Of a stretch of DNA of 64,000 bases, positions 1 to 64,000 are shown one piece after another (the first letter of the stretch is position 1; each line of letters opens with the position of its first letter). The DNA is taken from assembly GCA_965279515.1 (NCBI GenBank), contig CBDIID010000003.1, forward strand, positions 1,440,001 to 1,504,000, written 5' to 3'. The position numbers were made by a program, and so were the translations under genes. The notes below the pieces were generated by a model. The model was not told where the DNA came from and ran no database searches. It saw nothing but the letters and a program-made list of their open reading frames with translations. This stretch comes from Turneriella sp. (GTDB taxonomy: Bacteria; Spirochaetota; Leptospiria; Turneriellales; Turneriellaceae).

Positions 1-299
1 TTATCGATGGCCTCAGGCAAAGAATTGCCGAGCGCATTCAAAAGCTGAATGTCGCGCATGTTGTCGTCCTTCAGCTTCAGCGCTTTTTCGCGTGCATGCA
101 CCAGGTCGAGGTAAGTGGTCTCTTTGGCGCCGCTCTTATCGCCCTCGGTCGTCGCGTTTTTCGCGTCAGGCTTTTTACCTACGCCTGCCGAACCGCTGCT
201 TTTCGGCTTGACTGTATCCTGAGATGCCAGCGCATTTGCGCTTAGAAAAATGAGTGTCCCCAGCGTGGCGATGAAATGGATTTTACGAACAATTTGCAT
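1..299 (-). CDS. Exported hypothetical protein, 5' part (runs off window)
   Basis: Own translation from ATG at 299: MQIVRKIHFIATLGTLIFLSANALASQDTVKPK..., open to position 1; signal-peptide-like N-terminus. Confidence 0.7.
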   Translation of the reverse strand, partial: MQIVRKIHFIATLGTLIFLSANALASQDTVKPKSSGSAGVGKKPDAKNATTEGDKSGAKETTYLDLVHAREKALKLKDDNMRDIQLLNALGNSLPEAID

Positions 300-1080
300 A
301 GTCGTACCCTTTTCTGCGCGGCTGCACAGTCAACCAGAAACACCATCAACCATCCTCTCCCCCCTCCCTACAGCCGAAGGCGGAGAGGGGGGTGGGGTTT
401 TAGCGGCGGTCGACAACTACCAGCAACCCAATTTAGGCGAACGGGAACGCCGGCGCAAGCTTTCGGCGAACGACAAAGCGCTCGAAGCCTTTTTCGCGCG
501 CAACCTGCCCCTCGGCTGGAAGTTTGATTTCCAGGGGAAATCCCTCTCGCTGACACGCAATGCGCCCGTTTACCTGCTAACCATACCCACCGACGAATTC
601 CGGAATCTTTCCAAACCGGCATTATTGACGCTTGCCAAAAACCAGGGGAGAAAGCGCGAATGCACGATGGAGTTTCTCGTCGAGCGCCACGACGACATTG
701 CCCTGATACGGCAAAAGGTGCGCCTGTTCAAGGAAATCCGCGCCGACATCGCGAAGGCCTATGACCGCCTGAGACTCAAACACGTGTGCCGCGGATGGAC
801 TGCCCTGGAATGCTCGCTAACGCAGGGCGCCGGCCGCGACGCGGCGCTGGAATACCTGACGACGCGGAAGATTCTCGCGGAAAAACTGGAAGTTACGCCG
901 GTCTACCGCATCGGCACACTCTACCTTTACCCGAAAAAAAACCAGTGTGTGTTGCCCGCGCATGACTGGTACGTGACGAATACGCTGTTTCCCGAAAACG
1001 CGCGCATGCTGCCTTTCGAGGCGGGCGAAGAAGTGGAGATTATCCTGCGCAATATGCTGCAGCTGACGCTGTGGGAATAA
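271..1080 (+). CDS. Hypothetical exported protein with REP-like in-frame segment
   Basis: ORF 250..1080; ATG 271 gives MKWILRTICIVVPFSARLHS (signal-like); no family recognised. Confidence 0.6.
   Translation: MKWILRTICIVVPFSARLHSQPETPSTILSPLPTAEGGEGGGVLAAVDNYQQPNLGERERRRKLSANDKALEAFFARNLPLGWKFDFQGKSLSLTRNAPVYLLTIPTDEFRNLSKPALLTLAKNQGRKRECTMEFLVERHDDIALIRQKVRLFKEIRADIAKAYDRLRLKHVCRGWTALECSLTQGAGRDAALEYLTTRKILAEKLEVTPVYRIGTLYLYPKKNQCVLPAHDWYVTNTLFPENARMLPFEAGEEVEIILRNMLQLTLWE
354..399. repeat. Degenerate REP-like palindrome inside CDS
   Basis: CCTCTCCCCCCTCCCTACAGCCGAAGGCGGAGAGGGGGGTGGGGTT; shares GCC-GAA-GGC hairpin and GGGTGGGGT tail with 32696-32740. Confidence 0.55.
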
Positions 1081-1082
1081 CC

Positions 1083-1158
1083 AGGTAAGTTCTGAAAAAG
1101 ACAAAATTAGGAGCGCTTGGGGCATCGCGGCCGCGCATAACTTTTTCAGAACTTACCT
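1083..1158. mobile_element. MITE-like element with 18-bp perfect terminal inverted repeats
   Basis: AGGTAAGTTCTGAAAAAG (1083-1100) and CTTTTTCAGAACTTACCT (1141-1158), 40-bp spacer, between convergent genes. Confidence 0.55.
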
Positions 1159-3217
1159 AGCGTTGCAAAAACTTTAACAGTTCGGCAAACGGCATCGGCC
1201 GCGCGAGCAAAAAGCCCTGCATGATATCACAGCCATGCGAACGCAGATAATCCCGCTGCTCGCTTGTCTCGACACCTTCGGCGATCACCTTGAGGCGCAG
1301 GTTGTGGGCGAGGCCAATAATCGTCTGGACAATCGCTGCGTCGTCGGCATCGTCCATGATGTCGCGCACAAAGGATTGGTCAATTTTCAGATAATCAATC
1401 TTCAGCTGGCGCAGGTAACTCAGCGATGAGTAGCCGGTGCCGAAATCGTCGATGGAAAATTTTACGCCGAGATCCGAAAGCCGGCGCATCGTCGTAACTG
1501 ACTTCTGCGTATCCTGCATCAGTATACTCTCGGTAACCTCCAGCTCGAGGTGGTTCGGCTGAATGCCGTTTTTTTCCACAATCGCCTCGACCAGTTCGCA
1601 AAACTGCGGATGCTGAATCTGCGTGGCGCTGACATTGACAGAAATTCTCAGCGATTCAAAACCCGCCTGTTTCAGGTCGCGGAAACGCCCTGCCACTTCG
1701 CTCATCACCCAGGCGCCGACTTCGGGAATCTGTCCCGATTCTTCGGCGACCGGGATAAACCGCGCCGGTGACACCGCGCCCCATTCGGGATGGTTCCAGC
1801 GCAGCAGCGCCTCACAGGATTCTATTTTTCCGCTGGCGAAATTCAGTTGCGGCTGGTAATGGACTTCGAGCTCACCGCGAACGATAGCCTGCCGCAAAGC
1901 CGTTTCAATTTCGAGGCGCTCGTGCGTGACCCGGTTTAACTCCTCCGAAAAATACTGGAACTGGTTGCGCCCGCTCTCTTTGGCATGGTACATGGCGATG
2001 TCCGAATTCTTGAGCAGCTTCTCCTGCGTCGCACCGTCACGCGGATAGACGGCGATGCCGATGCTGACCGAAGCCTGCATCGACGCCTGAGCCAGGTGAA
2101 AGGGTGCTGCGAGCGCATCGCAGATTTTATGCGCCACATGCGCCGCCTCTTCGGGATGAATAAGCTCATGCAGCAGTATGATAAACTCGTCACCGCCCTG
2201 GCGCGAGACGGTATCGATGCTTTTGACGGACTGCGTCAAACGGCGGGCAACTTCTTTCAGGAACAGGTCGCCGTGCTGGTGCCCGAACGAATCGTTAATT
2301 TTCTTAAAATGATCCACGTCGAGAAACAACAGGGCAAATATCGCCTGGTGCGTTTCGGCAAGGGCAATCGTTTGCGCAAGCCTGTCTTCAAACAGCGCAC
2401 GGTTAGGCAGCCCTGTCAGAATATCGTGCTGTCCTAAATAACGTATCTTCTCTTCAGCGCGTTTACTTTCGGTGATATCGCGCGCCACCAGCACGATCGA
2501 ATCTTCATTGAGTTTCGAAAGTTTTGCCGCAAACCAGATCTCCTTGCCGTTGATGTCGAGCGTGTAGCGGATCTCCACAGGTTCATTCGATGCCAGCGTG
2601 GATTTAACATGCCGCAGGAAATAATCCGCCTGATCGGCCGGAAAAACATCATGCAGCGTCATTCCCAGCAGCTGATCGGACGGCCGGTAGAGCAGGTCAG
2701 AATTGGTCGCCGCGATTTCGATATAACGCCCGCCTTTATCGAGCACCAGAATCACATCAGTAATCGCTGCAAACAGCGAACGCAGTTTGTTTTCACTTTT
2801 CCTTAAGGCGCTCTCGGCCTGTTTGCGTGCGGTGATGTCGCGGGCCACGACGAGAGTTGAAAAATGCCCGTTGTAAACAGTACCCGAACTCGAGACTTCG
2901 ACGTCTACCCGGGTGCCGTCAAAACGCACGAACTCCATCTCTGCGACGGGCAGCTTGTAATCGCCCTCACGGACTTTTTTGATCCGCTCAGAAACGAGAC
3001 CGCGGTATTCCGGTGCCGGAATATTCAGCACATCCATACCCATCATCTGATCGAGCGAGGCGCCCATAAGCTGGAGGCAGGCAGGATTCGCATAGGCCAG
3101 CATACCTGAGTAATGGACAAAGATCGCCTCGCGCGAAGACTCGACGATGCTGCGAAAACGATGCTCGCTTTCGTGCAATGCCAATTCGGCAGTTTTAATG
3201 ATATCTTCTGAAGCCAT
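1157..3217 (-). CDS. PAS-PAS-GGDEF-EAL diguanylate cyclase/phosphodiesterase
   Basis: Two PAS repeats (RDIT.RK), HDILTGLPNR, GGDEF, EALLRW, DDFGTGYSSL, AEGVET. Confidence 0.95.
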   Translation of the reverse strand: MASEDIIKTAELALHESEHRFRSIVESSREAIFVHYSGMLAYANPACLQLMGASLDQMMGMDVLNIPAPEYRGLVSERIKKVREGDYKLPVAEMEFVRFDGTRVDVEVSSSGTVYNGHFSTLVVARDITARKQAESALRKSENKLRSLFAAITDVILVLDKGGRYIEIAATNSDLLYRPSDQLLGMTLHDVFPADQADYFLRHVKSTLASNEPVEIRYTLDINGKEIWFAAKLSKLNEDSIVLVARDITESKRAEEKIRYLGQHDILTGLPNRALFEDRLAQTIALAETHQAIFALLFLDVDHFKKINDSFGHQHGDLFLKEVARRLTQSVKSIDTVSRQGGDEFIILLHELIHPEEAAHVAHKICDALAAPFHLAQASMQASVSIGIAVYPRDGATQEKLLKNSDIAMYHAKESGRNQFQYFSEELNRVTHERLEIETALRQAIVRGELEVHYQPQLNFASGKIESCEALLRWNHPEWGAVSPARFIPVAEESGQIPEVGAWVMSEVAGRFRDLKQAGFESLRISVNVSATQIQHPQFCELVEAIVEKNGIQPNHLELEVTESILMQDTQKSVTTMRRLSDLGVKFSIDDFGTGYSSLSYLRQLKIDYLKIDQSFVRDIMDDADDAAIVQTIIGLAHNLRLKVIAEGVETSEQRDYLRSHGCDIMQGFLLARPMPFAELLKFLQR

Positions 3218-3306
3218 CTAGGATTACGCAGCTGCCGGGCTTATGCTGTGATTGGACAGCAATTGCCATGCCGGGAATAAAACGACAAGATTCTGACCCG
3301 AACCTG

Positions 3307-3912
3307 CTACATTGCGGTCATGCGTGAATGGCCGGTAAGCTTCTCCATTTCGCCCAGCCACTTGCGAACATGCGGATAATCCGCAAGGTCAAAACCACCC
3401 TGATCGGCGACATGCGTATAGGCATAGAGAGCAATATCGGCAATCGAAGCCGTTGCCGCTCCGAACCAATGATGTTCGCGCAGGTGATCATCCATGATCG
3501 AAAGAGCCTTATACCCTTTCGGTAAATTGGCGTCATACTCGGCGCGGCGTTCCGCTATGGTGTTAGTAATACTTTGTATTGCCCGGTTCACGGCAATGCG
3601 GGGTTCGTGATCGTACTGCTCGAAGAACATCCATTGCAACACGTGCGCCTGCGACAGCTTATCCTGCGGCCAGAAGGAGCTACCCTGCGCGAAGTAATAG
3701 AGAATCGCGTTCGACTCGGGTAGATATGAACCGTCTTCAAGCTGCACCAGCGGTACGCGCGCATTCGGGTTCATTTTTTTGAACTCCCCGGTTTGCGTTG
3801 CCTTGTGCCGGGTATCAGTCTCAATCCACTCGTAGTGAATCTTCAGATAGTCGAGAATGAGTTTTACCTTATGGCAGTTTCCCGACGAAGACATTCCCCA
3901 GACGCGTATCAT
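3307..3912 (-). CDS. Glutathione S-transferase family protein
   Basis: SGNCHKV, NPNARVP, LPESNAILYY, SIADIALYAYTH. Confidence 0.92.
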   Translation of the reverse strand: MIRVWGMSSSGNCHKVKLILDYLKIHYEWIETDTRHKATQTGEFKKMNPNARVPLVQLEDGSYLPESNAILYYFAQGSSFWPQDKLSQAHVLQWMFFEQYDHEPRIAVNRAIQSITNTIAERRAEYDANLPKGYKALSIMDDHLREHHWFGAATASIADIALYAYTHVADQGGFDLADYPHVRKWLGEMEKLTGHSRMTAM

Positions 3913-4802
3913 GGCCGGAGCAGAACCTCTTTACGCGCGCACTGAGCCTGCGAACCCGTGGGTTCGCTGCCCATGTATGCCTGGCAGCTAAAAGTAAAGT
4001 TTGTCAGTGCCTCGCGCATGGGATGATCGCCGAGTTTGCCTTCGGCCTTGAGCTTCTCTGCCTTATCGAGCACGTCGTCGATGTATGAACCGAGGCAGCG
4101 CAAAACCAACGTACGCGCAGAGTAAGCGGCATAGCGCGGTTTTTCATGATCGAGATTTTTTTTCGCCCATTCGCAGATGACTTCCTTTTCCTTTTCGGAA
4201 TAGTTGTACATGTATTCGGGCGCATTGAAGGCTGCATCGGCGAGATATTCCCGTTTCGTATCGGTGGCTGCTTTTTTGATGCGGTCGAAATTTCTCAGCC
4301 GGCCCTGATACAACGCGTGCCGGTAACCTTCATTGCGCGTGGCATTTTGCGGATGGGCGTCGAGCACCTTGAAAAGTGCTGCGTCTTTCTTTTGCAATGT
4401 GGCGAGCACCGTGGTGAGCTCGGCCGCATAATAAGAGGCATAAGTCTTGTTTTGCTCCAGGCCTTTGATAAATGTGTCGGCAGTTTTCGGGCTCACCAGT
4501 TTGGGGTTTTTCAGGGCATCGCCGAGCGAGGTGCGGTAGTTATAGATATAACTCATCGTTGCCGCGGATAGTTTTTCATCTTTTGAGGCGAAAGCATTGC
4601 CGAGGTCAGGCAATGACTTCACCATGCCGTCGGCGTCGATGATTGCCTTGACTTTGCCATCTTCACCGTCGGGGCAAGAGCTGACCGAGGCATACTGCAG
4701 ATCGATTGTGCATTTTTCGCCAACAGCTTTCAGCGCGTCAGAGAGGGGTGAGGCAGAGAGGGAGGAAAAAAGCAGGGGAAACCCTAACAGATATTTAAGC
4801 AT
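3909..4802 (-). CDS. Secreted hypothetical protein
   Basis: 297-aa ORF with signal peptide MLKYLLGFPLLFSSLSA; ATGA overlap with GST gene. Confidence 0.8.
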   Translation of the reverse strand: MLKYLLGFPLLFSSLSASPLSDALKAVGEKCTIDLQYASVSSCPDGEDGKVKAIIDADGMVKSLPDLGNAFASKDEKLSAATMSYIYNYRTSLGDALKNPKLVSPKTADTFIKGLEQNKTYASYYAAELTTVLATLQKKDAALFKVLDAHPQNATRNEGYRHALYQGRLRNFDRIKKAATDTKREYLADAAFNAPEYMYNYSEKEKEVICEWAKKNLDHEKPRYAAYSARTLVLRCLGSYIDDVLDKAEKLKAEGKLGDHPMREALTNFTFSCQAYMGSEPTGSQAQCARKEVLLRP

Positions 4803-4899
4803 ATGTCAGGTTTTGAAAATTTGGATGAGAAGGCAAGTGAAGCAGCGGGATAAGCAGCGGGATAAAAGAAGTTTTGCGCACAAGCTCGCACTATGGCTT

Positions 4900-5014
4900 T
4901 AACCACCCCGCCCCTGCGGGGCACCCCTCCGGAGGAGGGGAATGCTTCGGAAAAAGCTTTGTCCCAAACTTCCCCTCCTATGGAGGGGTGTCAGGCGAAG
5001 CCTGACGGGGTGGT
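4900..5014. repeat. REP-like inverted doublet, copy 1
   Basis: AACCACCCCG[hairpin]CACCCCTCC-GGA-GGAGGGGAA, spacer, then TTCCCCTCC-TAT-GGAGGGGTG[TCAGGC-GAA-GCCTGA]CGGGGTGGT. Confidence 0.9.
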
Positions 5015-5029
5015 CACACGATGTAGGCG

Positions 5030-5055
5030 GTCAGGCGAAGCCTGACGGGGTGGTT
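5030..5055. repeat. Extra partial copy of right REP end
   Basis: GTCAGGCGAAGCCTGACGGGGTGGT repeated 40 bp after 4990-5014. Confidence 0.85.
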
Positions 5056-5128
5056 CATCCACGGAATTCGCAGACCTAAAATTCTCTTGAACAATAAGAT
5101 TAGAGTATGCAACCGGCCAAAGACGACC

Positions 5129-5506
5129 ATGCGTCACACGGGTAAGTATAAGTCGCTACCGTTTAATCCAAAACTCAAGCAACGCGCGAAAGAACTGCGG
5201 CGTGCTGGAAATTTACCTGAGGTATTACTTTGGAATCAACTCAAGAAAAAACAATTGCTCGGTCTTGACTTTGACCGACAAAAGATCATTGGCAACTATA
5301 TTGTCGATTTTTACTGTGCAGAAAAATCCGTCGTTCTGGAAGTGGATGGCAGTAGCCATAACGGAAAACAGGAATACGACGCGCAACGCGATGCTTTCTT
5401 CACGAGCCTGAATCTTAAAGTATTGCATATTACGGCTGACGATGTTAAAAACAATCTCTCACAAGTGATTGAGTTTTTACAAAATCACCCCGCGTTATGC
5501 TTCTAA
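5129..5506 (+). CDS. DUF559 (Vsr-like) endonuclease domain protein
   Basis: RAKELRR...EVLLWNQL...FDRQKIIGNYIVDFYC...LEVDGSSH...YDAQRD; ATG at 5129 within ORF 5087..5506. Confidence 0.9.
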   Translation: MRHTGKYKSLPFNPKLKQRAKELRRAGNLPEVLLWNQLKKKQLLGLDFDRQKIIGNYIVDFYCAEKSVVLEVDGSSHNGKQEYDAQRDAFFTSLNLKVLHITADDVKNNLSQVIEFLQNHPALCF

Positions 5507-5620
5507 CCACCCCGCCCCTACGGGGCACCCCTCCGGAGGAGGGGAATGCTTCGGAAAAAGCTTTGTCCCAAACTTCCCCTCTTATGGAGGGGTGGCAGGC
5601 GAAGCCTGACGGGGTGGTTA
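5504..5620. repeat. REP-like inverted doublet, copy 2
   Basis: TAACCACCCCG...CGGGGTGGTTA perfect 11-bp terminal IR; near-identical to 4900-5014. Confidence 0.9.
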
Positions 5621-7027
5621 CTGATGAATCGCCCAACCGCCATTATTCTCCGCGGCATCTTTGATAATTTCGCTGAGCGTCGGGTGCGCATGGCAGGTGC
5701 GCGCCACGTCTTCGGCTGACGCGCCGAACTCCATCGCGAGTGTTAACTCGGCGATGAGCTCCGACGCGCGCGCGCCGACGATGTAGGCGCCCAGCAGGCG
5801 ATCTGTTGTTTTATCGGACAACAATTTTAGCTGGCCATCGCCTTCCATCATCGCCTTCGCGCGGCCGTTGGGTTTAAAGAACGAGCGACCGATTTTATAT
5901 TCGATGCCCTTTTCTTTCAGCTCTTCTTCGCCGAGACCCACCCACGCCACTTCGGGATGCGTGTAGACGACGCCCGGTATCGCATCGTAATTCACATGAC
6001 CCGCCTGGCCCGCCATCACTTCGACGCAGGCCACGCCCTCTTCCATCGCCTTGTGCGCGAGCATCGGCCCGTTGATACAATCGCCGATCGCATAAACCGA
6101 AGGCACCGAAGTCTGGTAGGTATGCATATCGACCGCGATGCGGCCGCGTTCGGTGAGTTTCACACCCACCTTGTCGAGGCCGAGATTTTCGAGGTAAGGC
6201 TTGCGGCCCACCGCGCAGAGAATCACATCGCCTTCAAAGGTTTTGGTTTCACCAGCAGGATTTTTCACCGTGACGATGCCGCCCTTACCCTTGACTTCGG
6301 CCTTTTCCACCTTGTGCTCGAAAAAGAATTCGATGCCCTGCTGCTCCAGAATGCGTTGCGCAAGACTGGACATCTGCCTGTCGGCCGTACCGAAGAGCCG
6401 CGGCAAAAATTCGATCACGCTGACTTTTGCGCCAAGACGGCGCCAGACCGAACCCAGCTCTAACCCAATCACGCCCGCACCGATCACAATCATGTGCTGC
6501 GGTACCTTCGGCAGCGCAATCGCATGATCTGAGGTAATAATGACTTTGCCGTCGACCGGCACCGTTGGCAATTCGATGGGGATAGACCCCGTCGCTAAAA
6601 TTATTTTTTTAGCCTTGAGAGTTTCAACAACAGACTTGTCGGCCGGGTTTATCACCTGAACTTCCGTCGGCGACGTGAGACTGCCGAAGCCGACAAAACG
6701 TTCGATCTTGTTCTTTTTCATGAGAAAGTCAACGCCGCCGGTAACTTCGGAGACAACCTTATCTTTGCGTTTCAGCATTTGCGCCACATCCATTTTGACA
6801 TCTTTTGCGGAAATGCCGTGCTCGCCGAAATGTTTCAGCGCGTTCTCATAGTGCTCGCTCGAATCCAATAGGGCTTTGGAAGGGATACATCCGACATTGA
6901 GGCATGTGCCGCCCATGGTCGCGCGCTTTTCGACAATGGCAACGCTCATCTTCAGCTGCGCCGCGCGTATGGCCGAAACATAACCTGCAGGGCCGCCGCC
7001 GATCACGACAAGATCAAATTCTTTCAT
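5618..7027 (-). CDS. lpdA: Dihydrolipoamide dehydrogenase (E3)
   Basis: [22 protein letters not shown] redox motif, [16 protein letters not shown]. Confidence 0.97.
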
Positions 7028-7086
7028 AATCAACCGTCACCGGGACCCGCGATAAGCAGGCAATGAATCTAAAGGAAGAGCGGGGA

Positions 7087-8442
7087 TTAAATGCGGTAAC
7101 GGGCGTAAAAGTCCAGAAGCCAGTATTTTCCCGCTTCGAGCAAAAGCGGCGCCCTCTGGTAGGTCAGGACATCCTGGCTGCCATACTCGATGTCGCCGAT
7201 CAGGACATTGGATACCTTTGCACCAAGAAAGACTTTTTCTTCCAGCGTCAAGGCGATGGCAAGGCTCAACAGGTCATTGCCTGAACGGACAGGGTTATAG
7301 CCCTTCCCGGCGTAGCCGTTTTCATAAAAGACCAGCAGTATTTCATTGCGCAGCGTAAGACGAATCGCTTTCCAGGGGGAGACATCCACCTCTTGTAAAA
7401 AATAAAACCCCACGGAACGCCCCGGATAGAGATAAAAGTTATAGGGTTGGTTGTTATAACGCTGGTCCGTCGTGAGATCGGTGAAATAATAAAAATGCGA
7501 GCGGCGCTGCTTTTCGTAGAAATCGGTCGCCTCGGCGCCATAATAACGCACCTGGTTCGAAAGCAACAAACGGTCGAAGATGCCCCAGAATTTCGACCGT
7601 GCATAATCAACGCCCAGAACACCCGAAACTGTTTTTTCGTTAACGTTAAAACCCCGGCTGAAAGTTACAGAGGATAAATCCAGAAAGCGCGGCACGCCTC
7701 CGTAGTTTTGCCCGGTGTAATACGCCTGCATGCCTGTCGGACGGTAGAGATACGAAACACCGCCTTCATAGTAGAGACGCAGCGAATCAAACAGCGTGAT
7801 CTCTCCGGCGATACCGGGCACGATGCGGTTGCCCACGGGCGTGTTGATTTCAGACAGGGCACCGATGCCGATGATTTTCTTCGGGCCGTAAATGTACAGG
7901 CTCTGGACGTCGTCGCCTTCATAATAACCATAGCCGAGCACCGCGGCTTCGACGCTCAAATACCTAAAATCGGCGTTGAACTGAAAGCCGACACCGGTAA
8001 ACTGAGAATAGAAGAGTCCCTGACCGTGACGGAACATAGGCAATGAACCCGCAAGCACGCGGATGTTGTGCCCGCTGTCGGGCAGACCTTCGATGGGGAT
8101 CAACTGCCCGAGCGTGCCCTCAAAACTCATTTGCGGAAAGGCGCGCATGATGAAAGGCGCATCGGTGAGATTCGCAGACATCGTGCGCTTCTGCAGCGTG
8201 GCCAGCGCACTGACATTAAAATGGGGCACGACCTGGTAATTGCCATAAAACTGAAACCAGGCATACGAATGCCGCGCGGGCAGGCTCCGGACTTCACTGC
8301 TGGTTCCTAAGGCATTCGTATAGGTGATAAAACCTTCGCTGCCGAAATTCCATTTCTCGGGACCAGCTTTCGGCGTGAGGCGATCCCAGCTGGTATCGAG
8401 TTTGCCGAAATCGGCGGCGATGAGGCTTGTGCCAGCCAACAC
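7087..8442 (-). CDS. Hypothetical outer-membrane beta-barrel-like protein
   Basis: 451-aa aromatic-rich ORF with beta-strand pattern; signal peptide may extend to ATT at 8469. Confidence 0.7.
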   Translation of the reverse strand: MLAGTSLIAADFGKLDTSWDRLTPKAGPEKWNFGSEGFITYTNALGTSSEVRSLPARHSYAWFQFYGNYQVVPHFNVSALATLQKRTMSANLTDAPFIMRAFPQMSFEGTLGQLIPIEGLPDSGHNIRVLAGSLPMFRHGQGLFYSQFTGVGFQFNADFRYLSVEAAVLGYGYYEGDDVQSLYIYGPKKIIGIGALSEINTPVGNRIVPGIAGEITLFDSLRLYYEGGVSYLYRPTGMQAYYTGQNYGGVPRFLDLSSVTFSRGFNVNEKTVSGVLGVDYARSKFWGIFDRLLLSNQVRYYGAEATDFYEKQRRSHFYYFTDLTTDQRYNNQPYNFYLYPGRSVGFYFLQEVDVSPWKAIRLTLRNEILLVFYENGYAGKGYNPVRSGNDLLSLAIALTLEEKVFLGAKVSNVLIGDIEYGSQDVLTYQRAPLLLEAGKYWLLDFYARYRI

Positions 8443-8464
8443 GAAGAGAACGAGAGCTGGATAC

Positions 8465-9022
8465 CTAATAGCAGGCCTCGGTGAATATCAAATTCTGAAA
8501 CTGCAGGGCCTGCGACACCGAGGTATTCTCGTCGGGTAGGGTTGTATTGGCGGTAATCTGCGTCGTAGCCGTCGATGTGCGCGACAAGGTAACCGTTCCC
8601 GAGCCCCTGAGGGTCGCATTGTAATAGCCTGCGACATATTTTTCACTGCTGCAATTGTAATAATCGGCGCACGTTACGGCAGATAACCAGACCTCGGGGT
8701 TGCCTGTGGCGATCGTCTTCACTCCGTAAGCGGAAGATGCGAGATTGATCGTCAGCGAAAAAAAACCGGTCCCGACGATTACCTGCCGCATCGACGATGC
8801 GCTGACAGGCACAGCCGGCGTGACAATGGCTGTGCCGCTCAGGGCCAGCCCGTTCAGATTACCTGAATAATCGAAGTAGGATTCATACGAAGAATCGATA
8901 TCAAACGCTGAGCCGCAAGTAATGCGCGAGCGGGAGTTTTGAGTTGGCGTATCAATGGCACAGCCCGACGCCAGAAGTAAAAGCACGTTGAAAACCAGCA
9001 TGGTGAGAAAAAGCCTCTTCAT
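8465..9022 (-). CDS. Ser/Thr-rich lipoprotein
   Basis: MKRLFLTMLVFNVLLLLASG-C lipobox from ATG 9022. Confidence 0.75.
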   Translation of the reverse strand: MKRLFLTMLVFNVLLLLASGCAIDTPTQNSRSRITCGSAFDIDSSYESYFDYSGNLNGLALSGTAIVTPAVPVSASSMRQVIVGTGFFSLTINLASSAYGVKTIATGNPEVWLSAVTCADYYNCSSEKYVAGYYNATLRGSGTVTLSRTSTATTQITANTTLPDENTSVSQALQFQNLIFTEACY

Positions 9023-9209
9023 GCATGATTTATGCAGTGCGATGTGCAGCGCCACTAGGGTCTTAGCTGATAACCAGCTTTCCGCGTCGCGCCGAAAAAT
9101 TGCCCGGCTGGCGATGACGCATGGCATAATCTAATATGTTGGATAACTTATTTATAATAAATTGAGAATAGTTCGGGAACCCGCAGAGTGCTGCACAGGT
9201 CGGTATCGT

Positions 9210-10331
9210 ATGACCGACCATATTGGCCTATTGTGTACATCAGAATCGCGGGGTGGCCTAGAACTCAATGTCATCCGCATGGCCCGCTGGCTTACGGAAA
9301 TGGGTTGTGTTATCGTCATTCTCGGTAAGCCGGGAACCGAAATCGAATATCTATCGGCGAAGCATGCCCTCAGGTTTCTGCCTATCGACCCCGGCCCCAA
9401 ATATTTTGACCTGCGTGCGGGATGGCGACTAAGGCGGATCATCCGCGGCTACAACCTCAAAATTATTCTGGTAAATACCACGGCTGACATCGGCCGCGCC
9501 GTTCTCGGAAAGATCTTTTCACTCGGATCTGCTCACGTGGTTTATCTGCAAAATATGCAGATCGGCATTAAGAAAACGGATCCATTCCATAGCTGGCTGT
9601 ATAACCGCCTGGATGCGTGGATATCCCCATTGCCTTTCATGGCCGACCAGGTACGCAGGCTCACGAGGCTCAACCGTAAAAAAATATTTCAGTTTCCCCT
9701 CGGCATCGAACTCGATCGTTTCATCGAAAACAAACCGCATCAAACCGAGGCCCGCTGGAAGCTGGGCCTGCCCCACAATTCCATACTTGCCGGCGTGATT
9801 GGCAGAATCGACCGCCAAAAAGAGCAGGACCTGTTGCTCAGGGCTGCAGCGCGCCTCATTCACAATAATTATCCCCTCGACATTCTGATCTTGGGCGAAG
9901 CCACGCTGCATGAGGCCGACAGTTATGCACAAGAGCTGAAGGCCCTCAGCAGGAGCCTCGACATTGAAAACCATGTGCATTTCAGGCCCTTCATCGAAGA
10001 TATCGAGACTGCGCATGCGGCGCTGGATATCTTTGTTCTGCCCTCGCGCAATGAAACATTCGGCCTCGTTACGGTCGAAGCCATGGCAGCGGGCCTGCCC
10101 ATTATCGCGACGCGCAGCGGCGGTACACCGGAGATCATCTCAGACCACGAAGAGGGCTTGCTGATCACCCCTGGCAATGTCGGCGAACTGGCCGCTGCGC
10201 TTAAACTGCTCATGCGCTTTCCCGATCTGCGCCAGCATTTCGGCAAGGCGGCACGCCGCAAGGCTGTCGAATTTTTTTCCCATGCGCAGCAGTGTTTCGA
10301 CATGATGGCGCTATTCGAAAAAATTTCATGA
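9210..10331 (+). CDS. Glycosyltransferase family 4
   Basis: GGLE, GRIDRQK, ETFGLVTVEAMAAGLPII, GGTPEII. Confidence 0.92.
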   Translation: MTDHIGLLCTSESRGGLELNVIRMARWLTEMGCVIVILGKPGTEIEYLSAKHALRFLPIDPGPKYFDLRAGWRLRRIIRGYNLKIILVNTTADIGRAVLGKIFSLGSAHVVYLQNMQIGIKKTDPFHSWLYNRLDAWISPLPFMADQVRRLTRLNRKKIFQFPLGIELDRFIENKPHQTEARWKLGLPHNSILAGVIGRIDRQKEQDLLLRAAARLIHNNYPLDILILGEATLHEADSYAQELKALSRSLDIENHVHFRPFIEDIETAHAALDIFVLPSRNETFGLVTVEAMAAGLPIIATRSGGTPEIISDHEEGLLITPGNVGELAAALKLLMRFPDLRQHFGKAARRKAVEFFSHAQQCFDMMALFEKIS

Positions 10332-11533
10332 ATAAAAGTTCGCGTGACGCGGTCGCGCTGATACGCCTGGGCTCTCTCGGTGATGTACTCATCGCCACGC
10401 CGGCTTTGCGCGAAACCATCCAAAAATTTTCAGGTAAACCCGTCTACGTGGTTGGCTCATCTCTCTGGCTGAAAATTTTATCGCCCCGGATGTGGCCCGA
10501 AGTTTCAGGGGTGCTTACGATGACGAAAAAGGGTCGCGAGGCGAGGCTTTACCGGCCCGAAGGAGATCTCTGGAGAGCCGCAGAAGAAAAGATAACCATC
10601 ATGCAATTGCTGCACCGCTGCGCGGTGACCGTGAATCTGCGTATCGATTCTTTCCGGTTCTTATCTCTGGCGTGGTTTGCCCGTGTACCACGCCGCCACG
10701 GCACATGCCCGTGGTATCTGAAATTTCTGGTCACGCACTGGTCGCCGTGGCTGAATCAGACCGCCGCCATCCATGAACGCGACCGCTTGCTGCGCATCGT
10801 CGATGCGCCCAGGCGCAGGTTGTTCCCATTGGGGCTCGAATCACAAAACCGCAGGAACTTGTTCCTTAACCCGGAAGCACCGGCTGGCGACGGCGGGCGC
10901 GGTGCTGCCGCAGATTACGCGACGCCGCTACAGGCAGCATGGCCGAAAACTACGCTGCCGTACATATGGCTGAGGCGCGGCTTACCGCAGCTTGCAAAGG
11001 CCGACACGAGGGTGCTCCGGGACAAATTCCATCTCGAAGCGAAATCCTATTGGCTGGTTAATCCGACTTCCAGCCTGGTTGAAAAGGCATGGCCCGCCGA
11101 CAGATTTCGTATTTTCTGCGCGCAGTATGCAGCGACTCTCAAGAAGAGAAAAAAATCGCTGGTTATCACCGGCGCTCCTCATGAGACAGACTGGCTGAAG
11201 AGCGTTGCTACCGGGGACTTCCGGGTTATTCAACCGCATACTTTCACAGATCTCTTGCAACTCGTCGCCGGTGCCGAAGTGCTGATCACAAATACCAGTT
11301 CCCTGCAGTTCATAGCGGCGGCGACTTTGACCCCTGCAATCACACTGGTCGGTCGGGCGACACCGGCCCGGTGGGGGCCGGTGGGACCAAACGATATCAG
11401 TGTTTGGGGCCAACTGCCGAAAAACTTCAGGGGCAATTTCCGCGAGCAGGAGATCGCTTCATATGAAGAGATCTCCGTTGATCAGTTACGGGCAGCGGCG
11501 CAAAAGATGACGGAGCGCTTAAACCAGCTTTAA
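10328..11533 (+). CDS. Glycosyltransferase family 9 (heptosyltransferase-like)
   Basis: IRLGSLGDVLIATP, KAWP, P.RWGP; ATGA overlap with GT4 gene. Confidence 0.85.
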   Translation: MNKSSRDAVALIRLGSLGDVLIATPALRETIQKFSGKPVYVVGSSLWLKILSPRMWPEVSGVLTMTKKGREARLYRPEGDLWRAAEEKITIMQLLHRCAVTVNLRIDSFRFLSLAWFARVPRRHGTCPWYLKFLVTHWSPWLNQTAAIHERDRLLRIVDAPRRRLFPLGLESQNRRNLFLNPEAPAGDGGRGAAADYATPLQAAWPKTTLPYIWLRRGLPQLAKADTRVLRDKFHLEAKSYWLVNPTSSLVEKAWPADRFRIFCAQYAATLKKRKKSLVITGAPHETDWLKSVATGDFRVIQPHTFTDLLQLVAGAEVLITNTSSLQFIAAATLTPAITLVGRATPARWGPVGPNDISVWGQLPKNFRGNFREQEIASYEEISVDQLRAAAQKMTERLNQL

Positions 11534-13135
11534 GAGCTTAGGCAAGCGCCACGGTTTCATCAGGTGCGCGCAGGTGGCAACGCCGCCCATCATCGCCCCG
11601 GCGATACCAAGCGATGTCGTATCGGCACCGGTGAGATAAAGATTTTTCACGGGCGTATGCACCTGGCACCACGGTGACGCGCTTGTATCAAAACGTTCGG
11701 GCACACTCGCCAGGCCATAGATAGAACCCTGATCGTGGCTCGTCATATATTCCGTTGTGATGGGCGTCGAAGTCTCATGGAAATCCACAAGGTCTGCAAA
11801 ACCCTTATACCGCTCATCGACGAACCGGATTAACAACTCTGTAGCCTTTTCTTTCAGGTTTTTGTACGCCTCTTCACGCTTATGCCAGGGCTGGTCTTTC
11901 CAGGCTGCGTATTCGCCGTAGGGAGCGAAGGTAATAATCTCCGCAGTATGCCCCTCGGCCTTCGGGTCTTTTAAGGAGGGAAGAGAAAGGTAAGCCATCG
12001 GTGGCCGGCCCTTTTTGACCCAGTCGATGCGGTTTGCGAAAGTGATATCGTGGTCATAGTTATCGTAGATCCAGTGGTTCTCGCCTTTGAGGCCAAGCGT
12101 CGCTGCGCTGTCCTTGAGCGCTAAATAGACGCTGATGTGCGATACAGGGGGATTACGTCTGTTGAAGTCGATAATACGCTCTTTGAAGTCGGCGGTCTCA
12201 TCTCCGGAAAGCAGTTTCACATAGGTGTTGTATGCACCCGCGCATGATATGATGGTCTTCGCCTTAAAGATGATATCCTCGTCTTTGTTCTGTCCCCGCA
12301 GATTTCTGGCTCGCACGCCGACGGCTTTCCCGTTCTCGACGATGATTTCCTGAACGGCATGGTTCTCGAGTACCTTGCCGCCCTTCGCTTCGATAATCGG
12401 CACGATCGCTTCGGCAATCGCTTCCGACGAACCCACAGGGTATGCCGCGCCCTTAAAGAAATGATTCACGAGTATCGCGTGGATACAGAACGCACTTTGT
12501 GAAGGCGGCAGCCCAAAATCGCCCCACTGGCTCGCCACCAGCGAGCGCAATTTCGCGCTCCGAAAGCGCTGCTCGAGATACTCTTTCGTTGTCATGATTG
12601 CATACGGCACATCTTTCTGTATCAGGGGGCCAATCCACTTGAGCGCAAACGGCAGGCTCTTGCCGATCTCGGTGCGCTGAAACCAGATCAGCACATCCTG
12701 AATGTCGCTGAAGTAGATGGCGATGGCATCCTTTTCTTCGGGAAAAAGCGCCTCAAGATCAGCGCGGAAATTTTCAACACCGCTGCGGTGGCCGAACGTG
12801 AGGTCAGGATAAACAAACTTATCGAAGACATCGGGCATGGGGTTCCATTGCAGTTTGCCCTGCGTGATCGTGTCGAAAACCCGGCGTATCTGTTCACCCT
12901 CGCCCACCTGCCCGACATAGTGCAATCCGACATCCCAGACATATTTCTTTTTACGCTTAAAGACATGCGTATAACCGCCGACCTGCCAGTGTTTTTCGAG
13001 AATCAGGCAACGTTTATTCTCCCATTGCGAAAGCAGACTCGCGGCGGTCAGCGAACCGATGCCTGAGCCGATGAAGATGACGTCGTAATTCTGCATAGGG
13101 TCAGACAGATGATTAAACATGGGTTGACGAACCAT
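11519..13135 (-). CDS. Phytoene desaturase/retinol saturase-like FAD oxidoreductase
   Basis: IGSGIGSL, LEKHWQVGGYTH, DVGLHYVG, TPVKNLYLTG; start may be 13120 or 13096. Confidence 0.88.
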   Translation of the reverse strand: MVRQPMFNHLSDPMQNYDVIFIGSGIGSLTAASLLSQWENKRCLILEKHWQVGGYTHVFKRKKKYVWDVGLHYVGQVGEGEQIRRVFDTITQGKLQWNPMPDVFDKFVYPDLTFGHRSGVENFRADLEALFPEEKDAIAIYFSDIQDVLIWFQRTEIGKSLPFALKWIGPLIQKDVPYAIMTTKEYLEQRFRSAKLRSLVASQWGDFGLPPSQSAFCIHAILVNHFFKGAAYPVGSSEAIAEAIVPIIEAKGGKVLENHAVQEIIVENGKAVGVRARNLRGQNKDEDIIFKAKTIISCAGAYNTYVKLLSGDETADFKERIIDFNRRNPPVSHISVYLALKDSAATLGLKGENHWIYDNYDHDITFANRIDWVKKGRPPMAYLSLPSLKDPKAEGHTAEIITFAPYGEYAAWKDQPWHKREEAYKNLKEKATELLIRFVDERYKGFADLVDFHETSTPITTEYMTSHDQGSIYGLASVPERFDTSASPWCQVHTPVKNLYLTGADTTSLGIAGAMMGGVATCAHLMKPWRLPKLLKLV

Positions 13136-13177
13136 TAATAATGACAGTCGCGCTATTATTAATCGGGTAAAAAAAGT

Positions 13178-14272
13178 TTATTTAAGCTGAACGATCTCAG
13201 CAATCTGATCGGGAGGAATTTTAGTGCGATGCGTGGTCGTGTAATAAACCTCTTCGAGGCTGTTCTTTTTTGCAGCGTAGAGCGCAGTTCCGTTACGTAA
13301 AAAAACTTTAAAAACATTTGGATACGCAGATTCTAATCTCGTCAATTCAGCCAGCGACTTTTCTGAGCCCGCGGTTCCAATAACCGTGTATTCGATCCAC
13401 GGCAGTTCAGCCTTCTGTACGATTTCCCTCACAGGTTGCGCAATGCGCTCTTCCATTGGCTTTTCGGAGAATTTAGCAGTAATCCGGGCCAGCTCGCCAG
13501 GAGTGATCGGGCGCGGCGCGACTCCTTTGTCAGAGGAATATACGTAGCTGCTTTTCATAGCTGTCTTCGCACCATCTGCTGAGCTTATAAGAGAACTGCC
13601 ACTCAGCAAATAGACTTCAAATTTATTTTCTTTTGTACTAATATAAAGCTTTGTACCTATGATGTCGACGCGATAACCTGCGGGCAATTGAATTCCTCTT
13701 TTCCCCGAATAAGAGTGATCAAAGCTGAGCATGAACTGACCTTCGTGCAGCAGAATGTCTTTTGTACCTTTACCTGAAGCTAAGGAAAACACGCCACCAC
13801 GCACGGCAACCTCAAGACCAAAATCGGTACGCAGGCTGGAAGTATCGCCACGGAACTCGTCACGCTCGGCTATCGCAGTCTGAGAAGCCACGTCATAGCT
13901 GCAGCAGAGCAGCCCGGGTCGTTTTATCTGTGCGGCATGCGAAAGCCTGATCTTTTGATGTTCAGGAATCAGCCATTCATGGTAACGGTTTATGAAAAGC
14001 CCAAAAATTGCAAGAGCGCTGATTGCAAGCGCTGGAATGAAAACCGGTCGCGCCAGCCATGTCCCAATGCGCCGGAACAGGCTATCATTTTGCCGCACAA
14101 GGCCGGCGTTTAGCCATGTTAAAATTTCCGTGTTCCCGGCGTGGGTTGCCGGCCCGGGTACCAATGCCCGGCTGAGAAAACGTTCGCGCAGTTTTCGTCG
14201 CGCAGTTTCGCGCGAAAAATCTTTTTGATCTTCGGTGAGAGCATTCATCAGTTTTTCTAAATCGCTGGCCAT
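13178..14272 (-). CDS. FecR-like transmembrane anti-sigma factor
   Basis: Single TM, RVDIIGTKLY FecR-like segment; directly downstream of ECF sigma. Confidence 0.65.
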   Translation of the reverse strand: MASDLEKLMNALTEDQKDFSRETARRKLRERFLSRALVPGPATHAGNTEILTWLNAGLVRQNDSLFRRIGTWLARPVFIPALAISALAIFGLFINRYHEWLIPEHQKIRLSHAAQIKRPGLLCCSYDVASQTAIAERDEFRGDTSSLRTDFGLEVAVRGGVFSLASGKGTKDILLHEGQFMLSFDHSYSGKRGIQLPAGYRVDIIGTKLYISTKENKFEVYLLSGSSLISSADGAKTAMKSSYVYSSDKGVAPRPITPGELARITAKFSEKPMEERIAQPVREIVQKAELPWIEYTVIGTAGSEKSLAELTRLESAYPNVFKVFLRNGTALYAAKKNSLEEVYYTTTHRTKIPPDQIAEIVQLK

Positions 14273-14273
14273 G

Positions 14274-14879
14274 TTACGCAAATCTCTCGCCGATTTTCCG
14301 GCATAATCTTTGGAGGATGCGCGTGATTGTCGAGGGATGCACGTCCATAATTTCCCCAACTTCAGCAAGATTCATACCCTGCAGAATTTTCAATTCGAAA
14401 ATGTTCTTTTCATCGACAGAAAATTCAGCTTCGACATAATTCAGAATCTCGTCGATCAAGGTTTGGTTCAACAAATTCTCTTCAAACTCGTAGCTTAGGG
14501 ATTGCGGATTCACCACACTCAATAAAGCGATGTCTTCAAGCTGCTCTTTCTTTTTAACGACCTTATCAATACAATGGAAACGCGCAATTTTATAGAGCCA
14601 GGCGCGCGGGTTCTGTATCTGGTCAGCAGACTTCTTCAGGTGCGAGAGTGCCTTGCAATACACATCATGCACCAGATCACTCACGTCGTCTTCATTACGG
14701 GCATACTTGCGCACAAAGCCGGCAATTTCCTTCGAATGGAGCCGGTATAAACGGCAAATCAGATCCTCAACTCCGCTGCCAACACCCAGGCCAGACTGTA
14801 TGAAAGCCGCGGGATTCCCTTCCAATGGGCTACTCAAGGTTACCATATCTTCACATGCCCCGGTAAAGTCTATCAACAT
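14274..14879 (-). CDS. ECF RNA polymerase sigma factor
   Basis: DLVHDVY, RAWLYKIARFHCID, region-4 HTH MNLAEVGEIMDVHPSTITR. Confidence 0.88.
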   Translation of the reverse strand: MLIDFTGACEDMVTLSSPLEGNPAAFIQSGLGVGSGVEDLICRLYRLHSKEIAGFVRKYARNEDDVSDLVHDVYCKALSHLKKSADQIQNPRAWLYKIARFHCIDKVVKKKEQLEDIALLSVVNPQSLSYEFEENLLNQTLIDEILNYVEAEFSVDEKNIFELKILQGMNLAEVGEIMDVHPSTITRILQRLCRKIGERFA

Positions 14880-14929
14880 GTTTAGACATACCTAATCAGA
14901 CGACCGAAGCTGAATTTTTTGCAAAAAAG

Positions 14930-15871
14930 TTACAAGCGGAAGCGGATTCCGCCCTGAATCATGGGTGAAGCAATAAATAAATTTTTCTCATAATGGGTGG
15001 TTAAGCTGCCTGAAAATACGAAGGCTACTTTGTCAAAAAACCTGAAATCGAAGGACACAGAATAGGTTAGGATAAAAATTGCGGCCGACGAGGCCGGCGT
15101 TAAGGAAATATCCGTGGTCAGGATATCTGCCCTGCCCGTCATCACGCCGCCATAAATCTCCGGAGTCACCGAAGTATGACGACTCAGGTAAATGGAGTAA
15201 CCAATCCCGGCACGCGTCCAGCCGAGGTTTCCGTTATTGCGCGTAGAGACTGAGTAACCACCTGACGCTAAAATGACGAAGTGACTCTGTTTCGCAAAAT
15301 TTGCGCTGAGCGGCAGGCCTGCGTCAAGGCCAAACCAATAGAAGTTATCCCCCACAGACTTTCCCGTCACATCATTGGACGGGGATAACCTGCCATACCC
15401 GACCGTCGGTTTATACTGGATGCGCCGCGGCAGTGAAACATCCGGCGTTTCCGCCTGGCGCCGGGCACATTCTCCGAGAGCCTCAATAACGGCTGCTCTA
15501 TGCATTTCAATGGCGTTGCCCCGCTGTTGTGCCGAGTCTGCGACTGTTCTTCTTTCTGCAATCTTCTTTTCAGAAGGATCCATGATTTCCGTTACGAACG
15601 AGACACCGTCTTTTTTTTCGCTGAAATATCCGCGGACCCGGAAGGTTACGGGCGGATAAAGCGGGGCCCCGGATTCATTTTCATACACACGAAACAAGTT
15701 TTGTTTCTGCAATTCAAGAACAAGATTGCGCGTCAGGGTTTTACCCAGAAAATTTACGGAAGGCTTTTCCCCCTCCGGCATATAAACGAATACTTCGACA
15801 GACATCTGTTCCGCGGCGATAGCTCCGGTGAAAACAAGCCAGATTCCGAAGAGACAGTGAAGGTATCGCAT
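14930..15871 (-). CDS. Exported protein with C-terminal beta-barrel-like region
   Basis: Signal peptide; C-terminus GGIRFRL resembles an OMP beta-signal. Confidence 0.65.
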   Translation of the reverse strand: MRYLHCLFGIWLVFTGAIAAEQMSVEVFVYMPEGEKPSVNFLGKTLTRNLVLELQKQNLFRVYENESGAPLYPPVTFRVRGYFSEKKDGVSFVTEIMDPSEKKIAERRTVADSAQQRGNAIEMHRAAVIEALGECARRQAETPDVSLPRRIQYKPTVGYGRLSPSNDVTGKSVGDNFYWFGLDAGLPLSANFAKQSHFVILASGGYSVSTRNNGNLGWTRAGIGYSIYLSRHTSVTPEIYGGVMTGRADILTTDISLTPASSAAIFILTYSVSFDFRFFDKVAFVFSGSLTTHYEKNLFIASPMIQGGIRFRL

Positions 15872-15889
15872 AGGTTAGGCTGACGAACC

Positions 15890-16351
15890 TCAGTTATAGA
15901 TATACTGGCGGGTTCTCGCTAATGTTATGCGTGTATCAGGGGACGTGCTGGGGTAGTATACCAGCACATAAAAGACCCGAAACGGCAACGCAGTCGCACG
16001 AACACAACCCAGAATACAATTATAAAAGGTCCGCCCGCTATAATTACTCGTAATCGTTCCGGATGCACCGGTCAATTCAAAGTCAACAGCGTGGTCCGTG
16101 CCTCCCCTATTTGTATCATACAACCAGACTTCCACTTCATACCTGTCTTTAGCATTGTAGTTTTTGATATCCCACGAATAGGTTACAAACAAATTGCTAT
16201 TCTGGTCTACGCTGGATAATTCAGCAGGAGAAATGGACGAAACGGAAAGTTCTCCCTGAGGTTCGTTGGCATCCGGCAGCCGGGCCTCACAGCCAAAAAA
16301 AACTGCGGCTATCAGCAGTGTCCAAAAGATTTTTTGCATAACTCTTTGCAT
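15890..16351 (-). CDS. Lipoprotein
   Basis: LLIAAVFFG-C lipobox-like motif. Confidence 0.7.
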   Translation of the reverse strand: MQRVMQKIFWTLLIAAVFFGCEARLPDANEPQGELSVSSISPAELSSVDQNSNLFVTYSWDIKNYNAKDRYEVEVWLYDTNRGGTDHAVDFELTGASGTITSNYSGRTFYNCILGCVRATALPFRVFYVLVYYPSTSPDTRITLARTRQYIYN

Positions 16352-16393
16352 ATCCCCTCCGTGTTTCTTCTAAGCCATTGAAGTATCAGAACG

Positions 16394-17068
16394 TTAAAAC
16401 GCATAACCGACGGAAACCTCTGTGTCAATAGTGAGAAAGGTTCCAAAGAACCCCCTGAAGATGTCTTTTTCATCCTGATAACCGCTGATTGAATACTTAT
16501 ATTGGGTCGAATCAATGCCGGCACCTAAGCGAAGCACCAGAGTCAAACCTGAATCAAAAACCCAGCGATACCCGGCATTGATCCCCAAAATCTTATAAGT
16601 CGAAACAAAACCGATACGCGGTTGCGACGGACTCGAGGGTAACATTTTGGACGCATCCGATGTTCCAGTAATAGTTCCGCCGAGACTGCCGTATTTGCCG
16701 AAAATGCCAATGAATGGCGAGTTCATTTTTCGGAAGAAATGGAAGCGATAGTGTAGGGCAAGTGTATAGCCCTGCTCAATATTCCATGCAGCACTTTTTG
16801 AGCCACCTGAGAAAAAATTAAATTTATAATATCCGACATAACCGGCCTCGAACACGGCTCCATGCCGGCCGGCAAAAAGGCGCTCAAAATTAAAAAAATA
16901 CGAATTCAGAATAGCCCCTAAAGGCTGAACACTGATTGCATTTCTGACAGAATCTTTTTCAGGCGCCGCTGGATTTTCTGCTGCATGGAGAACGTTAAGG
17001 CACAATGACAATAATGACGCAGCAAAAACGGCCGAAAGTGTTTTTTTCACAGCCAATCTTTGCCGCAT
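16394..17068 (-). CDS. DUF3575-like outer-membrane beta-barrel protein
   Basis: NAISVQPL...FERLF...GYRWVF...SVGYAF (terminal Phe). Confidence 0.7.
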   Translation of the reverse strand: MRQRLAVKKTLSAVFAASLLSLCLNVLHAAENPAAPEKDSVRNAISVQPLGAILNSYFFNFERLFAGRHGAVFEAGYVGYYKFNFFSGGSKSAAWNIEQGYTLALHYRFHFFRKMNSPFIGIFGKYGSLGGTITGTSDASKMLPSSPSQPRIGFVSTYKILGINAGYRWVFDSGLTLVLRLGAGIDSTQYKYSISGYQDEKDIFRGFFGTFLTIDTEVSVGYAF

Positions 17069-17250
17069 TCTTCTATTCCTCTTCCGTTCAGACAGCCCAT
17101 CCAATGCCGGGCCAGAGCCCCATCGACAGTTAATATGACGACAGCAAGGCAAAAGCTTGCAAAAAAGTATCACCAAGGCCTGCCTTCGACCGGGATTTCC
17201 CCAAGAGAAAATCCGCTATCCGCTGAAAGCGAATTTAGGGTTCATGCGCC

Positions 17251-18204
17251 ATGGGTGCTGAAAACTGGAAACTTCATAACTTTGCAGGAAACGGAAAACC
17301 GATTGAATTTATTCGCGAAGGCTCAGGGACACCCGTGGTGCTCTGCCACGGCTTTCCCGAACTCTGGTATTCGTGGCGCAACCAGATCGGGCCGATTGCC
17401 GCCGCGGGCTTTCAGGTGATTGTGCCCAACATGCGCGGCTATGGCAACAGCTATACGCCAAAAGAAATTACCGAATACGCCTTTGAAAAAATTGCCGAAG
17501 ACATGGTTGCGCTGCTCGACCACCTCGGCCATAAACAGGCGGTCTTTATCGGCCATGATTTTGGCGGCGCGATCGTCTGGGTGCTGGGGCAACACCATGC
17601 CGATCGCGTGCGTGCGATTGCCAGCCTCAACACACCGTTTACACCCTACACGCGCCTGAACCCGCTCGACATGATCAAACGCCGTCCGGGAAAGTTTGCC
17701 TACCAGCTGTACTTTCAGGAACCGGGCGTGGCAGAACAAGAGCTCGGGCGCGATCTTACAGCGACATTCAACGCCGTTTTTAAAACGAGTAAAGATAAAT
17801 CAGAAAAGAATGCCATGTACCATACCGACAAGGTAGGCCGCGACGTAGGGTTTCTGGGAAAACCCGACGCATCGGCTTCTGATCTTTTGTCACCAGAGGA
17901 AATCCGCATCTATGCAGAAGCCTATCAGGCGCGTGGTTTTGCCGGGCCGCTCAACTGGTACCGCAATATGGAAGCCAACTGGCGGCTGGGTGAAACGACG
18001 CAGGGCAAAATTCTAGCGATGCCCTGCCTCATGATCACAGCGGCGGAAGATCCCGTTTTGCCGCCTAAATTTGCCGACGGTATGGAGAAGTATGTTACCA
18101 ACCTGAAGCGCCACAACCTCGAAGGTTGCGGCCATTGGTCGCAGCAGGAGAAACCAGAAGAAGTCACCCGGGTATTGCTCGAATGGTTAAAATCCCTGCC
18201 TTAA
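17251..18204 (+). CDS. Epoxide hydrolase-like alpha/beta hydrolase
   Basis: HGFPELWYSWR, GHDFGG, CGHWSQQEKP. Confidence 0.93.
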   Translation: MGAENWKLHNFAGNGKPIEFIREGSGTPVVLCHGFPELWYSWRNQIGPIAAAGFQVIVPNMRGYGNSYTPKEITEYAFEKIAEDMVALLDHLGHKQAVFIGHDFGGAIVWVLGQHHADRVRAIASLNTPFTPYTRLNPLDMIKRRPGKFAYQLYFQEPGVAEQELGRDLTATFNAVFKTSKDKSEKNAMYHTDKVGRDVGFLGKPDASASDLLSPEEIRIYAEAYQARGFAGPLNWYRNMEANWRLGETTQGKILAMPCLMITAAEDPVLPPKFADGMEKYVTNLKRHNLEGCGHWSQQEKPEEVTRVLLEWLKSLP

Positions 18205-19268
18205 GGACCGGTCGCGCTGTTTTTCTGGTAGTCGACTTTATGTTCTGTCACCGGCAATCCCAGGTATTCCGATAATTTTTTCTTATCCGAAATCACTGCC
18301 TCGTCCAGCTGCTCGAGCTTAATGGAGCCGATATCCTGGCAGAAATTCTGCGGACCTTCTTCGGCGCCGTCGAAGCCGGTTTTATCGGTAACCTGCACTA
18401 CAGAAGAAATACCGATCTGACCACTATTCTCAATCACCAGGAAACGCGCCTTCTCAGCTTTATGCACGTTCACCTTGAAAGCGGCACCTGCCTCGATCCA
18501 GCGCGAAAAAGTTCCCTTATAGCTGATACCGATCGAATAGACGGAGTAATTTTTTGCCTCACTGCCATCGGCCCTCACGACCTTACCCTTCGCACAGGCG
18601 CCTTCGGGTTTCGGCTTATCGAAGTTCCACCAGGTGTTCAGCGCATCGATGGTGTAGCGGCGCGTGCCGATACGAACGCCGTTGCCCTGTGAATCCTGGT
18701 TGTGCCCATGCAACTTCCAGTTCTTTTCGGCGTCGTGGCGGTAGACAAAAAAATCATCCCCCGCGACAATATTAGGGAACTGAATGCGCACCGCCTTGTT
18801 CGGCGCCAGCGCCACAGCGCCACCGGAAAGCTCATGCGCATTGACGCGGAACATACCCGCCGACTGGAACATTTCACGCCCGCCGCGGTCGGGATAAAAA
18901 GTCAGGTCGACATCGGCAGCAACAAAATCCAGCGGATCAATGACTTCGATGAGTTCCAGTTTCACCTTTTGCTTAACCTTACGCTGCTTGAAATCCACAA
19001 AGGCATACCCGGGTACGATGACCTGTGTTCCGCGCGAGGCCGTAAAGGTGCCACCAAGAGCCGCATCAACCTCGAACACGGTTTTCGCCGGTGCAAGAAT
19101 GCCCAGGATTTTCTGATATTTTGCATTTTTCTTTTTTATCTTCCCCGGTTCGTCGAGATAATGGTATTTATCTTTCTCTTCCCAGTTCCCGGCGGCCACG
19201 GGCAGCATGCCCGCCACGAGTATTATGCCGGCACCCCAAAGATAGATCCGGCGGTTCTTTTGCTGCAT
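18201..19268 (-). CDS. Secreted hypothetical protein
   Basis: Signal peptide; QSAGMF and WWNFDKP segments; divergent from AraC gene. Confidence 0.75.
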   Translation of the reverse strand: MQQKNRRIYLWGAGIILVAGMLPVAAGNWEEKDKYHYLDEPGKIKKKNAKYQKILGILAPAKTVFEVDAALGGTFTASRGTQVIVPGYAFVDFKQRKVKQKVKLELIEVIDPLDFVAADVDLTFYPDRGGREMFQSAGMFRVNAHELSGGAVALAPNKAVRIQFPNIVAGDDFFVYRHDAEKNWKLHGHNQDSQGNGVRIGTRRYTIDALNTWWNFDKPKPEGACAKGKVVRADGSEAKNYSVYSIGISYKGTFSRWIEAGAAFKVNVHKAEKARFLVIENSGQIGISSVVQVTDKTGFDGAEEGPQNFCQDIGSIKLEQLDEAVISDKKKLSEYLGLPVTEHKVDYQKNSATGP

Positions 19269-19379
19269 GTTTGAACACTAAAGCTACCATCGCTGTGTCG
19301 AGAAAAATTAATTCGGGATTTACATCCTGCGACCGGGCCATGCCTTTCACCTATTCCATTCACCCGCGAACACATACTT

Positions 19380-20402
19380 TTGATCGATATCGCGCTGCTG
19401 GCGGCGATGGTGCTGAGACTCGTACCTGCGTTGCAATCGCGAAAAGGTGTCTTCGCGATAGGGTTGCTGGTTACCAGCATAGCCTACCTCGCCGCGTGGC
19501 TTCTGCATCCTTATGAGTTACCGCGGGGCATGCGCCTCGGCCTGCTGCTGTGCGTAACGGCGCAGCCGGTATTTTTCTGGCTCGTTGCGAATGAGTTGTT
19601 TGACGATACTTTTCAGCTCCGCTGGTGGCACGGTGTCGCCATCGCGGGAAAATTTTTTCTCGCGGCAATATTGGTATTCGACCGAAAAATCGTTAACATC
19701 TTTACGCACTTTTCAGCGGAGGATTTTCCCCGTCTCATACCCAATTTTTTTTATACGCTGGCCTTTGTTTTCCATGCAGTCATTGTCGTTCTGCGTACCA
19801 ACCGCAGCGACCTCGTCGAACCGCGGCGCAGGCTGCGGCGCGCTGTTCTCATCGCCACTGCTTTTCTGATCCTGCAGGCACTGCTGGGTGCTGCGGTACT
19901 GCGGCCACTGGGCCTGGGGCTGTACTCCGATTGGTTCGCGCTGAGCGCCATCACCCTCGCGGCGTTTGCCGGTGTGGCATGGGGTGAAAAACTTTCAGGC
20001 GGTTTGTTTGTTTCCACTGAAAAACCGGCCACTGCCACGGACTCAGACCCTGCCATCATGCAGGCGGCGCTGACTGCCATGGAAAGCGAAGAACTCTTTC
20101 GCACCGAAGGCCTTACGGTAACGGCCCTCGCCGCCCGCCTCGGCGTACAGGAATACAAACTGCGCCGTGCCATCAATGCGGGTTTGGGCTACCGCAACTT
20201 CAACGAATACCTGAATTTTTACCGCATGCGCGCGGCAAAAAAATTCCTCGCCGAAAAAGAAAACAGCGATCTCCCGCTGATCCACCTGGCACTCGACCTG
20301 GGGTATCCTTCGCCTGCACCTTTTAACCGGGCATTCAAAGAGGCGACCGGCCTTGCACCGGGCGAGTATAGAAAACGTGCTTTAAGCAACCAGGAAAAAT
20401 AA
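19380..20402 (+). CDS. Membrane-anchored AraC-family regulator
   Basis: About six TM helices, then LRRAINAGLGYRNFNEYLN...GYPSPAPFNRAFK HTH. Confidence 0.9.
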   Translation: MIDIALLAAMVLRLVPALQSRKGVFAIGLLVTSIAYLAAWLLHPYELPRGMRLGLLLCVTAQPVFFWLVANELFDDTFQLRWWHGVAIAGKFFLAAILVFDRKIVNIFTHFSAEDFPRLIPNFFYTLAFVFHAVIVVLRTNRSDLVEPRRRLRRAVLIATAFLILQALLGAAVLRPLGLGLYSDWFALSAITLAAFAGVAWGEKLSGGLFVSTEKPATATDSDPAIMQAALTAMESEELFRTEGLTVTALAARLGVQEYKLRRAINAGLGYRNFNEYLNFYRMRAAKKFLAEKENSDLPLIHLALDLGYPSPAPFNRAFKEATGLAPGEYRKRALSNQEK

Positions 20403-20415
20403 CCGGACAGAGCGG

Positions 20416-21006
20416 TTATTTCCGGTATTCTTTCTCAAATAGTTCTTTCTCGACGGCTGCGCAGAGAATATGGCCGATGAGAATATGGCATTCCTGGATG
20501 CGCGGCGTTTCATCTGAAGGCACACCGATCCAGTAATCGACCATATCTTTCATTTTGCCGCCCGAACGACCCGTGAGGCCGATCGTCTTGATACCCAGCT
20601 TTTTTGCGGATTCGAGCGATTTGATGACATTCTTCGAGTTACCGGAAGTCGAAATCGCGATGTAAAAATCGCCTGCCTGGCCGTTGGCCTCAATCTGGCG
20701 TGAGAATAGCAGTTCATAACCATAATCGTTGCCGATCGCCGTCAAGGCTGAGGTGTCGGTTGTAAGAGCGATAGAGGCCAGCGCCGGGCGGTCAAAATAA
20801 AACCGGCTGACGAACTCGGCGGCGATGTGCTGTGCATCCGCCGCGCTGCCGCCATTACCCGCAATCAGCGTTTTCTTACCCGCGCGGTATGCGGCAATCA
20901 GTTCGGCGGCGACTTTGTCCAGAAGTTCGATGTTTTTTTCATCTTTGAGATAGGCTTCTTTTACGGCAATCGACGCCTTCACCTGATCACGGATATAGTC
21001 TTTCAT
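20416..21006 (-). CDS. gmhA: D-sedoheptulose 7-phosphate isomerase
   Basis: GNGGSAADAQH, NDYGY, STSGNS, TPRIQECH. Confidence 0.96.
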   Translation of the reverse strand: MKDYIRDQVKASIAVKEAYLKDEKNIELLDKVAAELIAAYRAGKKTLIAGNGGSAADAQHIAAEFVSRFYFDRPALASIALTTDTSALTAIGNDYGYELLFSRQIEANGQAGDFYIAISTSGNSKNVIKSLESAKKLGIKTIGLTGRSGGKMKDMVDYWIGVPSDETPRIQECHILIGHILCAAVEKELFEKEYRK

Positions 21007-21028
21007 TGGATTCAATATAATAAAACTT

Positions 21029-21931
21029 TCATGAGCCGAAAAGCTTTTTGAATTCAGGGGGTAGCGGCGCCTCGAGTGTAACATCGGTCCCTGCAGGCGT
21101 GCGGAAGCTTAAACGCTCAGCATGGAGCATCAGGCGTGCTGCCTCTTCGCCGCCATAGGTTTTATCGCCCAGGATCGGCAAGCCCTGCTCTGAAAGATGC
21201 ACCCGCAGCTGATGGGTTCGGCCGGTTATCGGCTGTGCCCGAATCAGGGCCAGTTTTCCCTTTTGCTCCAAAAGCTCAAACCGGCTGTAAGCAAAATCAC
21301 CCTCGCCCTTTGTCGAATGGTAGCGGTTGCGTTTTTTCTCGGCACGCGCCAGCTGGTTTTTCACTTCCCAGTTTTTTTGCGGGGGGGGATTTACCACTGT
21401 GCAAACGGCAAGATATTCTTTCTGAATCAGGCTTTCCTGGAAAAGTTTGGCGGCAAAGGAGTTCATGGCCTCGTCGGTGGTGAAAAGAATACAACCCGAA
21501 GTCGGGGCATCCAGCCGGTGATGGATACCAATATACTGCTCTTTGCCGAGCAGAACATGGAGCGCCGCAATCAGGTTGTCGCGCGCGTTATCGAGCGTCG
21601 GTACCGTCGGCAGGTTCGCCGGTTTATTGACGACGATGAGACCACCTTCTTTGTATAGAATATCTTTCTCCGTTAGGCTGGGAAACTCCAGCTGCACCGA
21701 GCGTATTTTTTCAGGATTATATTCAATGCGCACCTCACTGCCCTTAAAGACGGGTTTTGAAGCGATGCGGCAGCGGCTGCCGTTGAGATAACACGCGCCA
21801 ATCATCACAAGCTTGCGCGCCATCGATTTGGAAATACCGCCAGCAACCTTGTCGGCGAGCAGCGCATGCACAACCTTGTCGAGCCGCTGGTCTTTCAGCG
21901 CGCCCTCGATCTTGAAACTGTAAGAAGCCAC
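21029..21931 (-). CDS. RluA-family pseudouridine synthase
   Basis: N-terminal S4-like domain, VNKP, HRLDAPTSG, TGRTHQLRVH, LMLHA. Confidence 0.93.
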   Translation of the reverse strand: MASYSFKIEGALKDQRLDKVVHALLADKVAGGISKSMARKLVMIGACYLNGSRCRIASKPVFKGSEVRIEYNPEKIRSVQLEFPSLTEKDILYKEGGLIVVNKPANLPTVPTLDNARDNLIAALHVLLGKEQYIGIHHRLDAPTSGCILFTTDEAMNSFAAKLFQESLIQKEYLAVCTVVNPPPQKNWEVKNQLARAEKKRNRYHSTKGEGDFAYSRFELLEQKGKLALIRAQPITGRTHQLRVHLSEQGLPILGDKTYGGEEAARLMLHAERLSFRTPAGTDVTLEAPLPPEFKKLFGS

Positions 21932-23188
21932 TTAGGCGAGCTTGGCGTCAATGGCCGCCCAATCGATGTTGCCGTCAGCGGTCTGGTGGTATTCCAATAG
22001 CGCCGCGACCAGGCGGCCCGCCGCAACACCCGAACCATTGATGGTATGCACGTATTCGTTTTTGCCCGCCGCATTTTTGTAACGGATCTTCGCCCGGCGT
22101 GCCTGGAAATCCTTGAAGTTCGAGCACGAAGAAATTTCGAGCCAGCGTTTCAGGCCAGGCATGTAGATTTCGAGGTCATAAGTGATGGAAGATGTAAATC
22201 CGACATCGCCTGAACACAGGCTGAGTACACGGTACGTCAGGCCCAGCTTCTGCAGAATATTTTCTGCGTCGCCCGTCAGCGCCTGCCATTCTTTTTCCGA
22301 ATCTTCGGGGCGCACAAACTTCACGAGCTCAACCTTGTAGAACTGGTGCACGCGCACAAGCCCCCGCGTGTCTTTGCCCGCGCTGCCCGCTTCGCGGCGA
22401 AAACAGGGTGTGAAGGCCATGAGTTTGATAGGCAACTCAGCTTCCGTTAAAATCTCGTCAGAATAAATATTCGTGAGCGGTACCTCGGCCGTGGGGATCA
22501 GGGAAAGGCCGTCGTCGCGTATTCGGTAATACTCATCATTAAACTTCGGGAATTGCCCTGTGCCGAACATACACTCGTCTTTGACAATGAGCGGCACGTT
22601 GCGCTCGCTGTAACCCGCAGCGCCGTGCTGATCAAGCATCCAGTTCGAGAGTTTGCGCTCGAGCCGGGCAATGCGGTCATTGTAGATATAGAAGCGTGTG
22701 CCTGAAATCTTCACGCCGCGTTCAAAATCCACCAGGCCGTGCGCTTCGGCGACTTCGAAATGCGGTTTCACATCGAAAGAAAATTCCGGCACTTCGCCCA
22801 CGGTGCGCACAACAATATTCGCCGTTTCGTCTTTTCCTTCGGGAACCTTATCATCGAGTATGTTGGGCAGGCGCGCCAGCAAGGCCTGGAAATTTTCTTC
22901 GACCACCGTCTCTTCTTCTTTCAGCACCTTCAGGCGATCGGCGACGCCTTTCATGGTTTCGCGCAGTGCATCGAACTCGGCCTGTTTACCCTGCGCCTTG
23001 AGTTCGCCGAGCTTTTTAGACTGCGTGTTACGCTCATTGGACAAAGCTTCGGTTTCGCGGATGACGGAGCGGCGTTTCTCCGCGACAACCTTGAGGTTTT
23101 CGGCACCGGTTGTATCGCCGCGCTTCGCGAGGCTACGCAGTACTTGCTGAAACCCCTCGTCGGTGCGGAGAAGCTGAAGGTCGATCAT
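21932..23188 (-). CDS. serS: Serine--tRNA ligase
   Basis: LIPTAEVPL, FRREAGSAGKDTRGLVRVHQF, EISSCSN, HTINGSG. Confidence 0.98.
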   Translation of the reverse strand: MIDLQLLRTDEGFQQVLRSLAKRGDTTGAENLKVVAEKRRSVIRETEALSNERNTQSKKLGELKAQGKQAEFDALRETMKGVADRLKVLKEEETVVEENFQALLARLPNILDDKVPEGKDETANIVVRTVGEVPEFSFDVKPHFEVAEAHGLVDFERGVKISGTRFYIYNDRIARLERKLSNWMLDQHGAAGYSERNVPLIVKDECMFGTGQFPKFNDEYYRIRDDGLSLIPTAEVPLTNIYSDEILTEAELPIKLMAFTPCFRREAGSAGKDTRGLVRVHQFYKVELVKFVRPEDSEKEWQALTGDAENILQKLGLTYRVLSLCSGDVGFTSSITYDLEIYMPGLKRWLEISSCSNFKDFQARRAKIRYKNAAGKNEYVHTINGSGVAAGRLVAALLEYHQTADGNIDWAAIDAKLA

Positions 23189-23224
23189 GGGAAAAAGTCG
23201 GATTTCCAGACAGGGCGAAAAGTA

Positions 23225-23911
23225 TTAACCCGGGGCTGCGGCCAAAAGCCGTTCAGCGATATTTTGCGCATTACCGGGATCAATCCTATTGCCGAGGAAG
23301 AGACATAAATCGGGAAAAGTTTCTGGCAGGTTTTTCTCAATATCTTCAAACGAAGTCGTCACGACGCCGAATTCGCCGTAAAGGCCTGCGAGAGCAGAAT
23401 AAAACACGCTCAAATCGTTATTGGCGATAGGTAGGATTGCCAGCGTACGGTGGAGCGTATGGTCCGAGGCAAGGCGGGCATACTCGAACGTGGACGCCGT
23501 CTCCGCCCAGAGAAAGAAATCCCCCCGGTGCGCCTTGCGGTCTTTGGCGAGGCAGTCATAACTTAAACAAATGCCCTCGCCGTAAAAAGAAAAATTCTGC
23601 GGGTGGGGCCAAAGAGCGATCTGCGGGTGGGGCGACCCGACGGGATGGAGCAGACAACCCGTTTTTTCACCGCGCACATAACCGATAAACGGGCAGACAT
23701 AGATTTCGTCGCGCACGCGGTTCGGCAGCGTCGCGGCCTCACGCTCTTTGCGAAAATTCACAATATTCGCGGCCTGTGCAATATCGAGGGCAAGAAACTG
23801 ATCGGTGTTCTGCTGAATCCACGCGCGACGCCCGGCATCGTCGCCCTTGAGATTAAAAAGCCCGCAGCAGGCACTGCAAGACCTGGTTTCACCCATGCAG
23901 GGGTTTTGCAT
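23225..23911 (-). CDS. Cys-rich hypothetical protein (possible metal binding)
   Basis: CSACCG, CPF, GCLLHP, ICLSYDC. Confidence 0.7.
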   Translation of the reverse strand: MQNPCMGETRSCSACCGLFNLKGDDAGRRAWIQQNTDQFLALDIAQAANIVNFRKEREAATLPNRVRDEIYVCPFIGYVRGEKTGCLLHPVGSPHPQIALWPHPQNFSFYGEGICLSYDCLAKDRKAHRGDFFLWAETASTFEYARLASDHTLHRTLAILPIANNDLSVFYSALAGLYGEFGVVTTSFEDIEKNLPETFPDLCLFLGNRIDPGNAQNIAERLLAAAPG

Positions 23912-23913
23912 AG

Positions 23914-25971
23914 CTACCCTGAACGATCGCGGTAAAGGCGTGCGACCTTGTCTGCGGGATTTTTTTCGAGGACTTTTTCGAAGGCAGCCGATGCTGCTCT
24001 AAAATCTTTTGCGTAAAAAAAACTGACGCCGTCGTTAAAATCACCCAGCGTCGCCGCGTGCAGATCCAAAACATAATCGCTTTGTCCGTCGAGCACTTCA
24101 TAGATCTCAATCTTTTCTGACTTACCCCGGATAGGCATACGCCCCAGGTAACGCTGGTGAAAACGGCCGGTATCGCCGATCTGTGCAAAGAGCGAACCGC
24201 TAACGAGGACCGAGGCGCCGAGCTTTTTGGTGAGGTGCTCGATGCGCGAAGTGACATTGACGGTATCGGAGATCACAGTACTGTCCATGCGCTCGGCTTC
24301 TCCGATGGTACCGAGGTAAAGCTTACCTGCATGCAAGCCGACCCCGATCTTTACCGGCTCAAAATTTTTCTTGAGCCGGTGGTGATTGAAGTCGCGCAGT
24401 TCCCGCTGCATATCAATGGCCGTGAGTAGTGCCGCATCGGGCTTATCGGGAAAAAGCGCCATGACGGCGTCGCCGATATACTTGTCGATAAAGCCGCCGT
24501 TCTTGCGCACACTCGGCCCGACCCGCCGCAGGTAGGAATTCAGAAAGCCAAAATTTTCTCGCGGCGACATGGTCTCTGACAGAGCCGTGAATGAGCGGAT
24601 ATCGGAAAAAAGCACGGCCATCTGCCGCTCAACGGCGTCACCCAGCACGACATCCTCGATGTTGTCTTTGCCGAGATAGGTCAGAAACTGCTGCGGCACG
24701 AAACGCGCAAAAGCTTCGGCCATGCGGCGCTCCTTACCCAGGGCACGTTCCTGCTCATCGACAAGGTTTTTGAGCGCACGCTCGCGTTCGTCCTTGAGTT
24801 GGCGCAGCCGGTCGCCGAGCGCGAGGGAGAGCAGAATCATTTCAGCAGCTGAACCGATCTGCATGCTGTACCGCGCCACGAAACCGTCGGGTACCCAGCC
24901 AAAATTACGCAGCGTAAAGAGGGCCCCGCCAACCAAAAGCAATGTCCAGGAGAGCAGATAATAGCGTGCGGGCTTGTAGCCCTTGAGCAATGAATAGACG
25001 CCGCTCACAATCATGAGCGGAAGCCCGATCAGCGCCATCACATTCGAGATAAAAATTGCTGCCATGTACTTCGTAAAAAGATGAGAAAACGCCGCGACCA
25101 ACGCCGCGCAGAAAACGGTAATGAAGACAATCCGCAAGACCTTGTGTGCTTCGCCGATACGCAAGAAGTAATAAGAAAACACAATTCCCGTTGCAATCGA
25201 TAGTTCGGTAAAAAATGGCGGGGCGGTGTTGGTCAGCCAGACCATCGACCCCGTCAGGTACTGCGGCAAATAACCGTTCAGGGACAGGTTCATGAAACCG
25301 ACGGCAATAAGGAAAATGACGTACAGAACATAGTTCGTATCGCGGGCGCTGATATAGAGAAAAAGGTTATACAAAATCATCACGATGATAATACCGTAAT
25401 AGATGCCGAAGGCGAACTGCTCATTGATCGTCTGCTGAGTCTGTTCGGCCTCACTGATAACGGAGATCGGCACATTGAAAGCGCTCTCTGATTGTACGCG
25501 GATAAAGATATCATTACCTTCGCCGTGCGCGACATGTACGGGAAAAATGAAATGGCGGTGACTGAGATAGCGAGACGAAAACGGAAACAGATCCCCGCCG
25601 ATTTTTGCATCGAGGTCGCCTGTCAGGGGGTCTTTATGATAGACTTCAATATTATCGAGGTGTGGGTAAGCGATTTTTACCAGCCAGCGCGTGCCATCAG
25701 GAGCCTGATCGCTGAGGCGAACGCGGAACCACCACGCCGATGAGGTAAAACCGAAATTCAGGGATTTTTTTCCGTTCTGCTTCCAGCGCTCTGCGGGCAA
25801 TAAGACGATTTCAGGATAGGTCAGCTTCGCCGTCTTATCTTCCAGGGAACTCACAAATTCCTCAAGCGGATACTGCTTAAGGGAATCACTGAGCGCGAGC
25901 GCACCGAGCTGAGCGGGCAGAACAATCAGCATAAACAATACAAAGCAGGATCGGATTCGGTTGTACATCAT
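23914..25971 (-). CDS. 7TM-DISM adenylate/guanylate cyclase
   Basis: DISMED2 (LNFGFTSSAWW), 7TM region, FSDIRSFT, DKYIGDAVMALF, SDTVNVTSRIE. Confidence 0.92.
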   Translation of the reverse strand: MMYNRIRSCFVLFMLIVLPAQLGALALSDSLKQYPLEEFVSSLEDKTAKLTYPEIVLLPAERWKQNGKKSLNFGFTSSAWWFRVRLSDQAPDGTRWLVKIAYPHLDNIEVYHKDPLTGDLDAKIGGDLFPFSSRYLSHRHFIFPVHVAHGEGNDIFIRVQSESAFNVPISVISEAEQTQQTINEQFAFGIYYGIIIVMILYNLFLYISARDTNYVLYVIFLIAVGFMNLSLNGYLPQYLTGSMVWLTNTAPPFFTELSIATGIVFSYYFLRIGEAHKVLRIVFITVFCAALVAAFSHLFTKYMAAIFISNVMALIGLPLMIVSGVYSLLKGYKPARYYLLSWTLLLVGGALFTLRNFGWVPDGFVARYSMQIGSAAEMILLSLALGDRLRQLKDERERALKNLVDEQERALGKERRMAEAFARFVPQQFLTYLGKDNIEDVVLGDAVERQMAVLFSDIRSFTALSETMSPRENFGFLNSYLRRVGPSVRKNGGFIDKYIGDAVMALFPDKPDAALLTAIDMQRELRDFNHHRLKKNFEPVKIGVGLHAGKLYLGTIGEAERMDSTVISDTVNVTSRIEHLTKKLGASVLVSGSLFAQIGDTGRFHQRYLGRMPIRGKSEKIEIYEVLDGQSDYVLDLHAATLGDFNDGVSFFYAKDFRAASAAFEKVLEKNPADKVARLYRDRSG

Positions 25972-26049
25972 GCCTCTATGCCCCTCTGAAACCTTGGTCG
26001 ACAACGGCAATCGAATACTACAAAAAACACTGCGCGCATACCATTTCTC

Positions 26050-26077
26050 TTGACGGAGCATCACAGGGACATAACGT
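26050..26077 (+). promoter_or_regulatory. Putative sigma70 promoter, leaderless
   Basis: TTGACG-16-TAACGT, ATG 5 nt downstream. Confidence 0.4.
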
Positions 26078-26082
26078 CTGGG

Positions 26083-26733
26083 ATGCAAATCACCAGACTT
26101 TCACTTTTTATCATCGTCATTGCCGCATGTTTTACCGGCGCTGCCGCGAAAACACTCACAATCGAAAGCCCCTCTTACATGTCAGCCCTGGAGCTGGCCG
26201 TACTCGAAGAGCTCAACCTCGCCCGCACTAATCCACAGACCTACGCTAAACTGCTCGAAGATTACCGCGCTACTTTCAAGGGTAAAATCGCCAAGCGCCC
26301 GGGCAAAATTGATCTTCTGACCAGCGAGGGCACGCGCGCTGTCGACGAAGCAATACGCGCGCTCAAAAAACAATCCCCCATGGATGCCATGCGGCCTTCG
26401 AAAGGCATGTCGCTCGGCGCCCGCGACCACGTCAAAGATATCGGCCCCAAGGGAATCACGGGACACAACGGCTCAGATGGCTCAAAGCCCTTCGACCGCA
26501 TCAACCGCTACGGCACATGGCAGCAGACGGCCGGTGAAAATATCAGCTTTGGCAACGACGAAGGCCGCGCGGTGTTAATCCAACTGATCGTAGACGACGC
26601 CGTGGCGAACCGCGGCCACCGCAAAAACATCTATAAAAAGGAATTCAACCGCGTGGGCATCGCCTGCGGCCCGCACAAAGTTTATGGCACGATGTGCGTG
26701 CAGACCTTTGCCGGCGAATACGTCGAAAAATAA
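26083..26733 (+). CDS. CAP (SCP-like) domain secreted protein
   Basis: GHNGSDGS, GENISFG, GHRKNI, VGIACGPH. Confidence 0.9.
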   Translation: MQITRLSLFIIVIAACFTGAAAKTLTIESPSYMSALELAVLEELNLARTNPQTYAKLLEDYRATFKGKIAKRPGKIDLLTSEGTRAVDEAIRALKKQSPMDAMRPSKGMSLGARDHVKDIGPKGITGHNGSDGSKPFDRINRYGTWQQTAGENISFGNDEGRAVLIQLIVDDAVANRGHRKNIYKKEFNRVGIACGPHKVYGTMCVQTFAGEYVEK

Positions 26734-26739
26734 CCGGGC

Positions 26740-27030
26740 TTAGTTCGGGCGCTTAGCCACCAGGCCGCGGATTGCTGAAAACAGCGACGCCGCGATGATA
26801 AACAAAATTCCCAGCGCGATAAAAATCAGCGCGCCGGTCAGCTTGGGGTAATACTTTCCGTTGTTGTGCGCCGCCTGCCAGCGGATGAAATCCGCGATGG
26901 GCCAGGGAGCGGCTATCAGCAGGTAGATCGTCGCCGCTGTCAGTGACAGCAGGGTAATGGCAATGGCAGCAATCCGCCATTTTTCAACCGGCCGCGGCGC
27001 AGGATTTTTTCCGGAATCGACCCGGTCCAT
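26740..27030 (-). CDS. Small membrane protein
   Basis: Two hydrophobic helices; 3 bp downstream of ALDH stop. Confidence 0.6.
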   Translation of the reverse strand: MDRVDSGKNPAPRPVEKWRIAAIAITLLSLTAATIYLLIAAPWPIADFIRWQAAHNNGKYYPKLTGALIFIALGILFIIAASLFSAIRGLVAKRPN

Positions 27031-27033
27031 GGC

Positions 27034-28584
27034 TTATTCGACTTTACAGTAGTCGAGTAGGCCCTGTTTGCCGCCTTCGCGGCCATAACCCGATTCTTTG
27101 TAGCCGCCAAAGGGCGACGTCGGGTCAAACTTGTTGAAGGTATTGATCCACACGACGCCTGCACGCACAGCATTGGCGATCTTCATCGCCTTCGACCCCT
27201 TGTCGGTCCAGATGCCGGCCGAAAGGCCATACTGCGTGTTGTTGGCTTTTTCAATTGCCTCTTCGGGAGTGCGGAAAGTCATCACAGAAAGCACCGGCCC
27301 GAAAATTTCTTCGCGCGCGATGCGGCTCGAAGATGTCACATTGGTAAAGAACGTCGGCTGAAACCAGAAACCCTTGTCAGGTAACTTGCCCGCCTTCTGG
27401 TGCATGACTGCGCCTTCGGCAACGCCGGCATCGGCGAGTTCGCAGATTTTCGTGAGCTGCATCTTCGAGTTGATCGCACCGATGTCAGTGTTTTTATCGA
27501 GGGGATTTCCCACGCGCAGTGTCTGCAGCCGACGGAAAAGTTTTTTCACCACCACGTCGTGGATGGATTCCTGCACGAGCAGGCGGCTGCCCGCGCAGCA
27601 GACATGGCCCTGGTTAAAATAGATACCGTTGACGATACCTTCTACCGCCTGATCGAGCGCGGCATCTTCGAAGATAATGTTCGCGGCCTTGCCACCCAGC
27701 TCTAACGTCATCTTCTTGCCTGAACCGGCAAGGGACTGCTGTATTCTTTTGCCGACGGCGGTTGAACCGGTGAAGGCTACTTTATTCACATCGCTGTGTG
27801 AGACTACGGCAGCACCCGATGCGCCGGCACCGGTGACGATATTCACCACACCATCGGGAAGTTCGGCTTCCTGGAGAATCTGTGCGAGAAAAAGCGAGGT
27901 CAAAGGAGTCGTTTCAGCGGGCTTCAGCACCACCGTGTTACCGCAGGCGAGCGCCGGCGCGAGTTTCCACGCGGCCATGAGCAAAGGAAAGTTCCAGGGA
28001 ATCACCTGCCCGGCGACACCCAGGGGCTTCAGCTTGCGGCCAGGAAATGCATAGTCAAGCTTGTCGGCCCAACCTGCGTAATAGAAAAAATGCGCGGCTG
28101 CCAGGGGTACATCCACATCGCGCGATTCGCGTATCGGCTTACCCCCGTCGATGCTCTCGAGCACTGCCAGCTCGCGCGCGCGGTCTTGAATAAGGCGGGC
28201 GATACGGTAAATATATTTTGCGCGTTCTTTGCCCGGTAATTTCGACCAGACCTTGTTATAAGCGCCGCGTGCCGCTTTAACGGCGAGGTCAACGTCGGCT
28301 TCGTTGGCTTCAGCGATTTCGGCGATCTTTTGCTCTGTCGCCGGGTTGATCGTCGGAAAATATTTGCCGCTCTGCGGCGCTACAAACTTGCCGTTGATAA
28401 AAAGATTGTATTTCGGTGCAATCTTGACAATCGACGACGACTCGATGCTTTCGGCATATTCCCACGCCTTACCGAATTGAATGATATCGGCTGCGGGCGC
28501 CGATGCCTTAATCACAGCCGCCGTTTTTTTCGGGGCAGCGGCCTTGACAGCGACGGATTTACTTTTGGATTTCTTGCCCGCCAT
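27034..28584 (-). CDS. Aldehyde dehydrogenase
   Basis: PWNFP, FTGST, LELGGK, CCAGSR, EEIFGPV, FGGYKESG. Confidence 0.96.
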   Translation of the reverse strand: MAGKKSKSKSVAVKAAAPKKTAAVIKASAPAADIIQFGKAWEYAESIESSSIVKIAPKYNLFINGKFVAPQSGKYFPTINPATEQKIAEIAEANEADVDLAVKAARGAYNKVWSKLPGKERAKYIYRIARLIQDRARELAVLESIDGGKPIRESRDVDVPLAAAHFFYYAGWADKLDYAFPGRKLKPLGVAGQVIPWNFPLLMAAWKLAPALACGNTVVLKPAETTPLTSLFLAQILQEAELPDGVVNIVTGAGASGAAVVSHSDVNKVAFTGSTAVGKRIQQSLAGSGKKMTLELGGKAANIIFEDAALDQAVEGIVNGIYFNQGHVCCAGSRLLVQESIHDVVVKKLFRRLQTLRVGNPLDKNTDIGAINSKMQLTKICELADAGVAEGAVMHQKAGKLPDKGFWFQPTFFTNVTSSSRIAREEIFGPVLSVMTFRTPEEAIEKANNTQYGLSAGIWTDKGSKAMKIANAVRAGVVWINTFNKFDPTSPFGGYKESGYGREGGKQGLLDYCKVE

Positions 28585-28585
28585 A

Positions 28586-29386
28586 TTACCTCTGTTTATT
28601 TTTATCTGTCGGCAGATCGGGAAGATTCAGGGCCTCGATCGCCTCATGCAGAAACATCACGGTGAAGCGCGCCGTTTCACGCACGGTTTTGCCGTGGAAA
28701 AAATTTGCGGTTTCAAGCCGGGTATCGACCATAATGGTATCGTCTTTGTTGAAACACTTCGGACCATTGGCCTGGACATCTTCATAGACGTTCTTCCAGA
28801 AGTCATAGATTTTTTTCAGGAAGGTGCCGCCGTCGAACATGAACTGGCGCTGCTGGCGCGTGCGCATGTCGCGCAGCTGCGCCTTGGAGTCTTCGCGCAC
28901 CGCACGGTTATAGTCTTCGATCGTCTCGACCAGAATCTTCATCTGGCGCTTGAGACTTTCGAGGATGGTAAAATGTGTATCGCGTTCGGCTGAAAGCGCA
29001 AAGTCGAGTTTAATTTTACCCAACGCGGGGTAGAAGGTATTTTCCCAGGCATTGAGCACGCTGCCGAGAATATTGACTTCGAGCTCGTCGGAGTTCGGAG
29101 TGATACGCGCCATCGGCATTTTACCGAGTGTGGGGTAATTATCGCCGATATCTTCGATGCTCTTTTTCTTACCATAGACCGGGCCGGTTGAAGGGTTACT
29201 GGCAAGAAACTGGTCGGCCCCGCCACCAGGGGCAATCGACTCTATTTTATCGCGGATTTTTTTGAGCTCGATCTTGGCCTTATTTTGCTGCTCTGCATTG
29301 CGCGAAGTACGGATAATACCCTCGTACTGGCGCGAAAGTTTTTGCAGGGTCAAAAGCTCCGTTTTCTGGGCTTCGCTGAGGGACAT
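28586..29386 (-). CDS. Hypothetical protein
   Basis: 266-aa ORF with host-like codon usage in operon with carA and ALDH. Confidence 0.8.
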   Translation of the reverse strand: MSLSEAQKTELLTLQKLSRQYEGIIRTSRNAEQQNKAKIELKKIRDKIESIAPGGGADQFLASNPSTGPVYGKKKSIEDIGDNYPTLGKMPMARITPNSDELEVNILGSVLNAWENTFYPALGKIKLDFALSAERDTHFTILESLKRQMKILVETIEDYNRAVREDSKAQLRDMRTRQQRQFMFDGGTFLKKIYDFWKNVYEDVQANGPKCFNKDDTIMVDTRLETANFFHGKTVRETARFTVMFLHEAIEALNLPDLPTDKNKQR

Positions 29387-29428
29387 GCGTTAGGGCGAGC
29401 CCGGCGGCTTTGCTGTAAAGCAAAAAGC

Positions 29429-30577
29429 TCAGAACAGATTTCTAAACTCGGAAAATACGATCGCCGCGTCGCGCGGCCCAGGAGCAGCCTCGGGATGGTA
29501 CTGCACGCTGAGTATCTTATACCGGTCGCCGATGATACGAAACCCCTCGGCGCTGAGATCGTTGGCGTTGATCTCGAAGCGCGTGCCTGCCCCCGCAACT
29601 TTTTTCAGCGACTCTTCGTCGACGGCGAAGCCGTGGTTCTGCGAAGTGATAATCACCTGCTTGCGGTAATCGGCCTTCACCGGCTGATTGCCACCATGGT
29701 GGCCGAATTTAAGCTTATAGGTTTTTGCACCCAGCGCCAGCGCCAGCATCTGGTGGCCGAGGCAGATACCGAGGCAGGGTTTCCCGGTTTCAATGAGGGT
29801 TCTGATGTTCGCCACACCGTTCGTGACGACTGCCGGGTCGCCAGGTCCATTCGAGAAGAAGAAACCGGCATACGCGGCGGCGTTGAAGGTTTTTTGCTCT
29901 GCAAGTGCGGTATCGCCGGCAAAGACAGTAGGATTAAAACCTTCGGCAATGAGTTCGCGCAGAATATTATACTTGATGCCGAAATCGAGAACGGCAATGG
30001 GTTTCAGCGTTTTGGCATCCACGCCCTTCTGCTTTAAATATGCCGCGACAAAGGCGTTGGCGTCGACAGCATCGAAATCACGCACGAGATTCAGGCCATC
30101 CATTGAGGGTTCGGCGGCGACGCGCGTTGCCAGCGACTTCACATCGTTTTTTTCAGACAGTGCAAATATACCCGCGGTCTGCGCGCCGCCTTCGCGTATC
30201 TTGCGCACCACCGCGCGGGTATCGACGCCGGTAATCCCCGTTATGCCCTGTTTATTCAGAAAGGCAGAGACGGTTTCGGTCGAACGGAAGTTACTGGGGA
30301 TCTCGCAAAGATCGCGCACCACGACGCCCGAAAGCCAGGCCTTTTTCGATTCGAAATCTTCTGCGTTGATGCCATAGTTGCCAAACGAGGGATACGTAAA
30401 ACAAACGATCTGGCCGCGGTAGCTGGGGTCGGAGAGAATTTCCTGGTAGCCTGACATGGCGGTCTGAAAGACCGCCTCGCCCAGGCTGCCCTCTTTGGGT
30501 TGTGCCCCAAAAAGCTGCCCCGGGAAAAAAGTACCATCCGCAAAAACCAGTGCACCCTTAATCAATGCGGATTCCAT
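29429..30577 (-). CDS. carA: Carbamoyl-phosphate synthase small subunit
   Basis: GYQEILSDPSY, SNGPGDP, GICLGHQ, SQNHGF, QYHPEAAPGP. Confidence 0.97.
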   Translation of the reverse strand: MESALIKGALVFADGTFFPGQLFGAQPKEGSLGEAVFQTAMSGYQEILSDPSYRGQIVCFTYPSFGNYGINAEDFESKKAWLSGVVVRDLCEIPSNFRSTETVSAFLNKQGITGITGVDTRAVVRKIREGGAQTAGIFALSEKNDVKSLATRVAAEPSMDGLNLVRDFDAVDANAFVAAYLKQKGVDAKTLKPIAVLDFGIKYNILRELIAEGFNPTVFAGDTALAEQKTFNAAAYAGFFFSNGPGDPAVVTNGVANIRTLIETGKPCLGICLGHQMLALALGAKTYKLKFGHHGGNQPVKADYRKQVIITSQNHGFAVDEESLKKVAGAGTRFEINANDLSAEGFRIIGDRYKILSVQYHPEAAPGPRDAAIVFSEFRNLF

Positions 30578-30615
30578 AGCGCCGTTTTTTAAACTCCAGA
30601 CGCGCGGAAAAGCTG

Positions 30616-31971
30616 TTAGTAAAGCTTCAGTTCACGCGCGAGCTCGAAGATATTGCCGTGTTCTTTCTGGCGCTGTATCAGGTCGTCTTCGGAAAGAATA
30701 CGGCGGACGGCCTCTTCGGGCAGGTTCTGCATCCGCTGGAAGTTTTCCTTATAATACGAGAGCGGCAGCTTTTTGCAGAAGATATGGCTCTGGAAATAGA
30801 AGACCTGGTGCGCGATAAGAAAGCGCATCGTGTCATAGTCATCCACAGCCTCGGCGGTGATGATCGCCTCGCGGTTATCGGCAAGACGTATGCAGTAGTC
30901 GATGAAGGCAAGGTTATCGAGAAATTTCGTCTGGTCTTCTTCGGGCTTGAACTTGAAGCTGATCGGGTCGAGCTTGAACTCCTTGATCATTTCGCCGAGG
31001 TCGAGAATGACCTGGTGGCTCTGGCTTTTGACGCCGAAATCGTCGGCGGCGAAGGTGATGCCGAACTGGAAAAAATAGCGGCAGACATCCTTGAGTTTGA
31101 TCTCTTTTTCTTCATACGGCTTCTCGACCAGCTCGAGCCTGACATTGTGCGAATGCAGTTTCTGCCGCATCAGCAGTTCGTTAAAACGAAACACCTTCTC
31201 TGCCGAAGGAAAGGTATCGATCAGGGTCTGCGGCGAAATATTGAATTTCAGAAGCCCCGGCGCCTCATAACACGCCATGACGATTTTCTCCAGGATCAAT
31301 AATTCGACGCGGTTGATATCCTGATCGGGCGGAATGTCGCGCAGCAGTGCCGCATAACCGGCATAGAGCTCGCCGCCGACAAACACCTCGCCCCCCTTGA
31401 TCGAATACGTTTCTTTTTTTGCGTCGAAATGGATGATCGGCTGTATCACGGCATTGGCTTCGATATTGGCGAAATAGTCGTTGGCGCGGTTGAGGTAAGT
31501 CCAGCTCCAGCGCACGAGATTGTCTTTGAGGTTTTTATGCGCGGCGCGGACCAGCTCGGTAAAAATCTCTTCGGGGTCTGAAATATAATTGCACTGCGTG
31601 CGGCCGATGCCGAAATCAAAACTACCGGGGGTATTTTTCGGCGCTTCGCCGTGGAACTTGCCCATTGCGCCGTCGATGTTCGGCAAAAACCCGGGCGCAT
31701 CGTCGCCCGGCACGATGCCGACATAGAAACGCAATTCATCCCCCAAAACATACATCTGTATGGACTGGTTGTCTTCGCTGTTTACGCGGCGGATAAAATC
31801 GGGGATACGTTTGAGGAATTCGTCGATACGCATACCCTTGAGATTTTCAACGAGCATGAGGAAAAGCGGCTTGCCGCGGTTCTTCTCGATAAAGGTCGCG
31901 CGGAAATTTTTCTCGGCGTCGGCGAAACCAAAATTTTCGACGGTCTTCTGTAGAATCGAACGCAAGGGCAC
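30616..31971 (-). CDS. Degenerate GGDEF-like/EAL domain protein
   Basis: QPI..GGEVF, FNISP, ELVE, DDFG, KLD, AEAVD; N-terminal LGDEL. Confidence 0.75.
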   Translation of the reverse strand: MPLRSILQKTVENFGFADAEKNFRATFIEKNRGKPLFLMLVENLKGMRIDEFLKRIPDFIRRVNSEDNQSIQMYVLGDELRFYVGIVPGDDAPGFLPNIDGAMGKFHGEAPKNTPGSFDFGIGRTQCNYISDPEEIFTELVRAAHKNLKDNLVRWSWTYLNRANDYFANIEANAVIQPIIHFDAKKETYSIKGGEVFVGGELYAGYAALLRDIPPDQDINRVELLILEKIVMACYEAPGLLKFNISPQTLIDTFPSAEKVFRFNELLMRQKLHSHNVRLELVEKPYEEKEIKLKDVCRYFFQFGITFAADDFGVKSQSHQVILDLGEMIKEFKLDPISFKFKPEEDQTKFLDNLAFIDYCIRLADNREAIITAEAVDDYDTMRFLIAHQVFYFQSHIFCKKLPLSYYKENFQRMQNLPEEAVRRILSEDDLIQRQKEHGNIFELARELKLY

Positions 31972-32056
31972 TATGCCTTCGCGGCATTCCCTTGCCCGTG
32001 CGTAAAGGTCATTTTTTTAACTCATGTTTTCGGGCGATCGGCCGATGTGACATAAT

Positions 32057-32638
32057 ATGGGAAAGACCGTGGTCCGTTTTGCGTTACTTCTAATACTTCT
32101 GGCCTCTGCACTCGGTGCGCAGAATACACAGACGCCCGCGCCGCACCCGGTTTCCATGGTCGACGAGATGACACCGCTCGAAAGCGAGCAGGCAGATCTC
32201 GCGCTGAGCCTCGCGCATTCACTGGCGCGCGAAAAAAAATTCCGCGAGGCGCTGCAGGCCTACCAGGAATTTGTCAAAGTTTTTGCGATGAGCCCGCGCC
32301 TGAGGGAAGCGCGCGAAAGCATGGCGCGTATCTACGAACGCCGGCAGCGCTATGACCTTGCTATCCGCCAGTATGAGACACTCTACCGCGAGCTCGGCGT
32401 CGGCGCATTGGGCTTGCTCTACCACCTCGAAGCAGCGCGCCTCCACGAACTGTCGGGCGACGAAGCCGCGGCTGTGGCAATCTACAAAGAACTCAACCAG
32501 ATCGACCCGGGGTCAGAAGCTGCAACCAAGGCACGCGCGCGTATGGAAGCGCTGAACCTGATGCAAAAAACCGGGGATTACATTTCGAAAGAGACGACGG
32601 CGACGGAAGCTAAGAAAGCAGATAACTCCACCCCTTAA
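32057..32638 (+). CDS. Exported TPR protein
   Basis: Signal peptide and TPR-like helical repeats. Confidence 0.8.
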   Translation: MGKTVVRFALLLILLASALGAQNTQTPAPHPVSMVDEMTPLESEQADLALSLAHSLAREKKFREALQAYQEFVKVFAMSPRLREARESMARIYERRQRYDLAIRQYETLYRELGVGALGLLYHLEAARLHELSGDEAAAVAIYKELNQIDPGSEAATKARARMEALNLMQKTGDYISKETTATEAKKADNSTP

Positions 32639-32740
32639 CCCCTTCCCCACTAAGTAGAGAGGGGAAACCCTTTGCGTAGAAACTCAATGAAGAAACCCTC
32701 TCCACGTTAGTGGGGAGGGTGGCCGAAGGCCGGGTGGGGT
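32625..32740. repeat. REP-like doublet between convergent genes
   Basis: CCACCCCTTAACCCCTTCCCCAC-TAA-GTAGAGAGGGGA ... CCCTCTCCAC-GTTA-GTGGGGAGGGT-GGCCGAAGGCC-GGGTGGGGT. Confidence 0.8.
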
Positions 32741-33630
32741 CAGTTCGTAAACAATTCGCCGCAGAAAGTATAGAAGGAATCTTGCTTAATGACCTGGCGC
32801 AGGTCTTCGAGATAGTATTTCTGCTTCGCGGCATCGATATGGTACACCGGGCAGATCAGGCTGAACTGAGCCAGCATTTTGTCCCTGATCTTGGCATCGA
32901 GTTTCACCGTATCGGTATAACCCGCGAGTAAAACGATATATTCTGCGAGAATCACGGGCAACAGCATCGGCTGCGTCGCCTCGATCTGCGCCGGGTCGGT
33001 AATTTTATAGCGCAACACTTCGCTGGCCTGAACGAGGTCGGGTGGAAAATTCCAGGATTTCATGGCAAATGCCGAAGCATCGGCAGAGGTGAATTGCCAC
33101 TTCATGTTCTCGAGCTGGTGGAGTTTCTCTTCGTCGACACCCTCGCCCGACATCTGGAAACAGATGGTATACTCTTCAGAGAACTGGTTCGCGAGAATCG
33201 ACTTGCCAATCTGGCGCAACAGCCCGATCATGAAGATCTCGTCTTTGAGTTTCTCTTTGCCCACCTTCTCAGCAATGATTTTCGCCACGAGCGCAGTCAG
33301 TACCGAACGCATCCACAGCTCTTTCATGATCTTGAAATTCCCTTTTTTGGGGATAATCGATGCAGCAGACACAAGCAGCGAAAGGCCCTTCACGGTTTTG
33401 AATCCCAATAAGGCAATTGCCTGCGACAGGTTTTGGATGCGGTTACCCCGCGCGTAAAAGGCCGAATTCGCCAGCTTCAGGATTTTTGTCGAAAGCGCCA
33501 TGTCGGCCTGGATGATATTTTTAATCTGTTCGGCCGAGACACTGACCTGGCTTTCGTCGATCTGCATGACACGTGCGGCGACCTGCGGCATCGGGGGCAG
33601 CTCTAAGTTTCTGAGTTGGTCGGCGAGCAT
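32740..33630 (-). CDS. HDOD domain protein
   Basis: LPPMPQVA, D.ALSTKILKLANSAFY, AIALLGF, SWNFP. Confidence 0.9.
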   Translation of the reverse strand: MLADQLRNLELPPMPQVAARVMQIDESQVSVSAEQIKNIIQADMALSTKILKLANSAFYARGNRIQNLSQAIALLGFKTVKGLSLLVSAASIIPKKGNFKIMKELWMRSVLTALVAKIIAEKVGKEKLKDEIFMIGLLRQIGKSILANQFSEEYTICFQMSGEGVDEEKLHQLENMKWQFTSADASAFAMKSWNFPPDLVQASEVLRYKITDPAQIEATQPMLLPVILAEYIVLLAGYTDTVKLDAKIRDKMLAQFSLICPVYHIDAAKQKYYLEDLRQVIKQDSFYTFCGELFTN

Positions 33631-33682
33631 CTGTTTCCTGTGGTGCTTTCCTTTTTAATTTGTCAATTGATTCTCTTTAATC

Positions 33683-34396
33683 TCAAGGCGCCGCGTTTTG
33701 TTTAGGCGGGGGATTAACGCTTACACTACCCGTCTTCTCCCAGCTGGCGCGGCCATCGCCCGTCACAGGCATAGGCTTATCCTGCGACACGACAGGTTTC
33801 ACGGCATAGATATCCCATAACGATTTGAGGCGCGCGAGATATTCGCGTGCGCGTGCCTGCCAGGTGTTGTCAAACGAAGACGATTCGGCCGCAAAACCTT
33901 CGGCTTTGATGCCCTGCGATTCGGCGATGAGCAGCGCACGCGGCAGGTAAAGCTCCTGGCTCACGATAATGGCCGTCTTCACGGCAAAGGTTCCGCGCGC
34001 GCGCGCCATGGTATCATACGTACGTACCCCCGCATGGTCGAGAAAGATGTCTTCGGGTTTCACACCATGGCGCAGGCAGTAATCACGCATCGTGTGTACC
34101 TCGTCGTAGAACTTGCGCGTGTTGTCGCCCGAGAGCAAAAGTTTGGGTACAATCTCTTTATTATACAGCTCGATGCCGGCACGCAGCCGGTTGAGCAGTG
34201 TATTCGATGGCGTTTTGTTGGGCAAGACGCTGGCCCCCGGTATGAGGGCCACCTGGGCGGGGTGCGGCAAAGGGGGATTTACCGCCGACCGGAAGATTTT
34301 GTTCTTGCTGCGGCTGGCAATCCACCAGACCGAAGCCGCGGCAACGCCAGCTGTGATAAACGTCAGGAAGAAAGTATATTTTATCAGTCGGCGCAT
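33683..34396 (-). CDS. SanA/YdcF (DUF218) family protein
   Basis: LLLSGDN, YDEVHTM, DHAGVRTYDTM, LPRAL, REYLAR. Confidence 0.88.
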   Translation of the reverse strand: MRRLIKYTFFLTFITAGVAAASVWWIASRSKNKIFRSAVNPPLPHPAQVALIPGASVLPNKTPSNTLLNRLRAGIELYNKEIVPKLLLSGDNTRKFYDEVHTMRDYCLRHGVKPEDIFLDHAGVRTYDTMARARGTFAVKTAIIVSQELYLPRALLIAESQGIKAEGFAAESSSFDNTWQARAREYLARLKSLWDIYAVKPVVSQDKPMPVTGDGRASWEKTGSVSVNPPPKQNAAP

Positions 34397-34519
34397 CGTT
34401 TTAACCGGGGGTATGAATCTGGTTTTTAACAGCCACGCACAGCAAATTGTCAAATGAAAATCACTGTGTCCGCCTTTAATGGTTGACCCACTCTCTCTTT
34501 GCAGCGTCCTCGCCCGCAC

Positions 34520-35524
34520 GTGCGCTATGCCCTGAAGCGATTTCTATTGATGGTGCCGACCTTCATTGGCATCATCACAATTACGTTCTTTCTGACAAAG
34601 CTGCGGCCCGACGCGCTCAGCACAGCAGGCATGGGCCCCGACGGCATGAAAGAGAGCTCGGGTCTCGATGACTTCCAGAAAAAGATGCGCGCCTACTACG
34701 GCCTCGACCAGCCCATGCACGTGCAGTACCTGCGCCTGTGGAAAAATATCCTGACCCTCGATTTTTCAGAGAGCCGCATCGACCACCGGCCGGTCTTGAC
34801 CAAGATCGGCGAAGCGCTGCCGGTCACCCTGTTTTTTAATATCATCACGGTTTTTCTCGTCTATTCGATATCCATTCCCCTTGGGGTCTATATGGCGATA
34901 CACGACAATACGCGGCGGGAGAAGATTCTCGCAACAGGGCTCTACATACTCTATGCCCTGCCCGGCTTCTGGGTGGCGCTGATGCTGCTGAAATATTTTG
35001 GCTCGGCCGAATACCTGGACCTTTTTCCGTTGTCGGGCCTTGTCAGCCCGTATTATGCCAAACTCGCATGGTACCAGAAAATCGGCGATGTCTTATGGCA
35101 CCTGGTGCTACCGCTCACCGTCATGGTCTATGGTTCGTTCGCTTTCCTCGGCCGGTATATGAAATCCTCTTTTCTCGATGCGTTACGCTCCGATTACGTG
35201 CGCACAGCGCGTGCGAAGGGGTTGAAAAATAAAACCGTCATCTATGTGCATGCGCTGCGCAATTCTGTGATTCCGCTGGTGACGCTCCTGGGCGGGCTGT
35301 TGCCCTCACTCATTGGCGGCTCGGTGATACTCGAGCGGATCTTTTCGATACCCGGTATGGGAAAACTGGCTTACGACAGTTTTTATGCGAACGACGACAC
35401 GGTGATCATCGCCATTGTCTCCATTTCGTCGCTGCTGACCATGCTCGGTATTTTCCTTTCTGATATTGCCTACATGCTCGTCGACCCGCGCATCCGCTAC
35501 GGCCAGCAGACTGAAAAGACATGA
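34520..35524 (+). CDS. Oligopeptide ABC transporter permease (OppB/DppB-like)
   Basis: YGLDQP, DYVRTARAKGL, HALRNS, ERIFSIPGMG. Confidence 0.93.
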   Translation: MRYALKRFLLMVPTFIGIITITFFLTKLRPDALSTAGMGPDGMKESSGLDDFQKKMRAYYGLDQPMHVQYLRLWKNILTLDFSESRIDHRPVLTKIGEALPVTLFFNIITVFLVYSISIPLGVYMAIHDNTRREKILATGLYILYALPGFWVALMLLKYFGSAEYLDLFPLSGLVSPYYAKLAWYQKIGDVLWHLVLPLTVMVYGSFAFLGRYMKSSFLDALRSDYVRTARAKGLKNKTVIYVHALRNSVIPLVTLLGGLLPSLIGGSVILERIFSIPGMGKLAYDSFYANDDTVIIAIVSISSLLTMLGIFLSDIAYMLVDPRIRYGQQTEKT

Positions 35525-36492
35525 AGAGCCTGAGTTACTGGTTTTTGGGTGCCTTCATTGTTGTCGGTATTTTCGCACCCTTCATCGCCTCGTCACAACC
35601 TTTGCTGATCTACGATAAAGCCGGCTACGAGCAGAAGACGGGCATCCGTCTCAAACGCTCACCGCTATTCTACACCTTCTTCTACAGCGATGCCCAGGTC
35701 GAAAAGATCGAATACCGGAAACTCGCAGAGAAAGGGGAGATCGGCGCGATCTTCACGCTGATACCCTACTCACCCTACGAGGCCGAACTCGAGAATTACC
35801 TCAAGGGTCCTGAAATCTCGGGTAAACGTTTTAAACATTTCCTCGGTACCGACGAAAACGGACGGGACGTCGCGGCGCGCCTGGTGCGTGGCACGCGCAA
35901 TTCGCTCCTGGTCTCGCTGGTCGCCGTAGGCCTCGCGCTCTTTATCGGCGTGGTCATCGGCGCCGTGGCAGGTTATTTCGGCGGCTGGATAGACAACCTG
36001 ATCAGCCGCTTCATCGAAATCGTCATCTGCTTTCCGAAGCTCATCCTCATCATCGCCGTCATGGCGCTGAAAAAACCCTCGCTGCTGAACCTGATGATTG
36101 TCATCGGCATCACCAGCTGGACAGGCATCGCGCGCCTGATCCGCGGCGAGGTCATGCGTATCCGCAATTATGACTATGTGCAGAGCGCGCGGGCCATGGG
36201 GGCATCGAACTGGCGCATCATCTTTATCCATATTCTGCCCGCGACGGTCGGCCCGCTTTCCGTCACCGCCGCATTCGACGTTGCAGAAGCCGTGCTCACC
36301 GAATCGGCGCTGAGCTTTCTCGGCATCGGCGTGCCGATTCCCGAACCGTCGTGGGGCGATGTGCTCAAAACCGCACAGGACTTTCCCGACATCGCCTGGT
36401 GGATGACCTTATTTCCGGGACTTTTAATCTTTATGACTGTACTCACCTTTAACAATTTAGGAGACCGGTTGCGTTCGCGCTTCAACCGATAA
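35521..36492 (+). CDS. Oligopeptide ABC transporter permease (OppC/DppC-like)
   Basis: HFLGTDENGRD, YVQSARAMGAS, ESALSFLGIG, PSWG. Confidence 0.93.
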   Translation: MKSLSYWFLGAFIVVGIFAPFIASSQPLLIYDKAGYEQKTGIRLKRSPLFYTFFYSDAQVEKIEYRKLAEKGEIGAIFTLIPYSPYEAELENYLKGPEISGKRFKHFLGTDENGRDVAARLVRGTRNSLLVSLVAVGLALFIGVVIGAVAGYFGGWIDNLISRFIEIVICFPKLILIIAVMALKKPSLLNLMIVIGITSWTGIARLIRGEVMRIRNYDYVQSARAMGASNWRIIFIHILPATVGPLSVTAAFDVAEAVLTESALSFLGIGVPIPEPSWGDVLKTAQDFPDIAWWMTLFPGLLIFMTVLTFNNLGDRLRSRFNR

Positions 36493-36495
36493 CAT

Positions 36496-37173
36496 ATGAA
36501 CCTCACCGGCATCGATCAAAATCTCTGGCTGAAAACCTACCCCGCGATTGCGGCAAATGCCCTGCTGCTGCTCTATGCGATCTTCGCCAAACCGCGGCTG
36601 AGGGCATACCTGGTCATCTTCTCGGCCACAACACTGGTGGATATTCTCGTGGCATCGAAGATTTTGCCGATGGGAAACCCGGACGCACAGACGGCGGTGG
36701 AATATATTTTCGTTCTCATCGGCGACCTGCGTTTTATCATTTTGCTGGCGTTTCTGCTCTATGCCCAGAAGAGCATGAGCGATCTCGCCAGCTTCAGCCT
36801 CGACGGTTCGGTACTCAAACCTGCCATCATCTTCGTGATGTTTGATTCGCTGCTGATACGGGCGATAGAATTCGCCAAACCGGAAATTTTTGCCGAGCCG
36901 CGCTACAAGTTTCTAACCTATGAATTAATCTTTTTTGCGCTGACCTTCCTCTGGATCTTCGCCGTCATGCCGCAGAAGAATATCGCCGAACCCGAGCGCA
37001 AATTCTTGAAACGCGCGGCAATCCCCGTATTTATCTTCTATGGCCTGTGGCCGCTCGCTGACATTCTGATACTCAAGGGTATCGACTTCGGTTATGCGCT
37101 GCGTGTGGTCCCCAACCTGACGTATTATTGCGTCTTTCTTTGGTGGGTACACCTCGTTTCCAGGCGTGCCTGA
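36496..37173 (+). CDS. Multi-pass membrane protein
   Basis: About seven hydrophobic segments; 3 bp after permease stop. Confidence 0.75.
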   Translation: MNLTGIDQNLWLKTYPAIAANALLLLYAIFAKPRLRAYLVIFSATTLVDILVASKILPMGNPDAQTAVEYIFVLIGDLRFIILLAFLLYAQKSMSDLASFSLDGSVLKPAIIFVMFDSLLIRAIEFAKPEIFAEPRYKFLTYELIFFALTFLWIFAVMPQKNIAEPERKFLKRAAIPVFIFYGLWPLADILILKGIDFGYALRVVPNLTYYCVFLWWVHLVSRRA

Positions 37174-37212
37174 ATCGGCTTGACGCGGCATAATCGCGCG
37201 TTACGGTCAGGT

Positions 37213-37782
37213 ATGGCAGTCGCTGAGAAGCTGACCAACTATCACGGCCTTCGCGTCACACGCGAAGAATACCTCGATCTCGACGATGATGGAAATAAAT
37301 ATGATATGGTAGATGGAGTACTTATCATGGCACCGGGCGCTGAATTCGAACATGGAAAACAGCAAGCGATGATGGTTCACTTGCTGCGACAATATTTGGA
37401 TACACACCGTTTGGGTGAAATCGCTCTCGAAATTGATATTTTTCTTCCGGACGCGGGTGATGTCTTGCGGCCCGACATCTCATTGATTCTAAATCAAAAT
37501 ATGGGTATCGTCAGGAAACATATCCATGGCGCACCTGATCTCGTGGTTGAGGTGCTTTCCGAAAGCACGCGTAGCCGCGATCTGGGCATCAAGGCAGATC
37601 GCTACCTGAAATGTGGCGTTAAAGAATACTGGATTATTGATCCACAAGCCAAGACAGTGCAGGTTTGGATTAACCGCTTAAATCTGTGGGAGAAACGGGA
37701 AGGGTCAACCCCTGAAAGCGAACTCTTGCCCGGCTTTAGTGTCGCCGCCGACCAACTGTTTTCTTCTTTCCGCGCTGAGTAA
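37213..37782 (+). CDS. Uma2 (DUF820) family endonuclease
   Basis: VLRPDI, GAPDLVVEVLSEST, KEYWIIDP, SELLPGF. Confidence 0.92.
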   Translation: MAVAEKLTNYHGLRVTREEYLDLDDDGNKYDMVDGVLIMAPGAEFEHGKQQAMMVHLLRQYLDTHRLGEIALEIDIFLPDAGDVLRPDISLILNQNMGIVRKHIHGAPDLVVEVLSESTRSRDLGIKADRYLKCGVKEYWIIDPQAKTVQVWINRLNLWEKREGSTPESELLPGFSVAADQLFSSFRAE

Positions 37783-37800
37783 ATCCCCCTGAGTTTGCCC

Positions 37801-38097
37801 ATGGCTATCAGCGTCGCCGAAGTACAAAAAATTGCGGGTCTCTCGAAACTGCGCCTCGAAGGGCCAGAGCTCGAAAAGATGGCGCACGATTTTAACGGCA
37901 TTCTCGACTTTGTCGCACAGATCAAAACCGCCGACACGCAGGGCGCCCCGGCACTGGATCACCCGCTGGGCCACAGCAACGCCGACCGCGAAGACAAACC
38001 GACTGCGTCGATCGACCAGGACGCAATCCGTAAGTTCGCCCCAAAATTTGAGGCGGGCTTTTTCGTCGTGCCGCGCGTTATCGAGACCGAAGGCTAA
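37801..38097 (+). CDS. gatC: Asp/Glu-tRNA amidotransferase subunit C
   Basis: EVQKIAGLSKL, ILDFV, RED, APKFEAGFFVVPRVIE. Confidence 0.88.
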   Translation: MAISVAEVQKIAGLSKLRLEGPELEKMAHDFNGILDFVAQIKTADTQGAPALDHPLGHSNADREDKPTASIDQDAIRKFAPKFEAGFFVVPRVIETEG

Positions 38098-38114
38098 CAC
38101 AGCACCGGAGTCTC

Positions 38115-38720
38115 TTGCAGCACTCCGAAGAATTCTCACTCTACCAGAAGTTCCTGGTCTCAGACCAGAGAGAAAAACTCATCAGCCCCCCAATCTACAC
38201 GACCGCGATCTCGCGCGACGCGCGCGACAATTTAAACGTGCTCGATTTTGGCTGCGGCCACGGTTATGTGGCGATGCTACTGGCGCTCTTGCCCCTCAAC
38301 GGCATACGCGTCTATGCCTGTGACACCGATGAAGAGTGCCTCGACGTGCTGTGGGGCCGCATCGCGCAGCGCGAGGTGAAAAATCTCACCGCATTCCATA
38401 TGCCGAACTATTCGCAGATCTATATACCCGGCTGGTTGCCGCCGATCGACTATGTCTTCGCCTCGTTCAGCATGTCATCGCTCGAGCACCCCGATATCGG
38501 CCTGCCGCAGCTGGTGAAGCAGACGCCACCGGGCACACAGTTCCACTTTGTCGAATGGGATCCGGAAAAGTCGCACACGGCACTGGACGTCTATGTACCG
38601 CGTGCGCGGCGCATCGCCATCGGGGATTTTAAACAGCTGCTCATGTACAGCGGCCTGACGATACAGCACGAAGAGAGCGGCAAGCAGCTCTACTACACGA
38701 TGCGCGCGACGAAGGTATAA
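38115..38720 (+). CDS. Class I SAM-dependent methyltransferase
   Basis: VLDFGCGHG motif I. Confidence 0.8.
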   Translation: MQHSEEFSLYQKFLVSDQREKLISPPIYTTAISRDARDNLNVLDFGCGHGYVAMLLALLPLNGIRVYACDTDEECLDVLWGRIAQREVKNLTAFHMPNYSQIYIPGWLPPIDYVFASFSMSSLEHPDIGLPQLVKQTPPGTQFHFVEWDPEKSHTALDVYVPRARRIAIGDFKQLLMYSGLTIQHEESGKQLYYTMRATKV

Positions 38721-39716
38721 TTAGAACCGGAGCGCGGTGCCGACAGCGGCGCCGACGAGACCCGAGGTAAGGTCGACCTGCGCCTCGACGCCGATATCCA
38801 GAACGATGAGGGAGATCTCGAAGCCGAACATCAGGCGGTGCGTGATAAGGCGCGCGGCCTGACGCTCTGAGATGACGATCGAGCCGTTGCCGGTATAGGT
38901 ACCAACCGCCATATCGCCACTGATGTTGAGGCCCGTGGTGAACTGGCCCACCTGCATGCCGAGCGAGTAGCCCACAAATGGATGGAAAAATTTCAGATCA
39001 TACCAGAAGCGCGCCTCGGGACCAAAGCCGAAATACTGCCATTCTGTGGAAATCGCCGAAGTGACGTTTGTGAGTGCGATATTACCCGAATTGACACTTT
39101 GCCCTGTCTGGGTCAGGCCCAAGCCGCCCGTTGTATAAGAGGCGAACCCAGCCAGGGTGAATCCCGGTTTTAAAAAACCACCCTCAAGAATATGATAACC
39201 CAACCGCGCGCGGTAGGTACCCAACTTGACCGAGCCTGAAGTACCGTTGCCAAAGGTGCCCGAACTCAGCGCAATCGGCACGTTGGGAAAAAATGAAAAG
39301 CGGAGATCCCAGCTGCGGGTGATACCGACGCCGAAATTGAACGAAATATTCGGCGCGGGCAGATAGCTCGGCACATTGCTCTGTATCGATGAATCAACTT
39401 CACTCTTGAGCTGGTTCACCCGGCCGAACGAGACACCGAGGCCAATGCCGACATAGAGCGACGGAAATTTACCGAGATTATCGCGCGCATTGGGCGCAGA
39501 GAGGTGCGAAGCGAAGGCCATCGCCTCGCCGTAATATTTCGAAAAAGAACTCGCAAACTGCGTGTACTTGGCATCAAGGGCATTCGCGTCAGCGAGGTTG
39601 GTGCCAGAAAGACCGCTGAAATTGACGGTGGCTCCCAGGCCCGTTGTGGCCGCTAAGGCGATGGCCATGCTGGCAATCGCTGAAATTCTGTAAGATCGGG
39701 GAAACATCGCAAACAT
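38721..39716 (-). CDS. Outer-membrane/surface protein (Lsa36-like)
   Basis: Signal peptide, Gly/aromatic beta strands, terminal ALRF; family call tentative. Confidence 0.65.
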   Translation of the reverse strand: MFAMFPRSYRISAIASMAIALAATTGLGATVNFSGLSGTNLADANALDAKYTQFASSFSKYYGEAMAFASHLSAPNARDNLGKFPSLYVGIGLGVSFGRVNQLKSEVDSSIQSNVPSYLPAPNISFNFGVGITRSWDLRFSFFPNVPIALSSGTFGNGTSGSVKLGTYRARLGYHILEGGFLKPGFTLAGFASYTTGGLGLTQTGQSVNSGNIALTNVTSAISTEWQYFGFGPEARFWYDLKFFHPFVGYSLGMQVGQFTTGLNISGDMAVGTYTGNGSIVISERQAARLITHRLMFGFEISLIVLDIGVEAQVDLTSGLVGAAVGTALRF

Positions 39717-39764
39717 ATAAGACGCGCCTTCGTTCCTTATATCGACATTGTAAAGCGCATACTC

Positions 39765-39830
39765 AACCCCACCCCGGCCTACGGCCACCCCTCCCCACTA
39801 ACGTGGAGAGGGGCCGTAGGGGGTGGGGTT
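39765..39830. repeat. REP-like composite palindrome
   Basis: AACCCCACCCC-GGCCTACGGCC-ACCCCTCCCCAC-TAAC-GTGGAGAGGGG...GGGGTGGGGTT; near reverse complement of 32696-32740. Confidence 0.85.
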
Positions 39831-39852
39831 AACTTCGCAAATCTCTTGACTC

Positions 39853-39876
39853 GACGCTGACCGATCGGTCAGCGTC
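39853..39876. promoter_or_regulatory. Perfect 24-bp palindrome, likely TetR operator
   Basis: GACGCTGACCGATCGGTCAGCGTC just after TTGACT (39846-51), upstream of desaturase-TetR genes. Confidence 0.75.
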
Positions 39877-39892
39877 AATGCAGTGAGGAAAA

Positions 39893-40873
39893 ATGAAGCC
39901 TAAGGATGTACTGACCTCAGCAGAGATGGAAATCCTGCTGAAAAAATCGGATCTTCGCGGTGCTATGGAAATCCTCAGCAGCTGGGGACTCATCGCTTTT
40001 TCATTTGCGATCGTTGCCCTCTGGCCGCACCTGCCGACGATCTTTGTGCCGATTCTCACCGCGCTCGTCATTCTTGGCAACCGCCATCTCGCGCTGTCGA
40101 TTCTCGTGCACGATGCGGGCCACCACGCGCTCTTTAAGACGAAAGCCCTCAACGAGTTTTTCGGTAAGTGGTTTGCCGCCGCGCCCGAGATGCAGATTCT
40201 CGAAGGCTACCGCAAGTATCATCTGCAACACCATAAATATACCGGCGAAGATTTTCAGGGCGACAAGGGCGATCCTGACATCATTCTCACGCGCAACTAC
40301 CCGATCTCGAAAAAGAGTCTGCGCAAGTGGCTCATCAAAGACCTCACACTGCGTTCGGCGCCGCGTCTCTACCTTGGCCTTCTGGCGATGAATCTCGGCC
40401 TCATGAAGTATGATCTCTCAGGCCGTGTCGTGATGCTGCCCCAGCCGCAAAGATCTGTTTTTGGTTGGATTTCCCTCGGCGCCAAAAACCTCTTTCCGTT
40501 TCTCTTGAGTAATTCCGTGATTTTTACGATTCTCTATCTTACAGGAAACCCGTGGCTCTACCTCTTGTGGATTGTTTCGGCGATGAGCACCTTCCAGTTC
40601 TTTGTGCGCATCCGTTCGATCGCCGAGCACGGCATGCTGCCGCGTGTGAGCGACATGTTCAAAAACACACGCACGACCGAAGTCCGCTGGTGGGAGCGCA
40701 TCACCTTCGCACCCCACCACGTGAACTACCACATGGAGCACCATTTTCTGATGGCGGTGCCGTCGTACCGCCTGCCGCTCATGCACAAGATCTTGAAAAG
40801 CCGCGGCGTGTTCGATAACGTCTATGTGGCGCAGGGGTATGGTGATGTGCTGCGGCTGGCAACGGCGAAGTAG
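39893..40873 (+). CDS. Fatty acid desaturase family protein
   Basis: His boxes HDAGH, HLQHH, EH, HMEHH. Confidence 0.9.
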   Translation: MKPKDVLTSAEMEILLKKSDLRGAMEILSSWGLIAFSFAIVALWPHLPTIFVPILTALVILGNRHLALSILVHDAGHHALFKTKALNEFFGKWFAAAPEMQILEGYRKYHLQHHKYTGEDFQGDKGDPDIILTRNYPISKKSLRKWLIKDLTLRSAPRLYLGLLAMNLGLMKYDLSGRVVMLPQPQRSVFGWISLGAKNLFPFLLSNSVIFTILYLTGNPWLYLLWIVSAMSTFQFFVRIRSIAEHGMLPRVSDMFKNTRTTEVRWWERITFAPHHVNYHMEHHFLMAVPSYRLPLMHKILKSRGVFDNVYVAQGYGDVLRLATAK

Positions 40874-40955
40874 TCCCCACCCCCGGCCCCTCCCCGCATG
40901 CGGGGAGGGGAGTAACGGGCTCCTCCCCCGCTTGCGGGGGAGGCTGGGAGGGGGA
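40874..40955. repeat. REP-like doublet filling desaturase-TetR spacer
   Basis: CCCCTCCCCGC-AT-GCGGGGAGGGG and CCTCCCCCGC-TT-GCGGGGGAGG hairpins with C-rich/G-rich tails. Confidence 0.8.
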
Positions 40956-40956
40956 C

Positions 40957-41568
40957 ATGACTGAATTCCAAATTACCGTCTTCCACTCCGCCCAAGAGCT
41001 CTTCGCGCTCGCGGGCTACGAAGGCACCAGCATTAGTGGTATTGCCGCGAAGGCCGGCATTGCCAAATCGACAGTGTTGCACCATTTTCCGTCAAAGCTC
41101 AGGCTTTACCAAAGGGTGATGAAGTATTCGATCGATCAGTTCACCGCCATTCTCGAAGGCGGCACGGCGGTTGAAGATGCCGAGGCGCAGATTGTCGCCA
41201 CCTTCAACCGCCTGCTGCGCTGGATGATCGCCGAACCAATCCACGCAAAACTCTTGAACCGTATCTTTCTCGATAACCCGCAGTCTGCGCCGGTTGCGGC
41301 GAAGAAGTATTGGCTGCCATTGATGGCTCGGCTCACCGAAATCTTTCCGCCGGATTTCCCCATGGAAAAGGAAGAACTGCGCTTATTTATCCTCTTTATA
41401 ATCAACTCGGTGTTCCAGATGGCGCTGAGTATCGAACTGCAGGTGCTGCTGATCGGCGAGCGTATCAGCCGCGACGAGCTGTGCCGCCGTTATGAAAGTC
41501 TCGTCGCAACGATTATCCGCGAGCGCCTGTTTTCTGCGCCAGAAGTTATCCCCCTAGCCCCCCGCTGA
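40957..41568 (+). CDS. TetR/AcrR family regulator
   Basis: GYEGTSISGIAAKAGIAKSTVLHHFPSK HTH. Confidence 0.9.
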   Translation: MTEFQITVFHSAQELFALAGYEGTSISGIAAKAGIAKSTVLHHFPSKLRLYQRVMKYSIDQFTAILEGGTAVEDAEAQIVATFNRLLRWMIAEPIHAKLLNRIFLDNPQSAPVAAKKYWLPLMARLTEIFPPDFPMEKEELRLFILFIINSVFQMALSIELQVLLIGERISRDELCRRYESLVATIIRERLFSAPEVIPLAPR

Positions 41569-42066
41569 TTTGGCGGAGGCATTTTCTGTCTCGTCGCCGA
41601 AACTGAATTTCAGCAGCGAGTGGAAAAGCCAGGTCACGGCCAACGCAATGATACAGCCCGCAACAACGGCGGCGACGCGCGTGAAGGCCGCTTCCCAGGG
41701 GTTGGTGGCGCCGGTGCTCATCAGCGTGATAATGAGCGCGGCGAGGGTCGAGCGCGAGGCTTCGAGAATTTTCAGGCGGTGGCAGATAAAGAGCGCGACC
41801 GCGGCGCCGGCGATGATGTGCACGGGGTTGGCGATTTCGGCGAACAGAAAAAGCACGCCGGTGAGGCAGCCGACGATGTTGCCTTTGATGCGCATGAAGG
41901 CGAGCGCCTGCGCGTCTTTGCCTTCGGGTGAGAGCACCAGCACGACAGAGATCAACGACCAGATATAGTCGATGCGCGTCACGGCGAACGACAGTGCAAA
42001 GCAGGCGAGCACCCCGGCCGCCACCTTGCCAATATAGACGGCGGTGCTCTTCTTTTCTGGGGTCAT
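41554..42066 (-). CDS. FUSC/aromatic acid exporter family membrane protein
   Basis: WSLISVVLVL, RIKGNIVGC, TRVAAVVAGC. Confidence 0.75.
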   Translation of the reverse strand: MTPEKKSTAVYIGKVAAGVLACFALSFAVTRIDYIWSLISVVLVLSPEGKDAQALAFMRIKGNIVGCLTGVLFLFAEIANPVHIIAGAAVALFICHRLKILEASRSTLAALIITLMSTGATNPWEAAFTRVAAVVAGCIIALAVTWLFHSLLKFSFGDETENASAKSAGG

Positions 42067-42110
42067 GCTTGTGTTTACACTATACAAAAAGATGGGGAGG
42101 ATGGAAAATA

Positions 42111-42371
42111 ATGCTGAAAAAACTCGAAAAATTCATGGAAGCCTATGGCAAGCTGAAGTGGTCAGTATGGTTTTGGGCGCTCGTCGTCATTGTGCCGGTC
42201 AGCCTAGTGCTCGCTGCCTACGATGGCGTGCGGCTACTTTTGGGCACGGTTCCACCACAGAGCCACGCAAAAGCCGTGGAGAACGTCGCCATTCGCGGCG
42301 TGGCTGGCGTGGTGTTGGGATTGATCTGGTACTTCATGATGTATCGGCCGGCGGCGCGGGAGAAGAAATAA
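42111..42371 (+). CDS. Small two-TM membrane protein
   Basis: MLKKLEKFMEAYGKLKWSVWFWALVV...; GGAGG upstream. Confidence 0.6.
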   Translation: MLKKLEKFMEAYGKLKWSVWFWALVVIVPVSLVLAAYDGVRLLLGTVPPQSHAKAVENVAIRGVAGVVLGLIWYFMMYRPAAREKK

Positions 42372-42479
42372 TGCCGCCGATGAATCAGGCTCCAAGTGCT
42401 GCCGCCGGAAGAGCGTTAGTGGCTTTGGGGTAAGTCTTGCCTTAGCCCTCGAGTTATTTGGTGGCAGTATAAAAATTAC

Positions 42480-42508
42480 TTGCCCCCGCACATAACGCCA
42501 CATACATT
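42480..42508 (+). promoter_or_regulatory. Sigma70 promoter, leaderless
   Basis: TTGCCC-17-TACATT-6-ATG(42515). Confidence 0.55.
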
Positions 42509-42514
42509 AAGCAC

Positions 42515-42772
42515 ATGAGCAGTGCCACGTTAGAAAGAATCCGGCAGGAAGCTGAATCTTTGACGCCAGATGAAAAACTTTCTTTAGCAGAACATCTTTG
42601 GTCTAGCTTACCCGAAGACCCGGAAATTGAAAAAGCGTGGCTTGAAGAGGCACAGCGTCGCTCTAAAGAAATTGATGCGGGAACAGCGAAGCTGACGCCA
42701 TGGACAGAGCTGCAAGCCGAACTGAAGAGCCATCTTGCACAGAAAATTTCACACTGCGCGTTTCCCGTATAA
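42515..42772 (+). CDS. Putative addiction-module antitoxin with aberrant C-terminus
   Basis: EKLSLAEHLWSSL...EKAWLEEAQRRSKEIDAG...PWTEL. Confidence 0.85.
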   Translation: MSSATLERIRQEAESLTPDEKLSLAEHLWSSLPEDPEIEKAWLEEAQRRSKEIDAGTAKLTPWTELQAELKSHLAQKISHCAFPV

Positions 42773-42863
42773 CATTATTTACCGCGAAGCCGGCGATATT
42801 CTGTATGTTATCGCAGTTGCCCACCATAGTCGCAAACCTGGCTATTGGCTGAAAGAAAGTTAG
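42735..42863 (+). pseudogene. C-terminal remnant of ParE/RelE-family toxin
   Basis: Own translation RKFHTARFPYNIIYREAGDILYVIAVAHHSRKPGYWLKES*; in-frame TGA at 42723, so N-terminal half is absent. Confidence 0.8.
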
Positions 42864-43282
42864 TGGCGGACGTTCACGACAAGAAGACGCGGCGTTATAA
42901 CATGAGCCGGATTCGGGGGAAGGATACGAAGCCGGAGCTCATTGTCCGGAAGTTTTTATGGTCGCAGGGGTATCGGTACCGGCTCAACGACAAGAAGCTG
43001 CCGGGGAAGCCGGATATTGTCCTGCATAAGTACAAGACGATCATCTTTGTGCATGGATGCTTCTGGCACGGGCATCAAAATTGTAAGTATTTTGTTCTCC
43101 CCAAGACACGAACGAAGTGGTGGAAAGATAAAATTGAAGCGACACAGAAGAGAGACAAGCGCATGGCGTGGCTGCTTAGGAAGTTGGGGTGGAAAGTGAT
43201 TAGCGTCTATGAGTGTAAGTTGAAGCCGGATAAGAAAGATTTGACACTGAAAAAGCTCGGGAAAAATGTTTCCGTCTTGTAA
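42863..43282 (+). CDS. vsr: Very-short-patch repair endonuclease
   Basis: MADVHDKKTRRYNMSRIRGKDTKPE, LPGKPD, FVHGCFWHGH; GTG overlaps upstream TAG. Confidence 0.95.
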   Translation: MADVHDKKTRRYNMSRIRGKDTKPELIVRKFLWSQGYRYRLNDKKLPGKPDIVLHKYKTIIFVHGCFWHGHQNCKYFVLPKTRTKWWKDKIEATQKRDKRMAWLLRKLGWKVISVYECKLKPDKKDLTLKKLGKNVSVL

Positions 43283-43291
43283 TTTTCAAAG

Positions 43292-44509
43292 ATGACATCG
43301 CCTACCTCTTCTATGAACTATCCCCTGACGAAATTCCTGAATTCTGTTCGAGGTAGTGACTGGGTGTGGCTAGCAAAGAGGCTATCTGGAAATGATACAC
43401 AATTAACGGGTGGCCACCAAGCGGGCCCCTATATCCCAAAATCATTCGTCTTGGATCGCTTTCCCGGTTTAAAGCGCAATGAGCTAAACCCGCGAGCCGA
43501 ATTACCAGTTTCAGTTGTTTCGCACGACGGACCAGAAACGACTGTCAAAGTTATTTGGTACAATAACAAGGTTCAGGGGGATGGAACCCGTGATGAGTGT
43601 CGGCTAACTAACTGGGGTGGTCAGGATTCGCCGCTCCTTGACCCTGAAAATACAGGGGCGTTATGTATATTTGCCTTCCATCAGCCCAAGTCTACTAAAG
43701 ACGCTGATTTTTGCAAGACTTGGCTTTGCTTGGATAGTCACCAAGAAGACATAGTTGAGGCAGAAATCGGTGAGGTTTCGCCTGGGAATTATGTAGTCAG
43801 AAATTCAGAACTCGTTGCGCCATCACGAGATACCTGTTCCCTGAATGAAACAGATATTCCGAGTGAGTGGCTGATCGCCCTACCAACCGGAGAGGAATTG
43901 GTTAGAAAGTCAATAGAATTTAGACCAGAATTCCGTAAGCTGGAGCCCGATATTCGCCTGCTACGCCGGCGAGATTGCGAGTACGAAATGTTCCTCAGCC
44001 TCGAGCGCATCCTTGTATTGCCAAAAATCCGAACAGGTTTTAGAACTGTAGACGAATTTATATCTCTGGCAAATTCCGTTGGAAATACCAGAAAATCAAG
44101 GTCCGGGAGATCCCTGGAATTTCATGCAATGCAGATTTTCGAAGAAGAGGGGATGACTGCTTTTTCATACAACCAGATTACGGAAGGAAGAAAAAAGCCT
44201 GACTTCATATTTCCATCTGCTGAGGCTTATCACGATAAATCCTTCCCGACGAAAAATCTCGCGATGCTTGGTGTGAAGACCACCTGCAAAGACCGATGGC
44301 GCCAGATTTTATCTGAGGCAGATCGGATTCCGATGAAACACTTACTCACGCTACAGCAGGGGGTTTCGGAAAACCAGTTTGAGGAAATGAAATCGGCTGG
44401 CGTTACTTTAGTCGTGCCCAGAAAACTACACGACTCCTTCCCTCAGAAAATCCGGCCAGAATTAATGGATTTATCAAGTTTTATCCGATGGCGCGCTAAC
44501 ATAACCTAA
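43292..44509 (+). CDS. EcoRII-like type IIE restriction endonuclease
   Basis: N domain KRLSGNDTQLTGGHQAGPYIP; C domain RKSRSGRSLE, KKPDFIFP, KTTCKDRWRQIL. Confidence 0.9.
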   Translation: MTSPTSSMNYPLTKFLNSVRGSDWVWLAKRLSGNDTQLTGGHQAGPYIPKSFVLDRFPGLKRNELNPRAELPVSVVSHDGPETTVKVIWYNNKVQGDGTRDECRLTNWGGQDSPLLDPENTGALCIFAFHQPKSTKDADFCKTWLCLDSHQEDIVEAEIGEVSPGNYVVRNSELVAPSRDTCSLNETDIPSEWLIALPTGEELVRKSIEFRPEFRKLEPDIRLLRRRDCEYEMFLSLERILVLPKIRTGFRTVDEFISLANSVGNTRKSRSGRSLEFHAMQIFEEEGMTAFSYNQITEGRKKPDFIFPSAEAYHDKSFPTKNLAMLGVKTTCKDRWRQILSEADRIPMKHLLTLQQGVSENQFEEMKSAGVTLVVPRKLHDSFPQKIRPELMDLSSFIRWRANIT

Positions 44510-44579
44510 AACTAGGCAATTTCAGATAAAAGTTCAATCCCGGTTGACACGGTAATACTCGAATCAGCCGTACCAAATT

Positions 44580-45593
44580 ATGTCACATAATGGGACATTC
44601 ATTGATCTCTTCGCCGGCATAGGCGGCATCCGGCTAGCTTTGCAACAGCTTGACTTGGAATGTGTCTTCTCTTCCGAATGGGATCGTTTTTCCCAAATTA
44701 CATACGAGACCAATTTCGGGGAAAAGCCCGCTGGTGATATCACGAAGATCGACCCAGCTGAAATTCCCGATCACGACATTCTTACGGGCGGCTTCCCTTG
44801 CCAGCCGTTTTCAATCGCGGGCGTCTCTAAGAAGAATAGCTTGGGTCGCCAACATGGCTTTCTCGATCAAACCCAAGGTACTTTGTTTTTCAACGTGGCC
44901 AAAATTATCGAAGCAAAGCGACCTAAGGCTTTCTTACTTGAAAATGTTAAGAACCTACGCAGCCATGATAAAGGTCGCACTTTTACCGTTATTCAGAATA
45001 CTCTGACGGATTTAGATTATTGGATTTTTGATCAGGTCTTGGATGGCAAACATTTCGTCCCTCAGCATCGGGAGCGGATCATCATCGTGGGCTTTAACAA
45101 AAAACATTTTCCGGAAAAGCCAGATTTCCAGTTCCCGAGAATTATTACCGCGGCAAAGAAACTGGAAGATATACTCGAAGCGAGTGTAGATAAGAAGTAC
45201 ACGCTGTCAGATCATTTGTGGAAATATTTACAAAATTACGCAGAGAAACACCGGGCAAAAGGTAATGGGTTTGGCTTTGGCCTTGCAGATCCGAAAGGGA
45301 TTACACGGACTTTGAGTGCTAGGTACTACAAAGATGGGTCGGAAATTTTAATTCCACGGAAATCAGGCGCACCACGCCGCCTCACGCCACGTGAATGTGC
45401 CAGACTTCAGGGATTTCCTGATAGCTTTAAGATTCCAGTATCTGATACGCAAGCATACAAACAATTTGGCAACTCAGTTGTTGTACCCCTCATAAATATC
45501 GTAGGGAAAGAAATCATTAATATCCTGAATCAAGTACCGGAACAAAAACATTCACCTAAACGTACAGGTCGACATCTCGCAGAAGCTGTTTAA
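44580..45593 (+). CDS. dcm: DNA (cytosine-5) methyltransferase, Dcm/M.EcoRII-like
   Basis: [54 protein letters not shown]. Confidence 0.95.
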
Positions 45594-45655
45594 TTTTTTT
45601 TAAAACGTCGGCAAATTTTCTTGACGCCAGGAATTAGCCAAGCCCACCTCGTACC

Positions 45656-45919
45656 ATGAAAGCAAGAACTGAACTACGGAATGTCAAAAATTGGGTTCGC
45701 GATATGCTTTATGTGAAGGATGTTAATTTTCATCCAGATACGCCCATCGCCGAATACGTTACCCCAGCTGGCACTGCCACCTTTCCGAAGCCGAGAAGTT
45801 TGCAGAACCAATTAAATAAATTCTTCACCATCTGTGAAAACCACGACACAGACATTTATAAGTTTTCCTTACCCATTTTCCGGGCATATCTTAAAACAAG
45901 GCTCTCTTTGACCCGTTAA
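45656..45919 (+). CDS. Small hypothetical protein
   Basis: 87-aa AT-rich ORF, TTGACG upstream. Confidence 0.55.
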   Translation: MKARTELRNVKNWVRDMLYVKDVNFHPDTPIAEYVTPAGTATFPKPRSLQNQLNKFFTICENHDTDIYKFSLPIFRAYLKTRLSLTR

Positions 45920-46029
45920 TACCCCGCCGCGGTTCGGCTCCGCTCTCTAAGGAGAGACTCGCATCGGTGCGGTGTCGAAGTGACCGCATCAGTTTGATAT
46001 TTCCTGTAAATCCCAGAATCCAAAATAAT

Positions 46030-46065
46030 TTGACAATGTGTATAAATCGACCATTTTATGTGTAT
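46030..46065 (+). promoter_or_regulatory. vapB promoter with ATGTGTAT direct repeats
   Basis: TTGACA-16-CATTTT-6-ATG; ATGTGTAT at 46036-43 and 46058-65. Confidence 0.5.
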
Positions 46066-46258
46066 GCGCACCAACATCGTTCTCGACGACAAACTCGTCA
46101 AAGAGGCCATGAAACTCAGCGGCAAAAAGACCAAGCGCGAGCTGGTCGACTATGCACTGCATGAACTCATCAACATGCACAAGCGCCGGCAATTGCTGAA
46201 TCTCAGGGGTAAAATCCATTGGGAGGGCGACCTCGATGCCATGCGTGAAACCCGATGA
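46064..46258 (+). CDS. vapB: VapB-family antitoxin
   Basis: MRTNIVLDDKLVKEAM..TKRELVDYAL..WEGDLDAMR. Confidence 0.9.
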   Translation: MRTNIVLDDKLVKEAMKLSGKKTKRELVDYALHELINMHKRRQLLNLRGKIHWEGDLDAMRETR

Positions 46259-46659
46259 CCCGGCGGCCCGTACTTGTCGATACGTCGGTCTGGATCGAGT
46301 ATCTGCGTGCGACCAGCGGGCCTGAGGGTGATCTTTTAGGCAAACTTCTAAGCAATGACCTGGTCACGGTGTGCCCGCTGATTTTTCAGGAGGTTCTTCA
46401 GGGAATCAGGGAACCGACAGAGTATGCTCAAACTAAAGAATTACTCGATTCCCTGCCACGCCTTAACGCCGAGCCCTATGCAGCAGCCATCGGTGCCGCA
46501 GAGATTTTCAGAAAACTTAGGCGGCAGGGGATAACGATCCGCAAATCGAATGATTGTCTGATTGCCTGGTATGCGCTCAATGCAGGATGTTCCGTTTTCC
46601 ATAAGGATCGCGATTTCGATCTGATGGAAAAACCCCTGTCCCTCAAAGTTTTGCACTAA
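46255..46659 (+). CDS. vapC: VapC PIN-domain toxin
   Basis: VLVDTSVWI, QEVLQG, DCLIA, HKDRDF; ATGA overlap. Confidence 0.92.
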   Translation: MTRRPVLVDTSVWIEYLRATSGPEGDLLGKLLSNDLVTVCPLIFQEVLQGIREPTEYAQTKELLDSLPRLNAEPYAAAIGAAEIFRKLRRQGITIRKSNDCLIAWYALNAGCSVFHKDRDFDLMEKPLSLKVLH

Positions 46660-46692
46660 TCGCCTACTGGGTTTCGGCAATATTCAATCCCC
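46660..46692 (+). repeat. 33-bp direct repeat, copy A
   Basis: TCGCCTACTGGGTTTCGGCAATATTCAATCCCC; 32/33 identical to 47299-47331. Confidence 0.9.
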
Positions 46693-46693
46693 A

Positions 46694-47185
46694 CTACCCC
46701 GCCAGCTTCAGCTCCACCGCGCCGCTCTTCAGATACTCCACACGCGTGCCCATCAGGTAATCCGCCAACGGATACGTAATACACCAGTTCGCATCCTGAT
46801 CCTTACCCATGTGATGGTCATAGTGCCACGGCAAATGCTGCTTCGCCCACTCCGGATCCAAATGCGCCTTCGTGTGCAGCGCGAAGTAAAGACCAATGTG
46901 CGTCCACACGCCCAGCGTAAAGAACGGCGCGATCGGAAAAAGCGGCAGGTGCGCCGCGGCCGCGCCGGCGAGAAGCAGCGCTTCTTTCGTGAGTGTCGAA
47001 TCGAGCTTAAAACCCGCGTCATAGTCCGGGTCGCGGAAACCGTTGCGGCGCACCTGCTTGTGGTGGTCTTTCCAGTGAAAACTCCAGAAGCTCTCGCGCT
47101 TACGCCCGAGTTCGTGCAGCACATACTTGTGTAAAATCCATTCGCCTGCGTTGCCGTAGACGAGGCCAGCCAGATACGATAACAT
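46694..47185 (-). CDS. Fatty acid hydroxylase/sterol desaturase-like protein
   Basis: EWILHKYVLH, HWKDHH, HTKAH, WHYDHH, DYLMGT. Confidence 0.8.
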   Translation of the reverse strand: MLSYLAGLVYGNAGEWILHKYVLHELGRKRESFWSFHWKDHHKQVRRNGFRDPDYDAGFKLDSTLTKEALLLAGAAAAHLPLFPIAPFFTLGVWTHIGLYFALHTKAHLDPEWAKQHLPWHYDHHMGKDQDANWCITYPLADYLMGTRVEYLKSGAVELKLAG

Positions 47186-47288
47186 GGCCTCGGAAGATAA
47201 AATCACGATAAGAGGTCAACGACTCCGCCGGCAGCCCGGTCAGCTAGCAATCCCCTTGACCAGCGCGGTTGAGCTGAAAGCCATAGAC

Positions 47289-47885
47289 ATGCACCGCTTC
47301 GCCTACTGGGTTTCGGCAATATTTAATCCCCTCTTCATCGGTATTCCCGTCATGCTCGCCATCGGCGTCGCCGAAATGGGCATCCGCTGGGACGCCACGC
47401 CCACCGTGCTCGCCGCGATCTTCGTCATGTGCATCGTCCCCACCGCTTACGTCATCGTGCTCATGAAGCGCGGCGTGTTCGAAAATTTTCATGTGTCAGA
47501 CCGCCGCCAGCGCAAATATCTTTTCCCGGTGTTAATCCTCTGCTTTGCGATCACGGTCTTTCTGCTGTGGCGCGACCCGGCGATCGGCCGCCTCGTCGTG
47601 GCGACGCTGGCTTTCGGTCTGCCCAATGTGATCCTGATTGCGCTGATTTCACTGCGCTTCAAGGTCAGCCTGCACTGCGCAGGCATCGGCGGCATGCTGC
47701 CCGCTGTTGCATATCCCTTTGGTAAAGCGGGATTGATCCTTGGCATCGCAAGTCTTGCGCTCACAGGCTGGAGCCGCGTAAAACTGCGCGAACATTCACT
47801 CGCCGAGGTTATCGCTGGTTCCATTCTCGGCACGGCATCGATGGCATGCGAACTTGCCTGGATCTTCGGCTGGCCGCGGCTGTAG
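47289..47885 (+). CDS. PAP2-superfamily-like membrane protein
   Basis: KVSLH, WSRVKLREHSLAEVIAG; multiple TM. Confidence 0.75.
   Translation: MHRFAYWVSAIFNPLFIGIPVMLAIGVAEMGIRWDATPTVLAAIFVMCIVPTAYVIVLMKRGVFENFHVSDRRQRKYLFPVLILCFAITVFLLWRDPAIGRLVVATLAFGLPNVILIALISLRFKVSLHCAGIGGMLPAVAYPFGKAGLILGIASLALTGWSRVKLREHSLAEVIAGSILGTASMACELAWIFGWPRL
47299..47331 (+). repeat. 33-bp direct repeat, copy B (in PAP2-like CDS)
   Basis: TCGCCTACTGGGTTTCGGCAATATTTAATCCCC. Confidence 0.9.
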
Positions 47886-47910
47886 AGGAAGGGCATCCCC
47901 GAGCTGCCAC

Positions 47911-48132
47911 CTAGTTTTCGAACAAAGCCTTTTCCAGGCCGCTCTGCCGAATAATAGATTGTAAGGTGCCGATCTTAATTTCCTTATGATTCGGTACGAT
48001 GGCGGTATAGGTCCGGTTTTCCTGAACCCTTTGCATTACGATATGGCTGCCTTTTTGCCGGATCTCTGAAAAACCCTGTTGTTTCAATAACCTGCAAAGC
48101 TCACCGGCTGAAAAAACTCTGAGTCGACCCAT
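47911..48132 (-). CDS. hicA: HicA-family toxin
   Basis: GFSEIRQKGSH, VPNHKEIKIGTLQSIIRQSGL. Confidence 0.92.
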   Translation of the reverse strand: MGRLRVFSAGELCRLLKQQGFSEIRQKGSHIVMQRVQENRTYTAIVPNHKEIKIGTLQSIIRQSGLEKALFEN

Positions 48133-48338
48133 TAAGTGCTAACTGTGGTTACGAACATTTCCGAATGAATGCGCCGTTGCTTTTCTTCTTCGGATGCATG
48201 CTCGAGGAATAAGTCGATAGCCTCTTTCAGGTTGCTTTTCGCGTCTTCGATCGTGGTCCCCTGGCTTGACACATCCAGTTCAGGGCAAAATGATACATAC
48301 GCACCATCTTCTTTATGAATCAATGCGGTGTAGTTCAT
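48132..48338 (-). CDS. hicB: HicB-family antitoxin (short form)
   Basis: YVSFCPELDVSSQGTTIEDAKSNLKEAIDLFL; ATG 48338. Confidence 0.9.
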   Translation of the reverse strand: MNYTALIHKEDGAYVSFCPELDVSSQGTTIEDAKSNLKEAIDLFLEHASEEEKQRRIHSEMFVTTVST

Positions 48339-48344
48339 AGGTTC

Positions 48345-48373
48345 ATTATACGAAAGCTTTTCCATAGAATCAA
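48345..48373 (-). promoter_or_regulatory. Near-consensus sigma70 promoter of hicBA, leaderless
   Basis: Minus strand TTGATT-17-TATAAT-6-ATG. Confidence 0.75.
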
Positions 48374-48605
48374 CCAATTTCCTACCTCTAGCGCCTTTCA
48401 CCAAATACACGCGATGCTCTCGACGATCGCCTGCTTTACACTTGTTCTCCAAAAAATGATCGCACTGTCATTTTCTTTCAAGCCAAAATACGAAATCCGC
48501 TTTCCAGTTTAACAGCTCCCCTTACCGTTACGTAAGGCATCCGAATATTGGCGCGGCAGACGCACCAAGGGATATCTTAATTTAAAATGATCGCACTCTA
48601 TACAA

Positions 48606-48941
48606 ATGGAGGTACTTATGGAATTAGAAGCTTCTGCAAACAATAACACCGTCAGCGATCTGGTGATCCTCGAAATTATGGACACCGTCGAAGAAATTAT
48701 CGACACTCAGCCCGAGCGATCTTTCGCTTTCGGCCTGACAGGCGCAACCGAACACGTTGCGCCCGGCGTGACGCGCAAAATTTTGTACATTGGAAAATCC
48801 GCGATCGAAACACTGAAAGTGTTATCGAGCCTGCACCGCAGCTATAATATAAGAAAGAACTTTAAAAATCTCGGATTAAAAGATTTGGCAAAGATCGGCA
48901 CGCAGGGTGCGGCCGTCGCCCTGTACCTGATGTCCAATTAA
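48606..48941 (+). CDS. Hypothetical protein
   Basis: 111-aa ORF; GGAGG before the second ATG. Confidence 0.6.
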   Translation: MEVLMELEASANNNTVSDLVILEIMDTVEEIIDTQPERSFAFGLTGATEHVAPGVTRKILYIGKSAIETLKVLSSLHRSYNIRKNFKNLGLKDLAKIGTQGAAVALYLMSN

Positions 48942-48957
48942 TCGACGTCGTGGCGCG

Positions 48958-49905
48958 TCACGAAACGACGACCACGATATTCCCTTTTTTGTGCCTGCCC
49001 TCCGCATGGCGGTGCGCTTCGGCCATCTGTTCGAACGGATAGGTGCGATCGATAACAGCCTTGAGTTTACCAGCCGCGACCAGGCGGGCGATTTCTTCCA
49101 TGAGTTCAACAGTCTCCGAGGCGACCCCTGTGATCGTGCGATACCCCCGCGGCAACAGGCAGCGCAGCGTTTCGCCGACACCGGCGTCGCTCAAGAGCAA
49201 CGTGCCATGGGGTTTCAGCGCGGCGATTTTCGCGGCGAAGGGCGAATTCGAAACCGTTTCATAGATCACGTCAAAGGCGGATTTCCCCAGCGAAAAACCC
49301 GGCTTCGTATAATCAAGTACCTCGCGTGCACCGAGCGATTTTACCAGCGCCGCATTCGCTCCGCTACACACCGCCGTGACCTCGGCGCCGAGACTGCGCG
49401 CGTACTGCACCGCCGCCGTGCCGACAGCGCCGGACGCGCCGATGATGAGCACCCGCTGACCGGGCTGAATCTTCGCCTTGCGCAGAAAGTGCAGCGCGGT
49501 CAGCGCGCCGAAAGTAATCGCCGCCGCGTCCTGGTACGAAAGCTTTTCAGGCATGAGGGTAATTTTCGCTTTTTCGGGCAACGCGACATACTCCGCGTAG
49601 GCGCCGAAACGCATGAGCGTTGAGCCAAAGACACGGTCGCCGGCCTTAAAACGCGTCACCTGTGGCCCGACGGCAACGACCTCGCCTGCCACGGTGCCGC
49701 CCATGATCATCTTGCGCGGGCCAAAGAGACCGAAGAACAGGCGCACCGCAGCGGGGTCGGGTTTTCTGAGCCGCCAGTCCGCTGCGTTCACCGCGGTCGC
49801 ATGCACACGAATGAGAACTTCTTTTTCGCGCGGCTGAGGTGCAGGCACGTCTTCGAGTTTTAAGACTTCGGGCGGACCGTACTTTCTGGCGACAATGGCT
49901 TTCAT
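48958..49905 (-). CDS. NAD(P)-dependent MDR/quinone oxidoreductase-like dehydrogenase
   Basis: MKAIVARKYGPPEVL, VNAADW, GAYAEY, GASGAVG, GNIVV. Confidence 0.92.
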   Translation of the reverse strand: MKAIVARKYGPPEVLKLEDVPAPQPREKEVLIRVHATAVNAADWRLRKPDPAAVRLFFGLFGPRKMIMGGTVAGEVVAVGPQVTRFKAGDRVFGSTLMRFGAYAEYVALPEKAKITLMPEKLSYQDAAAITFGALTALHFLRKAKIQPGQRVLIIGASGAVGTAAVQYARSLGAEVTAVCSGANAALVKSLGAREVLDYTKPGFSLGKSAFDVIYETVSNSPFAAKIAALKPHGTLLLSDAGVGETLRCLLPRGYRTITGVASETVELMEEIARLVAAGKLKAVIDRTYPFEQMAEAHRHAEGRHKKGNIVVVVS

Positions 49906-50077
49906 ACGAAGCGGAGATTTCACAGAACGAGCGGGCGCGTCAACGCGGGTGGGCAAGAAAAGTTGAGTACTGATTTTGCCCCCGACACCAAGACCTCTTG
50001 AGGCAAGTTTTCCGGAATAGTATTGACCCGCTGAAATTGGAAGGATATTCAGAAATAGCGTAAAGGAGATTGTTTCA

Positions 50078-50551
50078 TTGTTCATCGCTGAAATCTGTAA
50101 ACTCTTCAAGACGCGGGATATCCCTTTCGCCATCGTGGGTGGTTACGCCGTCGCATTGCACGGTGTGGTCCGCGGCACCTTCGATGTAGATATAGTCACT
50201 GAAATCAGCGAAAAAAACTTCGTGAAAATCGAAGAAGCTGTAACCTTTCTGGGCTTGAAGCCACGCTTGCCGGTGAGCGCCCGCGACCTGTTCGCAAATT
50301 TAGAAGAATATAAAAAATCACGCAATCTGGTAGCATGGAATTTTAATAATCCGCTGCGCATGCGTGAGAGTCTTGACATCATCGTTACTGATGACATTAA
50401 ACAAATGGAAATTGTGGAAGTGAGCTCAGATTTTGGTAATATTCCGGTATTGAGTATAGACAGCCTCATCCACATGAAATCCCGCGCCAACCGTGAGCAA
50501 GATCAGAAAGATATTGCCGCTTTGAAAGCGCTGCAAGCGAAGCAACCATGA
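50078..50551 (+). CDS. Nucleotidyltransferase-like protein
   Basis: VGGYAVALHGVVRGTFDVDI (GG..DxD), LIHMK..ANREQDQKDI. Confidence 0.85.
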   Translation: MFIAEICKLFKTRDIPFAIVGGYAVALHGVVRGTFDVDIVTEISEKNFVKIEEAVTFLGLKPRLPVSARDLFANLEEYKKSRNLVAWNFNNPLRMRESLDIIVTDDIKQMEIVEVSSDFGNIPVLSIDSLIHMKSRANREQDQKDIAALKALQAKQP

Positions 50552-50727
50552 AAACAGTGCAGATCTTATCCGAAGAATATGTACAAAGATCCGCGCAGCT
50601 TTCCACGATGGAAAGACTTGAATTTCTGGAAGAATTCCGCCTGCTTTTACCGCTCTCCGTATTTGAAGAAGACCATACAAACCGCCTCGAAGCATGGTAT
50701 GGCGCGAATTCAGATAAAACACACTGA
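50548..50727 (+). CDS. 59-aa partner of the nucleotidyltransferase (below ORF-track cut-off)
   Basis: MKTVQILSEEYVQRSAQLSTMERLEFLEEFRLLL...; ATGA coupling. Confidence 0.7.
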   Translation: MKTVQILSEEYVQRSAQLSTMERLEFLEEFRLLLPLSVFEEDHTNRLEAWYGANSDKTH

Positions 50728-50735
50728 TTCACTAC

Positions 50736-51242
50736 ATGCACTTACCCCCACCCTCTGTTATCCTCCACACCGCCGGCCGCTACACCCTCTATCTCATCGG
50801 CCTTTTCATTCTCGCCGCCATCGTGAACTGGTTTCAGGCACCCAAGCTCGCCGCTGCTGAAAAGATCGAATCCATCGAACTCACCGCACTCGATGGCAAA
50901 CCGCATCAGCTGAAAACCGCCTCAGGTAAAAAAACCATCCTCTACTTCTTCGCGCCCTGGTGCACCGTCTGTAAGGTCAGCATGGATGCGCTCAATATGT
51001 TTGCGGGCAATGAAAATCTGCAGGCGGTCGCGGTTGGCCTTGATTACCAGAGCCTCGGCGAGCTGAAACCATTCACGAAGAAAATGCAGGCGCCCGTGTT
51101 CGCGGGCAACAGCGAAGTGCAAAGCCGGTTTAAGATCGATCGTTATCCCACTGTCTATATTCTCGACGGCGAGGGCCGCGTCGCGCACACAATGGTCGGC
51201 TACACCAGCCGACTGGGGATGTGGATCAGGACGAAAATTTAG
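50736..51242 (+). CDS. TlpA-like thioredoxin
   Basis: FAPWCTVC, YPTVYILD. Confidence 0.88.
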   Translation: MHLPPPSVILHTAGRYTLYLIGLFILAAIVNWFQAPKLAAAEKIESIELTALDGKPHQLKTASGKKTILYFFAPWCTVCKVSMDALNMFAGNENLQAVAVGLDYQSLGELKPFTKKMQAPVFAGNSEVQSRFKIDRYPTVYILDGEGRVAHTMVGYTSRLGMWIRTKI

Positions 51243-51670
51243 CCTAAGGGGTTCTCAGATTTTAGTGGCGCGAACCGGCTGAAATCGCGGTCGAGCGTAT
51301 AGATGATCTTCACGCCGTTTTCAATGCAGACCGAGGCAACGCGGGCATCATGTACCTGCGCACCGATAACGCGGCTCTTCACAAGAATACCAGCGAGACC
51401 AGAAAAACTGTCGCTGGATTCTGTGAGCACCGTAAGTGCGGGTGCCTGCAAAAGATTTTCACATTGTTTTACTGCTTCTTCACCCGATGTGGGGGACTTG
51501 AAAATACGTGGGTTTGTCACAATACCGAAAAATTCAACGAGACAGTGGTAGGGGATTCCAATACTCTGCGAACCCTGCAGCGTCGTTTCGAGAAATTTCC
51601 GCGCCTTTTCGTGCCATGCGACATCCCTGCGGTGCGCGTAGACAAGAATATTGGTATCGATTGCGTTCAC
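51239..51670 (-). CDS. vapC: VapC PIN-domain toxin
   Basis: IDTNILVYAH, VTNPRIF, VHDARVA, TLDRDF. Confidence 0.92.
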   Translation of the reverse strand: MNAIDTNILVYAHRRDVAWHEKARKFLETTLQGSQSIGIPYHCLVEFFGIVTNPRIFKSPTSGEEAVKQCENLLQAPALTVLTESSDSFSGLAGILVKSRVIGAQVHDARVASVCIENGVKIIYTLDRDFSRFAPLKSENPLG

Positions 51671-51906
51671 TTGGTTTCGTAGAGGGCATCACGAATTTTC
51701 GACCAATTGCCCTCGAACTCCGCCGAAACATAACCTCCTTTGCCCGCGGGTTCGACACGCCATTCAGTTTTCTTCACGTGCGCATCCGCAGCGATGTATT
51801 CACGCAAGGCATCTTCCATAAGTCGTGTCATACTGGTGCCTTTTTTGCGCGCGAATGATTTGGCCTTTTGCATCAGCGGATCGGGCAGAATCATCGTTGT
51901 CTTCAT
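51667..51906 (-). CDS. vapB: VapB/RHH antitoxin
   Basis: MKTTMILPDPLMQKAK...SMTRLMEDALR. Confidence 0.85.
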   Translation of the reverse strand: MKTTMILPDPLMQKAKSFARKKGTSMTRLMEDALREYIAADAHVKKTEWRVEPAGKGGYVSAEFEGNWSKIRDALYETK

Positions 51907-51912
51907 ACCTGC

Positions 51913-51941
51913 AATATACCAAACACCATATAATATGGCAA
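51913..51941 (-). promoter_or_regulatory. Sigma70 promoter of vapBC with palindromic operator, leaderless
   Basis: Minus strand TTGCCA-17-TATATT-6-ATG; CCATAT-A-ATATGG at 51926-38. Confidence 0.65.
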
Positions 51942-51973
51942 TTATTCTTTCGATTGAAAAAATAACGCTAAGC

Positions 51974-51999
51974 TGTCACAAAAAATCCCATCTCTCGTC
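51974..51999 (+). promoter_or_regulatory. ECF41-type promoter
   Basis: TGTCACA-15-CGTC upstream of oxidoreductase-sigJ operon. Confidence 0.75.
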
Positions 52000-52007
52000 A
52001 GGTAAGT

Positions 52008-53174
52008 ATGAAGACACAAAAAGTAGTCATTCTGGGCGGCGGCTATGCCGGGGTCAATGCGGCGCTGCGGCTGCGCGTGCGCGATAAAACGGCGCAGATC
52101 ACGCTGGTGAACGAGCGCACCGAATTCGTCGAACGCATACGCAACCACCAAAGCGCGGCCGGGCAGAACCTGGCGCGGCGGCCGATGGTTGAGGTGTTGG
52201 GCCGCAGTATCACCTTTATCGCCGGCCGCGCCGAGAAGATCGATAGTGTGGCAAAGCATGTGCTCGTAAAGACTGCCGCTGGTAAAACACCGATTGCCTA
52301 TGATCTTCTGATCTATGCGCTGGGTAGCGGTGCGGCGACGGACCATCAGGGCTTTGCCAGCATCAACACGCGTGAAGATGCAGAAAGGCTCAGGGCGGAT
52401 TTATCGCTGCGGAAAAATGCGGCTGCGGTCATTGTGGGTGCGGGCCTGACGGGGCTCGAGCTGGCTACCGAACTGCGCGAGGCAAGCGCGGAAAGGCGTA
52501 TCACGATCATGGATTTTAAAAAGCCGGGAAGCCGGCTCAGCGAAAAAGCGCGGGATTACCTGAATCAAACCCTGGCAGACATGAAAATCGGTTTTGAGAA
52601 ACTGGAACAGGATCCCTTTGCGGATAACGAATTCAGCGCAAGACTCGCGCGCGCCAACACGATCGCCGTCGACTGCACGGGTTTTGTATCTCCTGATCTG
52701 GCACGCCGCTCAGGCCTTCGCTGCGATGCGAAGAATCGTGTGCTGGTGAACGAGCATCTGCAGGCGCTGGATCACCCGGATATTCTTGTAGCGGGTGACG
52801 CGACGGCTTATGGCTTTGGCGTAAACCAGCTCACCTATGCGGGATGCGCAACGGCGAGTCCCATGGGCACGTATGCCGGCGAGGCGGCGGCGAAAATTCT
52901 TGCGGGAGAAAATCCGCCGGAGTTTCTGTACGGTTTCACCTTCCAGTGTATCAGCCTCGGCCGCCATAAGGGGATTATCCAGTTTCTCGACAAAAGAACC
53001 GGTGCTGCGACCGGGCGCTCGCTGACGGGGAAATCTGCCGCTGTCTTCAAGGAACTCATCTGCAAGATGACGGTGACGCTGCCGCGCTGGGAACGCAAAA
53101 CGCGCTGGCCGTTTTACACGTGGCGCAAGACACGGTTTTTGAAAAAAATCGGGGCGATGGCGAAGGCAGCGTAG
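52008..53174 (+). CDS. NAD(P)/FAD-dependent oxidoreductase
   Basis: GGGYAG, GAGLTGLELATE, VAGD, QCISLGR. Confidence 0.9.
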   Translation: MKTQKVVILGGGYAGVNAALRLRVRDKTAQITLVNERTEFVERIRNHQSAAGQNLARRPMVEVLGRSITFIAGRAEKIDSVAKHVLVKTAAGKTPIAYDLLIYALGSGAATDHQGFASINTREDAERLRADLSLRKNAAAVIVGAGLTGLELATELREASAERRITIMDFKKPGSRLSEKARDYLNQTLADMKIGFEKLEQDPFADNEFSARLARANTIAVDCTGFVSPDLARRSGLRCDAKNRVLVNEHLQALDHPDILVAGDATAYGFGVNQLTYAGCATASPMGTYAGEAAAKILAGENPPEFLYGFTFQCISLGRHKGIIQFLDKRTGAATGRSLTGKSAAVFKELICKMTVTLPRWERKTRWPFYTWRKTRFLKKIGAMAKAA

Positions 53175-54169
53175 TGCAGATTCAAAGCGAGACAATAGCC
53201 GCAGATCATCTGCAGCTCTACGAGGCGGCGCGACCCCGCCTGTTTTCGCTCGCCTACCGCATGACGGGCAGCTGGTCTGACAGCGAAGATATTCTGCAAG
53301 ATGCCTATCTCAAATTCGCGCGGGTGCCGGTCGGGAAAATCGGCTCTGCGGCCGCGCTGCTCACGACGATTGTCACGCGTCTCTGCCTTGATCTTCTGCG
53401 CAGCTCGCGTAAAAAACGCGAAACCTATGTCGGGCCGTGGCTGCCCGAACCCGTGCCCGATCTCTACCTCGCGCATGAAGAGGCAGCGGACAAAGAGACT
53501 GTTTCGATGGCATTTCTTACCGTGCTGCAAAGACTCTCGCCCGTCGAACGCGCGGTGTTTCTGCTGCGCGAAGTTTTCGACTACGACTATGCCGAAATCG
53601 CGAAGATTACGGAGAAGAGCGGCGACTACTGCCGGCAGATTTTTCACCGCGCGAAAAAGAGCCTGCGCGACGAAGCGAACCGCCGGCCGTTGCCGCCCGA
53701 GAAAGAGCGCGAGCTGTTGGCGGCGTTTCTCACGGCCTGCAACAGCCCCGATATGAACGACCTGCTGCGTCTTCTTAAAGAAGACATGCTCTATCTTTCT
53801 GATGCGGGTGGCAAGGTGCCGGCGTCGAAGATACCGATCCGCGGGGCGCGCCGCGTTGCAAAATTTACATTTGTTGTGCGCAATAAGACGCGCGCCGACC
53901 GTTTTTATGTAGCCTACGCGGGCGGTGCGCTTGTCTTCGTCGGTTATACCGGTGACGCGCCGAATTTTGTGCAATATATCGATGCGCGCAACGGCCAGGT
54001 TGAAAAAATTTTCACGGTGCTGAATCCCGACAAGCTTCGGGCATGGGCCAACCGGGGGGATTTACTGCGTCAGGGCGTGCTTATGCCCGCGGCAAAATTT
54101 CTTTCGATTCCGCAGAGATTCAGGCTCAGCTGGAACATTCTGCAACGAAAGCTTACCGGCAAGGTTTAA
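53174..54169 (+). CDS. sigJ: ECF41-group sigma factor (SigJ-like)
   Basis: AYRMTGS, YVGPWLPEP, SDAGGK, NPDKL; GTG overlaps upstream TAG. Confidence 0.9.
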   Translation: MQIQSETIAADHLQLYEAARPRLFSLAYRMTGSWSDSEDILQDAYLKFARVPVGKIGSAAALLTTIVTRLCLDLLRSSRKKRETYVGPWLPEPVPDLYLAHEEAADKETVSMAFLTVLQRLSPVERAVFLLREVFDYDYAEIAKITEKSGDYCRQIFHRAKKSLRDEANRRPLPPEKERELLAAFLTACNSPDMNDLLRLLKEDMLYLSDAGGKVPASKIPIRGARRVAKFTFVVRNKTRADRFYVAYAGGALVFVGYTGDAPNFVQYIDARNGQVEKIFTVLNPDKLRAWANRGDLLRQGVLMPAAKFLSIPQRFRLSWNILQRKLTGKV

Positions 54170-54627
54170 CCGCGGGCGGCGGTTTCGCAATGCGCTTTGA
54201 GAAATTCATTGCGCTGCAAGAGGAAATCCCTCATGTGCTTTTTCAGTAATAGAACATCGAAGATCGCCCCGAACACCCCGAATGGTGCTTCGTACATAAA
54301 CCGATCTTTCATCAGGGTGCCGCCCCGCACGGCTTCAAAATAGTGCTCATGCCGCATCGACTGAAAAGCGCCGCGCGTCATCTCATCGGCAAAAAAATGC
54401 GGAAAATTCAACTCGGTGATCTTTACCGATAGCCTCTGCCTGACACCGAAGTGCCGGGCCTCCCAGGTAATTTCTTCACCTAACTCAAAGAGCCCCGATG
54501 TTCGCCCCACGACAACACACTCGCCGGTACCGGCGGCGGAACCGAGATGCAGGCCAACGTCGCGCGAGGCATCGAAGCAGATGGCAACAGGGGCGGCAAT
54601 GAATGTCTCCAAAAGAATCTCTGGCAT
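54166..54627 (-). CDS. SRPBCC family protein
   Basis: ITWEARHFGVRQRL, FADEMTRGAFQSMRHEH, GTLMKD. Confidence 0.88.
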   Translation of the reverse strand: MPEILLETFIAAPVAICFDASRDVGLHLGSAAGTGECVVVGRTSGLFELGEEITWEARHFGVRQRLSVKITELNFPHFFADEMTRGAFQSMRHEHYFEAVRGGTLMKDRFMYEAPFGVFGAIFDVLLLKKHMRDFLLQRNEFLKAHCETAARG

Positions 54628-54786
54628 CGCTGGCATAAGCATTTCAATACGCTTACTGCGTAAAGCCGGAGGCAAATTGCCTTCAAATGCCTTAAAAGAA
54701 TTATGGATATAGTAATCCATAAAATGGTTGCCAAAGTGAGAATCCTGGGCAACGTTGTCCCCGGCTGGTATACCCGCCCAACGCAC

Positions 54787-57588
54787 ATGACTACTGAATT
54801 AACGCAGAATGCCCCGGCGCTACTGGCGCTTATTGACAATGCCATGGACGCGATTGTCTCCGTAGATGAACAATTTAATGTTATTCTCTTCAACAGGGCG
54901 GCCGAAACGATGTTCGGCTATACAGCAGAAGAAATGCTGGGTCAATCCCTCAACCGTCTGATCCCCCTCAGGTTTCGGGCCCATCATGCGCAGCAGATAA
55001 ACACATTCGGCCGTACCGGTGAAACCCGCCGTATCATGGGAAAGCTCGGCGTTATTACAGGATTGTATGCCGACGGCACAGAAATACCTCTCGAAGCGGC
55101 CATTTCACGCCACAATGACGGCGCCCGAAAAATATATTCTGTGATTCTCCGCAATACCTCAGAGTGGCTGCGCATTGAAAAAGCACTGCAGGCTCAGAAA
55201 GATCTCTATGCCATGCTTTCGCTAACGAGTCACGCAATTTCTCAAGGTAAAGATAAAGAATCACTTTTCGAAGATATTTGCCGCATCGCAGTCGAGTGTG
55301 GCCATTTCCGCTTTGCCTGGGTGGGTTGGCTGAATGCGGATGAAGATTCCTTTGCACCAGTTAAAATCCATGGCGATGATTCTGGTACGGTCATGGAGCA
55401 ATTCCGGTTTCCGCGGGAACAGCGGAACCAGTTCCACGCGCTGCGCATGGAACTTCTTGAAAAAGACGGGCAGATCATCATGAACAATCTCGCGGACAAA
55501 ACCACAGGTACTGCCTGGCAGGCACTGGCAGAAAAAGCGGGCGTTCAGTCCGCCGCCTTTTTCCCGATCAGGGAAGAAGGCAAGATACAGGGCATAATCG
55601 CCATGTACTCTGCCGAAGCAGACTATTTCACAGAGATGCTGATACCCACGCTGCAAACCATCGCCGGCGATTTATCCGTGGGCCTCGATAATCTCGCAAA
55701 AGCCAACAGGCTTCTACGCACGATTCAGGCAAACCAACTTCTCGCAGAAATTGTGCGTGGTATGGATGAGGCCTGCTTCGCGCTCGATAAAGACTGGCGC
55801 TTCACGTTTGTCAACGACCGGGGCCTGACACTGCTGAGACACAGCCGTGAAGAAATGATCGGGAATTCTATCTGGGATGTTTTTTAATAGCTCAGGGGTA
55901 CGCCGATGGAAAAAAATTACCATCGAGCGATGGCTGAGCGGGTTTCCCTAACCTTTGAGGCGTTCTCGCCGATCGCGGAGCGCTGGCTCGACATACGCCT
56001 TTTTCCCTCGGGCAATGGACTCGCGGCCTTTCTCATGGATATTTCCGCACGCAAGCAGAGTGAAGCCAAACTGGCGCACAGTGAAGAGCAATTCAGACAG
56101 GTTGTCGAAAATATCGAAGAGGTATTCTGGGCAATTGACCCGGAAAAAAATGAGATTACCTACATCAGTCCGGCTTATGACAGAGTCTGGGGGCGGCCGG
56201 GAAAAACCCTGCTCTTAGACAGATTTAGCTGGCTCGAGGCGGTACATCCTGATGACAAAGAAAAAGTTCGAAAAGCCTTACCGGGACAGAAAGAAGGGAA
56301 ATATAATCTGGAATACCGGATTCTAAGACCCGACGGAGCCGAACGCTGGATTCTTGCCCGCGCCTTTCCCGTTTTCGACGAGCAGGGTTCGCTGCAACGC
56401 ATCGTTGGCGTCGCCGAAGACATCACGAGCCGAAAACAACTCGAACTGCAGATGCGCCAGGCGCAGAAAATGGAAGCGATCGGCCAGCTCTCGGCCGGGG
56501 TGGCACACGACTTCAATAATCTGCTAACGGTGATCCAGGGAAATAGCTCACTCATAGCCGATGAAAAGGATCCAGACCAGATAAAGCTATTTACCAGCGA
56601 AATCACAGAAGCCACAACCAGAGCGGCGAGCCTGACGCGCCAACTTCTGCTGTTTGGCCGCAAGCAGGCACTGCAACTGGGCGAGCTCGACTTAAACGGC
56701 ATTATCCGGGAAACCGGGACCATGCTGAAACGCATCGTCGGCGAAGACATTGACGTGCGCTTTCAAACTCCGGCGGAACCTATGTTCGTACGCGCAGACA
56801 GCGGCATGATGAACCAGATTCTTGTGAATCTCGCGGTCAATAGCAGGGATGCAATGCCCAAAGGCGGCCAGTTACTCATTGATGTCTCAATCAGCCATTT
56901 TGACGAAGCTAAGGCACAGGCAACAACCGGTGCAAAGCCAGGCATCTTTGCCTGCATTGCGGTGACCGATACCGGTACGGGAATTCCGGAAGAAGCACTC
57001 ACGCATATTTTCGAACCGTTCTTTACCACAAAGGATGTCGGCCGGGGTACAGGCCTCGGCCTTGCGACGGTATTTGGTATCACACAACAACACGGCGGCT
57101 GGATTAACGTCTTCAGCGAAATCGGCAAAGGCACGACCTTCAGGGTTTATTTGCCCGCCATCCAGCACGCAGTCATTCCCGACAGCTCAACTCCTGAAAA
57201 AGCCATCTCTGGTGGTCACGAAACAATTCTCCTGGTCGAAGATGAAGCCCCGGTACGCAAGATGGTCAGGACACTGCTAAACAGCCTGGGGTACCGTATC
57301 TTCGAAGCAGCTACGGGTAAGGCGGCGCTTGCCGTCTGGAAAGAACAGGCCGGTAAAATTGATATGCTGATGAGCGACGTGGTCATGCCCGATGGCATGA
57401 ACGGCATCGAACTATCGCACAAACTTCTCGAATCTGCGCCTGGATTAAAAATCCTGCTGACCAGCGGCTACAGCGCCGACCTCATCAGCAACGAAGAGAA
57501 TGCCGGGCAAGGACTCAACTTCATTTCGAAGCCCTATGATTTAAGGGCGCTGGCTGAGGCCGTCAGAAACTGCCTCGATCGGAAATAG
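54787..57588 (+). pseudogene. PAS-GAF-PAS-PAS hybrid histidine kinase interrupted by in-frame TAA TAG
   Basis: ORFs 54703..55887 and 55906..57588 share a frame; stops at 55885-90 lie inside a PAS domain; AHDFNN, G boxes and REC in the second part. Confidence 0.75.
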
Positions 57589-57879
57589 AATCATTTTCAC
57601 TTTTCAAAACGTTTTTTGAGCAGGTTTTCGAACTGCGCGGAAACCGAGCAGGAAAAACAGGAAATCAAGACCTTTATCGGTCAGGAAATACAGCACGGCC
57701 GCTTCGATACCTTTTCTTCAGAATCGCTGAGGCGCCTCGCGACCTGGCATTCACTCGAAGAACTCGAGCACAAGCATGTGGCTTTCGACATGCCGAACGC
57801 CCAGGAAAAAAACGTCGACTGGGCAAAACGACTCGAAAGTGCGCGGCAGTACCTCGAAGCTAACGCGCCGGCGGCGTAA
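57589..57879 (+). pseudogene. Internally deleted metal-dependent hydrolase remnant
   Basis: FIGQEIQHG lies only ~14 aa from WHSLEELEHKHVAFD. Confidence 0.6.
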
Positions 57880-58411
57880 GAAATTCTGTTAGCGCCGCAC
57901 GCAGCGGTGCTAGCTTTTTGTCCGCCTGCATTTCATGCAGCGCCGCCTCGGCCGCCATCGCGACAAAGAGTGCCGCGGCGGCGGCAGGGTTTTTCCATGC
58001 CATCGCCCGGAAATCCTCCGCGACGACCTTGGAAAAACTGGTATTGCGGTTCAGCACTTCTTCCCGGAGCGCTGGTTCGCTGCGCGCTTCGAACAGCATG
58101 GCTTTGACGCCGCCCTTCGCGAGACAGCCGTCGAGGTAGACCATCGTGCCGGCGATCAGGCGATCGCGGCCCGGGGCCATCGCGGAGATTTTTTCGAGAA
58201 TGCCCGCGCGCAAAGAATCATGAAACTCGCGGTGGATGCCCAGCAGAAAAGCCGCGCGGTCTTTGAAATGCAGGTAGAATGTACCCTTAGCGACGCCGGC
58301 CTCAGCCACCACATCGTCGACGCGCATTTCAGACATGCCCTTTTTTTCAAAAACGCGGATGCCCGCCGCGACGAGCGCCCGTTTCGTGTCCGCCGCGTCG
58401 TGCCTCTTCAT
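57860..58411 (-). CDS. TetR/AcrR family regulator
   Basis: RVDDVVAEAGVAKGTFYLHFKDR. Confidence 0.92.
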   Translation of the reverse strand: MKRHDAADTKRALVAAGIRVFEKKGMSEMRVDDVVAEAGVAKGTFYLHFKDRAAFLLGIHREFHDSLRAGILEKISAMAPGRDRLIAGTMVYLDGCLAKGGVKAMLFEARSEPALREEVLNRNTSFSKVVAEDFRAMAWKNPAAAAALFVAMAAEAALHEMQADKKLAPLRAALTEFLTPPAR

Positions 58412-59208
58412 GGCAGATTTTCGAGAAACGGCATCGCCGCGGCAAGAAAAGCTTCGGGTGCTTCGGCATAGGGCTCATGCCCGCTGTCGATCATTTTGAG
58501 CTGCGCACCGGGGATAACCCCCGCGGCAAAACGACCGATACCGACGGGGATGACGGGATCGCGCTTTCCCCAAATCAGCAGCGCGGGTACCTTGAGGTGC
58601 CGCGCCGCCTCACGCAAATCATGCGCGGGCAAAAGGAAACTTTTCCACAGCGCCGCAAACATCTGCACCGACGCGGGATTCTTACGGCTCTGAATCTTCT
58701 TTAGAATGCGCAGCACATGCGGGGTTTTGATGCGGAGATACATCTGCGGAAAAAGATTCCACATCGCGCCGGCAATCCATTCGACGCCCATGATATTGCA
58801 GAAGATCTTTGCTTTCAAATCACCGGAGTTAAAGCCGCCGGAATTGATCAGTACTAGCCCGCGGGTATTTTCGGGGAACCGTAACGCATAACGCAGCGCC
58901 GCATACCCCCCGATAGAGTTGCCGACAAAAAAGGGCTTCTTAAGACCGAGCGCGGTAACGATTTCTGGCAAGGTGTCGGCAAGCTGCACCACGGTAGCAC
59001 TCCGCGGATCATGAGCAAAGCCCGATGCGCCATGCCCCGGCCAGTCGACGGCAATCACCCGGTATTTTTCGGCCAGCGCTGGCTGTATGAGATCGAAGTC
59101 ACTATGGTCGTGCGCGTTGGCGTGTAGCAGTACAAGCGGCTGCCCCTCGCCGCTTTCATAGACTGCAATCTTGCCTACCATCGTATCGACAAATCTTTGC
59201 TGAATCAT
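58408..59208 (-). CDS. Alpha/beta hydrolase
   Basis: DWPGHG, GNSIGG, WGKRDP, SGHEP. Confidence 0.92.
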   Translation of the reverse strand: MIQQRFVDTMVGKIAVYESGEGQPLVLLHANAHDHSDFDLIQPALAEKYRVIAVDWPGHGASGFAHDPRSATVVQLADTLPEIVTALGLKKPFFVGNSIGGYAALRYALRFPENTRGLVLINSGGFNSGDLKAKIFCNIMGVEWIAGAMWNLFPQMYLRIKTPHVLRILKKIQSRKNPASVQMFAALWKSFLLPAHDLREAARHLKVPALLIWGKRDPVIPVGIGRFAAGVIPGAQLKMIDSGHEPYAEAPEAFLAAAMPFLENLP

Positions 59209-59219
59209 AAATCCTCCAT

Positions 59220-59243
59220 ATATGACTGACTAGTCAGTCATAT
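59220..59243. promoter_or_regulatory. Perfect 24-bp palindrome, likely TetR operator
   Basis: ATATGACTGACTAGTCAGTCATAT just upstream of the hydrolase RBS. Confidence 0.8.
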
Positions 59244-59284
59244 CTAGCCATAAAGCGACCCGGTCAAGGCGAAAGACATCCCGA

Positions 59285-59312
59285 TTGACGCGGTGTCTCT
59301 AAAAGGTAAAAT
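59285..59312 (+). promoter_or_regulatory. Putative sigma70 promoter of fbaB
   Basis: TTGACG-16-TAAAAT-7-ATG. Confidence 0.55.
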
Positions 59313-59319
59313 TCCCGCC

Positions 59320-60381
59320 ATGTCCATGAAGATCAACGAAATCGAAAACCACCTCGGGTCGCATGCAGGCCTTTTGGCACACAAATGCAGCACTATTCCG
59401 AAAGAATCGCTCCACCTGCCCTCACCCGACGTTGTCGACCATATCTATACCCCCTCGAACCGCAACAACAACGTACTGCGCTCGATTCAGTCGATCATCG
59501 GCCACGGCCGCCTCGCCAACACCGGCTACGTTTCCATTCTTCCCGTGGACCAGGGTATCGAACATTCAGCAGGCGCTTCGTTTGCACCGAACCCGATCTT
59601 CTTCGATCCCGAAAACATCGTGAAACTCGCCATCGAAGGCGGCTGTAACGCTGTGGCTTCGACCTATGGCGTGCTGGCATCTGTCTCACGCAAATACGCG
59701 CACAAGATTCCTTTTATTGTGAAGATTAACCACAACGAATTTCTGTCCTACCCTAATAAGTACGACCAAATCATGTTCGGCAGCGTCGAAGAAGCGGCGG
59801 CGATGGGCGCTGTCGCCGTCGGCGCTACGATCTATTTCGGCAGCGACGAATCGGCGCGCCAGATCGTCGAAGTCGCGCAGGCATTCGAGCGCGCACATGA
59901 ACTGGGCCTGGCAACGATTCTGTGGTGCTACCTGAGAAACAGCGAGTTCAAAAAAGACGGCATCGACTACCATACATCGGCTGACCTCACGAGCCAGGCG
60001 AACCATTTGGGCGTTACGATCCAGGCCGATATCATCAAACAAAAACTGCCCACGAATAACGGCGGATATAACGCGCTGAAGTTCGGGAAAACGCACCCGA
60101 AAGTTTATTCAGAGCTTTCCAGTGACAATCCCATCGATCTGACGCGCTACCAGGTGGCGAACTGCTATATGGGCCGTATGGGCCTCATCAATTCAGGCGG
60201 CGAGTCAAAGGGTGCAACCGACCTGGCCGAAGCAGTGACCACAGCGGTGATCAACAAGCGCGCCGGCGGCATGGGTCTCATCTCGGGCCGCAAAGCATTC
60301 CAGAAACCGATGCAAGAAGGCGTCGCCCTGCTCAACGCGATCCAGGATGTCTATCTCTGCAAAGACGTTACGATAGCATAG
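59320..60381 (+). CDS. fbaB: Class I fructose-bisphosphate aldolase
   Basis: [39 protein letters not shown]. Confidence 0.96.
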
Positions 60382-60403
60382 ATCAGGTGCGGCACATGCG
60401 CCG

Positions 60404-60865
60404 CTAGTTTTTTTCCCACATCAGGCTGGAACGCAGCTCGTGCCCGGTCTGGCGAATACGCCGGGCGAGGATGCGTGCGAGGTTGCGCATGACGATAAAG
60501 CCGAGGAGGCTATCCGCTTCGAATGCCGCATAGAGCGCATCGCGCTGTATCTTGAGAACAGTGCTCTCTTTATTCGCGATCGCCGTGGCCGAGCGGGGTT
60601 CACCGTCGATGAAGGCAAATTCGCCGAAAAGTTTGCCGGGTACGATCATGTGTATGGTGGCACTGTCGGTCTTACCCAATTGGCCCACGATCTGCACACG
60701 GCCCTCAGTCAGAATGTAGATGTCGGATGCAGTGCTGTGCTCATGGAAGATCTCCTGATTTTCCGAAAATTTTTCCTCGACCGTCGTATTCGCAATCGCT
60801 TGCAGCTGGGCCTCGCCAAGATCCTTAAAGAGTTCAAAGCCGGCGAGAAGTTTAACAATGTCCAT
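60404..60865 (-). CDS. Stand-alone cyclic nucleotide-binding domain protein
   Basis: [16 protein letters not shown]; no HTH. Confidence 0.88.
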
Positions 60866-60866
60866 A

Positions 60867-62933
60867 TTATTCCTGATTCTCCAGTATTGTTTTGCTGATC
60901 TGGTGTACATCACCCGCGACGACGCGCAGCGCATCCAGAATATCGACGAAAATATTCATGCCGGAGCTATCTTGCTCAGCGCCAGCCAGCAGGCTTTCCA
61001 GGTTGCGGCTCTGTACCTTTTTCGACATGAACTTCAGTTTCTTATAGAGCAAGCCGGATTCTTCGGCAAGCGGAATATTCCTGGCCTCAAAGGCTTTGAG
61101 GTTTTTCTCCAGCAGTTCCGCTATTTTTTCCAGCATAAAGCCAAGATCATGCCGCTGCTCTTCGCTGAAGGAGCCATACTTTTCAGCGCCCCCCTTCATG
61201 ACAGGTAAGACTTCTATCTGTAATGAGTTGGCCAGCTGGCGCATATCTTCGGCAAGATGAAGGTAATACGTGGCTTCGCGAGATTCATTGTTTGTCAGAG
61301 CGAGTTTCGCCAGGTCGCGCAGGTATCTTTTCACCGCATCGGAAAGAACCGCCACCTGGCGATTAGCCGTCTCAACGTGATTTTCCGCGGCAATCGTTTT
61401 GTCAGCCTGCCAGATATTATTTAAATCATGAACGGCGCCAAATACAATTTCTCCGGCACGCATCAGTTCGCGGCGGGTCTGTTCGAGCGATAGACTTGCG
61501 GATTTAATGTCGCCCGATTGAATATACTGCGGTTTAAAGACATCGACCGCAGTCGCGGAATCTTTGATCAGGAAACGCACTGTTTTTTCCATCACACTGA
61601 CAAAAGGCAGAAACAGAATTGTATTGATTACGTTAAAGAACATGTGCGCATTGGCAATAGCGCGGGAGATGTTTCCCGGCTCCATCGAATCCGTAATTTT
61701 CTTCACGAGTTCGGTAAACGGCGTAAGAAACGGGAAAAATACCATTACACCCAAAAAGTTAAAGAAGAAGTGGATGAGCGCGACGCGCTTGCCATCGCGG
61801 TTGGCGCCGATACTGCCCAGAACCGCAGTCATCGTTGTGCCGATGTTGGCCCCAAAGGCAATCACAATCGCGGCTTTTAACGTGAGGATGCCCTGCGTTG
61901 CCAACGCAATCGAAATACCGATCGCGGCCCCGCTCGACTGGATGATGCCAGTAAATAACGTTGAGACCGCCAAGCCCAATAGCGGTCTCTCACCAATCGA
62001 CGTCAGAAGATCGGTGAATGCCGGCACCGAACGCAAGGGATTCATCGAATCGCTCATGAGCCCCATGCCAAAGAAAATGAGACCAAAACCAAAGATGATC
62101 TGCCCCCCGTATTTGAGTGCCTGCGACTTGGAACCGAAGATGATCGATATAAAAAAACCCAGCGCTATGAGGAGCGGCGCATAATCCGAGATATTGAAGG
62201 CAATGAGCTGTACTGTAAGCGTGGTACCGATATTGCAACCGTAGATAACGCCGATCGCCTGCTTGAGCGTCATCAGCGTCGAGCTGACAAAACCGATCAC
62301 CATAACCGTCGTCGCACTCGAACTTTGTATCGCTGCGGTGGTCAGCGTGCCAACGACAACCCCCATAATCGGCTTATTGGTCAGCTTCCCGAGAATAATC
62401 CGCATTTTGTCGCCGGCGACCTTCTGTAAGCCCTCTGAACTGGCATCCATACCAAAAAGAAAGATCGCAAGACCGCCAAAGAGGCCAAGAATCAGAAACG
62501 TGATCCAGCCGCCGCGCAGCGCTTTCACACGAATTTCGACGGGCGCGGTTTCAAGCCTCGCGTTGTGGAATGCCTGGATAATATAGTCGCCCGGTTTATC
62601 ACCGATACGGAACGAGGTGCGGGCAAAGCCGTCTTTATCGGTGCGCAACTCCGTCGGATTCAGCTCTGCCTTAGAGCCAGGCGCGTGGCTGACATAGAAC
62701 CGCACAAGTTCTCCGGCGGCCGGCTGGCCGTTCTTTATAACCCGCACGGCAAGCCCTTGCGTGATAGTACCGGATTCGAGACCCGTCAGATTTTTTTGAC
62801 CGACCGGATACGAGTGGTTCTCCAATTTAAAGGTGTCAGCAGCTTCGAGAGCCCCGGACAACAGGAAAGCCGCGAAAGTGAGTTTTGTAAGACTAAGGCG
62901 AAAAGATGCGGACAGCATACGTACCATGTGCAA
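60867..62933 (-). CDS. Na/Pi cotransporter with N-terminal Ig-like domain and PhoU-like C-terminus
   Basis: QSSSATT and QSSGAA repeats, GCNIGTT/GANIGTT, IANAH; N-terminal TDKDGFA...GDKPGDY. Confidence 0.9.
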   Translation of the reverse strand: MHMVRMLSASFRLSLTKLTFAAFLLSGALEAADTFKLENHSYPVGQKNLTGLESGTITQGLAVRVIKNGQPAAGELVRFYVSHAPGSKAELNPTELRTDKDGFARTSFRIGDKPGDYIIQAFHNARLETAPVEIRVKALRGGWITFLILGLFGGLAIFLFGMDASSEGLQKVAGDKMRIILGKLTNKPIMGVVVGTLTTAAIQSSSATTVMVIGFVSSTLMTLKQAIGVIYGCNIGTTLTVQLIAFNISDYAPLLIALGFFISIIFGSKSQALKYGGQIIFGFGLIFFGMGLMSDSMNPLRSVPAFTDLLTSIGERPLLGLAVSTLFTGIIQSSGAAIGISIALATQGILTLKAAIVIAFGANIGTTMTAVLGSIGANRDGKRVALIHFFFNFLGVMVFFPFLTPFTELVKKITDSMEPGNISRAIANAHMFFNVINTILFLPFVSVMEKTVRFLIKDSATAVDVFKPQYIQSGDIKSASLSLEQTRRELMRAGEIVFGAVHDLNNIWQADKTIAAENHVETANRQVAVLSDAVKRYLRDLAKLALTNNESREATYYLHLAEDMRQLANSLQIEVLPVMKGGAEKYGSFSEEQRHDLGFMLEKIAELLEKNLKAFEARNIPLAEESGLLYKKLKFMSKKVQSRNLESLLAGAEQDSSGMNIFVDILDALRVVAGDVHQISKTILENQE

Positions 62934-63116
62934 AACCCCGGACGGGGCGCATAGTATATTTATGGATAGACTATTCTTTTATTGTCGACAGATTGTCATG
63001 CCCCAAAAACGTGCACCAACGTTCAGTAAATGCATGCCCTGTGCAAACGGAAATTGCTTTCTGATCGACCGGCAAGACTCTATACAAATTCTGGAATGGC
63101 TATTTACATAAAAGGT

Positions 63117-64000
63117 ATGGTAATGATGGTCTCTTCTGAAATACGCCGGCTCTCCCTGAAAATCGGTAAAATTAAAATCATTTTTGTCATCATGCCGCTG
63201 GCATTTGCCTGCAAAGCTGCCGAGCTGACGGCAAAACAGGCGGGCTGCCCGGATGCTAAAAATATTCCCGGCGAAATGGCGTGTGTGCCGGCCGGCACAT
63301 ACCTGCTCGGCAGCGACCTGACCGACTTTACCTCTGAACTCAATGAATTGTCTGCCTTTAAAACGCATAACGCCGATCTTTCGGGGTTTCTCATCGACAA
63401 ATACGAAGTCACAACAAAGGCCTACTCAGCCTGCGTTGCCGCGGGTAAATGCACGCCTGCGCGATCGAATTACCCGCATATGCGCGGGGATAACCAGCCG
63501 CAACTCAAAGCCAACTGGTTTCAGGCGGATGCATACTGCAAGGCTATGGGCAAACGGCTCCCCACTGAGGCCGAATTCGAAGCGGCTAGCCGCGGTCCCG
63601 CGGGTGAAATGTTCCCGTGGGGCAACGAGCCTGTAACCTGCGAACGCGCCGTTATCCAGGACGCAACCGGGCGCGGCTGTTTTGGCCACGAAGGTAAAGG
63701 CAAAATCGCCACGCCGAAAAAATTCGAACATACGGGTTCGACATGGGAAGTCGGTTCAAAGCCCGCAGGCCGCTACGGCCTCTACGATATGGCCGGGAAT
63801 GCCCAGGAATGGGTCAGCGACTGGTTTGAAAAAAGCTTAGAGCGCTGCGGCGCAGCATGTACGCAAAAAAATCCCCAGGGGCCCTGCGGCGGCAAAACAG
63901 CCTGTGCAGGACATAAGATGAAGGTTGTGAAAGGCGGTTCGTGGTACTGGGGACCAATCTCTGCGCGAGCCGCCACACGACGCGCGTACGAACCTAAAAA
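63117..64000 (+). CDS. FGE-sulfatase (SUMF1-like) domain lipoprotein, partial
   Basis: Own translation: LAFAC, IDKYEVT, KRLPTEAEFE, FPWGN, YGLYDMAGNAQEW, KGGSW; open to window end. Confidence 0.88.
   Translation, partial: MVMMVSSEIRRLSLKIGKIKIIFVIMPLAFACKAAELTAKQAGCPDAKNIPGEMACVPAGTYLLGSDLTDFTSELNELSAFKTHNADLSGFLIDKYEVTTKAYSACVAAGKCTPARSNYPHMRGDNQPQLKANWFQADAYCKAMGKRLPTEAEFEAASRGPAGEMFPWGNEPVTCERAVIQDATGRGCFGHEGKGKIATPKKFEHTGSTWEVGSKPAGRYGLYDMAGNAQEWVSDWFEKSLERCGAACTQKNPQGPCGGKTACAGHKMKVVKGGSWYWGPISARAATRRAYEPK

Follow-up and report, generated by a model that had tools for sequence, protein, structure and literature searches.

A single small gene set between two nearly identical copies of a palindromic repeat raises the question of whether gene and repeats belong together as one mobile unit. 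Such a locus occurs in the window analyzed here, a whole stretch of 64,000 nt from Turneriella sp. (contig CBDIID010000003.1, positions 1,440,001 to 1,504,000 of the forward strand), where a DUF559 nuclease gene lies next to lpdA. The initial annotation, made from the letters alone, had read it as an autonomous REP-like system in which a Vsr-like nuclease acts on the hairpins of its own flanking doublets. The features involved, in window coordinates, are the following:

3909-4802, minus strand: upstream neighbour gene (297 aa, from the ORF list), left edge of the intergenic region that bears the insert
4901-4942, no strand: doublet 1, L unit; C-rich third-strand block, short hairpin, then CCCCTCC/GGAGGGG hairpin
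4943-4969, no strand: doublet 1 spacer; 27 nt, non-palindromic, same as 5547-5573
4970-5014, no strand: doublet 1, R unit; CCCCTCC/GGAGGGG hairpin, GAA-loop hairpin (GCGAAGC), then G-rich third-strand block GGGGTGG
5015-5054, no strand: tandem duplication of 40 nt; a 15-nt filler (5015-5029) plus a second R-unit end (5030-5054)
5055-5128, plus strand: linker from the R end to the ATG; 43% G+C, in-frame TTG at 5087
5129-5506, plus strand: DUF559 nuclease gene; 125 aa, intact, TAA stop overlapping the start of doublet 2
5505-5546, no strand: doublet 2, L unit; strict unit at 5507-5544
5547-5573, no strand: doublet 2 spacer; same as 4943-4969
5574-5618, no strand: doublet 2, R unit; one stem mismatch per hairpin with respect to doublet 1
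5618-7033, minus strand: lpdA (dihydrolipoyl dehydrogenase); stop codon at 5618-5620 abutting and overlapping the end of doublet 2

The architecture first described was confirmed. The 115-nt repeats (4901-5014 and 5505-5618, 604 nt apart) align by blastn over 115/115 positions with 3 mismatches (97.4%, E 1e-53), and a repeat search extends the full direct repeat to 131 nt (4887-5017 and 5491-5621, offset 604 nt). All the mismatches (4916/5520, 4978/5582 and 4991/5595) fall within units, the spacers are identical at 27/27 positions, and each doublet is indeed an inverted pair of one unit type, an L unit plus an R unit. The extra right end is present at 5030-5054 and matches 4990-5014 at 25/25 positions. 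The GCGAAGC hairpin exists as well, in three places (starts 4995, 5035 and 5599) rather than in the one reported, and the gene is AT-richer as proposed (42.1% G+C in the ORF vs 53.1% in the window and 63.5% in the doublet). The placement beside lpdA stands with a correction: the lpdA stop, which is on the minus strand, shares bases with the very end of doublet 2. Taken as single-stranded DNA, the doublet has a folding energy of -43 kcal/mol (z -7.7), a value that 0/200 shuffles equalled. A near-identical 259-nt contig of another sample (run X5) skips 4992-5031, so lacking the 40-nt duplication, and differs in 1 other letter. No promoter or terminator was detected by a scan in or beside the repeats, no consensus promoter was found in the linker, and an Rfam search gave sub-threshold microRNA noise only. 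An extension of the repeat into a decayed DUF559 3′ end to the left of doublet 1, and for some 20 nt to the right of the R ends, was considered and dropped, because 233/2000, 715/2000 and 1994/2000 shuffles scored as well in local alignments; an extension of this kind does hold in some relatives (L029 and L036).

That the locus is an insertion is supported by the absence of the gene at 10 same-genus lpdA loci; a search of the 11 syntenic loci in the genus gave no match to DUF559. A homologue of the upstream gene, for which no Pfam family matched, adjoins lpdA in three same-genus genomes, and in one relative the intergenic region measures just 114 nt and carries a terminator-like hairpin. No signal of a remnant arm of the native lpdA terminator was obtained within the insert (best match 11/19). 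Among the ten loci that include the lpdA 3′ end, nine show no unit within 500 nt past the stop and one has a unit, which is of another subtype. Same-genus relatives are only 72-82% identical in lpdA, so the comparison set includes no near-isogenic empty allele, a point that counts against the explanation preferred below. Neither a circle junction nor a deletion allele was seen in the public contigs of three runs of the organism, which as contigs cannot reveal rare forms; in them a shared 61-nt unitig at about 2x depth and a 603-nt unitig at single depth occur with no alternative joint.

The repeat is not a classical, abundant REP, since blastn found only three doublets of the window subtype in the genome; a recent burst is therefore not indicated, which again weighs against the preferred explanation. 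The units belong instead to the BoxC/PIT/TMECO class of triplex-type repeats, known since the 1990s and unrecognised in the initial annotation. The pattern used to find them consists of a C stem, a loop, a G stem, a second loop and a mirror-image G block in which G.G-C and T.A-T triplets are allowed. In its strict form it passes 3/4 window units (in doublet 1, the L unit at 4903-4940 in minus orientation and the R unit at 4972-5013 in plus orientation), the fourth having one stem mismatch. Genome-wide, 105 strict units were counted, whereas each of three genomes simulated with an order-2 Markov model had 0; the 105 units occupy 67 sites, so that the superfamily is dispersed while the window subtype is restricted to its three doublets, and the 38 strict doublets are all in the order L-R. 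Among 212 inner hairpins, the loop on the G-rich strand is GNA in 141 and TNC in 1, which points to constraint on the strand of the repeat. The polarity of the third block over 173 hairpin sites (103 antiparallel, 72 parallel) is confounded by mirror-symmetric G tracts. The likeness to the description in Holder et al. 2015 (PMC4666352) lies in the order of the blocks, in which a short loop separates the C-rich from the G-rich stem and a second loop leads on to a G-rich block mirroring the first. GGAGGGG is followed by GGGGTGG, so that T faces A in keeping with the purine-motif rule, and over-represented inverted pairs of two subtypes are shared as well. Unlike the TMECO consensus given there (9-nt stems, 3-nt second loop), the units here have 7-nt stems and a second loop of 14-18 nt that forms its own GNA-loop hairpin, and they bracket a nuclease gene. 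As far as that account goes, which also cites Hoyne et al. 2000 on these repeats, the class has no associated gene, no link to mobile elements and no known role apart from local genome instability.

The assignment of the protein to DUF559 proved correct (PF04480, E 6.8e-30, 103.6 bits vs a cut-off of 20.6, profile positions 2-104 of 109). Its AlphaFold model (pLDDT 91.7) is a single domain with a short helical N-terminus, and the Vsr-like fold that had been suggested is also what this model predicts, with Foldseek matches to 3hrl (E 1.5e-6), to 3r3p, the catalytic domain of the homing endonuclease I-Bth0305I (TM 0.60/0.75, probability 1.00), and to Vsr itself, 1cw0 (probability 0.95). All 16 residues invariant across an alignment of 32 sequences are kept in the window protein; among the invariant positions are D60, E71, D73, H77 and D84, which the alignment marks as putative catalytic residues. 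The protein is under purifying selection, with pN/pS of 0.17-0.34 (0.135/0.793 to 0.267/0.787).

The central claim, that nuclease gene and palindromic units belong together, holds both genus-wide and across phyla. In 14 genomes of the genus, at least one unit lies within 300 nt at 23/24 DUF559 loci, and units stand on both sides of the gene in 16 of the 24; their density is 60 in 13.8 kb near the genes vs 1 in 35.3 kb at 700-1500 nt. Among 80 related loci from other genomes, a strict unit occurs within 400 nt in 77/80, with 209 units in 45.5 kb near the gene vs 9 in 42.3 kb further out. Neighbouring units in this genome form 16 pairs spaced 150-2500 nt apart, only two of which enclose less than 500 nt. 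DUF559 is present in both, as the window gene in one and as a 74-aa remnant in the other (C3:3433482-3433773). Inverted units also surround a third DUF559 gene (L001). As expected of cognate partners, the unit type co-varies with the nuclease tree, where the window clade (4 loci, support 100/99) has a common unit type and layout and a second clade has another; the layout label needs 3 changes on the tree vs a shuffled mean of 6.9, and 1/500 shuffles was as low. No paper linking DUF559, PF04480 or COG2852 to repeats was found in the literature, subscription journals aside. In a table of Milman et al. 2023 (PMC9881135), DUF559 proteins appear as enriched targets of programmed inversion.

The doublet-gene-doublet form seen at the window turned out to be one of several layouts, present at 11/80 loci, most relatives having instead a core of R unit, gene and L unit. 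Of the 80 loci, 38 have the layout R-gene-L, and in 6 an L unit lies downstream and none upstream. Further doublet-gene-doublet loci have a locus-specific spacer (L057, L060, L064, L065 and L111), the flanking doublets differ in their spacers in L056, L062 and L123, and one doublet is inverted in L061. L095, L101, L121 and L126 carry tandem arrays of amplified units next to the gene. Short copies of a gene end (15-32 nt) stand next to the flanking units at 7/88 loci, and no full second gene copy was found in any flank of these 88 loci. The cassettes of the relatives revealed neither a short target-site duplication at their ends nor conserved ends beyond the units. The location of the differences between doublets was tried as a test of target duplication; the loci disagree, the window having 3 in the units and 0 in the spacer and L043 having 0 in the units and 6 in the spacer, and this conflict means that the pattern does not single out target duplication.

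Across the 80 loci, the proteins are 59-76% identical in records titled Cyanobacteria, Desulfobacterota, Nitrosomonas, Bacteroidota, Fibrobacterota, Clostridia and others, and the unit sequence is nearly unchanged across phyla and tied to the nuclease clade; paralogues of other DUF559 clades within the genus, one of them in the same genome, share 29-47%. Plasmid and phage collections yielded only relatives below 45% identity (32-39% for the best phage-record relative), so no vector is indicated. R-M genes contain or adjoin 38/80 of the related loci, with an HsdS domain in 24 of those, and cassettes are placed in frame inside hsdS, mod and Type ISP genes and do not form operon members of their own. 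Many related loci also have homologous flanks; together with the R-M association, this suggests that the spread across phyla may in part reflect hitch-hiking on R-M systems, which counts against the explanation preferred below. Near the window locus, no methylase or R-M gene was found in the ORF list or by Pfam.

Since cassettes of this make-up occur in many bacterial phyla, the locus is likely a selfish DNA element. The explanation that we prefer, and which we consider to have about an even chance of being right, is a widespread cassette of a nuclease and its cognate units that would spread in a homing-like manner. A small DUF559 gene of predicted Vsr fold, bounded by its own type of G/C-rich hairpin-plus-G-tract units, would encode a nuclease predicted to recognise or cut those units, and host recombination repair would then copy the gene into other unit-bearing sites, by break repair rather than by transposition, with the duplicated doublet arising as a by-product. 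The two doublets may derive from copies of ‘gene + doublet’ joined head to tail, in tandem or as a circle, which would also explain the R-gene-L, gene-doublet and doublet-gene layouts. A nuclease alone can be enough for homing, as the description of I-Bth0305I (PMC3239194) indicates. Against it stands that simple homing of an R-gene-L cassette requires empty sites of the order R-L, while 38/38 strict doublets here are L-R. The flanking doublets with unequal spacers (L056, L062 and L123) or with one copy inverted (L061), the failure to find a target-site duplication or conserved ends beyond the units, and the contigs, which show no circle or deletion allele but cannot reveal rare forms, count against it as well.

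A different course of events, which we regard as unlikely, would be transposon-like and close to the original proposal: nicks made by the nuclease in the structured units at both doublet ends would release a 604-bp circle, or a rolling-circle multimer, of ‘gene + one doublet’ that re-inserts, the doublets being terminal redundancy or a long target duplication. The spacers, the same on both sides within a locus and different between loci (window, L057, L064, L065 and L111), would fit this, as would layouts that read as different cuts of one circular order gene-L-spacer-R (38, 6 and 11 loci), the gene-end copies beside the units, and the tandem amplification of units in four loci together with the 40-nt duplication of the window. 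However, no strand-transfer or ligation activity is known for a PD-(D/E)XK nuclease of ~110 aa, neither a circle junction nor an allele left by excision showed up in the contigs of the three runs, a search for a short target duplication was negative, and the doublet differences of L043 and the window fail to indicate target duplication. That DUF559 is instead a cellular accessory gene appears rather improbable. It would then serve the host in repair or defence, perhaps in connection with R-M. The repeats gathering around it would be either unstable sequences of BoxC/PIT type or regulatory or terminator elements, and the direct repeat would have arisen by tandem duplication on the spot as a result of repeat instability. 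The R-M neighbourhood of 38/80 loci, the purifying selection, the position of doublet 2 where a relative has the lpdA terminator-like hairpin, and the tie to local genome instability, with no mobile-element link, in the account of Holder et al. 2015 (PMC4666352) all speak for it, and an R-M-linked cellular role keeps a small share of probability. Set against this are the lack of an R-M gene near the window locus, the absence of the gene from the site in the same-genus genomes searched, the in-frame position inside hsdS, mod and Type ISP genes, a cross-phylum identity above that of paralogues, units near-constant across phyla and tied to the nuclease clade, and repeats with no promoter-like or terminator-like site.

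Passive carriage of the gene seems very doubtful. Here, an unlinked enzyme would move a non-autonomous element that has the units as its ends, with DUF559 as cargo, e.g. as an addiction or defence gene. Gene-less doublets are commoner than gene-bearing ones in this genome (38 strict doublets vs 2 intact DUF559 genes and 1 remnant) and occur also in same-genus genomes in which no DUF559 match was found, such as G010 (82% complete). But no cargo other than DUF559 was found where units lie close together in the genome, DUF559 is a constant partner at 23/24 and 77/80 loci, the unit type tracks the nuclease clade, and the sole Y1_Tnp gene of the genome bears different palindromes of 35-38 nt and has its nearest triplex-type unit 5.6 kb away. 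The RAYT sharing the window repeats that would have spoken against the original proposal was thus not found in this genome.

The preferred cassette of nuclease and units resembles several known systems without coinciding with any. As in REP/RAYT systems (REPtrons, REPINs), a single small gene lies between inverted cognate palindromes, gene-less doublets of the wider repeat superfamily are dispersed, and the repeat type follows the enzyme lineage; unlike them, the enzyme has a predicted Vsr-type PD-(D/E)XK fold and is not an HUH Y1 transposase, and this subtype has only three doublets in a genome whose Y1_Tnp gene has other palindromes. RAYTs are mostly inherited vertically, whereas the DUF559 gene is spread across phyla. 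With the EDxHD (Vsr-like) homing endonucleases, as described for I-Bth0305I (PMC3239194) and a predicted family (PMC2677866), it shares the catalytic fold of the model and the features of a nuclease-only selfish gene that can occupy host genes, with predicted spread by break repair. The I-Bth0305I type is a multidomain protein with a large DNA-binding region, encoded within an intron or intein or free-standing in a phage gene. In contrast, the 125-aa protein here is too short for such a region and is not associated with an intron or intein, its chromosomal site is intergenic, and the gene is flanked by structured repeats and is often read through in frame.

A wider proposal, which we put forward tentatively as possible but short of probable, is that DUF559 nucleases are the missing partner of BoxC/PIT repeats. 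Such a pan-bacterial selfish element would need only a Vsr-fold nuclease of ~110 aa, which would act on its own end units where their G-rich strand is folded. The element would spread by way of ‘gene + doublet’ copies linked head to tail, circular or tandem, leave gene-less doublets behind and live in frame in host genes, above all those of R-M systems. A constant nuclease partner would make the origin and spread of BoxC/PIT/TMECO repeats directly testable with one small protein and one 45-nt DNA substrate, and would establish a new design of selfish element, in which a nuclease gene has structured ends cognate to it and is often translated through in the host frame. Genome annotation would be affected, through spurious N- or C-terminal extensions and ‘DUF559’ calls within R-M genes, and so would views of how hsdS and mod genes evolve; new structure-specific nucleases might also be found.

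The gene-less forms recall MITEs and the Rickettsia palindromic elements, short gene-less palindromic copies of which some lie in frame inside genes, although here the partner gene is a nuclease and not a transposase. In two same-genus genomes, hsdS carries gene-less palindromic inserts of 99 nt, in frame and equal to 33 codons. MITEs have terminal inverted repeats and a target-site duplication and derive from an autonomous element by internal deletion; here, inverted units are present and one internal-deletion remnant (the 74-aa frame) was seen, and no target-site duplication was found. That remnant, the one case of internal deletion observed, points to gene-bearing copies decaying into gene-less ones.

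The DUF559 gene lies in the 815-nt intergenic region that separates a 297-aa gene from lpdA and contains the whole cassette, that is, the gene and its flanking repeat units. Each doublet is an inverted pair, formed by a C-rich (L) unit, a spacer and a G-rich (R) unit:

3909-4802, minus strand: upstream gene, 297 aa, without a Pfam family
4901-5014: doublet 1 (L unit 4901-4942, 27-nt spacer, R unit 4970-5014)
5030-5054: second copy of the outer 25 nt of the R unit, created by a 40-nt tandem duplication
74 nt between this duplication and the DUF559 gene: linker
5129-5506: DUF559 gene, 125 aa (Pfam E 6.8e-30)
5505-5618: doublet 2, its final bases overlapping the lpdA stop codon
5618-7033, minus strand: lpdA

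The arrangement described in the initial annotation, a DUF559 gene between two doublets, was correct in every measurable respect, except that GCGAAGC is carried by three hairpins instead of one. Between the doublets there are 3 mismatches in 115 positions, every one within the units, and the spacers are identical. The G+C content is 42.1% for the gene, 53.1% for the window and 63.5% for the doublet. In predicted single-strand folds, each unit forms a pair of neighbouring hairpins and then an unpaired G-rich tail, and the whole doublet reaches -43 kcal/mol (z -7.7). A near-identical 259-nt contig from another sample lacks the 40-nt duplication. Within the 15-nt filler between the R-end copies, 12 bases (5018-5029) are identical to 5778-5789 inside lpdA, 760 nt away, which could reflect templated filler DNA or chance.

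The unit is built from a C stem (CCCCTCC), a 3-nt loop, a G stem (GGAGGGG), a second loop and a G block (GGGGTGG), the latter being the mirror of the G stem with T opposite A. This is the block order of the BoxC, PIT and TMECO intrastrand triplex repeats as described by Holder et al. 2015 (PMC4666352), although the stems of the window unit have 7 nt instead of 9, and its second loop, of 14-18 nt, makes a hairpin of its own. Those authors saw no link of the repeats to mobile elements and no shared function among the neighbouring genes, and nowhere does their text use the word 'endonuclease'. Regarding the window repeat as a REP is not supported by its abundance: a blastn search of the 4.9-Mb genome yielded only one further doublet (177991-178104 of C3, the contig bearing the window), with a different spacer and placed between two unrelated genes, without a DUF559 gene. 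A strict pattern finder detected 105 units at 67 sites of the genome, and 0, 0 and 0 units in three order-2 Markov genomes. Among these sites, 38 are doublets, in every one of which the C-rich unit precedes the G-rich unit. A second triplex-type doublet of the window (40875-40954) belongs to another subtype, with CCTCCCC/GGGGAGG stems, and doublets of this geometry occur at C3:1428541, 2035533 and 2103711. The inner hairpins of units in the relatives' loci (n=212) show GNA loops on the G-rich strand in 141 cases and TNC in 1, counts that are not independent, given the common descent of the units; G and A are nevertheless fixed around a variable middle base (GAA 92, GCA 27, GTA 17, GGA 5). GNA loops produce unusually stable DNA mini-hairpins.

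The genome contains two strong and two weak DUF559 matches. The second strong gene (L001) is flanked by inverted units of a related subtype; its cassette (L001:1428-1907, or C3:3619974-3620453) sits between the end of an upstream ORF and the start of an apparent alpha/beta-hydrolase-like frame, and a locus of another same-genus genome (L031) has an equal arrangement. One weak match (L004, C3:3433482-3433773) is an internally deleted 74-aa remnant between two inverted units, which retains N- and C-terminal parts of DUF559 and, as judged from its sequence, has the appearance of an intermediate, formed by internal deletion, on the way from a cassette with the gene to a doublet without it. With a relaxed finder, which detects 165 units on C3, 16 pairs of neighbours are separated by 150-2500 nt, and the only two that enclose less than 500 nt hold the window DUF559 gene and the 74-aa remnant. 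DUF559 is present in 11 of 14 same-genus genomes (24 loci). The expected enrichment of palindromes at these genes was found both in the genus, with at least one unit within 300 nt in 23 of 24 loci (both sides in 16), and in a wider set (77 of 80 loci with a strict unit no more than 400 nt away, both sides in 48). The one genus locus without a unit encodes a 47-aa fragment and lies at the end of a contig. Unit density in the genus is 60 in 13.8 kb near the gene versus 1 in 35.3 kb at 700-1500 nt. The gene lies within an inverted pair in 11 loci and between two doublets in 9, including the window. The anticipated covariation of repeats with nuclease phylogeny also appeared: a maximum-likelihood tree of 20 proteins groups the window with three doublet-flanked genes sharing its unit (support 100/99), and in another doublet-flanked clade (90/94) the unit is composite and larger. 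Layout requires 3 changes on this tree, whereas shuffled labels need 6.9 on average (3 or fewer in 1 of 500 shuffles), a clustering rather than a set of independent events, since relatives share their layout labels.

The query for the wider set was an alignment of the window clade's three intact proteins, which gave 80 loci (one the same as a genus locus) with proteins 59-76% identical. Identity to the window protein is lower, 29-47%, for genus paralogues from other clades, including one encoded by the same genome. Record titles include Cyanobacteria, Desulfobacterota, Geobacter, Nitrosomonas, Gallionella, Bacteroidota, Fibrobacterota, Chloroflexi, Clostridia and Armatimonadota, among others, and the unit sequence is nearly unchanged across phyla. 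Units again concentrate near the gene, with 209 in the 45.5 kb up to 300 nt away and 9 in the 42.3 kb at 400-700 nt. The core found most often is R unit-gene-L unit (38/80), with window-like full doublets on both sides in 11 loci. A direct repeat between the flanks measures at least 40 nt in 39 loci and at least 90 nt in 19. Five loci (L057, L060, L064, L065, L111) have the window layout with a locus-specific spacer that is equal on both sides; in L056, L062 and L123 the two spacers are unlike, and in L061 one doublet is inverted. Tandem amplification of units beside the gene is frequent (L095, L101, L121, L126).

The protein itself is constrained, with pN/pS values against four relatives of 0.135/0.793, 0.267/0.787, 0.170/0.810 and 0.157/0.889, and 16 invariant residues, including D60, E71, D73 and H77, in an alignment of 32 sequences. 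The only relative found by sequence search of solved structures is 3hrl (E 1.5e-12), which also matches the AlphaFold model structurally (pLDDT 91.7); the model resembles 3r3p, the catalytic domain of the homing endonuclease I-Bth0305I (probability 1.00, TM 0.60/0.75), and Vsr (1cw0, probability 0.95). Steczkiewicz et al. 2012 (PMC3424549) place VSR, DUF559 and DUF2726 in one clade with the remark 'No HGT observed', a statement against which the cross-phylum distribution argues for the window's DUF559 clade.

At the lpdA site, the initial annotation proposed a search for gene-less alleles in related strains. DUF559 is absent beside lpdA in 11 syntenic same-genus loci. Of the 10 that include the lpdA 3′ end, nine are free of units over the 500 nt that follow the stop codon, and the tenth carries one of another subtype. 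In one relative the gap between the upstream gene and lpdA is 114 nt, occupied solely by a terminator-like hairpin in which the final codons of lpdA take part. As lpdA identity between the window and the compared genomes is 72-82%, exact insertion boundaries and date are not readable. Three same-genus genomes share a structured repeat of ~150 nt beyond lpdA, unrelated to the units (L008, L009 and L012, about 1290-1480), and the intergenic site seems to collect repeats.

A RAYT sharing the same repeats, which would speak against a nuclease-based unit, was not found, since the palindromes flanking the genome's only Y1_Tnp match (C3:2616152-2616472) are its own, 35-38 nt long and unrelated in sequence, and no triplex-type unit lies within 5.6 kb. 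These palindromes (L005:1445-1482 and 1870-1904, on C3 outside the window) are perfect or near-perfect, with a GGGAATTAATTCCC core, and the RAYT-like or IS200-like gene and its palindromes are, from their sequences, a separate REP/RAYT-type pair.

A constrained nuclease gene is found with cognate structured units, missing from the site in same-genus genomes and spread across phyla. The favoured reading, at about even odds, is that the cassette is a selfish, homing-like element. In such a pathway, the nuclease would cut at or beside its own units, a cassette-bearing copy would then serve host repair as template for the gene, with the 42-45-nt units supplying the homology, and repeated breakage and repair at the units would give rise to local duplications. 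A nuclease alone suffices for homing, as described for I-Bth0305I (PMC3239194). Against simple homing, the gene-less strict doublets of the genome are all L-R, not the empty site expected for R-gene-L. On the other hand, groundwater metagenome contigs (runs X7 and X11) contain, at depth 26-44, the end of an R unit linked to the start of an L unit by a conserved spacer of 24-27 nt; this spacer resembles that of locus L099, and the junction may be a gene-less R-L cassette form. The tandem or circular 'gene + doublet' intermediate proposed in the initial annotation would be compatible with the layouts, as doublet-gene-doublet, R-gene-L and one-sided-doublet forms are expected from different cuts of the circular order gene, L, spacer, R. 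The joint of this form was not found in contigs, and gene duplication at cassettes is limited to short gene-end fragments in 7 of 88 loci. No paper connecting DUF559 with flanking repeats was found in the freely available full texts of main articles.

The genomic context also weighs against simple homing, as it allows the cassette to be hitch-hiking on restriction-modification (R-M) systems: 38 of the 80 loci have, no more than 700 nt away, a frame of 80 aa or longer that matches an R-M family (HsdS in 24, the remainder HsdR, HsdM, N6_N4_Mtase or Type ISP), and many of the 80 have homologous flanks in common. The window cassette is not in an R-M context. Several cassettes extend a host reading frame. 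In two same-genus genomes (L020:990-1833 and L022:824-1618), gene-less window-type doublets lie in frame in hsdS, at both junctions between conserved regions and target-recognition domains; in L020, one insert has 99 nt, or 33 codons, and a 510-aa frame is open through both doublets. A table of Milman et al. 2023 (PMC9881135) reports 'DUF559 domain-containing protein' as enriched in predicted programmed inversions (odds ratio 14.3). In another same-genus genome (G013, locus L034), a DUF559 cassette sits in frame inside a large R-M methylase gene, the frame being open for 805 aa within the locus (1343 aa in another count).
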